Shown here: piece after piece, positions 1-64,000 of the stretch | Numbering within the stretch: the stretch's first letter is position 1 | How the letters are laid out: every line of letters starts with the position of its first letter | Source of the DNA: Bispira polyomma | Taxonomy: Eukaryota | Reading direction: 5' to 3' | Length of the DNA: 64,000 bases | Assembly (NCBI GenBank): GCA_965649765.1 | Contig: OZ287753.1 | Coordinates: forward strand, 55,552,001 to 55,616,000 | Made by a program: the position numbers and the translations under genes | The notes under the pieces: model-generated | Told to the model about the DNA's origin: nothing | The model's database searches: none | Seen by the model: only the letters and a program-made list of their open reading frames with translations

Positions 1-734
1 CGAAAATATCTTACTATAACCTTTTTCGTACGACAAAAAAACATTTAAGGAAAAATATTTAGGATACTTCAACTGATTGATTTTTTTTTTTTTTATAAAC
101 ATCACAAAATTCTCATCACCCATTCTTTAAAAGTTACACAAAAGTATTACCCGAGGCTATTTTACATTGTGATTTTTATAACTAAAATACATATTTAAAG
201 GTAAAGTATCTTTGTTTATGAAAGGCAAAAACACAACATCAAGAGGAGAGTATATCATTAACGTCACTAGAATCCTCTGTGATAAAGATCAAAGTATTAT
301 CATCTATCTCTCACTGAGATGATTTTCTCAGAAAAAAAACCCTTAGATCTCTCTTGTTCTCCAATAGTCAAACTTTGCAGAAATTTCAACCCAGACGGAA
401 GCTCAAATTTAAAGTTCCTACATCTCTGGTCGTCAGAGTCAACTTTACTGAAAAAAATAATCTGACTACTTATTTGAAATCAGTGGTGAAAGCTCTATTA
501 AAATGAATGGTTACAAGTATAGGTTCTTTCCATATACAAGGACTTCCATTGGAGCCTGAGTCTTAGTTTGAGCCTTGTAGTTTCTTGTCAAGAATACAGT
601 CCCTGGTTATTAGGAAGTTACTTGGGCTTTGTTACTTCACAGATGCACCCCAGTCCTTCTAGTCGTTCAATTAGTTCTTATAACCTCATCAATACTCGCC
701 ATGGGTGTAATCAGCTGTGAGGGTGTACAAGCAC

Positions 735-1017
735 CTGTGTAGTGGATTGAGAGAGGAGTAATAGTGATGGAAGAGCCTCGTTTTCACACCATGAAGTATG
801 TGGCTTAGCAAGAGTCTACAAGCTCCTTCGTGGTGAAATAAGAGAGGAGAAATTAAAAAAGAATGGCACTTAGTGATGGAAGAGCCTCATTTTCACACCA
901 TGAAGTATGTGGCTTAGCAAGAGTCTACATGCTCCTGTGTAGTAAACTAAAAGAGCAGAATTATAAGAAGTGTGGGAATTAGTGACAGAAGAACCTCGTT
1001 TTGACACCAGGAAGTAT
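735..1017. repeat. ~107-bp tandem repeat, 3 diverged copies
   Basis: tagtgatggaagagcctc(g/a)ttttcacaccatgaagtatg recurs at ~762, ~871 and, more diverged, ~980. Confidence 0.85.
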
Positions 1018-1756
1018 GATTAAGTTCCTGCCCTTTTTTGTGGGGCAGCTGAGTTTATTGTTGTCGACCTCTCCTTCTGTGCCTGAATGCTTGTAATTAT
1101 GCTGTGCTGCAAATATATGTGGTGTCAGACTATAAACATGTTGATGCCTGAAGTGCTATTGGGAAAAGTGTATTGATAATGATGATAATCATGGTAACCA
1201 GCTGGTTTGTTGTATTATTGTTGTTTTTTATTTGGGCGTTGGAGGAAACTGACGTCATAAACCTGTTAATTATCAAATCGCTGTGACTTTTCAAGGTAGC
1301 AGATGTCTAAGGTGGCAATTCTCATAAAAGAAACAAAATTTTGCTTCTATTTGCAAATATTGTGTTTTATAATAAACTAATGTTTACATTAACTATTTTC
1401 AAACCTCAAGGTTTCCATCAAGACCAAAAAAACAGTGGCTTGTTATGTCTGCAAAGCCTTAAACAAATTAGCATATAAATATTATATAACAGAACTCAAT
1501 TAAAATTCAAAATACATTCACTTTAAAACAGTAAGTGTCTTGCAAGATGTTTATGTAGATCTAGAAATATTTAAAGTTTACATAATTTACCTCAGGGGAC
1601 CTGTGTTTTTTTGTTTTTTTTTTGTTCATGGACGGTATGGAATAATTAAAAAATACTTCAGCTCTAAATACATGTCTAAAAAAAATGTCACAGTGGGTAA
1701 TATTATATTTTGATCTACCCAAGTGATTTACTTGTAGAAAACAAAATAAAACTTTA

Positions 1757-2098
1757 AAAAACCTGATAGCAAAGGATTTTTTTGTTTGAGTCATTTTGTT
1801 GTGACTTTTGCGGCATGACTGATTATTAGCCCCTGACCACCCCCAACCCACTCCTACTCCTCAACCTAACGTCCAGGGGTGATATTAATGTGTAACTGAT
1901 CATCAGTATAGAAATTGTAACCAAATTAAAACCATTTTTAATTGAAAACCTGATAGCAAAGGATAAGTACATATTTTTTATAGTCATTTTGTTTTGACGT
2001 TAGAGTCCTTTCTCATTATCACCTCTCACCAACCCCTAACCCATTCCCTACCCCGGGGTGATATTAATGTGTAACTGATCATCAGTATAGAAATTGTG
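1757..2098. repeat. Local direct duplication (~160-190 bp, 2 copies)
   Basis: aaaacctgatagcaaaggat...ggggtgatattaatgtgtaactgatcatcagtatagaaattgt at ~1757-1918 and ~1944-2097. Confidence 0.85.
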
Positions 2099-2494
2099 AC
2101 TGTTACAAAGAGTTTTTGTAACTCCAAAATGAGACCATTTGTTGATTAAAAATTGTCACTCGAAGAAGGATCATGTCAAAACCTAGACGAAGAATGAAAT
2201 TCTAGCCTGATATGTGGATATAATATTAGAATGTCTACTGCGTGACCTGATAAATATAATAAGGGGATTTAACCAAACAAAATGTCAAAGTTTGAATAAA
2301 ATTGCAATATCAAAATTTTATGTCAATGTAATAGTAGTATATAAATGATAATAGTAAAACAATTTAGATAAAAGTTGTATATAAATAATAGTGATAACAT
2401 ATTATATCTAAAATATTAACAGTAATAGTAGTCAAAAATAATTAACTTAAGATTTTATAATAATTAAGTTGTGGGAAACACTATTACATTTGTT

Positions 2495-2762
2495 TACCTA
2501 AAAAGTCAAGGAGGCTGTTCCATGTTTCCGATGATTGTTTAGGCTTTTTGTTTGATTATTTATCACCAGGATTATTTACATGAAAACTTAGGAACTGATT
2601 TGAATTAAATTTAATGCAAGGATATGTGACATAAGCCTAGTGAGAATCCATTAATTTGTGGCAGAGATTGTGTTGAAGGGCAATTCTTTTAGGAATTTTA
2701 AAATAATTTTTTTGCACTGTGGCATCTTAGGAGGTATGTACTCTACAGAGTACTTTTTTAGT
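2495..2762 (+). mobile_element. Degenerate Helentron-associated non-autonomous element (HINE/DINE-like); related copy at ~37390-37640
   Basis: Layout caaggaggctgtt...gtttgatt...actgatttgaattaaatt...ccattaatttgtggcagag...ggaggtatgtactctacagagtac..tagt resembles this family by eye. Confidence 0.45.
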
Positions 2763-4184
2763 CATGATTATTGTTTGTCATTTTTTATACATGATTGGAT
2801 TGGTATGTTTTCTTTCAAGGCGGCTTCAGATGAGCATTTTTAAGGTGCAAGGTGGTTTGAAAACATTGATATCACACAGATTATGAAGCCTCAAATATTG
2901 ATACATGCCATAGGACATACACAGGAAAGAGTCTCAGAGAGCACTGAACTACATTGATAACAGTAACACAACCCACAGATTAGACATTTTATTCCAAAAA
3001 TACCCTTTTCGAACTTGTGTTATGTAACTTTACCAAGATTTGGGAGCTAACAGAAACAAGAATAGCCTTAAGAAAGGCAAGTCAAAGCAAGGTGAATGCA
3101 ACTTTATCTAAGTCTATATACACTAACATCTTTGTGAGTCTATTCCGGTTCCAAAGGATACTTTGAGGTTTAGTAGTAACCTTTTTGCCTTGTGATTTGA
3201 CCTACTTTATAATTATGTCAGCTATGACGTGTTATGAGACACAAGAATCCTAAAAGTAAACTTCTATTAGTCCACCTATAAAAAAAAGTATATTAACCAT
3301 AAATATGGGACAAATATAAAGTTAAGCACGATAAAAAAGATATATGTTTTAATGAATATTAGCAATAAATCGACACCCCTACCTGGTTCATCTTAGACCC
3401 ATCTTTCAACATGATGTCCCCCGGCTAACGATCACGTTAGAAGGTCTTTGACCTAAAAATATGTAATTAGGTGTGTGGATGTGAGAGGGTAGTATGGACA
3501 TCAAGTTATCTAATTAAGTTGTATAGGTTATTTTACACTGTATATTTGAATGTATATATAAAATATATTATTGTAAGAGAAGTATATAAACAATGCAAGA
3601 GCATGGTGCTTGTAGAACTTGTGAATCAATAATCCCTAAAACAATCAGGTATCTTGTTATAACTATCTGCTAAATCTGCTAATTTTGGCTGTATCACTAA
3701 AGGTCACATTACCAAGGCCATATCATACTTTAGGGAAATGTCTGAGAAAAACTTACTATGCATGTGACTGATGCATTCCAGTTTGTCGGTACAATTTCAA
3801 CTAATTAACGATTAAAAAACCACTGCTGAAAAATCATGGCTTGTATTGGTACAAAAAAATGAAATCCTATTGATTCAACAAGACAGCAGTGATGTATGAT
3901 GTTAATTTTAGGGGAGAAAGACTGTCCAAAAATGATGATTGATAACCCAAATCTAGGGCTGTTAATCCGGTAAAGATCTCAGTTGTCAATGCTGAGGTCC
4001 TGTGGGACGAGTAGATTTGTTCCTGTGTCGGTTTTGTCCACCATGGAAAAACACAAAGAATAGCTTGTTTTTCAACATTAAAACTAGTGATTCCTAATTT
4101 AAGTTGACAGTGTTTTGAGTTATTTATAAAGTCAGTAAATATTGGCATTTTGCAGTAAAACATGTGGTATTTGCATCTATCTCA

Positions 4185-4392
4185 GCCTAGTCATTAGAAG
4201 CTCCTGCTTCAAAATAATTGGCCTCTCGCCAGTGTGGGTTTAAATCCTACTTGTTCCGGCATCTGGGAAAGTTTGCCAGGTACTTGCCATATGTCAGTGG
4301 TTTATAATTGTTCCAACACTGGTTTCTTCCACCATTAAATCTGGCCGTCATGATATGACTGAAGCTGTTGAAAGCGATGCGAAACCCAACTG
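4185..4392 (+). mobile_element. Old tRNA-derived SINE (Meta-SINE-like core)
   Basis: Decayed tRNA head, core gggaaagtttgccaggtacttgcc...gtggttt...ttccaccattaaatctggccgtcatgatatgac, tail gttgaaagcgatgcgaaaccc. Confidence 0.7.
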
Positions 4393-6145
4393 AATTCCAC
4401 TCGTATTAAGAACCCTCAATATCTGTTATTACCGGGAGTTTGATAAAAGAAAAAAATTCTTCTTAGTTTGTCAGCTGATGTATATAAAAACTGACAATGA
4501 TATTTCTGACAAGCTGATCAACTTATTAACCAGTAGGCTCTGGGAATCACATGTCTACCTTATATGTAGTGGTGACTAGATATAAAGCAGATAGAAAACG
4601 AAATGAATGCCATTAATAAACACATAAATACATGTAGAATAATGTAATTTTTTTTGCTATCATTTCCAAAATTTATATATCATTTGCATCCTTTTATCGC
4701 TCCAATAAGTCATAATTTCATTTAGTATGGCAAAGAAAAAAACAATACAAACAGAAATTGATACACATATATCTTTAAAAGGAAGCATTTGGCCGTTTTG
4801 TTTGCTCTTTAGTGCCTACATTTATCATTTACTTTTCCCCTCTGCTGGAGAATTATCCTTGTACCGATGATTTAATGACCACTTATGACAAGAGAAAACT
4901 CCCCAGTTGACTAGTTAAGTAATGGCTCAAGATTTAGAGTAAGAGAAACTGCTTCTCTGATCATTTCCCACATATCTAAGTTATAAGTCTTCAAATTTAA
5001 GTATCTCCTGATAACAAAAACCCTTACAAAACACAAAAGCTCAGATATTTTCCATAAATGTTTTTAACTACAAATATGAGAATTTCTATATAAAAATCCA
5101 AATTGAACAAAATGTCTAGGTAGACTGTTTGAGTCTGTTACATGCTCTTGGTCTGTTGTTTATATTAGACACAAAAGAAAACACTTAGAGTTAAACAATA
5201 GATAGATAAGAAAAAACGCAAGCTGTGTGTTGAGGGTAAATAAATGGGCCCATAAAACATGAGCTGTAATAACGATAGCCCCTATACCCCCAACCCAAGA
5301 CATGGAAAAGACCTGCATGCGGATACTGAGTTTATTGTATATAGTAAATCTAAAACTATAATGTATATACATTTCCATATTGTTAAGCATGATTATATTC
5401 ACATTTACCACTGAGTTGACATTAACAACATGTCTATTAGTATTTGTACACATTTGTTGCATATTTAGGTTGACCTTAATCACAGGTCCATACTGTATCC
5501 ATTACTTCATTTTCTACTTCGGCGAGTGTTTTGGTTCTTTTGTGGGGTTTTAAGTGTTGGTAGATTTACATGACTAAAGTAAACCAATAAGATTGTTAAG
5601 GTAATTTAAGAACTTGTAGAAGAAGATGTATAGATAGTAAATAACTGCTGGATTTTGGCAAACTGATATATATGTATAATTTGTAAAAAAAAAAGTTAAC
5701 AGAGAAATTCAAGATTATGAAGATAATTCATTGTAAAAAAATGTATGTGTGAAAAACATAAAAGAAATTGGATCTTGATTAGGTTGTGTATAAAAAGACA
5801 TCTGTCTATGTAAAGTTCTCTAAAATAGACATACCAGTAAATTAAGTAACCCTTGCTCTGGCTGAACTTAATCAAGGATAGTTTTTAATCCAGTTTTACG
5901 CAGATTTTAGTTACGTTTGATGTGATAATATGGAGATGGTTAATCAAATAATCAATAACTTAGATGACACAAATTTTAAATATACTTGAAAGAAGCAAGA
6001 AGCTAGCAAAATAATCATATAGGCTTATGAACAAAGACGTGGTTACCTCTGATGGTTTGAGAACATGAAACTTAGCAATTCGTATAGCTGTAAGTTTTAG
6101 ATATGCTGTTAAGTGCCAATCTCTCCCCCCTCTCTCTCTTTCTTA

Positions 6146-6575
6146 NNNNNNNNNNNNNNNNNNNNNNNNNNNNNNNNNNNNNNNNNNNNNNNNNNNNNNN
6201 NNNNNNNNNNNNNNNNNNNNNNNNNNNNNNNNNNNNNNNNNNNNNNNNNNNNNNNNNNNNNNNNNNNNNNNNNNNNNNNNNNNNNNNNNNNNNNNNNNNN
6301 NNNNNNNNNNNNNNNNNNNNNNNNNNNNNNNNNNNNNNNNNNNNNNNNNNNNNNNNNNNNNNNNNNNNNNNNNNNNNNNNNNNNNNNNNNNNNNNNNNNN
6401 NNNNNNNNNNNNNNNNNNNNNNNNNNNNNNNNNNNNNNNNNNNNNNNNNNNNNNNNNNNNNNNNNNNNNNNNNNNNNNNNNNNNNNNNNNNNNNNNNNNN
6501 NNNNNNNNNNNNNNNNNNNNNNNNNNNNNNNNNNNNNNNNNNNNNNNNNNNNNNNNNNNNNNNNNNNNNNNNNNN
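6146..6575. other. Assembly gap (430 N)
   Basis: Run of n. Confidence 1.
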
Positions 6576-6667
6576 GTCGTGGGGGTTACTCTTAAAACCG
6601 ACTATTATTTCTAGATTTGAATATATGGCTTCTGTATTCTATTACCATGTTCCACGTTCTCTTGCAT

Positions 6668-6865
6668 TTGATTTGGTTTGGGTTTAACGTCGCTTTCAAC
6701 ACATTGTATAGGTCATATCACGACAGGCAGTTTGAGAGCTGGAGGAACCCAGTGTATAAATTTGTTGGTCAAGATTCTACACTGAAAACCAGCGACAATC
6801 GGCAAGTAACTGCAAACTTTTCCACTTAAAGGCTACAGTCGAGATTCGAATTGGGACCTCAGATG
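6668..6865 (-). mobile_element. Old SINE copy, minus strand
   Basis: gggtttaacgtcgctttcaac is the reverse complement of the SINE tail, followed by the reverse-complemented core. Confidence 0.7.
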
Positions 6866-9198
6866 TTCACAGACAACCAGGTGTTTAGTTAATTAAATGA
6901 ACCATAGGTACTACTATAATAATGAACTTAGCATACAGAAGAAACAAAAAAGAATAAAATATTCGAAAGTATGTGAATGAAACAAAGCAGTTTTGAAATT
7001 TGGAGATTTCAAAATCCAGTCATTTAACTCCAAACTGGTTGCCATAGTAACATATCTACCATATACTGGTAGAAATTGTATAAAGCGTAGGGTTGCTATT
7101 CATTGTTCATTTTAGATCATGTAACAAAACAAAACACCAGTCTTTTATATAATCATTTACCAATGTGGCCTCGTGGGCAAACCACTCACTCAGGAACACA
7201 AGGGACCTGGATTTGATCCCATTGTGGGGTCACCAGGTACAGGCAGATTCATAGTAGTTCCAAATAACACCTAAAATAGCAGTCAGTGCATATTCTGCCC
7301 AGTGGTAGGCTAAATAAGAAAATTAAGGCTGTTGATAAATGGTCATCCGCTGGCAAAACTCTGTTTTAGCAATCTGTGCTATACCAATTAAAGCTTCAAT
7401 TCAACACTATGTGCCCTTGTGTGACTTGGGTTTGGCTTGGTCAGTGTAAAACTCTCCTGGTCTTGTAACTGATTGACAACAAGCAAACATATCGTCTCGT
7501 CTCACTGTTACAGGGTTGGAACATGGAGTAAACCAATGATACCCAGCATTAAATATGCAAACACAGAATACATTGGAGCTGAATTTACAGCTATCTATAG
7601 CTGTAATTTTTTGGGTCACATGCTTACACCATGCGACTAAGACTGATACGTCGTGAAGTCAAAACAGATACACAAAATCCAAAAGTTGATTAATTTGTCT
7701 TTTAATTATAATTAATAATTAATTATTATTTTTCTTTTTGGTAAATATACTTTTATCACTGGTATAATTTACTATCACGTATGTCTTTATCTGTAGCTCA
7801 ATAAGAGACATGCAATGTGTCACTATAACCTGGTCTGTACCTGTGTATGCTTAGAAACTTTATGCCTATTCTTATAACTTTCTTTTACTCGCACAAAATA
7901 TTTTCCTTCATTATTTAACTTGTAACAATGGTTCAGGTTGGCATTAATATAGACAGGATGTGCATTGATGCAAATGCAACTTACATATTCTATATTGTGG
8001 ATCCTGGTGTTTTTTTCTAGGATTCAGAGTATCTTAGTAATCTTTCTGGGAATGACAAAAACCTATGTAAACAAATGTATCACCTGTGCAGTGTTTACAG
8101 GATGGATTACTGGTAATTAATTACTATTGCCTTGGTATTTAGTTTTACCAGGATTTCCAGGATATACTCTTTTGAACTTTCTACAGGTGATATAGACATA
8201 AAGCAGTTAATAATCACCAATATCCCCTGGTTTGTGAGTCATTCATTACTTCCATAGAGTCAAAAACTGTACCAACAGAATAATATTGTTACTTATTGAA
8301 AAGAGGCAAAAGAGTTTAGATTGGTACACTGTTAACCACCAGCATGTTATGGTTAGTTAGTCATACTTTAATCCCACAGACGTAAAAATGTAAAAATTAA
8401 TACAACCAACCATTATTGGAAACAAAAATTTATGTATGTTTCAACATGCAGTATTTCAAAGTAATAAGCTAATCCCTGTGCCCTTCCTTTTTATTGTTAG
8501 TTTTAGTTGAGTTTTGTTGTGGTTTAACATCATTTTTAACATATTGTAAATCACAAGCCTGCAGCAAGTCTACTGCCAACTCCCTCACATGCATAGTGGT
8601 ATGGGATATCAACAACTATAGAAGTGGGAGAGAAAATGCTACAATTGTAACATCTGGGCTTTAGCATCTTTGACATTTAGCTTGTACAAATCTGCTTTCC
8701 TTTTTTTAGTGTGTTTAATTTGTGAAACAGAGCATTGTTGAACATACATCACCAGCACACTAATATTTGTGTACAAAGTATAACCACTGTTCATTAGCTG
8801 AACTAACTACCTTCTTTATAATAGCTATATACTACAAAGGTTGTACTCAGAAAAGCAGAGAAAATTGATGCTTTAAACCTTGAAGACATTTACAGCTACT
8901 ACCACTACTGTATAGTTTAGTACACTCCTGGACCTTTGTATTCTCCGAAGAACGCAAGCAACGCAACCGAAGAACGCAACGCAACGCAAGTTGACTCAAC
9001 TTAAATAATGGCTATGTAGAAGTTCCTGTATATATAAGCTAAATTTGTGACCATTTATTTTAATAGAGTTTTTTGTGATGAATTCAAAAATTAGATTTAA
9101 CTTAACTTCACTTATGCCAGAGATATGGGGATTTCAGATTTAAGTCTGAATTCAGCTTGAGAATTTTGGAGAATATAGCTACTTAACTCAGATACAAC

Positions 9199-9445
9199 AG
9201 GGCTCATATTCTCAAATATATACTCAGCTCAAAGTCATACTTAACTCAATTCTGGATTCTCTATAACTTTAGATACAGTAAAGATATCTTAAATATGACC
9301 TCAAATTTCAATCCAGTGTTGTAAGCTCTATTAAAATGAATGGTCACAAGTATAGGCCATTTCTATGTACAAGTATTTCCACATAGCCAATATTTCAGTT
9401 AAGTATGAGTTTAAGCATGAGTGTATTTTAACAATAGCAGCTCAC
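9199..9445. mobile_element. AT-rich MITE-like dispersed repeat; other copies near 480-570, 9020-9170, 9800-9945, 14207-14385, 20300-20510, 32385-32590
   Basis: Shared core gctctattaaaatgaatgg(t)cacaagtatagg and imperfect inverted termini (gggctcatattctcaaa ... tttaacaatagcagctc). Confidence 0.55.
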
Positions 9446-9511
9446 TATTTATAATCAATCTTAAACTCATGCTTTAACTGAAATACTACATATATGTTTC
9501 CTTATTTATGG

Positions 9512-9768
9512 AATTTGAATTTGAATTGGGATATTTAACGTCCACTCTAGTACCTGTTTAGGTTATATTGGAACAGGTAGTTGGAAACGCTGGAGGAAAC
9601 ACTGCATACAGTTGATCAAGGTTCTGCACTGAAACCAGCGGCCCACAGTAAGGAACTACGACCTTTCCCACATAGGCATCAACAGGAGTCAAACTCACGC
9701 CGACCAGAGGTGAGAGACCAGTGATTGTGAAGCGCCATGCTTGCTAACCACTAGGCCTCCGCGGCCCC
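9512..9768 (-). mobile_element. Young tRNA-derived SINE with 12-bp TSD
   Basis: Reverse complement of the 58691 SINE; flanked by ccttatttatgg at 9500-9511 and 9769-9780. Confidence 0.92.
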
Positions 9769-10445
9769 CCTTATTTATGGGAATAAGCTATAGTATGTTA
9801 CCATTCTGTTTAATAGAGATTTCAGCGAGGAACTCAAATATATAGTCAGATTTCAAGTATTTTTTAATGTACACAACACTACAACAACTCCTATTTTAAA
9901 AGTATTGTGAGCTTAAGTTTGAGACGTTTGATAAATGCAAGGCCAGTGACCATAGCCAACTGACTTTACAGGTTATATGTATTTATCACAGTATTTACAC
10001 AGCTGTAAACAGTTTAAGTAACGTAGCTTTGAATGAGTTACAATAAGAAAAAAAAATAGGTAAAATAACAAAGTATTTGGTGTTATCTTAATTATAAACT
10101 TGCTTTTTTTAAATGGTTGTTTTAATTTGGTGTCATTTTAATTAGTCGTTTTACTACTTTACTTCCCCCCCAAAAAAGTGAGAAAAAATACCCGGGGCTT
10201 CCCTTATACTCGGATCTTATCCAAAAGTTAATGCAGCCTTTCTTAGCCTATTCCCTATAATTACATTCTGAACGGTTAAATTTACACTGCCTCAAAAATA
10301 TTTCTCTAGCTATACACTTGACTTATACAAATATTTTGTAAAACAAAAAGAAAATATTAAAAACAACTACATATGTAAATAGATGTCTTTCTAGCATTGT
10401 AACACATCCAATGTGAATCCCTCTATAATCACAATCTACTAATAG

Positions 10446-10672
10446 AAATTAACTCAATATAACAATAGTCATTTTAATTGGTCATCCAAACCACAATGCA
10501 CTATCCTTCCATAAGCACAGTCAGGCAATGGAAATTATCTCAATACTGCAATAATCATTTTAATTGGTCATCCAAGACACAATGCGTCTTTCTTCTGTAA
10601 GCCTAATCTAGCAATGGCAATTAACTCTCAATACTGCAATATTCATTATAATTGGTCATTCAAGCCACACTA
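10446..10672. repeat. ~85-bp tandem repeat, ~3 copies
   Basis: ctcaata..(a/g)caata.tcatt(t/a)taattggtcat(c/t)caa...aca(a/c)t repeated three times. Confidence 0.85.
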
Positions 10673-11574
10673 CACGTACCTGTACCTTGGCAGTCCTTGA
10701 CTGGGACTGAACCTAGTTCATCTCTGATCCTAAGTGGCTGAATTAATGATGCTGCACAAGCCTCAACTATGTTCTCGTTGTCAAAATGTTCCCTTTATTT
10801 GAGGCATTTTGGGAATTCAGGCCCTCAATCTAGGGTGTACAGGATAATAAAAGTGCATGGTCTTGTTGTTCCTATGGCTTCACATAAGTGTTATAGAGCT
10901 ATTGTCTATCTCAGTTAAAACCCTGAGCCTACCTTAGTGGAAATGACCTAAAATTTGTCATTTTAGCATAAAATTCATTATGGACATATAAATTATTTGG
11001 CAATATTGTTTTGATTGGCACCAGTCGTGATCTTAATCTTGGACCATCTCAGCGTGGTTGTTAGGTTAATAAAATAATAATATTCTATTGGTTTCTGACA
11101 TTGCTTTAATTATAAAGATTGCTATTAATTTTAGCTATAAATCTGTACATAAAAGGTTGCCTTACTTGTACGAATGAAGGAAGTTTGACATGTAGTTGTA
11201 CTTGCACAGACTTTGTCATATGAAATGAATATTAGACAATAATTTATTAAAAGACATTTGAACTTTTGTGGGTTTGCATCACTTTAAACATATTTGTGCA
11301 TATTGTGAAGACCAGATTTATTGTTACCTACGGTTCTTACTTTTCCACATAAAGCAGGCAATGGCATTCAATCCCACTGTCCCAGAGGTAAGAGGCTAGT
11401 GATGTATTAAGGCATGTGCTTCTGACAACTAGGCCACTTCAGCCTTGTCTGAAAATCCAGGGTCATAAACATGTATTCTTAACATCACAGTAAATATTAT
11501 ATCATAAAATGTTGGTTCAAAAACTTTGAGCAAAATGTCTGTTTTTCAACTATTTTATTCATCTTAAAGCTAGA

Positions 11575-11795
11575 GACTGCGCGGTCATAGTAATTAGAAG
11601 CGCCTGCTTCACAATCACTGGCTTCTCACCAATGAGGGTTTGAATCCTACTCAATCTTCATGTGGGAAAGTTTATCAGGTACTTGTCTTAAGTCAGTGGC
11701 TTACAATGATTCAGCACTGGGTTGTTTTTTTCCACCATTGAATCTGACCTTTGCCATATGACCTAAGCTATTAAAAGCAACGTAAAACCAAACTT
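11575..11795 (+). mobile_element. Old SINE copy
   Basis: tRNA-like head (gcggtcatagtaattag...gtttgaatcc), same core and tail as 4185-4392. Confidence 0.72.
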
Positions 11796-14700
11796 AAAGA
11801 TGAAATTATTGCAGTTTCCGTGTGTGTTGCTTACATTTAGCATTTACTGTTCCAGCAGTGGCAGAGACTATATTTGTGCTGTTGATTAAGTGACCACTTA
11901 TGACAGGGAAAAAAAGAACTCCAGCTGTGACAATGAAAGATTACTACTACTTAGTTCAGGCAACTACTATCCAGTTGTTTCTGCATCTCTAAGTTCCAAA
12001 CATTAGTGCAACATTATATATTGGTTGTACTAAACCTCTGCAAGAAAGGGAAAACATATTTACAACAAACCAATGCATCTAATATTCAGTTATTATCAGT
12101 AATGTGATAACAATATAAAAGGTTGTAGATATCCTACATTTTAAAGATATTAATTTAGTAGACATAAGGAAACTTTAAGAAAAAAAAACAGAAAGAACTC
12201 TTCTTGGAGAAGTAAGTAATTGGTTCATAAACCATACTGTGTAATAAATATATCAATTTTTCCTTTTTTTTCTTCTTCTTAGAGTGTCTGGTTTTGTCTG
12301 TCCTGATGCCTGCTGAAGATTTCATTGGATTAATATCACTGAAAAGTCTTAGGTAGTAATCTAAGTAGTTAATTTCTATGTTTGCTAAAAATAGCTTGAA
12401 ATGTGAAACCTATTGTTACTTCAGTCATATAATAGAAAGCATTATGTTCCAGTTTGTAAAAGGAATCACATGATATATTTGCAAAGGTTATGTGATGTTT
12501 GTGTGTATGGAAAAATAGTTCCAATGAAATGTAACACGATTTGAGATGTACTAGTCACTGATTGTCTTTAAAGTTAATTAAAGATAATTTATGGTTTGGT
12601 CTCACTGAACTTCTCACAAAATGTCAATTCTAATATTGTGTGAATTAGCATTATAAATCATGCCTGCTGTCATGCTGGAATACACACAGGGGGTACCAAG
12701 AAGACAGGTTGCACTTAATAAGCAGCATCACATCATGGAAGTCTATTATCTTTGAACTAAGTAAATGCTTACAGGCAGGGCATGTTTATAAATTCAATTT
12801 TTCTTACGAAACAAATTGTTTTTATTTTTTCTGAGAGATATTTTCAGTGGTTTTGTCAAGATAATAAGTTCTTTAATGCAGAATTAAGGTACAATTAAAA
12901 ATAATTTCTTAGATAAATAAGAAACTTATACATTGCATGGAATTTTTCCTCTATATCTTTTTGGTGGTAATATTAAACTCCTGTCAAATGAAACCTTAGT
13001 CAAATTTCAATTTCAAATGAGTCTCTATTTGGGGTCATAAAATTTTATAGGGTGAATTTATTAATTCAGTAAGATTCATTACTATAATCTATAGTACTTC
13101 AGGAAACTACTCGCATCCCCTCCCTCTACAGTAACTTAGGGTTCGAATCTCGTGGTACGCATGTAGAAAAGTTGGCAGTTGACTTGCTGAAAACTGCGGT
13201 TTGCAATGCAGAACTCCTTCCCTGTCCTACTGTACACTTATTTGGTAAACCTACAGAGATTATTGATAAACAATCTTGGACTGCTGGTAAATAACATATT
13301 TCTTGGTAACTTAGTAACCTTGGTAACTCATTCTGTAAGTAAAAGTGATCTTTCTCTGTGTGTTTGGTAACTTTACTTTCTTCACTTAGACTTCTGCAGC
13401 ATTGTGGACAACTTAATTTTAGCCAATCACCATGCTTGAGACAGTTTCACTAGCCAATCAAATATCTTGATACCACAAAATTAAGAATATGAATTTTTAA
13501 TACCAGCCCAGATCTTATGTACCATTTTATCGTGAGCTACGTATAGCATCTTGGGCCTATCTGACGTGTACAAGTTCGGTTGAGCAATTTCAAAGATATA
13601 TGGGTGACCTACAATTCGCATTGGTTGTACTCGATTCATAATTACACCACATGCAATTGACCTCTAACTAGACTACAACTCGGTCTTTGTGATACTTGTG
13701 CATTCTATTCAGGAACGTTAAAAAGGCAGATCATACAACATATACTCAACTTTACTTTGGAGAGTATAACCCGACCCTTCTGTGGGTGAACTATTGCAAA
13801 CCATTTAGTATGAACCTAAATACAGCCACAAGTCAATATAACCATGTAGGATTCTCACAAAACGTCTTTAGATTAGCTTGGGGATTACTATTAAGTCAAA
13901 CATAGGTAATATTATTAAGTCTTATTTTATTTAGGGCAAATTACTTAAGAGAGAAAACGAAACAGTAAAAATACTTTCCAGACCAGAGTCTAAAGACATT
14001 AGTTATTGTATCCATTTCTATCATTCTCAAGTAAACATAAATCAAGATGGCAGATATGGTATATGTTGTATCTTGAAGTTAAATACATCACTATGTCTAA
14101 TCAATTATCATCTGTCTACTTGGTCTATGTCTTTACTTTCTCTTGTTGTTTGTACTGTGTCCAGTATGGCATGGTTAAAGTCACTTAATTAGATAGGGGA
14201 ATCTTGGACTGTATTCTCTATAAAGCACAGACTGAAACTTAAACTCAAAACTCAGCTATAGGGTCCACCTATCTCTGACTAGAGTTAAGTTAAGTAAACT
14301 CTGGTGTAGGTTATATCTATAGTCAATCCTTCATTTAAGTTGAGTCTGGGTTGGGGCATGAGGATCTCTTTGAAAAATAGTGCCACTGTAATTTGTATTA
14401 TTTCGTTGAATCTAGTTATTTAAATTGACACTTTATTACCTTTATAATCATGGTCCTAATGTTAAACTTTGTTTTAAAAAAGTCAATGGCGGTATTTTCC
14501 CAAAAAATAAGGATCAACTCAAACTCATAATTAAAGTCTTCATTCTCTAAGGAAATGGAAGAAAAATATAATATGACTGCTTATTTGAATTCAGGACTAA
14601 AAGTCTAAAATGGCCACAAGAAAGATTATTTCCCTTTACAGAAGTTGCACACAGCATTCCCTCCAATTTCTTATATCACTTCAAATTCAGAAATCTAAAA

Positions 14701-14950
14701 TGAATTAACCAATGTACTATTTTAAAAGAAATTGGTAGTGTGTTTCACAGGGTACCAGCTTATTTCAACAAACACAAATTTATGGCAATTTCATTAAAGA
14801 AGATCAGTTCAGTACTATATTTTTGTTTTATCTAAGCAACTTCACATTGTGGTTACCTTACAGAATCCAGTGATAAAGGACGGATATCTTAGACACTGTA
14901 TATGTAATATATATACCTTATGTATCTGGGATAGGGCTCACACAATCTAA

Positions 14951-15310
14951 TGTCATGGTCACACTGAGCTTAGGCTTCGTTTACGCACGAAAAATGGCTT
15001 ACACAAGGTAAAACGTAAGTAAACGTAAGCAAAACGTAGTGTATGTAAGAAAACGTAGGCATGCAAGAATAAGATGGTCCCTTAATATCCCGGTTTTTTT
15101 TTCGAAATTTTTTACGTTTTTGGCCGTTTGCTGAAAATTTTCCGGAAACGGGTGGTGCATTTGCGACAAATGTATAACACATATTCAATGCGTATTTGAC
15201 ATATAGGACGGGAGTAAAACAAACTATACTTACAAATAATATTAAGGCCGAGGAAAACGAAACGGGTTTACAAACGTTAAAAACCATAAATGGCGTAAAA
15301 ACCAGTTATT
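14951..15310. mobile_element. Partial Harbinger-like MITE (left end only)
   Basis: taa + tgtcatggtcacactgagctta..ttcg.ttacgcac is homologous to the left end of the 16087 element. Confidence 0.6.
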
Positions 15311-15317
15311 CCACTTA

Positions 15318-15999
15318 GCCTACGCTTCCTTTCAGCACATTCCGACATCGGCCGATTTGTGTGTGTCCGATCCGATCAGACGTCGGCCGATGTTGTGCTT
15401 CCTTTCATCAGATATATACTAAAAATTTGTTGGATGTTAATGTTGAAAATGGCCTAAGCAAAGTTTTTTTTTGTGATTACACTGGGGTTTTTTTCCACAA
15501 AAAATCGTTGCTATATACAGTTAAGTAAGGGTACCCATTTTTACTTCCTGGTGCGCAAGCTGTGACGTAGCTACAAAACTGATGTCATTATGATGTTATG
15601 TGACGAATTATTTACAATATAATGAGGAAGTTAAGTGGGGTACCCATCTATTAGCTAAAATATCTATGCCATTTCTTAACCGATTTGGGTGGGATAAAAA
15701 CAGTGTAATCAAAATAAACTAACCTTTCTAATACAATTTTCAACTTCAATATCCGACGAATATTGAGTATGTATGGAATTAAAACTGTACCTGTGATAGT
15801 ATTTTTGCAGCCACTTTTGTTTCAAAATCGGTTAGTCCTCCCGATTTTATTACTCCCTGACAGATAAAAACTGTTAGCCAAACAGACTGATTGGATCTGA
15901 TGTAAATCTGATGAAAGGAAGCACTTGGTAGTATTGTGTAATGAGGGGAAAAATCAGCCGATGTCGTCCGATAAAAACATGCTAAAAGGAAGCGTAGGA
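15318..15999. mobile_element. Non-autonomous DNA transposon with terminal inverted repeats
   Basis: cctacgcttcctttcagca (15319-) and tgctaaaaggaagcgtagg (-15998) are inverted repeats; subterminal gacatcggc(c/t)gattt is also inverted. Confidence 0.75.
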
Positions 16000-16086
16000 G
16001 TAGTGGTAATGACACTGTAATCCTCCTGTAATAACCAGGCTCTACATATTATTAAATAACCTACATTTTGCAATATTTCTATGTAA

Positions 16087-16517
16087 TGCTGTGGTCACAC
16101 TGGGCTTACGTTTCGATTACGCACAAAAATGGCTAAAAATAGCCCACGTAAGGTGAAACATCAGCACGGCACTAAGATGTAATATACATCCAAATAATAA
16201 CTAGAAACATGAACGATGTAGATGAAGCTAATGCAACTTATTTAAAACAAGGAGAACTAGATGCAAATTTGTTTAAAAACGTGGCTAACGTATTTTAAAA
16301 CGTGGCCAAAGTATTTTAAAATGTGGCTAATGATACAAACATAATTGAAACGGCTATTAAACCAAGTTGACCGTGTGTACAAACGTTTCTGAATGTGTAC
16401 AAAACAGCCCTTACATTGATTTTTTTGTTTCGTTTCCCGAATTTCACTTTGTTTATTTTCGTTTGCTTCCATTTATAATGAACACTGGGCATGAATGTGC
16501 CCAGTGTGACCACGGTA
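16087..16517. mobile_element. PIF/Harbinger-type MITE with TAA TSD
   Basis: TIRs tgctgtggtcacactgggc / gcccagtgtgaccacggta; TAA at 16084-16086 and 16518-16520. Confidence 0.85.
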
Positions 16518-19377
16518 TAAGCAATACTATGTCAACTTTTATAGCACCACAATCTATAACCAGGCATCTGTGGCACACAACCTAGTCAATATGCAAAATA
16601 ATAGTCCTGTAGGAGAAAAGGTTCATGATCAGAGTTCAGTCGTAACAAGTAAGACGAATGTTAAGGTGGAAAAGCGTGTTGATACAGATGTGTTTTGGGC
16701 TTTCTTTAGAAGCCCCTATATGTAATATAAAAAGATTCTAAATATGAAAGTAATGCAAGCAAAATAAACAGATGAAGTGTTATTTATTTTGTTGTGTGGA
16801 ACCTTTTTATTAGTTTATGTAAATATTAGGTTGAAACAGATTTATCATTGCCTTTGCCTTCTCTATTATTCCTTCTCCTAATGTCCAGATGGCAGATGGT
16901 GGACGCCAACACCCCATCTGTATATACCCATAGTAAGTACGTGGACTGTTTACTAAATATCACATTGCGATAGAATGTATATGTTAGATCAAATAACAGT
17001 ATCATATTCATATTATGTCAATGCTGGTGCTTCTGATAATCTACTAAGTACCATTATGCTATTGTTTTAGGATATATTCACAGAAGCCTATATTTTTCTT
17101 AAACTTGACACATGGTCAGCAAATAATAGTGACCTTATGGTTGTTTTAAACATCTGTTTTTTTTATAATCACTAGTCTCTTTCCTCTGAGGACAGTGGGA
17201 TTAAAACTCACTGCATTCTCTATGTGGGAGAAACTTGGTCACAGATCAGTGGTTTCCTCCACCAATAAATGTGCCTGTCACAGTAAGACTATGAGATCTT
17301 GAAAGTGAAACTCAAAAACATTCAAAATTGAAGATGACTGAATAATGATACATGCTAAAATACACTGGGTGCCTAAAATTTATGGTGTGATCATATAATT
17401 AGGCAATTCTAAAGCCAATCCTATTTCTTTCTCCGATTCAACCTCGACCAAGCTAATAAAATGGCTTAGTGTCTGTCTTGAGAAAAGTGATGCAAATGTT
17501 GGCACATTGAAGACTTAATGCAAGGTCATTCTTTGTTACAATGCAACGGTCCTTTTTCAGAATTTATTCCACTATGAAGGACACTACATGGTAATTGTGT
17601 AAACATTAGTAACTGTCATAACACTCTAAAAATCTATTGGGATTGAGCTGTAGTATATAGCCTTGAATGTTTTGCAGAAATTTAGGTTTTAAAGCAAATG
17701 GAGCCACTCCTGCAGCTAGTAAAATGCGTTATCTGGAATTTAGAACAATTCCTTGGTTGTGTTAGTAAGATGCGAATTTTGTACTCTTTTTGGCACGGCC
17801 AAAACTCACCTCACCTTAGTGGAAGTGTGGCTCAAGGGGGATTTTGGGAAGGTGAGGGGGTGGGCGATATACGCGGTGCAACTGCTGTTGGTAGCACAAG
17901 CTCCCACAACAAAGGGTCACAGACGCAAGTTTGAATAAGACCGGGCCTTTACGTATTAATGTAGAGGGGACGCTGTGGTTTCCTGGTGGTTATCTGCATC
18001 AGCTTTAACATCACTTGCCTCTCACCTCTGAGAGAACTGGGATTTTATCCCATTGCTTTCCTTTTTTGCTAAGTACTTGCCATAGGTCGGTGGTTTGCAG
18101 TAGAATTTGTACTCATTTACTCCACCAAAAAATCTGGCCATCACAATATGATCAAAGATGTTGAAAGTGACATAACAACACACACATAAATTATTAAAAC
18201 ACATATGTTTCAAATATTATCCACTACTTATGTACACCATAATTGCAGTGACTCATAAGACCACTAGTGCTGGGTTATTTTAATATGTTTAATATATCAT
18301 TGCATGTCCTAAATCAATTGTATGTCACAATAGTAAACTTAAGAAATTGATAAACTCTTACCCAATAATTATTTTTTTACAACACTAAGTAACATGGACA
18401 ACACCTTTAAAATATACCACTTGGGTACAAAAATCTGACACCATGCAGCCTCCCACGTCTGCAGTTGTGGGTTCGAATCTCAGCCCTGGCAAGCATGAGG
18501 ATAACTTGCCAGAAGACTGGAAGAAACCGGTGGTTTTCAATGCAAAAATCTTAACACCTACTTACTCTGCATGGTTTATTCTGGCAGTAAACAACTGCAT
18601 ATTGTGACACAATACAAGGCAACTACTCAGTTGTGTTGCATCCCAATAAAAATATAGAAGTAGAGGACAGTTTTTATAAAAAAAAATATGCATATCTTAT
18701 TCTTATTAGAACTTGCTATTTCATAAATATTCTTGGGTTTTGTTCGCATCTCAGTTACACTCGCGTGGTAATTAGTATTATGAAAAACACTTAGTTGTTG
18801 TTTCAATGTATATTTTTTGTAATACTATTATGTTGTTATATGAAATAACTCATTTCGTGAGAAACAAATTATAAACTAGGACACGTCTTCCCTTTTATAA
18901 TTTTTGTATTGGAGAAATGCTAGAAAGTAAAGCTCTGTTTAGGTGCCCTTGAAACCCGTGGAAACAAATACATAAAACTTAAAGCAATTGTATTAATGTA
19001 TAATACTTTAGTAAGTGTATGTATTTGATACTTTGTAGTTACTTTATATGTTATTCACTTGTTTGTATCTAACTGACTATTTGTGCCATTATGTTTGATA
19101 AAACCAATAAAAGCTCAATACTGTGAATGACACTAGTAAGTTTTGCAGCTTTAGCACAAAGTGTGTTTCCTTGTCAAGTAGGGTCCTCTAAACTGGCTTT
19201 ATTAGATCCCCTTACAAAGGAGTTAATGTGCTGTCAGGGTTAAGGAGTAGATTAGCTCATCAATATGGGCTGTTTTAATACACCCAGCATGAACTAAGTG
19301 GTAAGCAAAATTTAGAAAGTAAGCATTAGAATTTTCCTGGAAATATATAAGAACTGTGGGGGGGGGGGGGGGTCCAT

Positions 19378-19572
19378 ATGTATAGTACGCAGAATGGGTA
19401 TATTTGCAGTTCCATCACCAGCCCACCAGTGTACTTACCCACAATTATTCTTATTCTGGACCTAAGTTCAATAAATAAAATGTATAGTACGCAAAATGGG
19501 TATATTTGCAGTTCCATCACCAGTCTACTTATCCACAACCATTGTTATTCCGGACCTAAGTTGAATAATTAA
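19378..19572. repeat. ~102-bp tandem duplication next to a poly-G run
   Basis: atgtatagtacgca.aatgggtatatttgcagttccatcaccag...ggacctaagtt twice. Confidence 0.9.
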
Positions 19573-20890
19573 AATCTCGATTCTTCCTTGGCCACTATGA
19601 CCTATCTTCTGCATAAAGTTTCATGCAACCAGGTTCAATACTCTTTTGTGTAATCTTTGTATCAAACAAACCAGCAGACACAGCGTAAACATGGCAGGGA
19701 TAATAAATGTTAAAAAAAGAAAAGTTCAAATGTATATGTGAGGTTTACAACAAACTGATTAATGAAATTGTAAAACTATGTTAATGGATAGCAATTGATT
19801 GTCACTGAAACATTATGCCCACAAAAACCGCACAATAAATTTTGTTACATGAGTGTTTGCTCAGGTTTCTTTTATGCATACTTAAAACAGCAACTGATTT
19901 TGTATTACATGAAATGATTTTCAGCCAAATGATCGTTAAACTTAAGCTACACATCAACAGAATTGTTTAAAGTTGATAATTTCACAATTAGATTTCGCAA
20001 GCCAGCTGCTTTTTCCTTCTTTAAGGTACTAAAATTTGCCAAATTGGTATATGGCGTTGTTACAGGCATGTACCTGAAACCATAATGCAGAAATGAGATG
20101 GAATGATCAGTGGGATGCCAGAGACCAAAACAACAATTAATGACTATCCCTTCCACCCACGAAGCACCCATCTACTCAATAAATACCACAGGAAATTAAG
20201 GACATGATGCTTTAGTCCCAGTGTCATGTATCCAATCTGAGACCTCTAAAATTGAATACAGGGTAAAGCAAACAAGCAAGCCTTGTTAATTAAGACATAT
20301 CAGCGTCTGTAGTCTACAAAGAAACTCAAACTCGAGCTTAACTCTAGGTTATCCATGTATCTAGAAGATGCATTAAATCTGACAGCATTTTTAAATTCAG
20401 CTCTGCAAACTGTTTAAAATGAATGGTTACAAGTAAAGGTTATTACCATGTACATGAATTACACAAAGCCTTCACTTAAGTTTAATTTGAGATTTGGGGA
20501 TAATACGGTAAAATGTATTTAAATGCAGAAACTCAATATTGGTTTACCTTACATTTAAACTCATTTGACATCAAGCTGACATGTAACTGAGGAAACACCA
20601 ACTGGATAATGAAACACCAAGATCTTACTGACATAGACCCAAAATTAATAAGAAGGGAAATCGATTCTGTAATACTAACCCTATTTTGGATCATTGCTTA
20701 CTCGGGAAATCATGTTGGCGCTATCTCGAAGGAAAGGGGAAAAAAGCAGGGGGAAATAGCACAGTATCTGTTATAAATATGTACTCGCAAGTAAATATTA
20801 TTTGATGTACATGGCATACATTACAAAGGGCTGTACCTCACGAAAATACTGTCACATTTAAGGATAAATGCCACTGCTTCTTTCATGTAT

Positions 20891-21147
20891 GGGGGCCGTG
20901 GTGGCTTAGTGCTTAGCAAGCATTGTCCTTCACAATCACTGGTCTCTCACCTCTGGGATTGGCTGGCGTGGGTTCAACTCCCGTCGATGCCTGTGTGGTT
21001 AAGGTGGCAGTTTCTTACTGTGGGCCGCTGGTTTCAGTGCAGAACCTTGATTAACTGTATGCAGTGTTTCTCCAGCATTTCCAACTACCCGTCCCAATAT
21101 AACCTAAACAGGTACTAGAGTGGACGTTAAATATTCAATTTAAATTA
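20891..21147 (+). mobile_element. Young tRNA-derived SINE nested in an older SINE
   Basis: A box tggcttagtg and B box ggttcaactcc; TSD tttcatgtatgg (20881-20892, 21148-21159); older SINE core resumes at 21155-21270. Confidence 0.92.
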
Positions 21148-21572
21148 TTTCATGTATGGCGGTAGTCTGCCAGGTACTTGCCGTATGTCGGTGGTTACCA
21201 GTACAAATATCACTGCTTTCTGACACTAAAAAATCTGGCTACCCGAATATGACCACAAATGTTAAAAGTTTGAAACAAATTAAATTTGTGAACACACAGC
21301 AAGAGGCAGTAAACATCAGTGTATGAATCCCCTGATACAGGTGATCTAAGACCTAACTAATTCGTTTTTTGTAGGTACACCTAGATCATTTAACCTTCAA
21401 CCCTTGAGTTAAACATTTGGGTGTGTGTTTTGACTTAATTTTTTTTATTTATTTCTTTATATATCCTAATAATGTGATGTTAAGCAGACAATATACAATA
21501 TGTGCTTGCCCTTCTCTGTATTATCGTTTTTTGCCAATACTTTCATCCAGGAATAATTAAAAATAAATTTTA

Positions 21573-21775
21573 TGTACAGCACGACCACAGAGGGGTCTGC
21601 TAACGCAGTTCCCCAGTAGGTTGTATGACCACCTTAATCCCTAGGGGCAGATTTGATTATAGGGCTTCAATCTGCCTCCTCCAATCAGATTTTTACACAA
21701 TAAAAACGCATGCAAAACGAGAGGGTCACGTACCATATTGATCTCGCACACTGACAGAGAAACAGTTTTTTAAAA
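21573..21775 (+). repeat. Split direct repeat A1 (CCAAT box ~21681, two hairpins)
   Basis: Matches 26780-26983 except 2 substitutions and one T-run length difference. Confidence 0.97.
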
Positions 21776-21778
21776 GGT

Positions 21779-21805
21779 CGCCATTGTATATGGTCGGCCA
21801 TATTG
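21779..21805 (+). promoter_or_regulatory. Putative YY1-like motifs just downstream of A1
   Basis: cgccattgt and ggccatattg; gccatcttg lies at the equivalent position in element 2 (~59795). Confidence 0.4.
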
Positions 21806-21909
21806 AAATTACAGAAATTTTTAGGCTTTTATTTTCTTGTTTTTAGTTTTGAGTGTTTTTAAATAGCTTTTATACGTTTACAAACAGTTTATATACATAT
21901 ACCCATAAT

Positions 21910-23181
21910 ATGGGACGCACCAAGAAGACACCTTCGGACATGGCAAAGAAAGCCATGAGACAGAGTAGCAAGAGTACGGGGAAAGGACGACCACCAAGAA
22001 AAACAGTTCAAGTGGAACAGGTATCAGACAGTATACTTAACAGTCTTAATCTGCCATGTGATCAACCCGACAATTCACAGTTTGCGTCACCAATACTCGC
22101 AACGGGTACATAGGCCCAGGCTACAGCCACAGCTCATTTAATCTCGGACTGTCCAGAGCAATTCGGCCAACGGGATTTCCCTGTTTCCACTGCACCGACG
22201 GCAAGTAGTGAGATGACCCTCATGATGTCGGTACTTCAACGGCTGGAGGAGTCAAACTCACAGATTACTCGGAGGCTTAACCAGATGGAAGCCCATGAAG
22301 CTTCAAAGGTGGCAACCCACGTGCAGCCGAGCCAGATCCAACCTACAGGGCCATTCACCGGTAACCAGGGCGGGACACTCAACACAGTCTCTGTGACTGG
22401 GGTGAATCTTCAGTTTCCCAATCCGCTCCAACCACCCAGCATGGAACAGCAGCAATATACCAAGGACGGGATTGTTCCAACAGTGGAAACTTTGAAGTCA
22501 TTACCTGATGTGCAGTCGATGGTGAATCAACGTCTCGCACAATATGAGGCGCAAGCCCAGTGCGCCCTAGCCCAAGGTAAGCGACAGAAATCAGGGCGTT
22601 TTAATAACACGGACATCGGGTCAGCAGAACCTAAGTTTAGATGGGCCAATGAAGGCTGGGTCGGCGGGGCGACTCGCAAATGGCCTATGTATGACGACTT
22701 GTCGCTCCCCCAGTGGGCTGCAGGACAATTAGCAAATGCCCTTCAGGTCTCAGATCCGGTAGTTATGAAGGCGATGGTAGAGCAAGTGATATTCTCTCTT
22801 CGGGATGCCGTCTCCCTACCATTGGAAGTTGTGCGCACTGCGTGGTCCATGAGTATGCATGAGATCGAAGCTGGGCGCTTGGGATGGAGTGACACAACTC
22901 AATGGGCACTAAATCATATTAATGCCTCCCAGACAGCGATGGCGAATGGAAACACGGCTTTCTCATCCAATTCTACCTCCAACTCCCATAATTCAAGTCA
23001 AGGGCGAACAATTTGCAAGCTATTCAATGCAGGCAAATTTTCTCATCGTGCTGACCACGGCCAATACCGCCATCAATGTTGGCATTGTTCCACAGTTCTC
23101 AAGAAAGAAGCAACACATCCGGAATTCAAATGTTATCGGGCGAATTCGACAAAACAGGCAGAAGGAGCAGTTAATAATTAG
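21910..23181 (+). pseudogene. gag: Gag-like ORF1 of YR retrotransposon, one in-frame stop (22111-22113)
   Basis: ORFs 21853 and 22213 share a frame; C-terminal Cys/His cluster CKLFN...HQCWHC...HPEFKC typical of DIRS-order Gag; homologous to 59966-61200. Confidence 0.85.
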
Positions 23182-23211
23182 GACATTTGTCGACGACCAA
23201 GAAACGGGACA

Positions 23212-25743
23212 ATGGAAGAGCATGTTAAGGGCAGTAATATTAGAAAGAATTTAGGAACTTTTAGAGATATCAATAGTGATTATTTAAGCTATAATAGTTT
23301 AACAGTTTCTAGTATGTATGATAAAACATTGAACCAAGAAAGGTTCTCAGAAACACTTGCCTATGTAGAGACACCTCTAATAGATGTTGGAAATTATATT
23401 GACTTTAATGAACAATGTAAGGCAGTTGATAATGCTTTGAATGTGGACATACCTATCAGCAATGATAATTGTGCTTGTGAAACCCATAATGTACCCTTTC
23501 AGATATATGAAGCTGCCAACAATGTTCCTAAGGTAGAACTGGTTACTGCTGAAGTATATGTCATGAATTGGTCATACTGTTATGAGAAATTTGGGGACAG
23601 TTTACCTGTATTGTATATTAACACGGGCAGGTCTGAATTGGATGGGTTTTACATTCAAAAATATGATTATGTGGAAAAATTTTGTAGTTATAGTAAATGC
23701 CACTCACTGCCTGAGGGCTCAATTTGGGTCATTGACCAGGGGAAAATGCAGATAGCAGTAACCCCTATACAGGAGAGCATTGTGCATGAAAACATTACAT
23801 ATTATGATTCAACTGAGAAATCACAAGCTCAGAATGTCTATAGAAATTTCAGTCAGGATCAAAAATTTAGGGAAAAATTTGGACACGGATATGTACAATA
23901 TATGGAAAATGTAATTGATGAGCTAATTAAGAGTAGTGAACGAGTTGAGGAGAGATTAGGTGGTAATGTTTCACCAGAACAACACATTACTAACTTAACT
24001 AACACATGTAATCTTGGAAACAAGGTAAAAAATCTCATGGCGTCGTCCGACTTATCCGACCAAATTTTTCAGGCAATGGGGCAAGAAATTGTCCCAAGGG
24101 TTCAGAGCAGTAAGAATGTTGAATTTCCTCCGAAAACTAAGGGTGTTTTAGCAATTTCTGATACAAAATTTGAATTTATTGGTCCAGACAGATTACCAGT
24201 GCACATTACAACGGTGATCAAATAGTAGAGATAGCTGAAGTTATCAGAGATTCTGGATGCCCCAACTATAGGGGCATCCAACGCATCGCACTTAAATCTG
24301 GTCTTAAAATTGAAGGCTGGGAAAAGGCACTGGAAGATTACCCCGACAAACTTTTGTTACAATATCTGAAATTTGGTTTCCCGTTATCTTTTACTCAACC
24401 AAATACACTTAAGGTTAAGGAAACCAAGAATCACTATTCTGCCCTTCAACATAAAACAGCAGTAAGGGATTACATCAATAAAAAGAAAGCCAATGGAGCC
24501 ATGTTAGGCCCAGTAAGCACTGTAAAGAGTGAGCATTACCACTGTTCTCCACTGTTAACGCGTCCAAAAGATTCGGATAAGCGAAGGGTCATTCTGGACT
24601 TGTCATTTCCACATGGTGAGTCAGTAAACGATAACGTTCAGAAATTTCAGAGTGGACCCAGTCGACGCACTAAAATTCGGTATAAATTTGGAAGGCGAAA
24701 AGTACATAGATCCTGCGGTAGCGTTCGGCTGGCTCCACGGCTCAGCAGCGTTTCAGCGTTGTTCTGATGTAATAGCTTTTAGAATGAGAAAGTTAGGCCA
24801 TAAATGTTTCTGTTACATCGACGATTACATATGTGTCTCAGAAAAAGTAGATTCAGAAAAAGCATTTGCTGATTTATATAACATCGTTGAATCCCTAGGA
24901 CTTCCCATCAATCCAGATAAGCTTTCAAAACCTGGCAAGCAGGTCACTTGTCTTGGAATAGACATAGACATCGCTAAAGGTATTATTAGCATTACTGAAG
25001 AAAAAATTAAGGAAACATATGACATATGTGTAGAAATGTTGAAGAAACAGTGGATTTCTAGGTCAAAATTTCAGTCTGTTTTGGGCAGGCTATTATACAT
25101 TCATAAATGCATCAAGCCAGCGCGTATTTTTATAAATAGGTTAATAATGGCTTTTAGAAATAACGGCAATGCTAAACGTTTCAAAATTTCTGAAGAAATT
25201 AAGGCAGATCTAGGCTGGTTTGTTCGTTTTCTTCCCAACTATAACGGGATTACTTATATTGAACCCATTGTCGATACAGTAAATAATGAAGTTTTTATAG
25301 ACGCCTGCTTAACAGGCTTAGGGGGCGTGTACATGAACCAGGTATATGCATCACCCCTGTATAATATTTATGGACAAAAATTGACGATTGTACACATAGA
25401 AATGCTTAACATACTGCTGGCCATTCGAGTATGGGGCGTTCAGTGGGCGCATAGGAAGGTAATTATGAACTGCGACAACATGGCTGTGGTTTTGGTTGTC
25501 GGCAGTGACAAAACTAAGGACAAATTTTTAGCACTTTGTTTGAGAAATATATGGCTCTTAACAGCAACTTATGACATTACACTTGAGGTTAGGCATATCA
25601 TGGGGAAGAAGAATTGTACAGCTGACACATTATCAAGATTATATTCTGAGATTCCGAGAGTTAGGGAAATTGAAATATTAAGGCAAAACTACATATGGCA
25701 TAACGTGCCCATACACTTCTTTAATGTGAACTTTGACGTGTGA
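23212..25743 (+). pseudogene. pol: RT/RNase H ORF of YR retrotransposon (frameshift ~24210, internal deletion ~24640)
   Basis: SPLLTRPK..RVILDLS, YIDD, RNase H motifs FIDAC/IEMLN/CDN/ADTLSR; the KxD..AFR segment present in element 2 is missing. Confidence 0.92.
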
Positions 25744-25749
25744 TTTCAG

Positions 25750-26572
25750 GTTCCACAAAGATTACACAGACTTACATGGAATCAGCCTGGAATAGACTAA
25801 ATACAGCTTTACGTCCAAAACATTAAATGCTTATACAAACCAGTTTAAGACATTTGTGGCATTTACGTGCTTTGCAGGTATCCATACTATGAACACTCAT
25901 GTTGTTATTGCATTTCTAGAATATTTAGTGCAAAATGGAAACTCACCTGGAGCTGTGAACAATTATGTAGCACAGGCTTGTGTCATATTACAAGATCCAA
26001 TTCTTTTTAGATCCATCTTTCTGCTGTCATTCTTTGGGTTTCTAGCAATATCTAATGTGGCCCCTCACTCTAGAGCAAAATTTGATTCATCACGACACTT
26101 ATTACGACAGGATGTAATTTTTGGCCCACCAGGAGCTCACATAATTATTAAATGGGCCAAGAACTTGCAAACCAGAACAGAAGCCCATGTTATACAAATT
26201 CCTGAGCTTACAAATCGGGTAGTTTGTCCAGTCACAGCACTCAAGGAGCTTTTAAGTACAAGAGATCTGAACCCTAATTCACCCCTGTTTGTTACCAAAG
26301 ATTCACTATACCACCCAGTTATCAAAACTCATGTACGTTTTGCTTTATCCTCAGTTTTGGAACATATTGGTTTTCCAACAAGGGCACATAGTTTCTACAC
26401 TTTTAGAAGGTTTGGGGCCACCTTTGCTTTTAATAATAATGTTTCACTCCAAAATATAATGGCTCATGGACTGTGGAGATCATCAGCAGTTTGGACATAT
26501 TTGCATAAAACTTCACAGGCTGCCTCCACAGTTCCTCTAACCTTTGCCTCTGCTATCCCTCCTCACTTTTAG
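25750..26572 (+). pseudogene. Tyrosine recombinase (frameshift ~25820, internal deletion ~25968, catalytic substitutions)
   Basis: FFGFLAISN (expected LRxSN), KWAK, CPV, YTFRR (expected HSxR), HGLW, VWTY. Confidence 0.9.
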
Positions 26573-26579
26573 TTTGGCT

Positions 26580-26779
26580 TGGGTATTTCAAAATATCTGC
26601 AAATATTTTAAAAATCTTTACATTTTACCCTGAAACTGTACATAGATTACTAACGTGTAAAATAAAATATCTCAAACATAGCTTCAATACTTATAACTTG
26701 GGCTTTTAACCTTTAGCAACACAGTAGGCCACTACCTAATGACCTTTATGTGACCTTCTATTCCTAACTAGGAGAACTG
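26580..26779 (+). repeat. Split direct repeat B1
   Basis: Matches 27518-27717 with 2 substitutions; abuts A2 (gaactg|tgtacagc). Confidence 0.97.
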
Positions 26780-26983
26780 TGTACAGCACGACCACAGAGG
26801 GGTCTGCTAATGCAGTTCCCCAGTAGGTTGTATGACCACCTTAATCCCTTGGGGCAGATTTGATTATAGGGCTTCAATCTGCCTCCTCCAATCAGATTTT
26901 TACACAATAAAAACGCATGCAAAACGAGAGGGTCACGTACCATATTGATCTCGCACACTGACAGAGAAACAGTTTTTTTAAAA
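26780..26983 (+). repeat. Split direct repeat A2
   Basis: Copy of 21573-21775. Confidence 0.97.
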
Positions 26984-27046
26984 TCCCCACCTCCTCCCCT
27001 TACCTCAGCATAAGGACTGTTTAAAAATTTTTGTACTTTAACACGT

Positions 27047-27207
27047 GCCACTGCTAATGATTCGACCCCGGATCCGTGTGGTGCTGGTTCCCGGCTTGTA
27101 AACTACCCCCTGGTGTGGGCTACCGGGGATTAAAGCTCTACAGCCGGGAACCTTCACTGCTAGGCGAGTAGGTGCCATAGGACCCGGGTTCTAACCATGG
27201 CAGTGGT
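27047..27207 (+). other. Putative cis-acting structured RNA in the A2-B2 spacer
   Basis: Nested inverted repeats with many G-U pairs on the + strand; core stem ggttcccggc(t)tgta / tacagccgggaacc. Confidence 0.7.
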
Positions 27208-27517
27208 CTCGGCAGGTTTATAAAAGTATGTCATTAACTGTAAGGGCTTGTATGATGCGGCCAATTATCTAATGTCAAACTCATTTGATTGTATGACCTA
27301 AGGTCATTCGAAAATGTTATTGATAAATGAATGGAGATATTTCTCTTTCAGTGAATAGGGTGCAAACTTGATTACACTGTTTATGAAGGATGGTTGTATA
27401 TTATGCTAATTGATAGAGACTAGTCCGAAGAATTATTATGGGTATTATTTTGGGGTCTGTGAACCTCTATGATTGATTATTTTACGGGGTATTTTACCTC
27501 TGTTGCTATTTTATATG

Positions 27518-27717
27518 TGGGTATTTCAAAATATCTGCAAATATTTTAAAAATCTTTACATTTTACCCTGAAACTGTACATAGATTACTAACGTGTAAAA
27601 TAAAATATCTCAAACATAGCTTCAATACTTATAACTTGGGATTTTAACCTTGAGCAACACAGTAGGCCACTACCTAATGACCTTTATGTGACCTTCTATT
27701 CCTAACTAGGAGAACTG
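27518..27717 (+). repeat. Split direct repeat B2 (element right end)
   Basis: Copy of 26580-26779. Confidence 0.97.
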
Positions 27718-28234
27718 AAGGGTTTTTGAACATACTTACGAAATATATAACTTTGTATGAGTACTGAAAAGTGATTTTAAATACAATTTCAGTATTTTAT
27801 TGTTAAAAATTAGAATCTATATAAAGAGACTTAAGTTACCAATAAATGAATATCGGATCTAGATGAATATTCTGCAGGCAATTAATGTCTGTCTGTTTCT
27901 GTCAGGCTTTAATGGCCAAGGGTTGTTTTTACTTCTCAAACAGCTGTTTTTCATTTCTGTTCGTCTTTAATGGCTTTGTTTTTATTGTCACTTCTGTTTA
28001 TATCAATCAATCAGAAAATTAACCAAGCATCTTTAAGCTCTATATACTTGCAGGTTGTAAAGTACATCGTCCAAATCAAAACCATATGTCGACGTGTTAA
28101 AACCAGTCGAGAAGGCTTTGCCAAGTGTTGTGCCTTCCTTGTAGTATATAATTACTGGTGGAGGTTGTTTGTATGTCATATAAAAGGTCATTCCATAACT
28201 TGGGTGAATCATTGTATTTTATTTTGCATTTTGA

Positions 28235-28700
28235 ACATGCCTTATTGATGCAGGGCATCTTCTAAAGCACAACAACAGAATCAATTGACCAATTGCGAAG
28301 TTAAAAAACATAGCCAGCTCATAAGGTATGATGTGGGGATGTACAGGGAGTGATCTAAGGGGGGTAAGCAAGTTTGAAGAGATAGGTTTTAGGTTTTCTC
28401 CTCAACCCAAAAAAGTGTTTTTAGTGATTTGAGCTCAACTTGTAGATTATTAGGTGCAGCAATTGACAAAGCTCTATACCCAGCTTTCTTGGTGGGTTTA
28501 ACAGAGCAAACAGGAAGTATCTTTCCTCTCTTGAGCTTAGAAAAGAAAATGGATGAGTAGCAAGGTAAAAGGACTGTTGAGAGACAACATCTTTGAAAGT
28601 GGTGGAATTGATTTTAAACAGTATTCGATATTGATTGGAAAGCAAATGTAATTTTTTGAGGTATGGAGAGACATTACTGTCAAAATTGACATTGGATTTA
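28235..28700 (-). mobile_element. Degenerate 3' fragment of an L2-like LINE
   Basis: Minus-strand remnants (..QYRILFKINSTTFK..) match the LHWLP..R..FK region and 3' end of L2 ORF2; homologous to 40600-40885. Confidence 0.75.
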
Positions 28701-30299
28701 TGTAGTAAAGGAATATAATATGGAACATCTCAGAACAGGATCTAGCAGGAGGGGGTAGTTCTAACAGGGGCAAAATACAGATAAGAATGATAATATGTTG
28801 TTTATCCTGTACTGATGTGTTTGTCTATCAAGTTTAATTTCGTGACTGAAGAAACAACAGAACCGGTGGCAAGTGACTTATTAGGGTAATTAATCTTCTC
28901 CCTTAGAGTTACTCTCTTACTGTTATTTTATTTATAGCCAACTGTGATGAAGAATGAGCAAAAAACTATATTTTAGGAGCTTGAGTACAACAGCTATTAC
29001 AAGTCTTTACTTATTTATTTTTTTCTTACCTGTCATTCTTATCAATGTGAAAAAAACACTGACTGTTTCTTTCCTGCAGCTTAATCCTCAACAACTTGTG
29101 AAAGTAATTTATAACCCATGTAACAATGTGTGTGTTTTTGTGATGAATTAGTCCCTGCTGCCTTTGTGTAATCATTTAATAACTCCAGGGTTACAGGGAA
29201 GGGCTGTTTAACTGATCGTTTTAGTGTCTCTCTCGTTTTTCTGTCTTGATGATGCCTCAATGGAAATATATTTATTCAAGTTTTGTCCTGACTTTAAATC
29301 TGGAAACGAGCCGTGAAATGAAAAGTAGTGAAAAAGAAGCTTTAAAAACATCATTAAAATTCTAAAATAATAAAAATTGAAAAATGAGATTTCATAGAGT
29401 AAGCTCCGAATTCTCCAAAGAATTACACTGAGAACATGGGAAATGACATTTGGGTGCATTTAATTAATTATTTAACATATAACAAACTAATATATGTCTT
29501 ACAAGTAATGGAAATTGCTATTCAACATGCCTGTTAAGCCACTATTAAGTTTATCGATTTTTAGACTTCACTGCTAATATTACTGCTAATAATTAATATA
29601 ACACATATTACTAATGAATATCAGAGGGTACTTTAATTAAACATTCATTATTCCACATAAGATATTGGTGGTGAAAGGATAAAGAGGTAGGTGTTGAATC
29701 TCAAGATTTTCAAGATACTTACAAAAAAAAGGATAACACAAGCAAGGCTGATAATAGAATGAGAGGGAGAGAGATAGAGAGAGTTCCCATAGATTACACT
29801 CGATAACAACTTTATACTCTCAGGCCTAAAGACAAACAACTCATTTGTATCCTCTGACAACAAGCAGAGGGCTACAGAGAGGTTACAGGTAACATGGCCA
29901 CTACATCAGAGTAGAGGGCAAATATAAACCTTTCACTAACCAATCCTATGGCAGCCACAAAGTGTGTCATGTGTGAATGAAATTATTATAAAAGACAGTA
30001 TGTGTATTATACTAGTTTATTACTAGTTTAGTTTAGTACCCAGGCAGTTTATTACTAGTTGATTTTCATACCAATACTAGGTCCATAGTTCTGCATATTC
30101 AATTACTTAGCAGACGCCTACATGTCATTAGCAGACCTGCAATGTTATTTATGAATCTTGCCATAAAACTTCAGGACATAAATATTTAATCCGTACCACT
30201 TTTCAGCACCATCAAAGATGCAACCAGAACACTATATTTAATCTGTAAGGCTTTGCAGTCCCATCGTAACCAGAATACTATAGCCAGCAAAAAACTCTG

Positions 30300-30985
30300 A
30301 TGTAATACCCATTTGTCTTTTCTCTGATGTTGAAAAAGATTATTGTTGCAGTATACATACTTGTTCATACTGTGTAAACTGGTGGGCGACAAATAAAGAA
30401 ATTCCCATGAAGTGTATCAATGATGATTTATTCTTTTTGTGTTGTTTTTGATTGTGAAGATGAGGATTGCACTATACTTGTTCATACTATGTACACTAGT
30501 GGACGATAATTTTCACAAACCTCTCATGAAATGCATCAATAAGAATTGGATGTACCATTTTTGTCTTGTTGTTGTTTTTTCAGATGGTAAATGTGACGAG
30601 TACAGTATAATGGAATCCCAATTTAATCAATCAATTTTGATTTATTTACCTATGTTGTTTCCTTTTTCAGATGGTAAAGATGATGATGATATATGTTCAT
30701 ACTACTTTCTTTATGCCTGTTTTTCCATATGGTAAAGATGAATATTACAGTTTACTTGTTCATGCTAGACTCCCTCCCCCCCCCCTCCACCCATTAAATG
30801 CATCAATGTTGATTTGTTAACCATTTTTTGTACCTGTAATTTTTCCAGATGGTAAAGATTATTATTACAGTTTACTTGTTCATGCTAGAACCACCCATAA
30901 AATGTATCAATGCAGATTTCTTTGCACACATTCTTTTACATGTTCTTTGTTCCAGATGGTAAAGATGATGATTACAGTGGTGATA
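30300..30985 (+). repeat. Degenerate tandem array of units containing the GPCR 3' splice site and first codons of the exon
   Basis: (y)n-cag|atggtaaa at 30584, 30671, 30849 and the real 30956; cat|atggtaaag at 30729; decayed units at ~30325 and ~30450. Confidence 0.85.
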
Positions 30986-31462
30986 ATCTATGGTCTGTGC
31001 TGGCTCCCTTTGCACACCATCACCATTATTGGAGATGTTCACTACAGCATTTGGAACTACAAGTACATCCAGCCCATCTGGATAGGGAGCCACTGGCTGG
31101 CTATGAGTAACTGCTGCTACAACCCGATGGTCTACTGTTGGATGAACTCCCGCTTTAGGAACGGCTTTAAACATGTGCTGAGGTTCTGTCCGGCCAGGCG
31201 GGAAGACAACAATGGAGACTCGGTCATTTATCGATCCAAAAACAAGTACACATGCGTGTACACCACGAAAGAGAACAGCGTGGACATGCGCAGTGGGAAA
31301 AATCGATACCGCGCCTTTCAGTCACGTGGTGCATTTGCTGAGCCTGGCTCTTCGCACAGTACTAGTAGTATGGATGGGAATGGGGACAACAAAACAGCCA
31401 ATGGATATAGGAACTCATTCAAACCTTTACAGATACCCGAGTCTTATCAAAATAACTGTTGA
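30956..31462 (+). CDS. Terminal coding exon (TM6, TM7, helix 8, C-tail) of a class A neuropeptide GPCR, luqin/RYamide/tachykinin-receptor-like
   Basis: Acceptor tgttctttgttccag|ATG (phase 0); MVKMMITVVIIYGLCWLPLH (CWxP), HWLAMSNCCYNPMVYCWMNSRFRNGF (NPxxY); Ser/Thr-rich tail; stop at 31462. Confidence 0.93.
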   Translation: MVKMMITVVIIYGLCWLPLHTITIIGDVHYSIWNYKYIQPIWIGSHWLAMSNCCYNPMVYCWMNSRFRNGFKHVLRFCPARREDNNGDSVIYRSKNKYTCVYTTKENSVDMRSGKNRYRAFQSRGAFAEPGSSHSTSSMDGNGDNKTANGYRNSFKPLQIPESYQNNC

Positions 31463-31738
31463 GACTGAGTTTGTGAAGTGTGAAAATACTTGAAATATGG
31501 ATTATGTATATCTAGGCAGTATTTCTTGCTTGTTTTTGTTTATATTTTGTTTTTTGCTCAGATTTATTTACTTTCCTGATTGAAATCAAATATATGGATA
31601 CAAGAGGATCCATCATGCATTAGTATTTGACAAAAGAAAGATTTGTTTTCTTCAAGAATGTCCCTTAATGATTATATATTGTGTATAAATTAGACCACAT
31701 AACTTTGTTGCTATCAGTGATGTAATTTCAACATATAA

Positions 31739-31744
31739 AATAAA
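31739..31744 (+). terminator. Candidate polyadenylation signal of the GPCR gene
   Basis: First AATAAA noted after the stop, followed by AT/T-rich sequence; AT-rich background weakens the call. Confidence 0.35.
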
Positions 31745-32265
31745 CTATATATATATATATTATTTTGTCTTATTCAGACAAATGCACACTTTAAAATGAT
31801 CATATATGAATATAAGCAACTTCCATCATTTGATTGTTTAATGGAAATATCTTTAAAAGCTACTTGATCTGTTAAACTTGTCTGCTGCACAAGACGTATT
31901 TCTAGATGGACTAATTTAGATGCAAACAGCAACCAGAGCCAAACAATGAAAAGGTAATTTGATGCAGAAAGTGGAGAGGTCTAGAAAAAGGGTTCTGATT
32001 ACTTCCTAAGTGAAATGATATATGGTATCGGGTAGCCATTAGCACCCTTTGGGTAGAGCTGGTGTGTAGTTAAACAGGAACCAACAGTGCAGATTGACCT
32101 TGCCTCTTTAATGGTGTTTTTGTTGTATGGGATGTGTCTGAAGAAAGTATTTCATTTAACAACACTATCTCAAACAATGACACATTTAGTTTTCTGAATG
32201 GATTACATGTCTAAGGCTTTATAGTAATCTTTTTGGCCAAGTAAATAACCCGGGTGGATGCATCA

Positions 32266-32297
<32 letters not shown>

Positions 32298-32983
32298 CAG
32301 TATTTTTTTAGGATCCTATCATGTCCTGCTGACATGTGCAAATCTCTATCTTTATTTCAAGGGTCAATGAAATCTAAAGACTCTAGAGTCATATTTTCCA
32401 AATAAACTCAAGCTCAACCCCAGATTTAACTCAAATAAGTTACTGGAACTTCATCCACAAGAAACACTTTATTTCAGAAGAGCTTCCATCACTGAATCTA
32501 AATATGCCATCAGATTTTGATCAAAATTTGGATATGGAGACCTCACTTTTAGGCTTGAATCTGAGTTGAGCTTAAAAATATTGGAGTCCAGTGAGCCATG
32601 GGGTTTTTTAGAGTTAAGCCACCTAAACGTTAATGATATTTCAATTATACTTGACACACTGTGACCATGTAGCCACTGGATTTACTGCCTGAATATACTC
32701 ACAATTACTTACAATTCATTACGTCATATAAAGAACATTCTCTACTATAGATCAATAGTCCCTTAAAGTTCCGTATAAAGATGAAGTTTTACTACAGTAA
32801 GTGATCTCACTGACCTTAGAGCAGTCAGTAACTACAAGAATTTGAATTGGGATATTTAACGTTCACTCTAGTACCTGTTTAGGTTATATTGAAACGGGTA
32901 GTTGAAAATACTGGAGGAAACATTGCATACAGTTTTACTACAAGTGATCACACTGACCTTAGAGCAGTCAGTAACTACAAGAA

Positions 32984-33238
32984 TCTGAATTGGGATATTT
33001 AACGTTCACTCTAGTACCTGTTACGTTTTATTGGAACGGGTAGTTGGAAACGCTGGAGAAAACATTGCATACAGTTTATCAAGGTTCTGCACTGAAAACA
33101 GCGGCCCACAGTAAGGAACTACCACCTTTCCCACATAGGCATCAACGGTAGTCGAACCCACGCCAGCCGATCCTAGGGGTGAGAGACCAGTTATTGTGAA
33201 GCGCAATGCTTGCTAACCACTAGGCCACCGCGGCCCCC
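32984..33238 (-). mobile_element. Young SINE with 15-bp TSD; its 3' end plus flank is tandemly duplicated at 32788-32934
   Basis: TSD cagtaactacaagaa on both sides; reverse complement of the 58691 SINE. Confidence 0.92.
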
Positions 33239-35887
33239 CAGTAACTACAAGAAAGTGAGATGTATTAGGATACAAAGGCCAGTCCATGTACCCTGTTTTA
33301 TCAATAAATGACTTTTCCCCCTTAACATCAATCCTTGGGAAGCTGTGTCCGAGATACTGTACAAAGTAGAAATTTTAGGTGGATAAAAATTTCAAATTTG
33401 TGAGAGATGAAGAGATCACTTGAATCAATTTTTACTATTGATTTTTAGTTAGATGAAATAACAATACAAGTTCAAATTGTAGCTGGCAATAAATTTTTAC
33501 AATCCAAACTGATTTGCAAAAATAACAGAATTATTTCTGATTGAAAGTATGGGCTAGCACAGTATTGCAGCCCTCATGTTTCAGTTTTTAGCTAGCTATC
33601 TGGAATAACATTTAGAAATCTTTGTTAGGTAGTCATCAGCCATCAAAAATCCATTTTGAAACAACATTGTTTTGCATCCGCACTACCGAGTTTCACTTTC
33701 ACAGTACAAAGTCACAAAGCAACATTTTTATACAGGGGAGGAAAATATAATATTTTTAGAGAACCATGAAGTTATATCATCTACTGTATCATCTGTAACT
33801 GTCCATTGTGTTATTATTATATTATACACGTTATGATGTTTTGACTGAACGTATCACATTAAAATCAGTTACCTTCCAACATATATGGAATGTGTTGTAT
33901 TGTGTTCAAATAGAGTGAATCCCAGTAGATTTAAATCAGTAATATACCTTTGTCAAACTACTCAAGTATAGCAAACCAGCACCAGTAACTGCCATTCTCC
34001 AAACAAAATACAGTCTTCAGAATGACTATTTATCAACTTCCCTAAGGATTGCTAACCTGCCACTGGGGATAGGAATTACTGACAGCTAGTCATCAGATTC
34101 ACTGGTGACCTTTCTTTGTCATATATATGTTAAAGTTATATCATTATATATGGTCAAACATGTATGGCATTGCCAATGAATTGGTAGCCTCAAATCCAAA
34201 TCCCAAACATTTTGAAAACCTGGTCTCTTGACAGAACTTCACAGCAAGGCAAACCTGGTTATAATGAAGAGTTTTTTTATATAAAAGGGGTCATTATAGA
34301 AGGGTGATCCTCTAGAAAGTGAAATGCCAGTCTGACGGTATGTAACAATCATTAATACTATGAAGGTTAATAAAAATTGCATGTATTCTCCAGCAAAACA
34401 ATGGTAGCATTAAAAGAAACAACACTTTGCCTGATAACTCACCATTCCCTCCAAGTGAAGAGATTTTCAGCTTATTTGGATTTATTTACACCACTTTCTG
34501 CTTAATATTAAATAATATACCAGAGAAATTTCTCAGTGGAGGAAAAACTAGACCTACATTGGAAAACCATCAAACATATGGCGAGTATCCGACATACTTT
34601 ACCAATAAAACGGGAAAGCAGTAGAACCACCTTAGTCTTCAGAGATGACAGTCAAGTAAGTGTAAAATAGGTGGACGTTTCTCAGTATAACTGTAGGTCA
34701 CGGACATTGGGTTGATAATGATCCATGTAGTAAGGCCGCTGAAAGCCTATAATGCCGTGCAGCATTATGTTATTATACTTTGAATATTGAGTACAAAGAC
34801 GGAAGTGATTAAATACAGACACAGGAAATTCCCTGTCCTAAAATAACAGTCCAAAACAATGTCACAGCTGAATAAGAAGCATTAATGGATGGAATCAAGT
34901 AATTTCTATACATCTAGTAATTATATGGTTTAGCTGCAGGAAATACAGGTTCTTACATGCGCTTACATGTGAAGATAATGAAATTATCTACGACATCATA
35001 TACTGTCTGTCCACGATTTGTGACCATGCAAAAAGGCTGTGCCATTCTACTAAGTGTCCATTATTAGAAGCATACCCAATATTGTGAAAGGACACAGTCT
35101 TACAACAAAATTGCCCGGACAGAGACAGGAGAAGTGCAGATTTTTAGCATTGAAAGAATCATGGACTGGGATAAATGGGGGCTTAGTTTTCTCTACTGTG
35201 TGAATATCTTGGGGTTTAACGTTTTCTCTTTTTTTTGTGTGCCTATGATATTTCCACTGCTTCCATAGCTTTATTTGATAAACACTTGCATGGCTTTGGC
35301 AAATAAATGTCAGTGAACTGTTAGAAAACCTTCACATATTTTTACACATTTTTGTGATATCACACAGCTTAAAAAAAAGATGTGTACTAAACCAATGCAC
35401 ATTTTTCTTCTGAATCATTTCTTAGGCAAGTTCCATATATGTATCTAAATTATCACTAGGTGAATCAGCAGCCATTAAGGGCAATGGTGGTCTATAGAAA
35501 CCAATCAGAGACAGGACGACACAGCTAAACCAGCTCAACAACTGGTTCAAGCCTGGATCTCAGTGATTTGACTACTAAATTTTTAGTTGGACTGGTGTTA
35601 GTTGTTTTGGATTGCCCACTGATATGAACACAGGTAATTCGAAGTATATGATGTGTAGTGGTAACACACTTTCCTCCCACATCTGCCATTATGGGTTCGA
35701 ATCCAAGTGCCAAGCCAATCCAAAAACTTTGACCTACCATGTTGTGCTGCTTTCCTCTACCAGTGAATTGGCTATCAGGATATGACAAAAACATTTTTAA
35801 ACGTTAAAGCCAAATTGACCAAACTAACTTTAGAAAATTAAGCAAAGAATGGAATACCTTGCTTCCTGAGCTACTACATCAACTAAA

Positions 35888-36090
35888 GAGGCTCCGGTTG
35901 CCTGGTGATTATAATCATCTGCTTTAATATCACGAGTCTCTCACATCTGAGGTCAATGAGATCAAACGCAACTGCTTCCTTCATATGGGAAAGTATGTCA
36001 GGTACTTGCTTTACGTCAGTGGTTTCCAGTGCATATAGTGCTGGTTCTCTCCACTATTAAATCTGGCCGCCATCACAATATAACCACAAA
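35888..36090 (+). mobile_element. Old SINE copy
   Basis: Decayed tRNA head and core gggaaagtatgtcaggtacttgc...ccactattaaatctggccgcc. Confidence 0.7.
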
Positions 36091-39000
36091 GGTGACACAT
36101 AACCAGTAACAGAGGTTTAACCTTTTGGTTGGGGATGAAACAAGGTAGAGATTATACACAGCAAAAACACAGCTCTGAAAATAGAGGAACACTTATTATA
36201 AATACATATGAATTATTGAATCGTAGCTACTATTAGACATTCCAACTGGTGCATAATTTGGAATAATATTAGAAGAACCAACAAAAAAGTTTACCAAAAC
36301 TAATAAAATGGAGGATAGACTGATTGATTGTGCCATTGGTGTTCTACTTTTTCGCAGAAGGAATATATATAGTAGCATCCCCAACAATAATTAAAACACT
36401 GTTGCCATACAGCAAAAAGGGTAGTAACAGGTAAGATCAACAGTGAAAGCGACAGTATCAAAGTCACCTATATCCATTACATTGTTCAACCAGTTATGGT
36501 AACTAAAGTTTGAATATTGTTTAAATTTAATTTATTTTACATTTAAAAGTCATCTTCCTGCTACAATGTTATTTATAGACTGCAGTAAATGTAAACACAT
36601 GACACTTTTACATTTTGTAGAACTATGTAATAAATAGGTACTAGCATGGGTGACATTTTAACATTCAAAATATAACCACTAAAAGTAATGTCATTTGACC
36701 TTCTTTAGCTAGAAATGAATACCATAAAAAATAGAAATACCACCAGTAGAGGGGAAATGCACAGGAACTACAAAAAAAAAGAAAATTTCTCATTTCCATA
36801 TTTATAGAAATCAATCAGTTACGACTTTGCTTTATTATTTTCCTTTTATTACTTTCATTTTGGGGCAAATGACTCACTTTATACCATAATATTTATTGCA
36901 ATTTTCTATTTCGGAAAAATTGTGTGTACTGTTGATTGCTTATTTCTTACCTTCTAAGAAATCAAAGTGACCCCGTGCTAGAAATTTCTGATTTGCTTCT
37001 TCTTCAAAAACTTATGACAGCAAGTAGCATAATTAAAGATTGTCATGCATACTGTTGTATTGTTGAGAAGTCAACAAGTTAATCACAATCTCACCATACA
37101 TTACTTTCAAATGACAGCTCTTCTAAGAATCATTAAAACCCAGCCAGCACACAAGTGAAACCTAGAAATGCTTTAAATCTAAATCTTTCATGTGGAAATC
37201 CCAGGATTCTGACATGAACGACTAGGGGTAATTTACAACTCTGAAATTCATTGCTATTTAGCACAAACCTCTTCCGAAATAAATTTAGGGAAATGCCTTC
37301 AAACCTTTCATTCAGTAAAGAGAGTGACATCAGTTCCATTCCATTTTATGGGCCAGAAGGTAGTGTTCAATTACATACGATTAGAAAATAATGATTTATT
37401 TTCTGTCTATTGGTTTGTCTGTGTTTTTATTTATATGATTGTTTGGGTACTGAAATTACAAGAAAAACTACTAAACCGATTTACTTAAAATTTATCAGAC
37501 ATATGGGAGCAAAAACAGATCTTTTAAATTTTGGAGCAGATCTAAGTAGAAGGACTCATCCAGGAATTTATTCACATTTTGGCACTGTGGTGCCCTGACA
37601 GAGTTTTGTAACTGGATTTTTATTTTATTAGTGGAGAATAATGTGCTCTATTAATCTATGGTTATCTCATCATTACAATAAACTATGCTCAGTAGAGAAT
37701 ATACCTTGACATTGGTGAGAGACCAGTAATTTTGAATCGAACGATTCTAACCACTACGCCACTGCGGCCTAGAGAGTAGAAGGTTAATAAGAAGGTACAA
37801 ATGCAATGACTAGATCCTTTATCGAAGTCAAATATTTCCCAGAAATATAACCAGTAAAAAGATTAAAAGACACGACTTACCTAAAGTTTATATTACTAGT
37901 AGAGATGAATGTGCAGTAATCACTTGATAGTCTATGGTGTAGCTTGTTCCTTTCTTTTTTCTCTTAATGAACTCATCATTTTATATTTTTACAAAAGTTA
38001 CAATAGATAATCTATCAAGTAATAATAAAAAAAGGAGAATATATAGAAGATACATTCCTTGTTCTAAAATGATAGAACACACAAGTAAAAGCCCCAAGTC
38101 AAGGTAAAGTAGTGAAGAAGAAAAAATAACAATCGTGAAAAATATATTTATATTACATCTGACCAGCTGCCATATCAAGTAGTTAGGGTTACGCAACATA
38201 TATATTGTCATGATGACTCAATTTATTTCTGGGAGGGAAATCTACCCCTGGATCTCCGGTAAATAAATGACTATAAACTGCTGAATTCTAAGACATATTG
38301 TTTTTGCGTCTTTCAATCAACTCTTGCACATTGCAACTTATTTTTGGTATTGTCAGTTGCTGAACCGCAACAAAATTCTAAAGAATATCAACCACTGGCT
38401 TTTTTTTTTTGTTATGCTGGGACATATCAAATTTTGACTCTTAAGATCTTTTTCCACATGGTCCAAAATCCGTCGACTAATTATTCCTACATTATTGTTT
38501 TTTTTACTAACCTTTTCTCTGAGACAAGTAAAAACATAGCCCTTAATTAGCCTATGCTTCCATGTGGCCGATCCCATTGTCATCTGAATACGATAAGATT
38601 TTTTGTCAGACATCGGTTTTGCAATTGATGAATGGAAAGATTGCTTTGTTGCATAAAATTTGGCAGATACAGAAAACAATTGTACGCTTGTGCCAACATC
38701 TGATCCCATCTGACACGGGGAAGTGGCTAAACTGTCAAATATTGGGGTAAGAGATAATCGGTCATATGGAAGCATGTAAATGCTTGCTTTTCTCAACCCT
38801 CTACGTTGTCTTTCCCTTGGTTTTAGTTGATGGGAAAATAGTCTATTTCCACTTCCATATGAACACCTACAATTAGCACATCAGTATTATTAATCTATTT
38901 ATACAACATTACCATTGGCATATCTGTAGCTAACTGTCTTATGCTTTAGTCAGAAAGTGTTATTATTTCATGTTCTATTCTATTTAAACTCTGAGAGTTC

Positions 39001-39334
39001 TTAATTTAAATACTGAAGAAATTTTTTGTATCAAATTTTCTTTAGATTGAACATCTTTAAATTATTGCAGCCGCCCTGGATATGATGCTAGTCTGACATA
39101 GGTTACTTCGCCAACAAAGCCAGTACCCATTTATACAGCTGAGCACAGACAAAGGTGAAGTATGTGTTAAATACCTAGAAGAAAGGACCAACCTTCAAAC
39201 CTGCAGCAATCTAAGAACTCCAGGTCCTCCAAAATCTCATAAATGAAGAAATATCACGTCAGTCTATATGATGTCAGCCATTGCAGTCAACTATTTTTTG
39301 TTCTATATTTATTGTATTGTATTTTTACATTTTA

Positions 39335-40390
39335 ACGTGCCTTATTGATGTGAGGCATCTTTCAAAGCTCATCAACAGAATAAATTAATCAATAGAGAAA
39401 GCCAAAAACCATAGTTTGGTTGTTATAGCCCAGTCACACCTACACGTGATGAAGTCCCCCAACGTAGCAAAGCAATATAATTTAAAAAAAGGTAGTTAAG
39501 TCTTAAAGTGACGTCATATTCTCGAAGTTGCAGCCGATTGTGACGTTTTTTGTGACTATGTTAGTACTTATACGCACAAAGCAGGGGCAAAAATCGATTA
39601 CTTTACTGGTAGGATACCATTACCTTCTAATACGTAGATCTACTATACGGCTAGTTACTGGTGCGTTCTGTTACCTTCTGCTACTTAGTAAAACGTTTCT
39701 TGACTAACGGAGACGAGTGGAGAAGAACTTACTACTTACTACTACTTACTGATACTTACTACTAAGTTAAGCTTCTTATACAAACGAATGGAGACGTCCT
39801 TGAGGAACGAAGACCTCTCTGAAGATTATTTCAAACAGTTTGAAATAATCGTGGTAGCAGGCCAAACGGAGACGTTTTGGAAACGATATCATCTGTTAAC
39901 CAACGTCCGAAAATGAACGCACCAGGAATCCCACATTACCTTCTACTATCTCTCTACCAGGTTTCTAAACAATTGAAAACGTCACACACACGTAGCTCCA
40001 GCATAATCGTGGTAGCAGACCAAACGGAGACGTTTCGGGAACGATATCATCTGTTAACCAACGTCCAAAAACGAACGCACCAGGGATCTGACATTACCTT
40101 CTGCTATCTCTCTACTAGGTTTCTAAACAATTGAAAACGTCACACACACGTAGCTCCAGCATATGTAGGTGTGACTGGTCTATAGGGAAAATGTGGGGTG
40201 TACAGGTGTGGGGGTGTACAGGAGGGGACTAATTGGGATAAGCAAGTTTAAAGAGATAAGTTTTTTCCTGAACCCAGAAAGTGTTTCTAGTGATCTAAGC
40301 TGAGCTCAAGTGGGAGACTTTTCCATAACACGGGGACATTGATTAAGAAAGCTTCAGATCCAGCCCTCTTGGTGGGTTTAACTTTATCTT
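39335..40390 (-). mobile_element. Degenerate L2-like 3' fragment interrupted by a MITE
   Basis: 39335-39423 and 40185-40390 are collinear with 28235-28500. Confidence 0.7.
39426..40182. mobile_element. Non-autonomous TIR DNA transposon (Harbinger-like termini) with an internal ~158-bp tandem duplication
   Basis: tagcccagtcacacctaca / tgtaggtgtgactggtcta (1 mismatch), TA on both flanks; 39846-40002 repeated at 40003-40162. Confidence 0.85.
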
Positions 40391-40599
40391 CAAACAGTTA
40401 TCTTTATGGAGTGAAGACTTGTCCTTTTAAGGTTAGGACTTATCCTTTGGGCCCTTCCGACTTATCTTTTCAATCTTTGCATTCAAATTTATGCAAATTT
40501 TCTTGTCCTTTACAGTGGTATTGCTCTTGTCTGAAATATAAAGCCCTATGTATGAGCATGAGTCTTGGTGCAGCTTTGATATGTTTGGAGACTATTGTC

Positions 40600-40885
40600 A
40601 CAGACTATGCTCAAAAATTACATTGGCTTCCTATTCATTATCGAATTTTGTTTAAAATCAATGTCACAACTTTTAAAGCTGATGTCTCTCAACATCCATC
40701 CTATCTTGCTATTTGTCTACCCTTCAGTAACCTCAACAGAGGAAGCAGACTTTCTGTTTCCTCCATAAAACCAACAAAAGGGCTGGATCTAGAGGTTTAC
40801 CAATCACTTCCCCCTATGTTATAGAATAGGCTCCCAGTTGAACTTAGATCACTAGAAACACTTTCTTAGTACAGGAGAAAACCTG
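40600..40885 (+). mobile_element. Degenerate L2-like ORF2 C-terminal fragment
   Basis: KLHWLPIHYRILFKINVTTFK motif. Confidence 0.8.
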
Positions 40886-42663
40886 GTCTGTTTGGTGACA
40901 CTGCATAAACCACTCCTAGAACATTAAATAATGTTTGCTGTAAAAAAATGTTTACCCACTCAATTCTCCAGTGGCCAGATGAAGTTTCATCTGATATAAA
41001 TGGATTTAGCCAAAATCATTGACCTCGTATAATCTGTTTACATTAGGGAAGAGGGGTGATATAATTCCATTCACAAGCTGTCAGCCTCGTTTACCCTATA
41101 GAGTGAGATGTGGGAAAAACATTAGATCATGTATCTGGGTCAGCAGTTGTCCTTTAAATAGAAATACTTATAAACTATCAGCTACTTCAAATCAATGCAA
41201 CTTCAATGTTCTACCAGTAGCAATACTGTGGAAATTTAATAAGCGGACCAGAGGTTAGCTTTGCATATTCTGTTTGGATTTAATTTGACTTAATTTGAAA
41301 AACTTTCCCATATAAGAATTTATATTAAAACCCCTAAAATATGTGTTTGAACAAACAAAAAGGTATTGGCTATGTTAGGTTTACTATTGATAATGTTGTC
41401 AATAAAGGAAGGTAATAAACTGTATGTAATTGTATATATGTGTAAAACAAAGAAACAAATCTGTATCTCTTATAAACTATGGTAGCAACTTTACCACATG
41501 AAATTGGAAACATTTTATAAAATTGTTTTTCTGTCCTTCTGTATGTCTGCTCCTGACATTTGAATTTCCTTATACATCCAGGTTCACCCCTCTGCTGTGT
41601 TTATGATTAAACCAAAACAAATGACAAAGAAACGACAACAATAGTTTCATTAATGTATATCTGATGTACAAGGCCAGTGCTTCATGTGGATAGATGTTGT
41701 TGTATTGCTGGCATTTTTTATTATTTAAAAAAAAAATAAAAAATGACAAGAGGTAATTTTTTTAAGCCAAATAGAAGACACATGTACAGGAAAACATGTT
41801 TCTCAGCTTCACGTCGTTGCCAAGAGTAACAAAGTTAATACAAAAAGTCATAGGTATCAAAACCTGTCACAGCAGGCGAAAATTGGGTTAACAGCAAGAT
41901 GCAACAGGTGACATAATAATTCACAGAACTAAAAACAGTCATAAAGTGACTGATTCACATATGAGATCTTTGAACTAATCGGAGAGTATTTTAAAAGTCC
42001 AGCTTTGTAGAAGCATAATAATACAACAAAACTTATTTAAAAAACGTACAAAGTATTCATACAAATTAATATAAATTACAAGGCAATTTTGTGGAGGATT
42101 GTCTCACAAATGTCCAAGAATAGCTAAGAGTGATCCATGGTTAGTGACAATAACAATTACTGACGATTCCGTATGGAAATACACAAATAGTAAACAATAC
42201 CTGTTGAAGCAGATCATGAAAAATGCTATTACCATGCCTATATGCTTTGTTAGACTCCTCTACTGTACCATAATATTTTGTAATAAGGTCGTCGTTTTTG
42301 CCGATATCTGTACATTTATTTATTACTATTTTTGATATTTCTACCCCTTTTACATTGATTTTTGTCATATCTGCACATTTATTTATTACTATTTATGATT
42401 TTTCTACCCCTTTTACATTGATTCTTGTCTCATTTTGTTGTTCTATATTGTAAAATTACCAATATTATTATTGTCTCATCTTTTGTTGCTACATGTTGGT
42501 GTGGTTGTACTTAGCTTAAGGCTATAGTGTGGGGTGCTAGGGTGCCTGTGAGTCGCCCACGGGACGAAGAATTGTGCGGTGAGTTGTAGGGACAAGCTTT
42601 CTGAGGCTCCCCACTGTTGAGTTCAGTTTAAGGGCTTCTTCTTTTTCTACAACCTCACTAGGC

Positions 42664-45600
42664 ATGTTTCTGCTTCGGGTTGTCCTTTTTTCAGCACTGT
42701 TTGCTGTGGCTATGGCTCATAGGTATGAGTTGTTGCATCACAGTGTTGCTCATACATCAGCAACCTCTTTGGCTAAAGTTGCAAAAAAATTTTTATACAC
42801 TTGTTGTTGTCGTAAATTTCCTACTACCATTAATGGAAGAGGTCTTGTCTTGTTACTTTTACTCACCGGAGATGTGTCCCTTAACCCTGGTCCTGTCATG
42901 CTCGGGGTGTTAAATGCTAGATCCGTGAGGAACAAGGGTCCACTCCTTGCAGATATTGTGACATCGCACGACCTCGACTTCCTTTGTGTTACAGAGACCC
43001 ATGTCCGTCTATCTGATACGGATAGCTTCCTACGGTCTGTTACTCCTCCAGATTTTGTGTTTCCTCAAACGCCTCGTCCCTCACGTATTGGTGGCGGTGT
43101 TGGTTTCTTCATCAGAGCCTCCTACAAACCACATAAAATAGATTCTCCTGTCTATCAGTCCTTTGAAAATATGGTGGTGTCAATTGGGCTTCATGGCCGC
43201 TCACTGTTGCTTGCCTGCGTCTATCGCCCCCCAGGATCATGTACCTGTAATTTTTTAGAAGAATTTATGTCTTTTGTTGGTTTCTTGTCTTCCATTAACA
43301 GTTCATATCATATCTGTGGTGACTTTAACATCCATGTTGATGCACCAGTTGGCGACGGTCATAAATTTATGACCTTTCTTGATTCATGCGATTTAAAACA
43401 GTCAGTTAGACAACCTACCCATCTGCATGGTCACATTCTGGACCTTATTTTATCTCCTTGTGATCAGGATGCTATTGTGGATGTCAAAGTCTGTGATTTC
43501 ATATCGGATCATGCATTAGTCAAATGCTCAATTGCCTCTCCCCCACAGGTGGCTCACATACCTAACACAGTGCATTATAGGAGGTACCACCGTATTAACA
43601 TGTCTGACCTCCGTACTGACCTTGAGAGTACTTCCTTTATTAAGTCACCTGCCAATTCTGTAGCCAAACTTTATGAACAATACATACATGACTTGGGTGA
43701 TGTACTAGATAAGCATGCACCACTTGTATCCAGAATGTCAAAGAAAGATTCTGTGCATTGGCTCTCTGATTCTTACCGACGGGCAAAATCTCTCAGGTGC
43801 CAATATGAAAGAACTTGGCGAAGGGCCGAGAATCCATTAAATAGAAGTCGACTACGTCGCCAGATTGCTCGGTGCAATGTACTTGTTAATGAGGATAAGT
43901 CGATTTATTACAGCAAGCTTATCTCTGACAACAGTCACAACTCCAGGAAGCTGTGGCACGAACTGCGCAAGACCCTTAATATGGATACCAATGTGGCACT
44001 CCCGTCCCATGATTCGGATAAATCACTAGCTGATAAGTTTGCTTCCTTTTTTTTGGACAAAATTAAGAGAATTAGAGATACTTTTGTTGTCTCTGGAACA
44101 AAAATTGATGTTCATCCTCTTTCTGATCCCCCAGAAATTACTGCCTTTACCAGAGTCTCCGAAGATGATGTTAGTAAAATAATAAGTAACTCGCCTACAA
44201 AATCCTGCATGTTGGATCCATGGCCAACATCTCTTATTAAAGAATGTAGTGATATATTACTACCATCCATTACAAAGCTTGTAAACTGCTCACTTACGGA
44301 GGGACATGTACCTGATGGTTTTAAAACAGCTGTGGTTACTCCTCTTATTAAGAAGGCTTCTCTTCCAGTTGATGACCTGAAGAATTATCGCCCTGTATCT
44401 GGTCTTAGTTTTATATCAAAACTGGTTGAACGCGTGGTTGCTAGGCAACTGTTAGATCACATCTTTGTCCACGACTTAGACAACCCATACCAGTCTGCGT
44501 ATAAAACTGGTCATTCGACTGAGACAGCTCTCCTGTCTATAAAAAATGAAGTTCACCTATCTTTGTCAAGAGGGGAACCTACTGCCCTGGTATTGCTTGA
44601 CCTCTCTGCTGCATTTGACACCATTGATCATTCCACGCTTCTCAGTTGTCTTCAGACTTGGTTTGGAGTTAGGGGCTCTGTTCTTAAATGGTTCACTTCC
44701 TACTTAACTGATCGTTATCAGTCGATAAAAATTGGCTCTACTCTGTCCGATCTTTGTAAACTCTTGTTTGGTGTTCCTCAAGGTTCTGTTTTGGGCCCTC
44801 TGTTGTTCTCATTATACACTTCCCCTCTTAGATTGGTTATTGGCAAATACACAGGTATAAAGTTTCATTTTTATGCAGATGATACCCAAATTTATGTGCA
44901 CCTATCCCATAAAAACACATCCACTGCCTTAGAACAGTTGAACAGGTGCCTTGACGATGTGAAAGAGTGGATGTCAACTGGTAAACTTAAACTTAATCCC
45001 GATAAAACTGAGTTCATAATCTTTGGCTCAAAACAACAGAGGGATAAGTTGAAAGCATTGTTCCCAGTTGACATCTTGGGTAGCCCTTGCAGTCCAGCTG
45101 ATTCTGTCAAGAACCTGGGTGTATGGTTTGACTCTGACTTTTCTTTCTCTAAACACATTCAGAGTGTCTGCAAAAGCTGTTTTATGCAACTCCGTGACTT
45201 TAGACGTGTCAGACGGTTTCTCACTTATGATGCCTCTATACTTGTAGCCAATGCTTTTGTTAGTAGTAGACTGGATTACTGCAATTCACTTTTCAGGAGT
45301 CTCTCAAAGTTTAATTTACGCAAATTACAATGCATTCAAAATAGTGCAGCTAGAATTGTGTCAAACACCAGTCGATACACTAGTATAACTCCTGTTCTGA
45401 AGAAATTGCATTGGCTCCCTGTTGAACAGCGTTCAGTGTTTAAGACAGCTACACTTGTTTATAAGTTTCTCCACACTGGGTTTCCAAAGTATTTTGCCCC
45501 ATATCTTTCCACTTACAGTAGTTCCTACAATACCCGACGCAGTCAGAGTGGTAGTAATTTCCTTGTTGTTCCGAAGTTCCACCCATCTACTCAAAAGTCT

Positions 45601-45744
45601 GTTAAACAGTTTGGTCACAGCTTTGCTTTTGATGCTCCCATTGTTTGGAATGGTCTCCCTGATGTGATTCGTTCTTCCCCCTCACTAGCCAGTTTTAGAA
45701 AGAAGCTTAAAACCCACTTGTACACTAAAGCATATCCACCTTAG
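42664..45744 (+). CDS. LINE ORF2-type protein: leader + APE endonuclease + reverse transcriptase (1026 aa, uninterrupted)
   Basis: LNARS, VTETH, YRPP, GDFN, SDH (APE); LDLSAAFDT, GVPQGSVLGP, YADD (RT); LHWLP C-terminal motif of L2/CR1 group. Confidence 0.97.
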   Translation: MFLLRVVLFSALFAVAMAHRYELLHHSVAHTSATSLAKVAKKFLYTCCCRKFPTTINGRGLVLLLLLTGDVSLNPGPVMLGVLNARSVRNKGPLLADIVTSHDLDFLCVTETHVRLSDTDSFLRSVTPPDFVFPQTPRPSRIGGGVGFFIRASYKPHKIDSPVYQSFENMVVSIGLHGRSLLLACVYRPPGSCTCNFLEEFMSFVGFLSSINSSYHICGDFNIHVDAPVGDGHKFMTFLDSCDLKQSVRQPTHLHGHILDLILSPCDQDAIVDVKVCDFISDHALVKCSIASPPQVAHIPNTVHYRRYHRINMSDLRTDLESTSFIKSPANSVAKLYEQYIHDLGDVLDKHAPLVSRMSKKDSVHWLSDSYRRAKSLRCQYERTWRRAENPLNRSRLRRQIARCNVLVNEDKSIYYSKLISDNSHNSRKLWHELRKTLNMDTNVALPSHDSDKSLADKFASFFLDKIKRIRDTFVVSGTKIDVHPLSDPPEITAFTRVSEDDVSKIISNSPTKSCMLDPWPTSLIKECSDILLPSITKLVNCSLTEGHVPDGFKTAVVTPLIKKASLPVDDLKNYRPVSGLSFISKLVERVVARQLLDHIFVHDLDNPYQSAYKTGHSTETALLSIKNEVHLSLSRGEPTALVLLDLSAAFDTIDHSTLLSCLQTWFGVRGSVLKWFTSYLTDRYQSIKIGSTLSDLCKLLFGVPQGSVLGPLLFSLYTSPLRLVIGKYTGIKFHFYADDTQIYVHLSHKNTSTALEQLNRCLDDVKEWMSTGKLKLNPDKTEFIIFGSKQQRDKLKALFPVDILGSPCSPADSVKNLGVWFDSDFSFSKHIQSVCKSCFMQLRDFRRVRRFLTYDASILVANAFVSSRLDYCNSLFRSLSKFNLRKLQCIQNSAARIVSNTSRYTSITPVLKKLHWLPVEQRSVFKTATLVYKFLHTGFPKYFAPYLSTYSSSYNTRRSQSGSNFLVVPKFHPSTQKSVKQFGHSFAFDAPIVWNGLPDVIRSSPSLASFRKKLKTHLYTKAYPP
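42841..42894 (+). other. 2A-like (StopGo) peptide variant GLVLLLLLTGDVSLNPG|P
   Basis: Matches GD(V/I)ExNPGP except E to S; lies directly before the APE domain, as known for 2A-bearing non-LTR elements. Confidence 0.75.
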
Positions 45745-45831
45745 TTTCAATCATCCCCCGGCGCGCTCTACGTTGCTGACCCTTTTTTCTGTCCCTTGAT
45801 TTTGGCAATTGGATGACTGTCTTTTGTGCTG

Positions 45832-45900
45832 GTGCGCCTTAGAGTCCCCTTTGTTAAGGGGAGATTAAGCGCAATAAAAGTCTAATTACAATTACAATTA
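45832..45900 (+). other. L2-type 3' stem-loop, AATAAA and microsatellite tail
   Basis: tgcgc-cttaga-gtcccctt-tgtt-aagggga-gattaa-gcgca then ataaaagtctaattacaattacaatta. Confidence 0.8.
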
Positions 45901-48900
45901 TCTAACTACAAAAAATATACCATCAAGCTCCAACACACTCATACATTGAATTTGGTTATGTCTACGAATCATACAATGCTTTTCTCTACAAACCTGTTTT
46001 CAGCATCAACTTGAAATTACAAAGTGATTATAAATTTTGTCCAAAATATAATCTGTGGTCAGTTTTTGTCAACATATACTCCTGCATCACTTAACATCTC
46101 ACAATTCCTAGAAATTAAAGTCATAGCAATAGCTGTGTTATGATCTTTTGGAAGACACCATGTCACATGGTGTACTAAATATTTGATATTCCTGAGTAAA
46201 TAAAACTTGGCTTCAAGTTCCATCCTTTTTTAGCATTAGAAAGAAGTGAATGCTTGGTAATTGGGAAAATTACTTCAAAAACATCTAAACTTTCTATTTC
46301 TACCATGTATGAATGTTAAAAGACAAAATATCAAGATGGGAAATACAATAACAATTAGAACGATAGCAAAGGGCTAGAGAAATAGAATTTTAAACAATTT
46401 TGTAAAACCATAAAGTGTTTAAGATGGATGGTTTTTCCATAGAAGTATGGTTAAATTGTCAAAATTAGTTCATTTTGGATAACATATATTGGATAGCATA
46501 TAGTGTACTACAAGTTCCCCCCCCCCTTCTTTTTTGTAATGAATAGTTTTACATAACTTACTTATTTGATCCTATCCATCTATTCATCCCTTATGGAACA
46601 TAAAGCTCTGCTTATGGTTTTCTAACACAACAAGTTTATGTCCTAGTTTGGAGACTAGATTCTTTACCTGTTTAAACAATTTTTATCTTGCGTGATTTGA
46701 GAATGTGGGCCAAGGGAATTTATATGCATAGCAAAGAAAGCTGAGACATCTACAAATTTGCTTTATCATTACAGGAATGTATTTTTCTTGATAACGGAAA
46801 TATGTTCACCATGACTAGAATTTAATAAAAGTAAATGGATTTCACTGAAGCTTCCTAAATTGTTCTTATTGCTCTTTGCAATCAGATTATACATTAGTTT
46901 CGTTACTGTTGCAATTTATATACAGTTCTATAGCTTTTAATTTTTAATACATTTTTCATACACACTTTTCCTTAAAATGACTTTGGATAAAAAGATCATG
47001 TTTACCTTAAATCTAAGTAAACTGATCAATTTATTGAATCATCTAATTACTAATGAAGTAATCAATACTTTTGAAGACTAGTGTGACAAAGGTGGCCTGA
47101 ATACTAGAACCTCATTGGTAAACCATTGCATCATTCCAAAATATACACTAAATCTTTGAAAGTGCACATGCCTAAAATAAACATGCCATATATTGGTACA
47201 AAGAGCATTAAACCATTGATAAAATAATCTAAATTTGGTCTGGGTGCATTATTGCCTACACACGTTTTCTATCATGTTAAAGGTTTAGAGTGATAATAAG
47301 TGCAAGGCTGGCTGATTTGGGGGAGTCAGATCAGATTTTACACCCATTCTATTTATGCAGCAGACACTGCCAAAGTGGCAATCTAAATTCCATTTTAGTA
47401 CTTTTCTCCCACAACTAACCTGTATATTTTCTTCTAAACCATACACTCACAAATCCCAATATGGAACATTAACTTTTTCATGAAATAATAAAAGGGCACT
47501 GACATCAGATTAACAACATATTACTTAATATGAATGATGTATCAGCAATCAGAAACTGTATCAGGAATTATAAATAGTAAAGTTTTGTTAACAGGTTTAA
47601 TTGTGTAAAATTAATACTTATAATACATGTGTGATTATAAAATACAAACTTGTTGGCACCTTTCATCAATTGTTACACAGCCACAGATTTTAAACTCTCA
47701 ACACAATCTTGAATAACACTATAACTTAAAATCATTAATAATATTTTACCCAAATTAGAAAAAAGTAATACCACACCTTGAATTTTAAATGTGGTCATTG
47801 GCACACTGATTTAAAGACAAAATAATAATATCTTATTATGGATTATTAGAAACTCCCACTGCTTTAGATAGGATTATTTGCCAGGCACTTGCTATCCAAA
47901 GAAATTAAAAAAGAAGGAAAAAAAGTATTTTTGTCTTAAAAAATAAAGGTCTTTTAGAAGGTTTAAACTAAATAAAAGACACCGATATAGGACAACATGT
48001 TTGTCATTTGTTCCTGGGGATAACTAAGTTAATACACAAAGACATTGGTATCAATCAGTGTCACAATAGTAGAAAATTGGGTTAACAGCAAGATGCAAAG
48101 GTGACATAATAATTAATTGAATTTAAAACAGTCACAAAGTTCCTGATTTACATTGGAGATCTTAGAACTAACACCTATAAACTGACGATAATGTTCTTTT
48201 TTATATAGAAATTATATTATTCCTCTAGTAATAGACAAAAGTTGTTTCAAATCAGCAAAAGCTTTTTAACATCTTATTTTTTTTGTCAAACATAAAGTGT
48301 AAAATGAACAATGTTAAATTGTATCAACGAAGAAAAGGCTAATGATAATTACAACTATGTCAAAGTGCCAGTGAAATTAAATATAATCTATTTTGTAAAA
48401 TTAGACCTATTTAATATGGCTGGATGTTGCTACATCGCATATTGCATTAAAAGCATTCCGTTTGCAAGTGCTATATTTAGGTTACCTAGTCAGAATTGTA
48501 ATTCTTGGTTGACTCTGGAAACTCTTGGCCTAAAATTGGATTACCATGAAGCATTTTTGAGTGTCAATTACGAGCTAGGAACGAGAGAAGTATTAGCTAC
48601 CAAGGATACCCTAGGAGTAGTACCAAGTAAAGCTGAGTCTAGTAGGAGTAATCCCATCTTGAATTTCCTTTTGGATATTTAGATAAAGTGAGCTGAGACA
48701 AAGTGAGAGCCAAGTGATTGGGAAAGTTTTTAACCAATATGTATCCCAATATGTGGTTTGAACTGTTATATTTGAAGTGTGCACAAAGTATTAAAATAGG
48801 AATGCTATCTTATAGTTTGACCTTCTTTTGTCATTTGGTTTATAATACAAGTAAATTTTGCATGAGTTTATTAATTTACTATTATTTAAAATAAAGGCAT

Positions 48901-48959
48901 TTGGACTCTCAGTCTTGCAATACATTAAGATACCATAGTCTTTAAAAATGTAAAAAAAA

Positions 48960-49290
48960 GGTCTGGATTATTTTTCTACCTGGATTTACTCTACAGCAAC
49001 CTTAGAGGGGATATATACTTTGTTTCCTCTGTTAGACACACCAGAAGGGCTGGCTCAAGAGCTTTCTCTACTGCCACCCCTATATTATCGAATGGTCTCC
49101 TAGTTGAGCTAAGATCGCTTGAAACACTATCTGGTTTGAGGAAAAAGTTTAAAACCCATCTTTTAAAACTCCCATATCCTCTATAGTTTCCCTCCCGGTA
49201 TACCTCTTTCCTTATGACCTGGGCTATGTTTTTGAACTTTTCTATTGGTTTCTATTTGCTTTAGGGGATGTCTAGCATCAATAAAGTTTG
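48960..49290 (+). mobile_element. Old L2-like 3' fragment (duplicated at ~55080-55420)
   Basis: RAFSTAAPILWNGLPVELRS..FRNKFKTHLLKLPYPP in the 55008 ORF; same sequence here. Confidence 0.85.
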
Positions 49291-52200
49291 TTAAAAATCT
49301 ATATCTAAAAACGACAAATATAAACAACCAGTTGAGATGCCATATCAAGACATCTGCAAATTTGCTTTAGCATTAAACGATCTTTATTTGTATAAAGATT
49401 TTTTGCCAGTTTATAGAACTATTCTATGTGATTGTGAGATTCAGTGTCCCAGTAATTTATATATAGCCAAGAAAGAGATGGCATGTGCCAATTTGATTTA
49501 GCATTAGAGAGATCCTTTTTTTCTCTATAAAGGAAATTTTCTCCCTGACCAGAATGTAGTAAAAGTAATAATCTGGGATCTCTCTTTTTCTGTGGCAATC
49601 AGGTTTGTATTTCTTTACATAATGTTACAAATTTTACACAGATCCCATGATTTAGCCACATTGCCAGATGTTTATTTCCTTGTTAATATATATTTCATGC
49701 ACACTTTTCCTCAACCTCTTTTCAGATTATATTATATAATCTCAAACCACTTGCCACATCTATGTATTTCTATCAACTGAGTTAAAACTAAGTCACCTGG
49801 TTTAACAGGGCACATGTGCAGACCACTATAGATATATGACAGATATATGGACGTATAATACATGTGCAATAAACAAAAACTTGGTTACTGTCATCAATTG
49901 TAATATAGCTCAGCATTTTTTAATTTTAGGCACAAACTTTAGCAACACTCTAGCTCGGTGAATATTAACCCAATTTAGAGCTTAGTTGGAGTTTTAAATT
50001 GGGTCATTGGCCCTGATGCCTTTTTCTGAGATTTTTGTCCTCTTTTAAGAAAGTTAGGTGTCATTCTTGCCCATCATGATTGATAGGTGTACTATGTTTC
50101 CTGTCCTCTCACAAATATTGCCATAAAATTACCGACAAAAATGTAATAAATTATTTTAACTGCACTCAAATCAAAACTAAAGAATGTGCTGTTTCTTTTC
50201 CATTTAATAATACTGCCATAAAAGTATCAACAACAAAGTAATAGGCTTTTTGAAATAGGATCACTATATCAATTCTGTAAATCATGTGTAAAAAACAAAT
50301 TGATTGATTGGTTTTTTCTACTGTATAACGAAAATGATGCACATCTAAAAATGAAACAATAAATAACATATATACATTCATTTAGGTCATGTGACATCTA
50401 GAAGATATGACTTCTTTGTAAAGGTTTATGTGTAAAACTCTGTCAGTTGCAGATAGCAAATGAGAACTTCTATAAATTATACAACACTCATCAAACTAGT
50501 TGTTCTCAGGGTTGTTTTATACATTTTATTCTTTTTACAAACATCAACAGTCGAACAGTTTTCATTAATTGTTTTAACATGGCTTTAACCACATGCCGTA
50601 CAATTATAGTTTTTACTTGGTGCCATTAAGAGAGCAGATTTTGCATATGTCAAAACATTTGACAAAAACACATCAGACAGGTGCCAGCAAACATCAGAAT
50701 GTAATCCAAAGAGCAAGCAGTCCACATCTACAACATATATATCATCCAGTATTAGGATTCCATGTAAAAAGCACAATAAAGGTAGCTTAAGTAAATTTGT
50801 AAAAATATAAAAAGAAATAAATTAATAGTTAAAATGGTAGTGTGCCCTTCCAAGTTCTAATTATAATGTGGGGTTTAATTGATTTAGGCGGGACATTGTG
50901 TGTGATGTGGGCCAACTGCTGGCCAATCAATGTAGGGGTCAATTCCACCAGAAAAGTCTTACACATATGATTTAAGGTCCAAAACTGACCACACTATCCT
51001 CTGTGGTACTCCCTTACACATTATTTACTTAAAAGAACCCCATTATTTAGACCCCTGCCAAGTAAAGGCTTGGTAACAATATTTAGAAGAAAAGACAAAC
51101 GATCAGGGTGGGGTGAAAATGACACAAATCAGGGAGGATTTTAAAAGTTGAGCTTTGTAAAGGCATAATAATGCAACAAAACTATATAATAAATGTACAG
51201 TCAAAGTATTTATACAATTTAATACAAATTGCAAGGCAATTTTTGTGTCTCAAAAATTCCCAAGAATAGCCAAGAATATGTGTAATATGATTATGTTTTA
51301 TAATGTATATCTAAAAAAAAGACAAATATATTAAACAAGAAGAGATGCCATGTTAGCACATCTGCAAATTTGCTTCAGCATTGGAGGGATCTTTTTTCTA
51401 AAAAAGATTTTTTGCCAGTTTATAGAACTTTTTGTGTGATTGTGAGATTCTGTGTCTCAGTAATTTATATATAGCCAAGAAAGAGATGGCATGTTAAGAC
51501 ATCTGCCAATTTGGTTTAGCATTAGAGAGATCCTCTCTTTCTCTATCAAGGAAATTTCCTCTTTGACCAGAAAGTAGTAAAAGTAACAATCTTGAATTTC
51601 TCCTTTTCTGTGGCAATCAGGTTTGTATTTCTTTACATAATGTTGCAAATTTTATACAGATTCCATAATTCTGAAAGACAGCTATTCCATTTATTTATTT
51701 TCTTTTTAATATATTTTTCATGCACACTTTTCTTTGAGATTGTTTCAGATGATATTAGATGAAAATATTATTCATACATATAACTCTAACCAATCGCTAC
51801 GTATGTGAACTTCCGAGAGCTAAGTTAGAACTAAGTCACCTTGGTTAACAACGCACATTTGCAGACCACTACAGATATTTAGACGTATAATACATGTGCG
51901 ATACAAAATACAAACTTGGTTACTGTCATCAATTGTAACATAGTCTAGCATTTTTTAACTTTAGGCACAAACTTCAGCAACACTCTAGATTGGAAAATAT
52001 TACCCCAATTTAGAGCAAGTAACAGCCTAGTTTGAGTTTTAAATTGGGTCATTGGCCTTGATGCCTTCTCCTGAGCTTTTTGTCCTTTTTTAAGAAAGTT
52101 ATGTGCCACTCTTACCCCATAAAAATCGTCTCTATTGAACTTACATAATTATCTACTGATAATATACGAATAGTACAGCTTAGTGGATCATGATTAACTG

Positions 52201-52839
52201 AAACAGCTCGGCTCAAATCAAAACTAATGCACTCATGATTAATGGCTGTGTTATGTTTTCTTACCATTCGCAAATACTGCCAAAAAATTACAAACAGAAA
52301 AGGTAATAGAATTTTGCACATACGAAAATGAAACCAAAAATAACATATATACATTGCTACAAGGATCCTGGGAGAGTCATGTCACATGCAAAATATATGA
52401 CTTTTGCATAAAGGATTCTGTGGTTAAGACTTTGAGTCTTCCTAGGTCACTTCAATTTATTTACACAGATAAATGGAGACAGGATTGTCATGCATATTGC
52501 ATCTAAATACGGTATAATAAATGAGTCAGTTCCAGACAGCAAAGGAGAAATTATGTAAATTATACAACATTCCTCTTTTCTAGAATATAACCACATCACT
52601 ATTCTTTTAGAATAACCAAGGTTTAAGTAATAGTTCTAAGAGTTGTTTTAAGACAATTCAAATGATATACAATTCAATGTATAAGTGATTCTATAATAGT
52701 GACAATCTCTGCGGAGGTTTGTTTATCTACTTTAGTGAACAATCAGTAAAAGCCTTCCATTTGCAAGAGTCTATAAATTTTGTATTATTACTTTTTTAAA
52801 TGAACATTTGCTTCATAGATCCATCTAGACCCTGTGTGG

Positions 52840-53561
52840 TGGACGTCAGACTGCGTGTGGAGGTACGTCACAGACTCAGTGGATGCTAGCCATTAAGTGG
52901 CTGACATGTTCAAACAGCATCTCTCTACTACTCCCTCTTCCTAAGTCCTTTTTGTTGGGCTTTGGGTGTTTGTAGTTAATAATAGCTCATATGTAACAGT
53001 TGAACTATTACGTAATTTAGTTAAATTATTGCCTAATCTAGTCTAAATTAATGTACTACATGCTAATAATGTTAACTGTACTATTACTTGCACGTGGCAC
53101 TATTACTTTGACTTTCTATTACTTCATTACTTGCCTGTCAATACCTTTAATTTGACTCCCTTGTATAAACGTGCAAGGGCAAAGTTCAACTCTCAGTTAT
53201 AATTTATGGTCACCTTACTGTTGCTAATTGCCTACGGGCTGTGTAATTTTCATAAACAAGTAAATTTGCGTAAGGTGACCTTTAAACTTTTTAATTATGC
53301 TACGTAAAATATTTATGACTTTCAGTGACCTTAAGTCACGTAAGTTGTTAATTAAATTTTAATTTACCTAAGGTGACCTGAAGTCGCCCTGTTTAAAGTG
53401 ACCTTAAGTCACTCTGTATTAAAACTTATATGACCTAAGTCATCTTGTATATAGTAGTTTTAACACTTAGACTAACATAATAAATATTTTACTGCATTCT
53501 GTGTCATCTATATCTTGCCTTCTTGACCTCTGACCCCTCTGGCCTGTCACTCGGGGAAATG
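52840..53561 (+). mobile_element. 3' remnant of a third YR retrotransposon (recombinase C-terminus + B-type repeat)
   Basis: 52840-52944 translates WTSDCVWRYVTDSVDASH*VADMFKQHL, aligning with WRSSAVWTYLHKTSQAASTVPLTFASAI; then tgggtgttt (cf. B start tgggtattt); ends actcggggaaatg (cf. B end actaggagaactg). Confidence 0.75.
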
Positions 53562-55079
53562 AGTACTTTTCTCCCACAACTAACCTGTATATTTTCTTCT
53601 GAACCATACACTCACAAATCCCAATATGGTACATTAACTTTTTCGTGAAATAATAAAAGGGCACTGACATCAGATTAACAACATATTACTTAATATGAAT
53701 GATGTATCAGCAATCAGAAACTGTATCAGGAATTATAAATAGTAAAGTTTTGCTAACAGGTTTAATTGTGTAAAATTAATACTTATAATACATGTGTGAT
53801 TATAAAATACAAACTTGTTGGCACCTTTCATCAATTGTTACACAGCTACATATTTTAAACTCTCAACACAATCTTGATTAACAATCTAACTTAAAATCAT
53901 GAATAATATTTTACCCAAATTAGAAAAAAAGTAATACCACAGCTTGAATTTTAAATGTGGTCATGGATTATTAGAAACTCCCACTGCTTCGTTTAGATAG
54001 GACTATTTGCCAGGCACTTGCTATCCAAAGAAATTAAAAAGAATGGAAAATAAGTATTTTTGTCTTAAAAAATAAAGGTCTTTTAGAAGGTTTAAACCTA
54101 ATAAAAGACACTGATACAGGACAGCATGTTTTTTATTTGTTCCTCGGGCCAACTAAGTTAATACACAAAGTCATTGGTATCAATCAGTGTCACAGTAATA
54201 GAAAATTGGGTTAACAGCAAGATGCAAAACGTGACATAATAATAATAGAATTTAAGACAGTCACAAAGTTCTGATTCACATTGGAGATCATAAAACTCAC
54301 ACCTATATACTGACGATAATGTTCTTTTTATATAGAAATTATATTATTCCTCTTGTAATAGACGAAAGTTGTTTCAAATCAGCAACAGCTTTGTAATTTT
54401 CATTCTAATTTTTTGTAAAACATTTAAGTGTGTAAAATGAACAATGTCAAATTGGATCAACGAAGAAAAGGCTACTGATAATTACAACTATGTCAAAGTG
54501 CCAGTGAAATTAAATATAATCTATTTTGTAAAATTTGACCTATTTGATATAGATGAATGTTGCTACATCGCATATTGCATTAAAAACACCCCTTTTGCAA
54601 GTGCTATATTTAGGTTACTTAGCCAAAATTGTAATTCTTGGTTGACTCTAGAAATTCTCGGCCTAAAATTGGATTACCGTGAAGCATTTTTGAGTGTCAC
54701 GTACGAACGAGAGAAGTATGAGCTTGACAGAGCTGCCAAGGATACCCCGAAGTAGTACCGAGTAAAGCTGAGTCTAGTAGGAGTAATCCCATCTTGGAAT
54801 TCCCTTTTGGATATTTAGATAAAGTGAGGTGAGACAATATGAGAGCCAAGTGATTGGGGAAAGTTTCTAACCACTTGGGCAAATATTTATCCCAATATTT
54901 GGTTTGAACTGTCATATCTGAAGTGTGCACAAAGTATTGAAATAAATAGGAATGCCATCTTATAGTTTGACCTTCTCTTATCATTTGATTTATAATACAA
55001 GTAAATTTTGCATGAGTTTATTAAGTTGGACTCTCCGTATAGCAATACACCAAGATACCATAGTCTTAAAAAATGTAAA

Positions 55080-55420
55080 AAAAGGTCTGGATCATTTTTC
55101 TACCTGGATCTACTCTACAGCAACCTTAAGAGGGGAAATAGACTTTCTGTTTCCTCTGTTAGACCCTCTAGGAGGGCTGGCTCAAGAGCCTTCTCTACTG
55201 CCGCCCCTATATTATGGAATGGTCTCCCAGTTGAGCTAAGATCGCTTAAAACACTATCTGGTTTTAGAAACAAGTTTAAAACCCATCTTTTAAAACTCCC
55301 CTATCCTCCATAGTTTCCCTCCCGATATACCCCTACATCCTTCTTTATGACCTTGGCTATGTTTTTGAACTTTTCTATTGGTTTCTATTTGCTTTAGGGG
55401 ATGTCTAGCATCAATAAAGG
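55080..55420 (+). mobile_element. Old L2-like 3' fragment, second copy
   Basis: ORF 55008-55313 C-terminus is homologous to the end of the 1026-aa ORF. Confidence 0.85.
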
Positions 55421-58400
55421 TGGTTAAAAATCTATATCTAAAAATGACAAATATAAACAACCAGTTCAGATGCCATGTTAAGACATCTGCAAATTTGCTT
55501 TAGCATTAAAGGATTTTTATTTGTATAAATATTTTTTGCCAGTTTATAGAACTATTCTATGTGATTGTGAGATTCAGTGTCTCAGTAATTTTTATAGCCA
55601 AGAAAGAAATTGCATGTGCCAATTTGATTTAGCATTAGAGAGATCCTTTTTTTTTCTCTATAAAGAAAATTTTCTCCCTGACCAGAATGTAGTAAAAGTA
55701 ATAATCTGGGATCTCTCTTTTTCTGTGGCAATCAGGTTTGTATTTCTTTACATAATGTTGCAAATTTTATACAGATCCCATGATTCTACAAGACATCCAT
55801 TGCAGATGTTTATTTCCTTGTTAATATATATTTCATGCAAACTTTTCCTCAACCTCTTTTCAGATTATATTATATAATCTCAAACCAAACGCCACATCTA
55901 TGTATTTCTAACAGCTGAGTTAGAACTAAGTCACTTGGTTTAACAGGGCACATGTGCAGACCACTATAAATATATGACAGATATATGGACGTATAATACA
56001 TGTGCAATACAAAAACTTGGTTGCTGTCATCAACTTTAATATAGCTCAGCTTTTTTTAATTGTAGGCACAAACTTTAGCAACACTCTATCTTGGTAAATA
56101 TTAACCCAATTTACAGCTTAGTTGGAGTTCTAATTATAATGTGGAGTTTAATTGATTTAGACGGGAAATTGTGTGTGATGTCGGCCAACTAATGGCCAAT
56201 CAATGTAGGGGTCAGTTCGACCAGAAAAGTCTTACATATATGATTTAAGGTCCCACACTGACCATGCTATCCCAGGTGGTACTCCCTTGCACATGTTTTA
56301 CTTATAAGAAACCCATTATTTAGACCCCTGCCAAGTAAAGGCTTGGTAACAATATTTAGAAGAAAAGACAAAGAATCAGGGTCGGGTCAAAATGACACCA
56401 ATCAGAGAGGATTTTAAAAGTTGAGCTTTGTAGAGGCATAATAATGCAACAAAATTATATAATAAATGTACACTCAAAGTATTTATACAATTTAATACAA
56501 ATTGCAAAACAATTTTTGTGTTGCAAAAATGTCCAATAATAGCCAAGAGTGATAGTGATAATGACAATTACTGATGATTCCGTATGGAAATACACAAATG
56601 GTAAACAATACCTGTTGAAGCAGATGATGAAAAGTGCAATTGCCACGCTTATATGCTTTTTTTTAACTCATTATGTAACTACAACAAAATATACCATCAA
56701 GCTCCAACATACTCGTACATTGAATTTGGTAATGTCTATGAAGCATACCATGCCTTTCTCTACAAACCTGTTTTCAATATTAACTTGAAAAAACTGATTA
56801 CAAATTTTGTCCAAAATATAATTTGTGGTCAGTTTTTGTCAACATATACTCCTGCATCACTTAACATCTTACAATTTCTAGGAATAGCTTTTTTATGACC
56901 TTTCGGCAGACACCATGTGACATGGTGTACTAAATATTTGAAATTCCTGAGTAAATAAAACTTGGCTTCAAAGTTCCATCCTCTTTTAGCTTTAGAAAGA
57001 AGTGAATGCTTAGTAATTGGGAAAATTACTTCGAAAACATCTAAATTTTCTATTTTTACCATGTATAAATGTTAAAAGACAAAATATTAAGATGGGAAAT
57101 GCAATAACAATTAAAATGATATCAAAGGTCTAGAGAAATAGAATTTAAACAATTTTGTAAACCATAAAGTATTTAAGACGGTTGGTTTATCCATAGAAGT
57201 ATGGTTAAATTCTCAAAATTAGTTAATTTTGGATGACATTTTTTGGATAGCATATATTGTGCTACAAGTTCCCCCCTCTTTTTTTGTAATGACTATTTTT
57301 TGATAACTTACTTACTTCGATCCTATCCATCCATTCATCCCTTATGGAACATAAAGCTCTGATTATGGTTTTCTAACACAACAAGTTTATGTCCTGGTTT
57401 GGAGACTAGATTTGTTACCTGTTTATACAATTATTTTGCGTGAATTGAGAATGTGGGTCAAGGGAATTTATATGCATAGCAAAGAAAAAGATGATATGCT
57501 GAGACATGTACAAATTTGTTTTATCATTAAAGGGATGTATTTTTCTTTTTTAAGGAAATATATTCACCAGATATATTCAATAGATTTTACTAACACTTCA
57601 TAAATTGCTATTATTGCTCTTTGCAATGAGATTATATTAGTTAGGTTACTGTTGCAGATTATATACAGATTCCATAACTCTGTTTAAAAAGAACAACCAT
57701 TGGGGATTTATATTTCATTTTTAATACATTTTTCATACACATTTTTTCATAAAAATGACTTTGAATGACAACAACATGTTTACCAAAAATCTGAGTTATT
57801 ACCTAAATGTATTTATAAATTATCTAATTACAAATGAAGTGATCAATTATTTTGAAGACTAGTATGAGAAAGATTGCCTGATTACCGAAACCTCACTGGT
57901 AAACCGACTTTTTTTATCATTTTACAAATATACACTAAATATTTGAAACTGCACATCCCTAAAATAAACATGCCATATATTGGTACAAAGAGCATTAAAC
58001 CATTGATAAAATTATCTAAATTTGGTCTGGATGCATTATTGCCTACACACATTTCATAACATTTCTTTTTTTCTATCATGTCTAAGGTTGAGTGTTTCAA
58101 TGAGTGCAAGCATGGGCGGTTTAGGGGAGTCAGATCAGATTTTATACCCATACTATTTATGCAGCAGACACTGGCAAAGTGACAATCTAAAAGTCCATTT
58201 TAGAACTTTTCTCCCACACTAACCTATATATTTTCTTCTGAACCATATAGGCACACATCCCAGTATGGTACATTAACTTTTTCATGAAATAATAAAAGAA
58301 AACTGATATGAGATTACCAACATATTACTTAATATGAATGATGTATCAGCAATCAGAAATGTATCAGGAACTATAAATAGTGAACTTTTGTTAACAGGTC

Positions 58401-58690
58401 TAATTGCGTAAAATGAATACTTTTAACACATGTGTGATTATTAAATACAAACTTTTTGATACCTGTTGATATCAATTGTTACATAGGTACGGATTGTTAA
58501 CTCTCAACACAAACCTAAACAACACTCTAATTTGAAAAAACAGTAATAGTGTTTTACCCAAATTAAAAGAGGCAAGACCATAGCTTTAGTTTTAAATGCG
58601 GCCTTTGGTTCTGATTCTTCTTGCTTCATGTTTTGTCCTCTTCTGAGAAAGTAAAGTCTCTCTTGCCCCATGTACCTCGTCTCACATTCA

Positions 58691-58948
58691 GGGGCCGCGG
58701 TGGCCTAGTGGTTAGCAAGCATTGCGCTTCACAATCACTGGTCTCTCACCTCTGGGCGGCGTGAGTTCGAATCCCGTTGATGCCTATGTGGGAAAGGTGG
58801 TGGCTCCTTACTGTGGGCCGCCGGTTTCTCTGCAGAACCTTGACCGACTGTATGCAGTGTTTCCTCCAGCATTTCCAACTACCCGTCCCAATATAACCTA
58901 CTAAAAGGTACTACAGTGGACGTTAAATATCCAAATTCAAATTCAAAT
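58691..58948 (+). mobile_element. Young tRNA-derived SINE (Meta-SINE-like) with 14-bp TSD
   Basis: A box tggcctagtgg, B box gttcgaatccc, (AAATTC)n tail, TSD tcgtctcacattca at 58677-58690 and 58949-58962. Confidence 0.95.
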
Positions 58949-59965
58949 TCGTCTCACATTCATTATAAAGAACAAATAAATCACCCATTTGCTATAGCAT
59001 ATACATACAGAGCACAATGAAAGCTATCATCTACAAGGTTAGTGCTTTATATGGATAGATGCTGCTATAATAATTAACAGAATTTAAGACAGTCACAAAG
59101 TGACTGATTCACATTGGAGATCTTAGAACGATTGTCATACCTGTATACCGATGGTAATGTTCTTCTTATATAGAAGTGTTTAACAAGTACAAGAAGAAAC
59201 ACCTTGATACTGCAGTATCCTGAATTGGGCTATTTCTACAAAGCACACTGTTTTCAGTATAAACCAGACATGCATACATCCATGTCATTGTTGTCAGCAT
59301 ATACTTAATACCCAGAAATAAAAGTTGAAAGTAAAGCACATGGTGAATGGATTATTTTCATCATTTTTGACCACTTGAAAGAAATGAGTATCTAGTAATA
59401 GAGAAAAATTGCTTCAAATCAGCAGTAGCTGTTTAAGATCTTAATTTTCTCTTTTCATTTCGCTTTGTGAGTGCTATATTTAGGTTTCAAACAAAAGCAT
59501 GTGTTCATTTTCGCAAGTAGCAGTCACTGCTGGTAGGGCATGGCCTTTCAGTCGAAGGCACAATATCTCACCCTTACCTTACATCAAGTTTTGTAGGGCA
59601 CAATATAATACGCTTACTTTAATTTACTTAACAAGTTGTGTACAAGGCTGTACCCAATCAGGGAAAGCCTACAGAGCCAATGGCAAATTGTTTACTGCAG
59701 GGTTTTTATCGCCTTTAGCATTGTGGGGTCATAATTCAGCTAGAAGCATAAGAGCTAGCATCTAAAAAGTTGTTGAACTTCATGGAAAACAGCAGCCATC
59801 TTGAATGATTTATATTTTAGAAAGAAGTTCAACGTTTTTAGTGCAACCTGTTTTAGTTTTTTATAGTTAATTTTATATATATACACATTGTGGGATACTT
59901 GACACACATGAAAAGTATTGGAAAAGTTTATACGTGTGGAAACTAACAAATATCAGTGCAATATC

Positions 59966-61215
59966 ATGGGGAGAGGGAAAAAACGTCAAGTCACACAGCA
60001 AGGAGCATCTTGTTCCAGATGTAACATCATACATGCCAGACCAGTAGGCAATAGATGTACAAGGGAGCTCGACTCACCACTCAACAACACAGAAAGCCAA
60101 CTGACAGATGGGGACAATACTAGCGTCGTCTCGGAAGGGCAAAGAACAACGGCTGTAAGTAGTGACAATGTTTACCAGTCATTATTCGAGAGACAAAGTG
60201 TTATGAGGGCGACTATACTAAAATCAGTTACTAAATTAGAGAGTGACGTCTCAGGACTCAGCTAGAGAAGCCAAGGCCTTGCCACAGAAAAACACAGAAG
60301 CTACACCTCTCGCTAGTTCACTAATTCATTCTAGCTATGACACACAAACAAGACCAACTCCCACTTCCAAAATGCTCAAAACAACACTTCATAATGGCCA
60401 CATTCATGACCCCGTCACGACACAACAGGCACAAACTCAGGCAGTATCAAACACAGCCCTACTTCCCACAACAAGGCATTACGGGATCCCTGAAGCACAG
60501 CCAATCAACCTTCCACAGGCGAGCATCAACCATACTACATACATGTCGCATACAGCTGAACCAGCAGTACCCCGCACATATGACGCCATACCTCCATCCA
60601 TGGACATCCTGAGACATTCTACCTTAATACAGAATGAAGTCAGTCAATGACTGGCTCAATATGAGGCCTGGGCCACAGAAAACACCTTACAGGGTGAGCT
60701 TATGTCTAAGAAAAAGTCAGACAGGTTTAACGTTTCTGAGGTATGCACATCAGATCCAACACTTCGCTGGCCCAACAAGGGGTGCCTAGCAGGAGTAGGC
60801 AGAAAATGCATATTATACGACGACTTATCAGATGCTCAATTCACCGCTGGGCAAATCCAAAACACCCTCGAAACAAAACATCCTGTTATATCTGGTGCTA
60901 TGCTGAAAGAACTAACCAACACACTTAAAGATTCAGCCAACATTTCACGGCATGAAAAGAGGAGCATACTCCAGCAACATGAACGACGTCGAAGAGGAAC
61001 GACTGACTTGGCCAGACGATACAAAATGGACCATGAACTGGTTGTCATATTCGCAGGCACTAACATCCAACTCCACTTCCAACTCCACGAGCACGTAATC
61101 GGGAAATGGAAACAACAAGAAGAAAATGCCATGCAGGAATGTCCAACGCAACCAATGTCAACATAAAGCTGACCACGAATCTGCTACGATGTTGTTCCGT
61201 CACATATGAGCGAAT
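59966..61215 (+). pseudogene. gag: Gag-like ORF of element 2 (disrupted), N-terminal CxxCxxxH..C motif
   Basis: CSRCNIIHARPVGNRC; collinear peptide similarity to 21910-23181. Confidence 0.8.
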
Positions 61216-61974
61216 TGCTATAAGTTTAACAAACGAGCTAACCCACACCCAGAGATGTAGTGTTACAAACTACACGGAAAGCCTGATTCTACAACTTCGA
61301 CAACTGCAAAAATGGCAACAGTGACCTCTGACAGAATACACAAACAGGCTCAACATATGCACAAAGGTAGTAGTGAAAATAATTACAGGGTCGACAATAC
61401 CAAAGTAAATTTTGAAAAAAATTATTATAGGAATGATTGTGAGTATAATTTTTCAGGACAAAATCATGTAGAACTGTACAGAGACACGAGTTTGTATATT
61501 CATAGTGATAATCAGAAGTTGAATAGTAGTTACACTAATAGTGAGGCATGCATTACTAACAATAACACAAGTAGACCTGCATTAGAGCATTATGATAGTA
61601 ATGTGGACATGATGAACAGTAATGTAAATGTCAGTTCAAGGAGTAATAACCTTGACCCGGGAACTGTATACTAATGTGTTGATATACCTGAGAGTGGTAA
61701 CTGTATATGTCATACCATTGATCTATAAACTAGTATGTGTAAGACAATTAATGGTGACAGCATATATTAGGGGCATGGAAGCTCCACATATCTCAGGTAT
61801 ATACTACAAGAGACAGACAGACACAACAAATACATTACATAGGCTACAAGAAAAAATTCAACATATCTGGCCTGTAACAGAGACTACAACATTGACTGTA
61901 CAATTGCAGAAGACCCATCATCACAGACAACCAAAACGCATACACGCACAAAAATAAGGAGCACACATTACTAC

Positions 61975-63464
61975 ATGGAGCTCATTGACAACATATGTAA
62001 AAGACATGCAAGACAACAAGCATATAAGGATAAAAGTCCTAAAATGAATAAACACGCATGCACAGAACATATAACAGCATACGAACACACAGAACATGAG
62101 GTTTTAAACAGTACACCAACTATTGAACCAGACACTGTAGTCATAGATGACGCACAAGCAGTACTGAATAGTTACATAAATGACGAGAGAGAGGACGAGA
62201 TATGGACAATAGACAGTATATCAGACAAACGAACAGATGACAACGAGACAGATTATGGGTTTAAACCAAATGAGAACAAATTTGAATTCATTGGCCCCGA
62301 TAGGGATGCAGTAATACTTGATGATTATAACAAATTAATTAAAGTCGCAGAAATCATAAAAGAAACAGGCGTACCGAATTACAAAAAAGCGAGAATCCCA
62401 ATAAAGAGCTACCTTAACATACCTAATTGGAGGAAATATTTAACAAATTACCCTGATAAAACACTGGTAGAATATTTACAATATGGTTTCCCTATATCAC
62501 TATATGATAGAAACAGGGTTAACGTCCAGGCAGTGGATAATCACCATTATGCCAAAATTTTCCCAGACAAGATAAATAGTTATTTTGACACAGAGGTTAA
62601 AATTGGGGGGCCATTCTTGGTCTTATAAATAGTAACATACACAAAAAGTGTCACTTCTCCCCCTTACTGACGCGTCCAAAAGACAATAATAAATGCAGAT
62701 TAATACTGAACCCTTCACACCCGGCAGGTAAATCAGTAAATGACTGTACCATTAAAAACAGTTATGATGGTACACCTTTCAAATTATCATTACCAACAAT
62801 TGACCAAATTACAACATACTTGAAGACACTAAGCAGTAAAGGAATGTTAGCAAAGGTCGATATCGCCCACGCATTCCGAAATTTAAAGATCAACCCTTAA
62901 GACTGCCTTAAGCTAGGTTAGAAATGGGAGAATAATCATTACCTTGATTTGAGCATGACGTTCGGATTAACGCACGGAACGGCCATATTTATAAAGGCCT
63001 CCGACGCAGTAACCTGTATAATGAAAGAACATGGTTATAAAGAAGAGAATTATATAGACGACTTTATTATCTGCGAAACAGAAGATAAGACCACCTTAGT
63101 CTACAAATTTTTACAAAAAGTGTTGCATGATTTAGTCTCCCACTTAAAAAACAGAAACTTGTCCCCCCCAGAAAGCGTGTAACTTGCATGGGCATTACAA
63201 TAGATGTTAACCACAAAACACTAGAAATAGATGATGACAAATTAGTTTCCATTTATGGAACATGTACGGAATTCAAAAATTTAAAGCAAACTACTAAACA
63301 CAAATATCAATCACCTCTAGGGAAACTACTTTACGTACACATGTATTAAACCTGATTGAGTGTTCATGCATAGAATGTTAACATTGCTACGAGAATCCAG
63401 AAGTAATACCAGAATTAAACTCACAGAAGAGTTTCATAAAGACCTTAAATGGTTTTTAACTTTT
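61975..63464 (+). pseudogene. pol: RT ORF of element 2 (disrupted)
   Basis: YIDD at ~63051; collinear with 24150-25230. Confidence 0.88.
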
Positions 63465-63647
63465 AGTGTGCTCACTCCGAATTGGTAAAGTTAAGTCCCT
63501 GGGAATCGATAGACTTAAAAAAAATGAGTCCTAGGTTTTATTTTCGGAGTCCCAATATTTGATTCAATTCCTTGGATGTAAAACTAATGAATGGATTACA
63601 AAAAGATGAATAATATACAAGGAATTTTGAAACATTTCAGTTTACTC

Positions 63648-63873
63648 AATTACAATACCTTGTAACTAGCTAAAACTAGCTAAAAGTAAAAACTAATACA
63701 ACTAACATTTTTTGTTTAATTACACTGCCTGACTACATTTATTGTAAGCCTGTAACAAATTACAATACCTTGTAACTAGCTAAAAGTAGCTAAAAGTAAA
63801 AACTAACACAGCTAACATTTTTTTGTTTAATCACACAGCCTGACAGGATTTATTGTAAGCCTGTAACAAATTA
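63648..63873. repeat. ~111-bp tandem duplication
   Basis: aattacaataccttgtaactagctaaaa...atttattgtaagcctgtaaca twice. Confidence 0.92.
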
Positions 63874-64000
63874 TAATGCAATGCAAAGGAAGTGATGCAA
63901 GAACAAACAGTTAAATGTGATCACAATAACACTAAGACAATGTTCTGTTAGTGTCTTGAACATGTGAAACTCTCACAATTACAAAAACTTAAATAAAATT

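Follow-up and report, generated by a model that had tools for sequence, protein, structure and literature searches.

The window, the whole stretch of 64,000 nucleotides of Bispira polyomma DNA that was analysed, contains the terminal coding exon of a G protein-coupled receptor (GPCR) preceded by a tandem array of copies of that exon's own 3′ splice junction. The exon belongs to a rhodopsin-family receptor whose best database matches come from Capitella and Lingula, the named ones among them being mostly RYamide receptors; judged by these matches, the animal is a probable annelid. Assigned from these best matches, the host gene is probably a RYamide/luqin-type GPCR, where "luqin-type" denotes the lophotrochozoan group. 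The gene comprises two coding exons. A tblastn search returned no upstream receptor exon inside the window, and a genome search placed this exon about 4.4 kb before the window's start, with a product roughly 60% identical to a Lingula protein. It ends in the residues SKRK followed by GT, which sets the intervening intron, about 35 kb long, in phase 0. Homology to receptors begins at position 30956, in phase with the upstream donor, so that the functional exon edge coincides with the end unit of the array. A paralog located 217 kb upstream has an intron at the same site, and no repeat touches its exon edge (one paralog was examined). Another neuropeptide-type receptor (L296; G000:C6:4360033-4363257, positions 793-1553) carries an array of its own, built from a different unit, at the homologous TM6 acceptor.

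Mobile elements and shorter repeats surround the receptor exon (Table 1). One frame of the intronic retrotransposon is without a Pfam match; judged by its motifs, it presumably resembles a tyrosine recombinase, and the element is likely of the DIRS/Ngaro type. The LINE-like element lies downstream of the receptor.

Table 1. Coordinates of the array, the receptor exon and neighbouring features, in positions of the window.
Feature	Position	Strand	Basis
Tandem repeats, 2-3 copies, period 63-158 nt	762-1018, 10417-10669, 39845-40163, 42295-42429, 63648-63877		
Intronic retrotransposon of the receptor gene in sense orientation, with gag-like frame and reverse transcriptase (RT)	22114..26572	+	Pfam RVT_1
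Frame of this retrotransposon	25796..26572		no Pfam match
U1, most decayed copy, CTG for CAG, exon-like from 30327, 5′ edge uncertain	30300..30352	+	repeat search, alignment; weak alone (23/43)
U2, TTG for CAG, exon-like from 30451	30353..30473	+	alignment, probe
U3, intact CAG, exon-like from 30584, predicted stop after 8 codons	30474..30606	+	alignment, translation
U4, intact CAG, exon-like from 30671, predicted stop after 49 codons	30607..30689	+	alignment, translation
U5, short, CAT for CAG, exon-like from 30729	30690..30751	+	alignment, probe
U6, intact CAG, exon-like from 30849, predicted stop after 37 codons, ATTAAA at 30793	30752..30871	+	alignment, translation
Intronic portion of the template unit, with the functional acceptor AG (30954-30955, trinucleotide CAG) and pyrimidine tract of the phase-0 intron	30872..30955	+	homolog alignment
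Terminal exon, coding part, of the RYamide/luqin-type GPCR: TM6, TM7 and tail, 168 codons and stop	30956..31462	+	Pfam 7tm_1 E 5e-10; top homologs
First AATAAA past the stop codon, candidate polyadenylation signal	31739..31744	+	motif only
LINE-like element, unbroken 1053-codon frame, endonuclease and RT domains	42583..45744	+	
Second, apparently broken element, frames resembling the 22114-26572 element	about 59900..63300	+	

A repeat search recovers a 32-nt junction unit in seven copies across 30312-30972, the last being the true acceptor, with successive spacings of 124, 133, 87, 58, 120 and 107 nt. The full unit measures 62-133 nt and joins the end of the intron to the exon's first 23 bases. 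The initial annotation had described about six reiterated junctions ahead of the real acceptor, more decayed with distance, three of them retaining an intact CAG, and this description holds: six spare copies are found at spacings of 58-133 nt, and the CAGs of U3, U4 and U6 are read directly from the bases, where the annotation had placed them. Identity to the real exon over the 23 exon bases falls from near to far in the series 21, 21, 19, 19, 18 and 14. Ungapped, the most distal copy keeps 14 of 23 matches, and 18 with one gap. A 43-nt junction probe finds 28-32 matches in five copies, against maxima elsewhere in the window of 24 on the forward and 26 on the reverse strand; U1 reaches 23/43, not above background on that probe alone, and its membership leans on spacing and the gapped match. 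The units are about 50-78% alike when aligned, and Tandem Repeats Finder detects the last 1.8 units only. Retention of the AG in three of the six spare copies compares with 4.3 expected under drift (P = 0.23).

Use of an intact copy as acceptor would truncate the receptor. The three phase-0 peptides predicted in the initial annotation are correct, the phase being upheld by the upstream exon, and so are the truncations: entry at U3, U4 or U6 would yield 290, 331 or 319 aa, versus 450 aa for the full protein (start Met assumed). On our own rough acceptor score, these copies reach 5.8, 6.1 and 5.3 and the real site 5.8, so that acceptor choice is left unexplained by local sequence. A YTRAY branch-like motif is present in U4 and U6 and absent at the real acceptor. 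A donor-like GT occurs 3 nt into U3, U4, U5 and U6, with scores (5.3, 4.3, 4.3 and 4.3) that place them between the lowest tenth and the lowest third of the donors sampled. The ATTAAA within U6 could terminate a short U3 or U4 transcript, although we estimate from base composition that chance alone would put roughly one hexamer of this kind in the stretch. Premature stops in a last exon have no downstream junction that would mark the mRNA for decay.

Control exons were drawn from the same genome in five Pfam families (SNF transporters, myosin, ligand-gated channels, chaperonin and kinesin), with the 30 best loci of each. We kept 130 of these 150 loci and dropped 17 long, intronless or broken matches and three duplicate genes. 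Splice sites were called by a simple score of our own together with an open frame, rather than from RNA, which left 124 acceptors and 109 donors above the cut. Kinase loci are mostly long single-exon matches and were therefore used solely as flank background. Many of the intronless kinase frames (L020-L044) are of near-identical length, about 411-419 codons, and are scattered over chromosomes, perhaps through carriage by a mobile element.

Among these controls, the junction forms the end unit of a repeat extending into the intron at 20/124 acceptors and 15/109 donors (16/109 if one site, likely called one unit late, is counted); three of the positives are single copies 295-580 nt away rather than strict tandems, and paralogous exons among them are not fully independent, though their unit lengths differ. 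Repeats extending in the opposite direction were found at 0/124 acceptors and 0/109 donors. There is no preference for acceptors over donors (16% vs 14-15%). The same end-unit statistic stands at 3.2-3.6% for flank positions, at 1.9% in the 64-kb window, and at 1.2-1.5% beside mostly single-exon GPCR and kinase loci. Per-locus permutation with 100,000 draws gives an expectation of 4.0 acceptors and 3.8 donors, with maxima of 14 and 13. Restricted to young repeats, with 85% identity or more, the counts are 11/124 and 12/109, about a 6-fold excess, and at 90% identity acceptors fall to 4/124, a 3-fold excess (P = 0.04). At 16%, junctions have the same total repeat cover as introns, and the excess is in end units. 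At least one copied junction is present in 30 of the 105 exons with both ends called. The contribution of the present analysis is the measurement of this excess, which is 4-6-fold at splice junctions, with no difference between acceptors and donors, and less pronounced at stop codons.

Stop codons are copied in 2/74 cases by script and in 3/73 by eye, the latter count having moved L272 to the donor class and added L243 and L285, which the script missed by its 8-nt margin. The by-eye figure differs from that for donors (16/109, P = 0.026). In nearly the same genes, terminal acceptors at 5/41 and stops at 2/49 do not differ significantly (P = 0.24). L243 and L285 are single tandem duplications, of 232 and 110 nt, of the coding end of a mitochondrial carrier into the 3′-UTR.

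Myosins, kinesins and chaperonins are among the genes that carry the control arrays, and across 26 acceptor arrays the AG is kept in 88 of 94 upstream copies (94%). The larger ones include a myosin exon with 15/15 AG copies, a transporter exon with 14-20 and a myosin donor with 30 GT copies. Selective loss of the AG was not seen in the control copies, where identity is 0.95 at the AG versus 0.88-0.92 at the next exon bases, in a comparison whose detection favours junction matches. Unit lengths are in frame in 5 of 18 tandem acceptor arrays, the chance level (L075 and L096 are excluded, their copies lying at a distance of 295-580 nt). One myosin exon is present on three contigs (L079, L080 and L081, donor at oriented position 1746) with the same 53-nt donor array, each unit composed of 48 exon bases and 5 intron bases; the copies number 12, 24 and 17, respectively, and copy number has therefore diverged after gene duplication. 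Some donor units (at L095, L092 and L079) include about 5-10 intron bases and end just past the GT motif, and others include 25-90.

We read the receptor array, with a probability of about 0.85, as a "mirage" minisatellite: a neutral product of tandem duplication whose copies the spliceosome would pass over. A neutral minisatellite had been the fallback of the initial annotation and is the best reading here. The array may have begun with a single duplication whose breakpoints fell 23 nt inside the exon and about 85-110 nt inside the intron. The real exon would then remain as the last unit with its protein unaltered, and the spare copy in the intron would be unseen by selection. Further copies could arise by slippage or unequal exchange and subsequently drift. 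In exon-definition models, the acceptor closest to the remaining exon is chosen. The winning acceptor would thus be the one closest to the exon body and its polyadenylation signal, and nearly all mRNA would be expected to use 30956, as we infer from these models together with the lancelet and CBS cases described below. The intact decoys of chaperonins, kinesins and myosins likewise argue that decoys are mostly silent.

That the array is real, as first described, is confirmed. Tandem repeats are in general prone to mis-assembly, but the modest likeness between these copies and the one-piece contigs that three of three DNA runs give across 29600-31800, with zero differences, make an assembly artefact a negligible prospect; the runs come from one study with at most two samples, possibly the assembly's own source, and carry little information on polymorphism. 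The initial annotation had offered truncated, possibly dominant-negative isoforms as one of two readings. In a related alternative, the intact copies would serve as regulated alternative acceptors, and a receptor cut after TM5 would dampen the full one. Three copies do combine a CAG with a good pyrimidine tract and join in phase 0, and the ATTAAA could close a short U3 or U4 transcript. However, the tails are unlike between copies and random-looking, decay follows distance, AG loss is drift-like, the paralog examined is without an array, and 16% of control acceptors, from unrelated genes, show the same structure; the dominant-negative proposal is unsupported, and regulated use of the copies is very unlikely. 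A further alternative, which we consider highly improbable, is that decoys are used at some rate and rescued via a 3-nt exon or re-splicing, adding one in-frame Met. The intact copies read CAG-ATG-GTAAA, with the donor-like GT just inside, but these bases are just the exon's codons for Met-Val-Lys and recur in the real exon, the donor scores are low, and most control arrays are tolerated without such a device. The neutral mirage also has evidence to accommodate. Its intact copies score like the real site, two of them with a branch-like motif that the real site lacks, and stops in last-exon copies would escape junction-marked decay, which is established knowledge assumed to hold in this animal. 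Moreover, the AG is kept in three of six copies versus 94% in controls, and mild selection against decoys could give the same result. Overall, the interpretation proposed in the initial annotation is partly supported.

The origin of the junction excess is a separate question. Splice-like sequence alone was rejected as its cause on the end-unit counts of splice-like flank sites, which are 30/819 sense and 19/705 antisense for acceptor-like and 23/313 and 8/190 for donor-like sites. An explanation by age or detection bias alone was likewise rejected, the excess persisting at 80-85% identity; a residual detection bias is, in our judgement, improbable.

In our judgement the most likely source of the excess is a preference of duplication breaks for exon DNA or its immediate neighbourhood, with wholly exonic duplications being purged, a reading we place slightly above even odds. 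Human meiotic break repair reportedly produces side-by-side duplications (PMC7615360), and DNA repair could provide a route for junction duplications here, provided that breaks favour the G+C-richer exons (0.48 vs 0.36 in flanks). A plain break bias of this kind fits less well with the rarity of stop-codon-spanning duplicates given above. A more tentative proposal has splice junctions as the target of the duplications, with roughly one in six copied into its own intron at 4-6 times the flank rate and stop codons seldom copied. A splicing- or transcription-linked germline lesion might steer them there, with the receptor array as one product; we regard this as possible but doubtful. The crowding of array ends in the first 75 exon bases (2-3.5 per kb, vs 0.2-0.65 per kb in pre-acceptor intron) speaks for such a cause, as do the few stop-codon copies and the ligand-gated channel exons, presumably neural, with 2/36 against 34/197 in the rest (P = 0.08). 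On the other hand, the contrast with stops is not significant when terminal acceptors from nearly the same genes are compared, repeats that span stops could also be thinned by selection on 3′-UTRs, and the G+C difference leaves room for a sequence-driven break bias. GPCR acceptors carry arrays in 2/11 cases, from which neural genes appear not to be spared.

Were a splicing-linked cause true, it would indicate a splicing-coupled germline mutation process, of which the receptor array would be one old instance, and would supply thousands of natural decoy arrays for genome-wide tests of exon definition and intron gain. Intron gain through tandem duplication is treated in PMC3443670. By itself the receptor locus matters little, being one more mirage of an already known kind. 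The initial annotation had seen in it a natural test of acceptor choice, which is fair, but the locus is not special in this respect, since the genome offers cleaner cases with 14-15 AG-keeping copies. The junction-excess count matters more: in the literature searched, published mirages are single-gene lancelet cases, and neither a genome-wide mirage count nor an annelid case was found in that literature, most subscription papers being outside its reach. With the excess measured, two questions become testable on one genome and one RNA set: what starts duplications at the edges of exons, and how splicing skips as many as 15-20 near-identical acceptors or 30 donors. For gene annotation there is a warning, as exon calls made by first-AG rules will go wrong in genomes of this kind.

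Tandem copies of intron-exon borders, many of them with AG or GT, are described as "mirages" in lancelet globin genes, with Adh3 cited as well; the report presents them as unstable in length and regularly spliced, of unclear origin and possibly a general phenomenon (PMC3087553). Further lancelet mirages are reported in troponin C and PGBD5, with splicing said to be undisturbed (PMC3902484). In these cases (BflGb6, BflGb9, Adh3, troponin C and PGBD5), as in the receptor array, the border is copied, the real exon closes the series, and the splice dinucleotide survives in many copies though not in all. In BflGb6 the array lies on the acceptor side and comprises either 6 or 3 units, 150-160 bp long and 81-100% alike, whereas the receptor units are shorter and uneven and its copies older. 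The receptor array, in a probable annelid, lies at a terminal exon, unlike the lancelet mirages, for which length polymorphism and normal splicing are reported. In human CBS, the 844ins68 allele duplicates an intron/exon junction and likewise presents two like acceptors. The distal of the two identical acceptors is selected (PMC1802585), and mostly normal mRNA is reported (PMC1334203). That allele holds one recent 68-bp copy, with G runs steering the choice, in contrast to the six old copies of the receptor. The 37-bp VNTR of F7 intron 7 contains functional pseudo-donors that are described as normally silent (PMC1557585); its first unit spans the exon-intron border, like the receptor array, but on the donor rather than the acceptor side. 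The receptor array shares with the mirages a head-to-tail unit that spans the border, a real exon edge that serves as the end unit, and partial retention of the AG.
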